Part shown: one piece after another, positions 1 through 20,000 of the stretch
How the letters are laid out: each line of letters opens with the position of its first letter
How positions within the stretch are numbered: position 1 is the first letter of the stretch
Source: Pseudogymnoascus verrucosus
Taxonomy: Eukaryota
Assembly (NCBI GenBank): GCA_001662655.1
Contig: KV460220.1
DNA: 20,000 nucleotides
Direction: 5' to 3' (one strand)
Program-made: the position numbers and the translations under genes
The notes under the pieces: generated by a model
Database searches by the model: none
What the model saw: only the letters and a program-made list of their open reading frames with translations
What the model was told of the DNA's origin: nothing

Positions 1-680
1 GTAGTGAGTTAGTAATCCCCATAGTCCCCAGTAGTAGTCCCCCAGTTAGTCCCTCACTCCCCAGTAGTTTTTAGCAGTTTTACTAGTTTTCTATGTACTT
101 CCCCTACCAACAACAATACATAAACTACAAGCAGACAGAAACAAAGAGGTGACGTCCATCGTATCCACTCCAGCGGCACATCAACCTCCAAACGCTAACC
201 ACTAACCACCACACCCAACCAGTCAACCCAAGCTCTTCCAACCAAGAAACTGTAAATAGTCGCAGTATTGCGCCAGTTGCCCTTGGCTGGGGCATTGGCA
301 TTTTACATATTCCCGCACATCCCCCCCCCAGGAAAACTAACTCAACACCATCTCAAGACCTCTCTCGAACCTCTCCGACCTTCTCTTCCTTTACTACCTC
401 AAGATCTATCCTCTCGCTATATCCCCACGTCTCTCTCTCCCGCGACCACTCTATCCGCACTCTCCGTCATTCACGCCACTTGGAAACGACCCACCGTGCT
501 TTCACACCGTCATCGTCTCACTTTTTGGCGCTTAAGACTACGAACAAAGGCCACCCTTTGAAAAATAACCTCCAAAACCGAACAAGACCCTGAGAAGACC
601 CGGAACCCTGGATTTCTACACCTAGACAAAAAAAGACACCACATTCGTTTATAGCTCAGAGATCACAAGATATGGTCACC

Positions 681-3600
681 ATGGCCAAAAACCGAGGTCA
701 GTCCCGCACATCCCGCCCTCACATCACACCACCCCCCAAAAAGTGTTCTCCCCACTAACGTGTCCCCCCCCCACCAACAGTGCTCTCGTTCATGTCGAAC
801 TTCTCGAACCGCGACTCCCGCAGCTCGAAAACGCCCTCGCCGCCCGGAGACACTATCCCCTTCCCGTCCTTCCCGGAGAAGCCGGAGCAGCAGCAGCAGC
901 AGGATGTTTACCGCTCGAGGTCGCCGCAGCGCGGACCCCAGCAACCTTCGAATATTAGGGGCTCGCCCACACGGCGCGAGCAGGTGCAGCGGAATCGCGC
1001 AAACTCGAGGCCGATATCTATGGTGCAGACATACCAGCCGCCGCTGATGGAGTTGGGGCAGGATACGCTGCCGGAGCTGCAGCCGGTGTTTACGTACCTG
1101 AATAGCCATAGCAATAAGCTGTACCAGGAGGGGTACTTTCTCAAGCTCGATGATCAGAATTCCCGTATGTTCTCTTTTTTGTTTATTTTTTATTTTTTAT
1201 TTTGGGGTTCAAGGATGAGGGAATAGAGTGCTGACCCCCACGCGTGTAGAAGGGAAGCCAAATTTGGACAGGACGTGGACGGAATGCTTCGCGCAGCTTG
1301 TCGGGACGATCTTGTCGCTCTGGGATGCGGCAGAGCTGGATGCTGCGGGATCAGAGGGCGAGGTTCTGCCAAAATTCATAAATTTGACAGATGCCTCTAT
1401 CAAAATGGTACGTGGTCCGAGCATCCGCCCAACAGCAAATTCTCACATTATCACACAGATCGAGTCGCTCCCCACGAGATCGAATGACGATCAGCCCCTC
1501 AATAATGTTCTCAGTATATCGACGGCAGGTAAGAACAGGTATCTGCTGCATTTCAACTCGCACCACTCCCTATTGCAGTGGACCGCTGGTATCCGCCTGG
1601 CCATGTTCGAGTACGCTACCCTGCAGGAGGCGTACACGGGCGCGCTGATCGCTGGTAAGGGCAAGTCCCTCAACAACATCAACATCATCCTGGCGCGATC
1701 GACATTCAAGTACGAGGACTGGGTCCGCGTGCGATTTGGCGCTGGTACGCCATGGAGACAGTGCTGGTGCGTCATCACACCACCGGATGAGAAGGAGGTG
1801 CACAAGCTACAGAAGGACTTCAATAAGAAGAAGTCGGCGTATGACCGCAGCAGGCCGCCCGTGGTGAAGGGCGATATTAAGTTCTACGAATCGAGGAAGG
1901 TTACGAAGAAGTCAAGGCCGATCGCGTCTATTAGTGATGCGTTTTCGGCCTTTGCGATTTACCCCCAGTCTAAGGCGCTAATTGAACCGTCAACCTTGAT
2001 AAAGCTCGAGGGTATCATTACGATTCACTCAGACCCGCCGACGTCTACAGAGGGCTTTGTTTTTGTTATGCCAGAGGTGCACGCTGCTGTTAGCGGTTTT
2101 GAGATCATGCTGAGATGGCTCTTCCCGGTTTTCGACACTTTCGCGCTATACGGAAGACCTGACCGGTTGGTCGCCGATACGAACGACACGAGGAGTTTGA
2201 TGTTCGCCATGCCAAATGAGAGGCGCTACGGCTACCTTGACGTTCTTGATGTCGCCGCTTTGATCTCGGCCGAGGGAAGCCAGAACTGGAGTGAGGGTGA
2301 GTGGAGGCGGAGACTGAAGGATTCTACTGCGAAGCGCATGGTTGCCATCAGCCAGAATGGCGGCAGCAGGCGCGGCAGCAGGAGAAATACATTGAGGGAT
2401 GGCTTTAACGACAGGGCATCTATCCGCTCCAACCCATCCATTTCATGGGGTCCGCCACCAGTTGACGTCCCAGCTCCACGCACAGACTCTGCCCCGCCTC
2501 TGGAAGGCCCATACCCGCCATATCCGTCAGCCACTCAGGCACAACACCACTCACGCTCAGCCTCCGAGGGCTTCCAGAACGGCTTCCCCCTCTACGAAGG
2601 ATCCGACGTCCCCCCCGCGCCCCCACCACACAGCTCCGGCCTCCGCCACGAATACGACGCGACCTCCCCACCCGAACCGACCTACCACGAGGAGGACCAC
2701 TCCCCCAGCGCCCCCGCACAAGAGCTCCGCGATCTCCAGCTCAGCCCCGGCGGCGTGGAGCCCGTCTCTCGCCCCCCCGCCTTCTCGCACGCGCCCGGCT
2801 CGCTCCCGCCGTCCGCGAAACTGCAGAACTCGCCCGAGCTGCGGCGCGCCAAGAGCCGCATGTCGAACGGGACGCTGTCGCAGTTTGCGGGCGCGGGAGG
2901 AGCGGCGGCCACGCAAGGGGTCGCGCAGTACCGCGCGGGCCTGGAGGAGATGCGCGTCGCTGATGAGACGAGGAGGGGATTGCCAAGAGGAGTACATGCC
3001 GCCGACGACCCTACCCCTGGGATGAATGCTAACATGGCTTCTGGTGCTGAAGGAGTGATAGTGGGAGGTAATAGACTCTCTTTCGAACGGCACCCGGAGG
3101 CGCTGCAGATGCGGGCTCCGGAGGATGCGGGTGCAGCGCCGTTTTATAATCCTGTCGACAACACCGCTCAGCAACCACGCACTGCCGTCCGGCCAACCGT
3201 CATCGTACCTGCGTATCCGCCACCGTACATCCAAGAACACGCTCAAACTCCATCTGAGGACAGACCCGGCTCGCAACCCCGCAGTGCAAACCGCAACAGT
3301 CTCCAGCGCAAGCCACTTCCAGCCGGGACCCCAGTAACGCCAATCGGGCCTCTGACGCGCGACCCTATCTCTCCTGGTGGAGCATCGACAATCGGCAGCC
3401 TGTACATGGACCAAGAGGCCTTCGACAGCATCCAGCCGCGTGGAAACCAGCCCGGGGACCCCGTTGCTCGACAAGCCACGAACCTAAGTCACGTCAGCGA
3501 GACGAGCAATTACACCAACTCCCCCACCGAAGCGCCACCAATCGACCAATCCGTCCCCGCACGCACGGCCTACGATCGACCCCGCAGCGGGATGATGCGC

Positions 3601-4557
3601 ACCGTAGGCGGTTACGGCGATTCCACCCCCAACACCCCCTCCGACATCCCAAACATAGATTTCGGACCAACCATCAACTACGCCGCCACCACCAACCCGC
3701 TCGCCAAACCCTCCGCACGCACAGACAATCCCCAATATCAACCACAAACCCAATCTCAATCTCAACCCCCACAACCACCCACCCACCGCGGACAAACCCA
3801 CGCCAAGCAACCATCCCGCACCCTCGCCTGGGCACCAGGCATGACATCCCCCCTCCCCTCCTCCCCCGGCGGCCTCACCCCCGAAGAATTCGTCGCCCAA
3901 CGCGCCGCCGCCGCCGCAGTCGCACAAGGCCACGCGCGCCAAGCATCCGCAAGCACCCTACGCGCTAATACCCCCACTCCCCCGATCGGGACAGGAGGAG
4001 GTCGACCCGGACACGTGCGGAATAACTCCTCCTTCGACGCTCTCCAGCGCGAGGCCGCGAGACCGTCTAGTCGTGGTGCTGGCGCGGCGCTGGGGGGGTT
4101 AGTGGGCACGATTGATGCGAGGGAGCGGGAGAGGAGGGAGGTGGTTAGGGGGGTTAATAGCCAGGGTGTTCTTCATGCTATGGGGCAGAGGGTTGTGCAT
4201 GGGCAGGGACAGGCGGTTAGTCCGGGGGGTAGAGCGGTTAGTCCGGGACCTGGGCCGGCGTATGGACAGCCTGGGCCGGGGAGGGCGCAGAGTCCGGGGC
4301 CGATGGGCGCGTATGGGCAGGGGAGACATAGGTCGCATAGCCCCGGGCCGAGGGTGGCGTATGGACAGCCGCAGGGAAGAGCACAATCTCCTGGCCCGAT
4401 GGGGGCGTATGGACAGCCTCAGCAACGCAATCAGAGCCCCGGGGGGATGGGGGTGTATGGCCAACAATCTGCCCCTGGGTTGCCGGTGACGTATCAGCAG
4501 CAGCAGCAGTACTTCCAGCAGCAGATGGGTCGTGGGAGAGGGGGGTTTAGAGGGTAA
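681..4557 (+). CDS. Skg3/CAF120-like tandem PH-domain protein with a long disordered Pro/Ser/Gln/Gly-rich C-terminus. Exons 681-696, 781-1164, 1250-1407, 1459-4557.
   Basis: Splicing gives MAKNRVLSFMSNF...YQEGYFLKLDDQNSQGKPNLDRTWTECFAQLVGTILSLWDAAELD...ASIKMIESLPTRS. Motifs YQEGYFLKL, LSISTAGKNRYLLHF, AIRLAMFE-like GIRLAMFE and EDWVRVRFGAGTPWR are typical of fungal Skg3/Caf120 PH proteins. Introns 697-780, 1165-1249 and 1408-1458 all have GT..AG ends and consistent phase. An alternative in-frame ATG lies at 672. Confidence 0.88.
4210..4470 (+). repeat. Imperfect coding repeat, about 5-6 copies of (G)RAQSPGP(M)GAYGQ(PQ), in the PH-protein tail
   Basis: Translation reads QAVSPGG RAVSPGPGPAYGQPG PGRAQSPGPMGAYGQ GRHRSHSPGPRVAYGQPQ GRAQSPGPMGAYGQPQ QRNQSPGGMGVYGQQ. 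Confidence 0.85.
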
Positions 4558-4931
4558 ACGGACATTATAGTCAGTATGGGTGGGTAGACCTTTTTCGATT
4601 CGGGCGTTGAGGTTTTTTTTTACGATGATTATGATGAAGATTTGGATCTGGATTTTTTTTTAAATGGGGCATCGCGTGGGGGGAATGGGGGTATACGTGG
4701 GTGTGTTTTTTTGTGTTAGATTTGGGGATCTGGTTTTATGGGTTTGGAATTAGATTTGGGGGGGGGGGTTGGGAGTGGGCGTTATTGTGTGTATGTATGG
4801 GGTTGGGGCATAGATAGATGGGAATGGATGATGGATCGTTTGTTATGTTCGTGTGTCTGTTGTCTTGATAGTGATGGTGGATGACCTGAATGGATATCTT
4901 CCATTTCCAAGGCCGCAGCTAACAACTCCAG

Positions 4932-5914
4932 CCGCCTTCGTCGTCCCTGATTTCATACCTCGTGATACCGTCGACATCTCCCTGTTGAACACCCAAACCC
5001 TCGTCAAGTTCTCGCACTTCTTCAACGAAACGCAATTCCTCCACAATCTCCGCTTAGGCTGCCCCGAAATGGTTGTCCACGCCACCCTTCCCCCCACCGT
5101 CAAGACTGACCTCATCCCCCTCCAACCGCAATCACTTCTCAAAGAAGTCTTCGCCGGCACCGTTCTTCTGCACGCCGAGCAGTGGCGCCCCGCTTTTGAC
5201 AAGTGGCTCGACGCCGTTCCCAACAAAGGCAAGCCGGCCGCCGTCGAGCTCGCCACCCCGCTCCTCAACTTCCCCTTAAAATACGACACTCAAGCCTTCA
5301 CCGACAACTTCGGCCGCATTCTACGGTTCCCCGAGCCGCAACGACGTCTCGCAGCCACGGCTCTGTACACGTTACGCACGAAATACAGCGTCCCAGTCGG
5401 CCCGTGGGAAATCACTCCCAACGCCTTTTTCGGCGCGCATTTGCGTGTTGCGGCGGATGCTAAGAAAGCTGGTTGGACGGGCTACGACGTGCAATCAAAG
5501 TTTCTCCTTGAGACTGCCGAGGCGGCGAGGTTGTCGACGGTGTATGTGACGAGCGAGTCGACGCTGGCGGCGGAGTTTAAGAAGGCTGCGAAGTTGAAGA
5601 ATATAATGGTCGTTATGAAGGAGGATCTGCTTGAGGGCAAAGACCTGGAGGAGCTGAACAATATGACGTGGGATCAACGCGGGCTGGTGGATTATGAGGT
5701 GCTGCTCCGGAGTAGCATGTTTGCAGGTATTGAACTGAGCAGTTTTGCGTGGAATATTGCGTTGAGGAGACATACACTTTCGAGGCAGAAGTATCGGGCT
5801 GCGTGGGATACAAATGTGAAGGATGGTGAAAAGCTGAGTATGAAGGATGAGTACAGTATGTTGTTTGGGCAAAAGCATGGCCGTGAATTGTTTGTGGAGA
5901 GTATGTGGCCATAG
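4932..5914 (+). pseudogene. GDP-fucose protein O-fucosyltransferase-family (GT-B) glycosyltransferase. Only the final large exon is present, so it is probably 5'-truncated; it could still be translated from ATG 4874.
   Basis: Family motifs FFGAHLRVAADA and LVDYEVLLRSSMFAGIELSSFAWNIALRR are present. A branch site plus acceptor (gctaacaactccag) ends at 4931. No upstream exon encoding a TM anchor or GGxGN motif is visible in the ~350 bp back to the previous stop codon. Family confidence is higher than pseudogene confidence. Confidence 0.6.
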
Positions 5915-6420
5915 TTGGAAATATATGAAGGAAGTCAACTTAGCGATTAGTTTTAATATTGGGCGGATCAGGATGCGGACCCTCAGCATGGTCTATTAGA
6001 GGAGGATACCATCTCACTCGCCTTATTCACCTTGTTCACTTTGGTTAGTATGCTCGCCCACTCACCCATGGGCATCTACTGTCGCGATATATCGCGTGAA
6101 CCCACTTTTAGGGGGGGGAGAGATTGGTATAGTTAGTTAGAACAGAAATGATAAGAATGTAGGATAGAACCCAAAGCTTGTCAATTAATGATGCTTAAAC
6201 CTCCATTCTGAGTTATCTCATCAAATACACTCGTCTTCGTAGCAGCATCACGTCAAATGAAATTCTCACATAGTGATATCTTTTGGTGGAGATGATTAAA
6301 ATATACATGAAATTAAACTAAGCTGAAATCTTTATAGGAGTGGCTTTCTTTATATCGTGTCGGCTCTAGTTGCCTTAAGTAAGCTCTTTTAAAGTTCGGA
6401 TATTTTAAGAATCTGTAGAT

Positions 6421-6680
6421 CTTCCATGCATGGCCTACGGCGATAAGATAGGCCCGCCCCAAGCGTGGTTTGAGAGGACGTCATTTGGACGCGTTGTACT
6501 CGAACTTCTTCAGCCATTCCTTCAATTACAGCGCAACTATAGCCTTTTGGATGTTGTCCTCGATTTGAGCACGACCGTATGGTTGTCGGATGTTCATGGT
6601 GGACGATATGAAGGTTCTAAGTTTGTGGTGGGGCATTTTTGGACGACTACCCTCCATATGTCAGACGTCCCCATACACTA
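6421..6680 (-). mobile_element. Possible degenerate 5' fragment of a pogo/Fot1-like DNA transposon
   Basis: The minus strand from ATG 6597 reads MNIRQPYGRAQIEDNIQKAIVAL*LKE, which resembles the start of the N-terminal HTH region of fungal pogo transposases. The in-frame TAA could derive from CAA by a RIP-type change, and the flanks are AT-rich. No second TIR or DDE domain was found. Confidence 0.28.
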
Positions 6681-6908
6681 CCTTATATATAGTTATGTAC
6701 AAAATATAATAATTACAGCCTAACAACCCTGTACGAACCCTATAATAGAAAGTATATGCTCTTAATTAATGCTATTTACAAGTTCATCTCCTCCCTCGAT
6801 TTTAATATAACTATGTAGATCGCTTTTGCAATATGTCTCTTGCCACTATCACTTACTTACCCCCTCTCATTCCTTAGTTGCTAGGTAGAACGTAGTAGAC
6901 TAATAAAC

Positions 6909-7799
6909 TTAGTTAACCCAGCCAGTAAGTCTGCTGGCAACATCAGCAACATAGGAAGCAGTCGCCCCTCCCAAGCACAGATTGCTCTTATCCACATTGC
7001 CACTGTTGTAATATCTAAGAGCCTCGTAAACGTTGCCGAATATGTTGATACCTTGAACAAGACCATCGCCTGACGAAGTTCCCTGCGTCCCGTCACGAAC
7101 CATCTGGTCAATAATCGACTGAGGGCAAGGCGCTGCCTGGCCAAAGCAGGTCACACCTTGATGCGACTGCATCAAGCCGGGGTTTCCAACTCCATCATGA
7201 GACGTAGTGGAACCAACACGGGGGTTACCATGGGACTCCTGCATGATAACTGCCAGAATCTTAAATGTTTGTTAGTACCCTCTCCTGATCTCCACCAATC
7301 ATGGAAAGAATAAGGACTTACCACTCGTCGATCCACTAGCGATGCAGCGGCAATCGTATTAATAGAGTTGTAGATTCTTCCGATTTCCTCGTCGGTTGCG
7401 CCATTGTTTCTCATGCTCTGCTTGTTCTTGTTGAACATATCAGGGTAGTTCATCCACACACCACCTGTGCCATATCGCGGGTAGGCGCTCGCGGGGCCAC
7501 AGTTGGTGAGGTGGTTGTCTGAGCCTGCGGTGCCACTATCGGTGATTGTCACAGCCTGGTTGTTGGTCACTTTGGCGTTTGCTGGATCGGACACTAGAAC
7601 GGCAAAGCTCTTTGCACCGCCACCAACTAAGCTTCCATCATTTCTCCAGGAGGCAGGGGACTGCTGGGCAAGAGAAGATGATTGATCCAAAGGAGCGGCA
7701 ATAGCTGGGCTCAGTGCCAAGCACAGGATTGACTTTATATCTGTTAGAAAATTGGCCTTTAAAAGACCTTGGGGTTGTTACCATATAAGTGACAAACAT
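6909..7799 (-). CDS. Secreted lysozyme-like / SLT transglycosylase-fold protein, 259 aa. Exons 7799-7782, 7732-7322, 7259-6909.
   Basis: The spliced N-terminus MFVTYMSILCLALSPAIAAP is signal-peptide-like. It has the SLT/goose-lysozyme-type motifs VDRRVILAVIMQES (catalytic Glu), GLMQ, ALRYYNSG and SYVADVASRLTGW. Introns 7733-7781 and 7260-7321 have GT..CTAAC..AG. Confidence 0.85.
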
Positions 7800-7911
7800 G
7801 ATAAAGATATTTTGATAATTTGAACCTAACAAAGATTACACTGTAGAAGATACTGATAAACTCGACAAATGTATGGCTGATTATTAAAACCTAGAGAGGT
7901 CTTAACATGGT

Positions 7912-7920
7912 CCTTTATAT
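7912..7920 (-). promoter_or_regulatory. TATA box (ATATAAAGG) of the lysozyme-like gene
   Basis: cctttatat on the plus strand, about 120 bp upstream of ATG 7799. Confidence 0.55.
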
Positions 7921-8825
7921 GCATTTTCGACGCTCCTATCTTCCCACCCTCTTTTAAATTCCAGTAGGCCTCATGAATTGCCGTTCTAATGCATTGCCCT
8001 TGTCACATCCTGAGAGAAGCCGAGCGTGACCCTGCGGTATAGATTGTATGCAACATTAACGTTAACGTTACGTGATTCTTAAGAGGGGGAGATGGACGGC
8101 GGCAAATCCGATGGCTCACATTGACTGATGACTGCCGTCTTTACTCGAATACTTCTGCTCCACATGTATCGCGGCGAACGTGCGCAGTTGGTAGGTAAGT
8201 AGTAGAATACAAAGATTCAAATCATTATAACCCTCATTGAACACGTTGGAAAAATGTAGCGTAGTTTTCCCATCGGTCTAGATTCTTTAATAGTAGAGCT
8301 AAGCCCATTGTCTACTTCAGTTAGTAAACGCCGACTGTTATAAAATCCCTCCAAGTGAGAAACGAATTGCCGACTTCGCCGCTAGCTCAATAGGGAGGGT
8401 AGTACCTGGATATCGCGCACGCACGTTTAAAAGATCGGCCGTTAAAGATAAATTTAAGCCTAGCAGGGGAGCCGCTAGGACCCCCCCACGTAATAGATAC
8501 TTTTAACTGCTGCACCAATCGGTTTAGCTTCTTCTTGGCGGCGGCAGCTCGGTCTAAATGGGCAAATAATAGAGTTTCCAGCGGTTTGCAGGTAACGTTA
8601 CCTGTTGACTAGAACCGGTGCCGATTTATCACTCTGCGGAATCTCGGGCTACCCGACTCAATCTCCAGGGGTAGGAGTGCCAAGTGTGGTTTGATGGAGT
8701 AACCTTGATGGTTATGCTAAATAAGCAAAAACTTTATTGGCACTAAGCTTCCTCCGAAGAAGATGAAGACCCAAGTCGACGAAGTGGAACTTTGGCAGTA
8801 TCACTTTGTCGACTTGAGTTGGGGA

Positions 8826-8834
8826 ATATAAAGG
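8826..8834 (+). promoter_or_regulatory. TATA box (ATATAAAGG) of the DPBB gene
   Basis: atataaagg lies 110 bp upstream of ATG 8936 and is the same 9-mer found before the divergent gene. Confidence 0.55.
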
Positions 8835-8935
8835 GATAGCCTTCCTCCATAATATTAGTGACGAACAGTATCATTGAAACATTCCAATCTAATTCAGTAA
8901 TCGACTCAAACGATTATCACATCCTCAACCACAAA

Positions 8936-9507
8936 ATGCTTATCTCAACCTCCATTATAACCATCCTGGCGGCTGTCGGCGTAACAAACGCTCTCCCCAA
9001 TGAGAAGCGCATCACGTGTGTCCCACTCTCTATCCCTCAACCCCCCTCACTAATCCCCTCAGCCACGACGGTATCGGCTCCGTCAACCCAAACCCAACGG
9101 GCGCCCTTGGCTCCTGCGGCGTCTCCACCCCCGACAGCTCCATGACCGTAGCAATCAGTCCCTTCTGGATGACCCAGCATGCCCCGGGCCCTTACTGTGG
9201 ACGGAAGATCCAAGTCACCAACACCGGTCCCACAACCGATAATAGCGTAGGTGGGGCCGGCAATACTATTATCGTCACAGTGCAGGACACCTGTGCGGGG
9301 TGCGATGAGAACCACGTCGATTTATCGGTGGCGGCATGGAATTCGTTGACGAACGGACATGAGTTCAGTGTTACGGGGGTTTCCTGGTAAGTTATTACAT
9401 CTGTGAAACGTAACATTGGGAGGGAAAGAAGAAGAGGTGGGGGTTTTGAAGAGGATTTGGCTAATTGATGTGATAGGCACTTTTGTAACGTTAATGGGCA
9501 GTGTTAG
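8936..9507 (+). CDS. Small secreted RlpA-like double-psi beta-barrel protein (loosenin/expansin/barwin-like), 144 aa. Exons 8936-9015, 9063-9386, 9477-9507.
   Basis: Signal peptide MLISTSIITILAAVGVTNA is followed by a KR site. It has DPBB motifs GALGSCG, VAIS, YCGRKIQVT and VTVQDTCAGCDENHVDLSVAAW, and ends VSWHFCNVNGQC*. Introns 9016-9062 and 9387-9476 are canonical and phase-consistent. Confidence 0.9.
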
Positions 9508-9835
9508 AAGGAGTACCAAGAATGATCGAGGGAGGCCCTTCACGGAAGCAAATGTTTGAATTACGCACTGCTCATATTCTGTTGAACTTTGTTTGTAGAG
9601 ATGCAACATCAGCGCACATATGCGTTCTTTATAGAATATTAGTACAATGTAGTCAAATCTACAAGCTTAAATATCTCTGGAAATCACCAACTGTCCGGAA
9701 TCTCTCTCCGCTGATCCTGTCTCAAGCATGGATCCTGCTAAGGTAAGCTTAACTTATCACCTGCGATTTATCATATATTGAGCTTATATTGAAGTCTTCT
9801 AGAATGAAAACCAAACTAAGGATGGAAGTTCTCGG

Positions 9836-10559
9836 CTACTGTTCTATTGCCAGTGTATCCTCCCTTTGTTTGTTTTCACGACGCTTCTTCTTATAAAGCC
9901 TCTCCAACTCCCTATTACTGCGTGCCAGATCGACAGCAGACAAGGCACTCAAAACGCCGATAAACACCGCCACTAAGGCGATAATCTTGAATACGTCAGC
10001 ATACCAGCATACCAGCATAGATAAACTATTGAGCTAGAAAACTTACAGCGGAGTAGAGCTGCCAGATCTTTTGCGTATAAAATTTATTGCCTAGCTCATT
10101 CTGGCGGCTGCGCAGTTCGGACTCGTAGATATAAGATATGTCTCGACTGCGCATGTCATAGGAGAATGAGTTAAACTTGGCATCTTGTTGGTGGAATTCG
10201 GTTTCTGTGTTGATCTTGTTCTCTAGTGCTTGCAGTTTTGACTTGATGCCGTTTATTGTCGCCTCCGATTCCGTGTTTGATTTTGGTACCATGACGCGAT
10301 AGTTGCTGTTTGGAGAGATCGTGCTGAGAGACCTGGTTCTGCCCGGAGTCATGACGTAGGAGTTGTTGTGGTCGTTATAGCGTAACCCTGTAGAAATTTT
10401 AATGATTCCCGGTGCTCGGATGGAGAGGTGTAACTCGCTGGAAAAGATATGGAAGGCGCGATGCTGGCCGGTAGCTAAACAGCGTTGGGTTTCGCTGTGT
10501 CTGGGCCTATATATCTTTGATAAGAGGACCCCTCTTGCAGAAAGAGCTTGATGGAGCAT
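9836..10559 (-). CDS. Hypothetical 220-aa protein with a basic presequence-like N-terminus, coiled coil, one TM helix and a short charged tail. Exons 10559-10047, 9985-9836.
   Basis: Two ORFs join in frame across a gtaagt..gctgac..aag intron (9986-10046). Coiled-coil-like segment INGIKSKLQALENKIN; TM segment IIALVAVFIGVLSALSAV. Confidence 0.7.
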
Positions 10560-11214
10560 GTTGAAGATGGGATAGTTTAATAAAACTATATGTCGGGTTA
10601 TGGGCGGTGGATGTGGAAGCCTGTTCGTTCACGAATGGCAGGTGATAACAATATATATATGTGCCAGTGGTCACCACTACGAGTAGTGCCTTCCTATAAC
10701 AATAGCATGCCACTAACGTAAGGTACGTTTATTTAGTTTGGTGTTAAATGACTATAGTCCGTACTAAAGCAGAGTCTAATTTTCTTACCTCTTACTTCCC
10801 GCGTTTAATTTACGTACAGAACCACGAACGGCGCTAATATGTCACCGATAATGGCATGTATTATACCCTTCTCTAGCACATTTATTGGCAAACTGCTGGC
10901 AATTAATATATCAGGCTTATGCCATCTGTGGATGACTCACTTCATAGTTAATTTTACTAACCCATTCAGGTTGTGCAGGGTATCAGATACGGATACCACA
11001 CAGGGCTGGACATTGGGCCAATATCAGCATCAGTGATTCTTCATAGAATTACCCTAACTATTCAAGAGACCTTACATCGCTGTATATGTTCAAAGTAATC
11101 ATTCTAATAGCTTGTCAGATATTTGAACACGAGTAATACCTGACATGAAAATAGACGAGCCGAGTTAGTCGCCATCGTCTTAGCCAGGACAACAGAAACC
11201 CCCCGGTTTCTATC

Positions 11215-14200
11215 CTATTGTTCTGCCGCACCATGTGCAAGAAGGAGATCCATGATGTCATCCTCATAACAATTCTGTGCAGCCTTTAGGGCGCTCCCAT
11301 ACTTACCTCCTTTAGCATTGACGTCAGCCCCATGTTCTAAAAGGAGCTTGACTACTTCTTCTGAACCGTATGGTGATGGTGATGCTGCTGCCTGTAAGGC
11401 AGTGCCATAGAATCCGCCTTGGGCGTTGACATTAGCCCCATGATCTAGAAGCAGCTTGACAATGTCTTCTGACCCCGTTGTTGCTGCTGCTTGTAAAGCA
11501 CTTCCAAGGTGTCCACCTTCAGCGTTAATATCCGCTCCATGTTCTAGCATGAGCTTGATAATGTCCACCAATCCTCCTGAAGCTGCTCCTTGTAAGGCAT
11601 TGCCGTACTCTCCGCCTTTAGCGTTGACGTCGGCCCCCTTTTCTAGTAGCAGCTTGACTATTTCTACAGAGGCCCAATATGATGATGCTGCAGCTTGTAA
11701 GGCAGTGCCATACTTTCCACCTTGAGCATTAACGTCAGCCCCATGCTCTAGAAAAAGTTTGACTAATTTCTCTGATCCATCCCTTGCTGCTGCTTGTAAG
11801 GCATTGCCATACAGCCCGCCTTGACACTTAACGTCCGCACCCCGTTGTAGAAGTAGCTTGGCTACCCCTTCTTGTCTACAGGCTGCTGCTGCTTGTAGAG
11901 CAGTGTCAAATTTTCCACCTTGCGCGTTAACATTAGCACCCAGCTCTATGAGTAGCTTTACTATTCCTTTATTTCCAGAAGATGCTGCCCCCTGTAAGGC
12001 GTTGCCATACATTCCACCTTGAGCATTAACATCTGCGCCTAGCTTTAGAAGGAGTTTCACCATTTCTTCTGATCCGCTTTGTCTTCCCATTGCTGCTCCT
12101 TCCAATGCATTGCCATAGCCTCCATCTTGGGCGTTGACGTCAGCCCCATATTCTAGGAGAAGCCTAACTATTTCTTCCCTCCCCCTACACGCTGCTGCTT
12201 GTAAGGCATTTCCATGATATCCACCTTGACCGTTGACATTAGCCCCAAGTTCTAGGAGCAGCCTTATTACTTTTTCTGAGCTAGAACATGCTGCAGCATG
12301 TAAGGCAGTTTCACCATATCTACCTTGGGCGTTGATGTCAGCCCCCTGTGATATAAGAAGCTCCACTATTTCTTCTGAGTTTCCATGTAACGCAGCTAGA
12401 AGGGCAGTGTGATAATGTCCACCTTGAGCGTTAACATCAGCCCCATGTTCTAAAAGGAGCATGACTATCTCTTCTTGTTGGCCTAATGATGCTGCTGCTT
12501 GCAGGGCGTTGCCAAAATACCCACCTTGCGCATTAACATCTGCTCCCCGTTGTATAAGCAGCTTGATTATTTTATCTCCGCCATGATATGCTGCAGCTTG
12601 AAGTGGGCTACCAAAAGAACCTGGCGCTTTGATTAGTTGACAGTTGATCTGAGCGTCAAGTTGCTTAGTATCCAATTCTTTCAAGTAGAATGACAAAACC
12701 CGTTGATATCTATTTGCAGAGATGTAATACACAGGATTTGCTGAATAAGGATCCGGATTGATCGATGGATGGTAAGAATACGTCAATCCGATGTGACACA
12801 TCCGTATCATGCTAAGGAAGCTGTCCGTGTTTGGTTTAAGGGCAAGAAGCACCTTCTCCTTTAACGGAAGCGTCCAAAGCTCCTCATCAAGATCTTCCAT
12901 ATGCTCCGCCCAGTATGAATTTGCGTACTTCCAGATAGGGAAAAGCTTCTGGTAGTTGTCTTTCGTTACGTCTTTAACTTGGCTAGCGTATAGATGGTAG
13001 CAAATACAGGACTCGGCCATAAAATGGTTTGCTTCATCTTTGTGCAACGCATATCTTGAGACTTCTTCTATTGGATTTAGTCTTAGATTAGTTGAAAAGA
13101 GAAACTCCTGGACCGAAAAATGCGAGAACTTAATCCACAGCCTATATCCAACATTGCCGCGTCGGACTTGCTCTTCCTCACGAAGCAAGCCGGGTAGCAA
13201 CTTCAGCAATCCTTTTGGTTTTTCAAGCCCTTTCATTCTTTTTCGTGGATCAAATGGAGATTCTGCCCTTGGGTCAATGACTGCTGCTTCGGCGAGCATT
13301 TTGGGACTTAATGGTTCCTTAGACATTGCGATCCATAGAAGAATTCGATAGACTATTGGATAATACCGAGAGTCAATACTCTTGAGCATACGGATATACG
13401 TCTCGTCAAGACCTTGTGGCAAATTTGCCAGGAGTTTAGGTATATCTTCCCCTAGACTATTTTCTATCTCGATAAGCTGAAGGGCTACATATTGAAACCT
13501 GAACTTAAATTAGTGTTCTGTAACAACTATAGAAACATTTCATATACGTACATGCCATCGGCCTTCTCAAGCAACAAACTCCTTGCGAGTGTCTTTGTGT
13601 CATCCGACATGTTGTCAAATTCGGGAGAATCGAGCTTCTGCTGCAAATAGATATCCATATCGTGGTTCACTGCGTCACGAAATTCAAACAGATCGATCTT
13701 CTCTTCTGAAGCAAGAGGCATTCTATCCAAGGCAGCCTCGATATCTGGCTCTTTCCGGCTCGTAACAAGAATATGCACGTTAGGGGGTGAACATTTTTGA
13801 AGCTTGACCAAACTTTTCATCAAAGTCGCTCTCGTACTTTTCGACGTTGTACACTCATCTAAGGCGTCGATAATTAAGTAGACGGCGTTAAATCCCTCGA
13901 CTGCGTTCCATAGTGCACCCTCAAGATGCTCTAGCGTAGGACGAGCCCCTTTATCTCGGAAAGTAGACCCTAGGTTATTCAGCCAGGCTGGGCTGTCTGG
14001 TCTTGCTCCACACAGCTGTCTTATCATTGAGCTGAGCATTCTAGATGCGTCTTGTTCCGGCTGCTCAGTGAAGCTGAAGTAGTAGTAAGCAAGCGCTTTA
14101 TATGGCGAATTTTCACAGGAGCCTGTAAGGCTGTGAATCGCAGGGGCGCTACATGTATGGTCAGCTATATCGATTGTAAAAGCTAATAATACGATTGATA

Positions 14201-15733
14201 CATACCTTAAGTATGATTTTCCAGATCCAGCTAGGGTACCTGTTAATATTGTCTCATATATGGCAGGTATTCTCAGGACATACCTTTTCCATAAAGCCAA
14301 AGGAAAGAACTTTGTTTTTTCTTCCAATCATGGTAGCGGTTATTTTCAATTAACCAATCGCCAGTCGATTCCTCATGCCTGCTCCAGATGTCGTTGTATC
14401 TTGCAGAAAAATCTTCCGACGATAGCCATTGTAGGAGACCCAGCCGAAACTTGTCATTTTGTGCCTTTTCAGTGACCTCTCTTATGCGGCGAATCTCATT
14501 GGACATTGGATCAAGATAGTTCATATGTTCACTGTGGCGCTTTTTTTCCTTGTTCCACTGATCTTGTAACTTGAAATCTCTCCACTGCGTTTCGATTTCG
14601 CCCATGCGTTCTTTCTGGACGTCAATAGCTGTCGATAACTCATCCCAATCGGTCCAGATAGCCATATCACGTATGATTCTCCCTCCAGTGCGATACGAAA
14701 GATGGCAAAGGCAGGTAGCCTGAAACGTGAGAATTTTGACGTATAGTATCTTTAGTTCTTCCCGATAACTTATATGTACTGTCAAGTTTGCCTCCTTTCT
14801 TTCCGTGTTGTCATCGTAGCTATTCCGGTACAAAGCTTCTCTAATTGAGCATTGGCGTAGTAGAGCAGCAATGCCCTCAAGGCACTTTGCTCGTGCGGCT
14901 TCTTGCTCCCCAGGATTCAACACAAGCTATCCGTGTTAGTATGATTTCTTTTCTTAATATTCGGTGTACTGTAGCATGGAGTGGATGCGCCAGGAAACCA
15001 AAGGAACCTTACCGGCAACAAGAGACAAACACCAGCCCAAGCAACAGAAGAATAAGGCGAAGCCTGCGCTGCCTTACCGATATACTCTTTCGCCCAATCT
15101 ATCACTCCAACAACTGGCTCAATCAGGTCCTTTACAGCAAATTGATTGTTTTGAAACCCGATCTTCCACTGTCCACTTTCCAGTTCGTCAATCTTCTTTT
15201 CTAGTAGTACTTTCATCATCTGGGCCCTCTCACACTTTTCGAAGCTTGGAAGCCCCACAGAAGATGAGGAAGCGGTGAGTCTCTTTTCGTAATCCTCGAA
15301 TAGGGCGGTATTCTTCCGAAGTTCATCCCATGCTTCGTTCCATAGCTCAGAAATCGGAGCCTCGGTTGCGGTAGCGAACGTATCCAATCCCGAGTTTGGG
15401 TTAGGTGTGGTGACAGGCACCGCGGATGACGAACCTGGAGCTGCATTTCCTGGGAAACATCTAGTAAGTACCAGTTGACAGTTTCTCATAGCTCTGTCGC
15501 TGAGCTCCACCCTACCCAGTAAACCCATTACAGCCCCGCGGTGTTGGAAACTCACCTGTGAGTGTGGTCACACTATTGGACGCAGATGCCGAACCATTTG
15601 TCGGGTTCTTATTCTTGGAAATTAAACTTCGGAAACGAAAACGGTCTTTCGTAGCCACATTTGGTGTTGGAGGTTGAGGATTATTCTCAGCGCCCCGGCC
15701 CGTTATTGTGGGGCTAGTCTTGGAGCCAGCCAT
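11215..15733 (-). CDS. Fungal NLR-like STAND protein (NWD/NACHT_N-type helical N-terminus, NACHT NTPase, winged helix, ankyrin repeats), 1387 aa. Exons 15733-15556, 15449-15013, 14926-14284, 14230-14206, 14148-13552, 13498-11215.
   Basis: Five GT..AG introns give one continuous 4164-nt frame. Motifs: ELWNEAWDEL and SPYSSVAWAGVCLLLP (NACHT N-terminal domain), Walker A WLYGKAGSGKS, Walker B YLIIDALDEC, ILVTSR, ADGMFQYVALQL, LPQGLDETYIRML, FSHFSVQEFL, then the ankyrin array. Confidence 0.93.
11218..12615 (-). repeat. Array of 14 ankyrin repeats (~99-108 bp units)
   Basis: Consensus GxYGNALQAAAxxGxEEIVKLLLEHGADVNAQG, counted directly from the translation. Confidence 0.95.
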
Positions 15734-15902
15734 TGCTCTGAAATCTAATAAAAACCAATGCCGTGGTAGTAGCTAGTTTACCTCTGTTAGGTTTAAGATA
15801 ATGAGGTTTACGGTTCAGTAGAGGATCCCCCCCGTCTCCAAGAAACCCATATCGGACCGCGGGGTAATCCTTCGACATAAAAGCCCAAAAATAAACTGTG
15901 GC

Positions 15903-15914
15903 TATTGGCCAATA
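15903..15914. promoter_or_regulatory. Palindromic double CCAAT box (TATTGGCCAATA) in the NLR/CorA-like intergenic region
   Basis: Perfect 12-bp palindrome with CCAAT on both strands, 170 bp upstream of the NLR ATG. Confidence 0.35.
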
Positions 15915-16669
15915 AGAAGAGTCTTACAATATACCATAGTGACATGTAACTTCCATCAACCACCAACTCCACAAATACCAGCACCGCGCGAGTGTCGATC
16001 TTTTAGATCTCCGCTGGTGGAAACACAAGTGTACAATTTATCCGGATTGGAATGGGGGTTCCATCTCGGATTTTAGTTGACGGTTCTCGCACGAGCTGTC
16101 ACATCCAGTATGTTCGAACTGGCGCTGTATTGCCGGTGGTACCCCGCGGAGATACCACAAGCAAGGGCAGTTCGAGCATAATATGCTCGATGGAAAAATC
16201 GCATGCCCAAAAAGCACGTCGAGTGTAATATTTATGATGATTGGACAGGTTGTGTAACAGGAACAGGGCGAATAACCCAAACCCTTGTGTTTAGTTTATT
16301 GCACTCCACATGTTAAGCGCCCGAACCATGTTCGGTGTTTTTTGACAAACAAATAAGAAAGGAATAATACGTGGGGGGGTGTTGCCTATTGTAGCCTCCT
16401 GGGGTGTTGTGCATGTGCATAACAGCCGCACGACTTTCCCGCTCGCTCCTAGCTTTGAAATATATATATGTGTCGTCTCCTAAGATTACCCACAGGTCAA
16501 TTCTAGTGTTGCAAGTGTGCAAAAGGATACATTACGCACCTTTGTCAGCTTCCAGATCTCAAGTTAGAGAGAAACCACTACCGCCAAGGCTAGCCTCGTC
16601 CTTGAAGAGTCATCTACTTGCTCCTCCTTCGATTACTTGGATACCAAATCCGAATCATCGCAGTGAGCG

Positions 16670-19616
16670 ATGGAACCTGGCGAATTGGAGAAGCATACTA
16701 CGAATGAGGACCTGTTGGGTGGTATCTTGGCTACCCTCAAGCCTGTCGAACTTCTCTTGTCTCAGCAGAACCACCCCCGCCCTTCTGGTCTATCCGAGGA
16801 CAGCGCCCACGATTCCGGAGATGCAGAAAGACACAGTGACAGAGAAGATGATAAGAACGAAGGGCAAAGCGGCAATGAGCAAGAAGGCGAGGGTGGAGTA
16901 AACGAGGAAAATCAAGAAGACGAGAAGGAAGCAGACGATGCGAATCAAGCAGACGAGAATGAAGCAGAAAACGAGAACCAACAACATGACGACGAAGCAG
17001 AAGAGTGGACTTCTTGGGGAAGAAAGGGCGATGTAGAAAGTGTGGCGGAGCCTGCCATGTCTAATATCGCAAATATGCCCGAATTTGGGGAGGTTATTGG
17101 ATTTGGCGACAGAATACCGCATAACCCAACTTACCCCTTGCTATTTAGCCAGGCCTTCCTGGAGGGATTTGAACCAGACGAGGTAAAACGTAGAATAGGG
17201 GTTATTGCGAAATATTTAGAAACAGTATCACAGTTGGACGGTTTGGTGAAGCTTGATATTATTGATTTCCCAATAGTGGACGAGTTGTACAACACACGTT
17301 CCGGTACAATACGTAAGTCATTAGTCGCCATCAACGATTATCCTACTAATCAAATGAAGTTAACAATAATCTTCATCCTAAATATGAAGGACAAAAATGC
17401 CCTATACAATATTCTATGGCATGGTTTTGGGTTAACGAATCTACAAAATATCACAGGATACTGTCTGAATATTACCCTACTTTAAGATCTCACCACTGAC
17501 TTTGTGTAGCCGGTTGGAAGGAGCCTCTGAAGTGGCTAAGAAGATTAAGTCCACGTTTGCTCACGAGATTTGCCCTTTAATTTTTTCACGCCCGAATATT
17601 TGGAGTTACCATCTTATCGACGTAGTTGATCTCCATATTGAATGTGCAGAACGGCGCAGAAGTATTAAACGTGTTGTTGTCTTGGGCGGATATATATTTC
17701 ACACGACGTTTTTCCAACTATGCCAGTCGCATACTGAGTCAGATTCCTGGTCTACTGGTCGTATATATTCTATTAGCGATTTTGGTGGGAAACTGTTCAG
17801 GAAAGCATGCATTACAGTGAGATGAAAGCAAAATAACATATCCCATGAAGCCGTGGCTTCATGGGATATGTTATTTTGCTTTCATCTTACAAGACAATCT
17901 AACTCTGTTAATTAGATTCATTTTTCTCGAGAAACTCGACAGACAGGAGGCAGATGGACTATAACTATATTAGCACCATCAAATTTCTATGGTAGTGGCG
18001 ATCATATTCAATATTTGCGCTTTCCTGCCGTATACGGTAGCCATGTGATAGATACAATGATGGAGGTGATCACCACAGCCGTCAACATCATTGTTGATCA
18101 TTGGCAGAAACTCTACGATGAAGTTCAAAAAGAATGTGATGGCGAAAACATCAGTTTTATGGATGGCGAAAAATATGTGCATCTGCTATACGACGACAGC
18201 AATTTTCGGAGATCTAGATTCTACTTCTGGGCTATTGGATGTTTGAGTTCATTTGAGCAAAGCGTAGCAGAGACGTTGTGGGAACTATCGATGTTTCGAA
18301 CAGAAGCTCGCGAGAAGGTCGAGCGTCGTAGGGGGGTGATCGCTAGAAGTGAAAAAGTCGAAGCAACCTATCAGCAAGCGATAGATGATTTCGATCAAGC
18401 CTACAAGAATCTTGATGGCATTCGTGATCAGCTAGTGAAGAAGCGGGACGAGATGAAAGTATTGCGAGATGGGGTATGTCTCCAAATAAGTAATTCTCTT
18501 GAGACTCGGGCGACTCAAAAGTCCTTCTGGGGTAGGGATTGTGCCGCGCAACCGATCAAATCCTAGAGTGTATAATTTTAGAAATTATACTATCTACCCA
18601 GCAAACCCCTATGGAATTTTTTGGGCCGGACGAGTACCGCGATTCTCCAGCTAACTATTCTAGCTTTTTAGTGCAAGCGGCGTCATGGAAAGCCGGCAGT
18701 CTCGAATTCTTGGAGAGAACGTTCAGCTGCTGGCTTTCGTGACAATATTCTTTCTTCCCTTAGCTTTTAGCGCAGTAAGTGGCTCATTTTATCTTTTTAT
18801 ACAAATACTAAACAATCTAGTCACTGTGGAGCATACCTGGCGTTAATGAGAAATACCCTGGAATCGTGATACCAGGCGCATTTGCCGCTATCATCGGTTT
18901 CATCACCTATTTCATCGTATTCAATTTGAACCTACTCATATCAGGGCTTCGGCGCCTGTTTTCTGTCCCCCGCAGTATTCTACTGGCGAGGATGGCGAAT
19001 GAAAAGGATAATTCAAAATACGACTCAGAAGACAACCCACAAGGCGATCCAGAGGGTAGCTCAGTAAAAAACACGACGAGTGCACGGAGCTCAGTGAACA
19101 ACTCAACGAATGTACGCAACTCAGTGAGCAACTCGATGAGGGAAGTCGGATCAGTAAACAACTCAAGACATGAGGGCAGATCAGTGAACAACTCAATAAA
19201 TGAGGGCAGCTCAGTGAATAACTCAACAAATGAAGGTGGCTCAGTGAACAATTCTACGAGGGAGGGCAGCTCAGGGAATAACTCACGGATTGATGGCAAT
19301 GGAAAGAAGAAAATAATTGTGGTAAATGACAAATTATCTACAGATTGGCCAAAGAGGGCCAAGGCTTTTGAGGTATTCCCACGCCAAGATGAGGGACCTA
19401 GACCCTCAAACTGGCTGCTTCTTTTTTACGCCATTCGATTACTTGTTTTAAAAACCTTTGATCTTATCATTGGTTTTTTGGCATGGCTTCGGGAAGTTAT
19501 TGCATCTGACCCCTCAAACCAGGTAAGTAAGCTAAGAATAAAACAAGAAACATCTGATTAACAAGTCACAGGATCCCGATACTGAAATGGCAAACCGCCC
19601 TACACCCAGAAGGTAG
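16670..19616 (+). CDS. Atypical CorA-like membrane protein, ~822 aa. Exons 16670-17312, 17360-17462, 17510-17816, 17916-18473, 18664-18774, 18821-19522, 19572-19616.
   Basis: Six introns give a continuous frame. The donor at 17463 (gtctga) is weak, and the last intron is optional (unspliced stop at 19561). It has motifs typical of fungal CorA-like proteins: LLYDDSNFRRSRFYFW, a long helical stalk, RDGLFSASGVMESRQSRILGENVQLLAFVTIFFLPLAFSASLWSI (TM1) and AFAAIIGFITYFIVFNL (TM2). The N-terminus is acidic and low-complexity. Confidence 0.8.
17817..17890. repeat. Near-perfect palindrome within intron 3 of the CorA-like gene
   Basis: 17820-17852 (agatgaaagcaaaataacatatcccatgaagcc) is the exact reverse complement of 17855-17887, with a 2-nt spacer. 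The stem extends to 17817/17890 with one G-T pair. Confidence 0.97.
19052..19291 (+). repeat. 30-bp coding minisatellite, 8 copies, encoding EGSSVNNSTN-like decapeptides
   Basis: Units: EGSSVKNTTS ARSSVNNSTN VRNSVSNSMR EVGSVNNSRH EGRSVNNSIN EGSSVNNSTN EGGSVNNSTR EGSSGNNSRI. Confidence 0.95.
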
Positions 19617-19867
19617 AGTTTTCCGTTCGTATGGGACTCTTGTTTCAATTTGCGGGAGAATACTCGTGGGGCTTAAAGGCTGGTGGAAGTTATCGTGGGC
19701 AAAGGTCAACGAGGGGGTGATAAATCATTGTTATTTGAAATATTTACAACAGCTATCTGTCAATTAACGGCTTCTGATTACCTGGGGCTATGAGTATCAT
19801 ATCGTGACCCTTCTTGAGCTAGTTACTGAAATGATACTAAAAAAAAAAATTATATTACCTTAAACCT

Positions 19868-20000
19868 CAGTGTTGCCCGAGTACTACTCAGAGTACTACT
19901 CAGAGATCTTCGAGTAGAGTACTGTTTTTTGGGCTCGAGTAGAGTAGTACTCGAGTAGTACTCGAGTACTACGAGTACTACTCGAGTATAAAAATGAAAA
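19868..20000. mobile_element. Probable terminus of a TIR DNA transposon (hAT-like) with subterminal GAGTACTACTC / TACTCGAGTA repeats, running off the window
   Basis: Sequence switches abruptly at CAGTGTTGCCC into a dense cluster of direct and inverted gagtactactc/ctcgagta motifs. CAGTG starts and short subterminal repeats are common in hAT elements. The other end is not visible. Confidence 0.45.

Follow-up and report, generated by a model that had tools for sequence, protein, structure and literature searches.

How did a 99-nt intron of a fungal gene come to carry a near-perfect palindrome over its own 5′ splice site, and does the resulting hairpin serve the gene or damage it? The intron lies in a window of 20,000 nt, the whole stretch of DNA analysed here. 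Comparison with close relatives of this fungus suggests a likely answer, namely that a single recent template-switch mutation in its lineage turned a quasi-palindrome into a perfect palindrome, and that splicing was probably harmed by it. All features below are given on the plus strand, except for the centre of the palindrome, to which no strand is assigned.

The intron and its palindrome

The borders of the intron were read from tblastn alignments of homologous proteins with the window. The Pseudogymnoascus protein P0001 (94% identical) aligns as KACVT/IHFSPETRH, where the slash marks the junction, across a gap of exactly 33 codons at 17817–17915; its counterpart in the window is KACIT/IHFS, and the skipped 33 codons contain two in-frame stops. 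P0003, P0006 and P0008 read FRKACITI at this place and then continue with a variable stretch. Such homologue protein models are predictions that support the junction and do not prove splicing, and within that limit the P0001 alignment bears out the in-frame intron of 99 nt proposed in an earlier note on this DNA. The putative intron is of phase 0 and runs GTGAGA … CTAAC … TAG in a CorA-like gene. The motif CTAAC at 17899–17903, which we take to be the branch-site consensus, lies 9 nt beyond the stem described below and 11 nt before the AG (17914–17915), and stays unpaired with the stem in the predicted fold. If the intron were retained, translation would run KACIT, V, R and then stop at the in-frame TGA of 17823–17825, to which the earlier note had also pointed; the open reading frame 17469–17825 ends with this TGA. 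The pentamer TTACA occurs at 17812–17816 and again at 17887–17891.

A repeat search found two inverted-repeat arms of 36 nt each, 17817–17852 and 17855–17890, which are 97% complementary and separated by a 2-nt spacer; the identical pair was returned by a search of the whole window. Together the bases 17817–17890 form a palindrome with one arm mismatch that occupies the first 74 nt of the intron. The mismatch is at 17819, where the left arm has G and the reverse complement of the right arm has A, so that a G·U pair would form in RNA. The centre of the palindrome is CCGTGG (17851–17856). The arms lie where the earlier note had placed its hairpin: the stem begins at the GTGAGA donor, that is at base 1 of the intron, and leaves a 25-nt tail that carries the branch site, with both CTAAC and the AG outside the stem. 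Its reading that the right arm opens with GTAAGA on the minus strand also agrees with the sequence.

Folded as RNA, the 99-nt intron gives a stem of 35 pairs with a 4-nt loop and a predicted free energy of −58.2 kcal/mol. Shuffled introns fold at a mean of −15.3 kcal/mol (z = −13.5), and not one of 200 shuffles was as stable as the real sequence. The 74 nt of the palindrome, folded as DNA, reach −36 kcal/mol (z = −16.5). When the window was searched for a 32-nt pattern of the arm, with 3 mismatches allowed at most, only the two arms themselves matched, against 0.00 matches expected by chance in the 20 kb, and there was no further copy of the arm in the window at this threshold. The palindrome is confirmed, and chance falls far short of explaining it.

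A perfect fold-back of this kind could also be made by a chimera during sequencing or assembly, the strain truly having an intron of 75 nt, the length found in its relatives (see below). From 20 listed public runs, none of them on record as RNA, we took four that share the window's words and compared their contigs with it, namely X1 (0.96, possibly the window's own sample) and X2, X3 and X4 (0.40, 0.37 and 0.21, other organisms). It can be held in favour of an artefact that the X1 contigs break inside the palindrome, with record 1 ending at 17849 and record 2 starting at 17858, so that the 8 central bases 17850–17857 are outside these contigs. The breaks are nevertheless found where 31-letter words lose the arm-specific bases 17819 and 17888, and they are to be expected because a word-graph assembler should break at a true palindrome. 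Moreover, in record 1 the left exon continues with 0 differences into 33 nt of the left arm, in record 2 the right exon is preceded by 33 nt of the right arm, also without differences, and no X1 contig takes the 75-nt path. An assembly artefact is unlikely because this separate contig set joins both arms to their flanks, and we give it a very low probability; if X1 is the window's own sample, the agreement tests how the reads were assembled rather than the DNA itself.

The same intron in close relatives

The comparison of orthologous introns that the earlier note had called for was run on the contigs of X2, X3 and X4 (relatives B, C and D) over 17600–18150. The contigs of relatives B (21,271 nt) and C (3,550 nt) each cross this region in one piece; they differ from the window at 17 and 19 other letters, respectively, and both are without 24 letters, all inside 17824–17850. 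The contigs of relative D have a gap between 17787, where they end, and 17945, where they begin again, and the intron falls inside it. Rebuilt from the contig differences, the introns of relatives B and C are identical to each other and 75 nt long, with the interior of the left arm absent. They fold at only −9.5 kcal/mol (z = +0.7), and are thus unstructured in the fold model; conservation of the structure was not found in these relatives. The length of about 62 nt that the earlier note had expected for the intron after removal of one arm does not agree with their 75 nt.

The window and both relatives agree over the opening 7 nt of the intron (GTGAGAT) and over its final 65 nt, except for 17854 (T in the window, C in the relatives, where the centre is a perfect CCGCGG) and 17879 (C in the window, T in the relatives). 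The relatives therefore carry 72 of the 99 intron nucleotides at this site, among them the complete right arm (17855–17890) with its one substitution at 17879 and both TTACA copies. Between the shared parts the window has 27 nt (17824–17850) in place of 3 nt, and these match the reverse complement of 17857–17883 at every base; together with the two adjoining bases, 17824–17852 is the reverse complement of 17855–17883. The earlier note had proposed a fold-back duplication of the 5′ end of the intron. A recent local inverted duplication within an ordinary intron fits what we find, whereas the direction is the opposite one: the right arm, present in both relatives, would be the older sequence and the template, and the left arm the new copy.

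The elements that could have primed such a copy are found in the relatives too. The donor heptamer GTGAGAT (17817–17823), identical in their intron, pairs at 6 of 7 positions with ATCTTAC (17884–17890), which is inside a 36-nt 3′ stretch that the window and the relatives share letter for letter; the relatives likewise have the CC(G) of the return point. A four-point switch-and-return fit on 17777–17955 accounted for each of the 24 gap letters and for the replacement of the 3 nt. It leaves 5 mismatches, all of them ordinary point differences: 17793, 17854 and 17948 once each, and 17879 twice, in the source and in the copy. The only mismatch of the stem, 17819, sits in the pre-existing seed, outside the copied segment. 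Its confinement to the old seed is what primed copying predicts and fits a template switch; by chance, a single arm mismatch would fall in the outer 7 of 36 positions with a probability of about 0.19. The G–C pair 17828/17879 indicates that the template bore C at 17879 at the time of copying.

We therefore propose the following course of events, in which the polarity of the change and the replication mechanism are both inferred. The intron before the event would have been ordinary, unstructured and 75 nt long, with a donor heptamer that was by chance complementary at 6 of 7 positions to the ATCTTAC some 50 nt downstream. While the DNA was being replicated, a growing strand with GTGAGAT at its end may have annealed to the complementary heptamer, copied 27–29 nt of the wrong strand back to the CCGCGG centre, and then returned. 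In a single step, 3 nt would have been replaced by 27, leaving a near-perfect palindrome of 36 bp.

The opposite direction has to be weighed here, since the comparison is an unrooted three-way split between the window, relative B and relatives C and D. The window differs from all three relatives at 11 shared positions, C and D share four more, and B has four of its own. Because the split is unrooted, gain and loss cost equal numbers of events. The palindrome may be older, in which case a 27-nt deletion, filled in with 3 nt, would have taken most of the left arm from the relatives. Eukaryotic palindromes are known to be unstable, and the fit in the reverse direction requires only a deletion and a trivial patch of 3 nt. 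Such a deletion must, however, have spared the centre, removed the interior of only one arm and stopped exactly at the 7-nt seed, with no direct-repeat microhomology visible at its ends and with the 3 added letters left unexplained. It would also leave to chance the position of the single arm mismatch, which a gain predicts. We favour gain in this lineage because one templated copying, with homology at the two switch points, is enough in the forward direction to explain every changed letter; in this unrooted comparison we hold gain to be probable, and the loss of an older palindrome to be unlikely but to keep some weight.

The earlier note had also raised a MITE or introner family as the source of the hairpin. 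A small foldback element would agree with a compact palindrome that resembles terminal inverted repeats, carries splice signals and has TTACA at both of its borders. Against its insertion stands the intron of the relatives, in which most of the sequence, the right arm and both pentamers are already at the site; only 27 nt are new, these are copied from the neighbouring sequence, and the window has no other copy. Insertion of a mobile element was accordingly excluded, the border TTACA being part of the older sequence, and we give this origin practically no credence. A metagenome scan for further relatives with a 19-nt exon/donor pattern returned 5 loci, all of them chance matches of about 20–32 nt with no flanking homology.

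A gain by template switching is in line with what is described for such mutations. The classic and four-point models are set out by Loytynoja and Goldman 2017 (PMC5453318), hairpins built perfectly in one event, mostly in sense-strand introns of host genes, are described in PMC10710096, and expansions of inverted repeats in yeast are described in PMC13100816 and PMC8604942.

The host gene and the predicted effect on splicing

The exon upstream of the intron (17626–17816, ending FRKACIT; with a start at 17510 in an alternative model) was delimited by tblastn of P0001, P0003, P0006 and P0008 and by junction trials. The downstream exon (17916–18473), IHFSRETRQTGGRW … LRDG, has 11 protein matches with E values from 1e-110 to 1e-41, all of them from Pseudogymnoascus species (Leotiomycetes), the best being P0001 with 94% identity. 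A search without a word index extended these to 284 related library proteins at E ≤ 0.001. According to the sequence and the homologue alignments, the other introns of the gene measure 190, 46 and 46 nt, and one further intron upstream is ambiguous, its best donor being out of phase with the acceptor that precedes a conserved exon segment in junction trials. The candidate pairs for this intron are donor 17313 with acceptor 17625 and donor 17317 with acceptor 17509.

A precomputed CorA-like domain (PF01544) is recorded for 5 of the 11 homologues. Scored against Pfam CorA (PF01544, cut-off 27 bits), P0003 reached 28.0, P0001 25.8 and P0006 21.5 bits, and a Pfam scan of the window's exons taken singly gave no CorA match and nothing meaningful. 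Judged by these homologues, the product is probably a distant CorA-like membrane protein. The toxic effector that the earlier note had supposed was rejected, given the CorA-like relationship and nothing that marks toxicity.

Over the exons covered by contigs, the window and relative B differ by 8 nonsynonymous and 5 synonymous changes, and relative C has a CGA>TGA stop at 17937. Together with the phase clash of the upstream intron, these differences make the gene seem weakly constrained, and a damaging mutation could persist in it for this reason. The open exons of the window are undamaged, and the gene is not visibly dead.

Damage is predicted from the position of the stem over the donor, which the earlier note had also pointed out. 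In the RNA fold model, donor positions 1–8 are unpaired with a probability of at most 0.003 in the window (paired with at least 0.997), compared with about 0.4–0.7 in the relatives. In the pre-mRNA, the stem would bury the 5′ splice site and give U1 poor access to it. On reading the sequence, no usable alternative donor was seen between the stem and the AG, and retention of the intron is predicted because of this. The retained intron would bring a stop after two codons, with loss of the C-terminal CorA-like membrane part, and the allele would then be hypomorphic or null, in a gene under weak constraint. The hairpin thus probably harms splicing, by donor sequestration and intron retention in the model, although U1 could already bind during transcription, ahead of the synthesis of the right arm, and helicases could open the stem.

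This prediction agrees with reports from yeast, in which stronger predicted pre-mRNA structure at intron–exon junctions lowers splicing (PMC10726166) and short artificial hairpins placed over splice signals inhibit it (Goguel et al. 1993). The latter, together with the stem-loop at the 5′ splice site of MLV (PMC2794156), resemble our case in that the donor is inside a stem and access of U1 snRNA should drop. As described there, those hairpins are experimentally shown or evolutionarily kept, whereas the one in the window is lineage-specific, much longer, and predicted in its effect.

Functional readings and known systems

The hairpin could instead be functional, or be becoming so, either as a splicing off-switch or as a 3′-tailed, mirtron-like precursor of Dicer-made small RNAs (milRNA). 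The stem starts exactly at the donor, the 25-nt tail holds the branch site, and generic models of miRNA precursors score weakly on both strands; in primates, template-switch hairpins in introns are described as having seeded miRNA genes (PMC10710096). Set against this, the two nearest relatives lack the hairpin, which leaves no conservation and makes covariation impossible, and the arm of the hairpin matches nothing else in the window. The Rfam scores are far below gathering and come from both strands, a result to be expected of any long hairpin: of 15 matches to the hairpin at E ≤ 1 not one reached gathering, the strongest having 40.1 bits against a cut-off of 140, and the whole 20-kb window gave 0 matches at gathering. 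We regard a functional hairpin as improbable. A role as thermosensor was rejected, as a stem of −58 kcal/mol would not be expected to melt over physiological temperatures.

To our knowledge, no mirtron pathway is described in fungi. The likeness to 3′-tailed mirtrons (PMC4556696) lies in a hairpin whose 5′ end is at the 5′ splice site and in a tail with branch point and AG; biogenesis as described for that class needs prior splicing, which the stem in the window should hinder. There is a slim chance that the template switch has only just made both a 3′-tailed mirtron-like hairpin and a lock on the donor, and that these may already gate the host gene or feed fungal RNAi; if so, the birth of a regulatory RNA would have been caught in a fungus at age zero. 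As it stands, no selected function is indicated, and the hairpin looks like a one-step replication error rather than an evolved switch.

For the study of splicing, the window and its relatives offer the states before and after the event as they occur in nature: very close relatives, one mutational event apart, have this intron either with a 36-bp stem over the donor or without it. This makes a ready test of the amount of structure that a short fungal intron can bear at the 5′ splice site. The locus also suggests that template switching is able to build large perfect hairpins in fungal genes, and it carries a caution for annotators, as a hairpin that looks designed may be an accident without a history of selection.

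The hairpin opens no new kind of system. Template-switch mutations, as described under Ripley's quasi-palindrome correction and the four-point model (PMC5453318), likewise put an exact reverse-complement copy of the neighbouring sequence in place of a short stretch, are primed at a pre-existing imperfect inverted repeat, and appear in a linear alignment as a cluster of an indel and mismatches. Compared with this class, the stem in the window is large, with 27–29 nt copied and 36 bp formed, it engulfs the 5′ splice site of a 99-nt fungal intron, and its polarity comes from parsimony of mechanism and not from an outgroup. The hairpins described by Monttinen, Frilander and Loytynoja 2023 (PMC10710096) are located far from any splice site within long introns of mammals and are backed by small-RNA evidence, in contrast to the present one, which fills three-quarters of its intron and covers the donor. 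The mutation is of a known kind, and this is a clean, unusually large instance of it, notable for covering a splice donor.

Splice sites of the upstream intron

The choice of splice sites for the upstream intron of the CorA-like gene (17313-17625) is ambiguous. The donor at 17313 (GTAAGT) matches the consensus and shares its phase with the acceptor at 17625 but not with that at 17509. The latter lies 5′ of the segment LEGAS...HEICPLIFS (17511-17621), which is conserved and in which the reading frame is still open. The gene model of P0001, the 94%-identical Pseudogymnoascus homologue and itself a prediction, uses the acceptor at 17625 and leaves this segment out. Use of an alternative, weak donor at 17317 (GTCATT) would keep the segment in frame.

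Differences from the relatives in the downstream exon

At position 17937 the window has C and the run X3 contig of relative C has T, which converts the CGA codon of the exon frame to a TGA stop; read from this sequence, the CorA-like orthologue in relative C may therefore be a pseudogene. Further into the exon, seven differences between the window and the relatives are clustered within 23 nt (17999-18021). Owing to three of these (18004, 18006 and 18012), 18003-18014 is complementary to 17635-17646, 356 nt away, at 11 of 12 positions rather than 8. The stretch 18003-18014 may represent a second, smaller template-switch patch, or else the match may be due to chance.

Repeats and base composition

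The C-terminal tail of the CorA-like gene carries a tandem repeat with a 30-nt unit (19058-19285, 7.6 copies), the product of which is a Ser/Asn-rich, SVNNSTNEG-like decapeptide repeat. Tandem arrays that repeat every 99 nt, in 4.8 and 2.3 copies with 67-73% matches, are found at 11383-12345, and their period suggests 33-residue protein repeats of a neighbouring gene. Near the window end, nested tandem and inverted repeats of GAGTACTACTC occupy 19869-19994 and include one perfect 17-nt inverted pair; the 2,038-nt contig of run X1 (contigs identical to the window) that starts at 17858 is expected, from its length, to end at about this nest. Positions 1-5000 are high in G+C (0.52-0.63 vs. 0.41-0.48 in the remainder of the window) and, in contrast to the remainder, their GC skew ranges widely, from -0.36 to +0.33.
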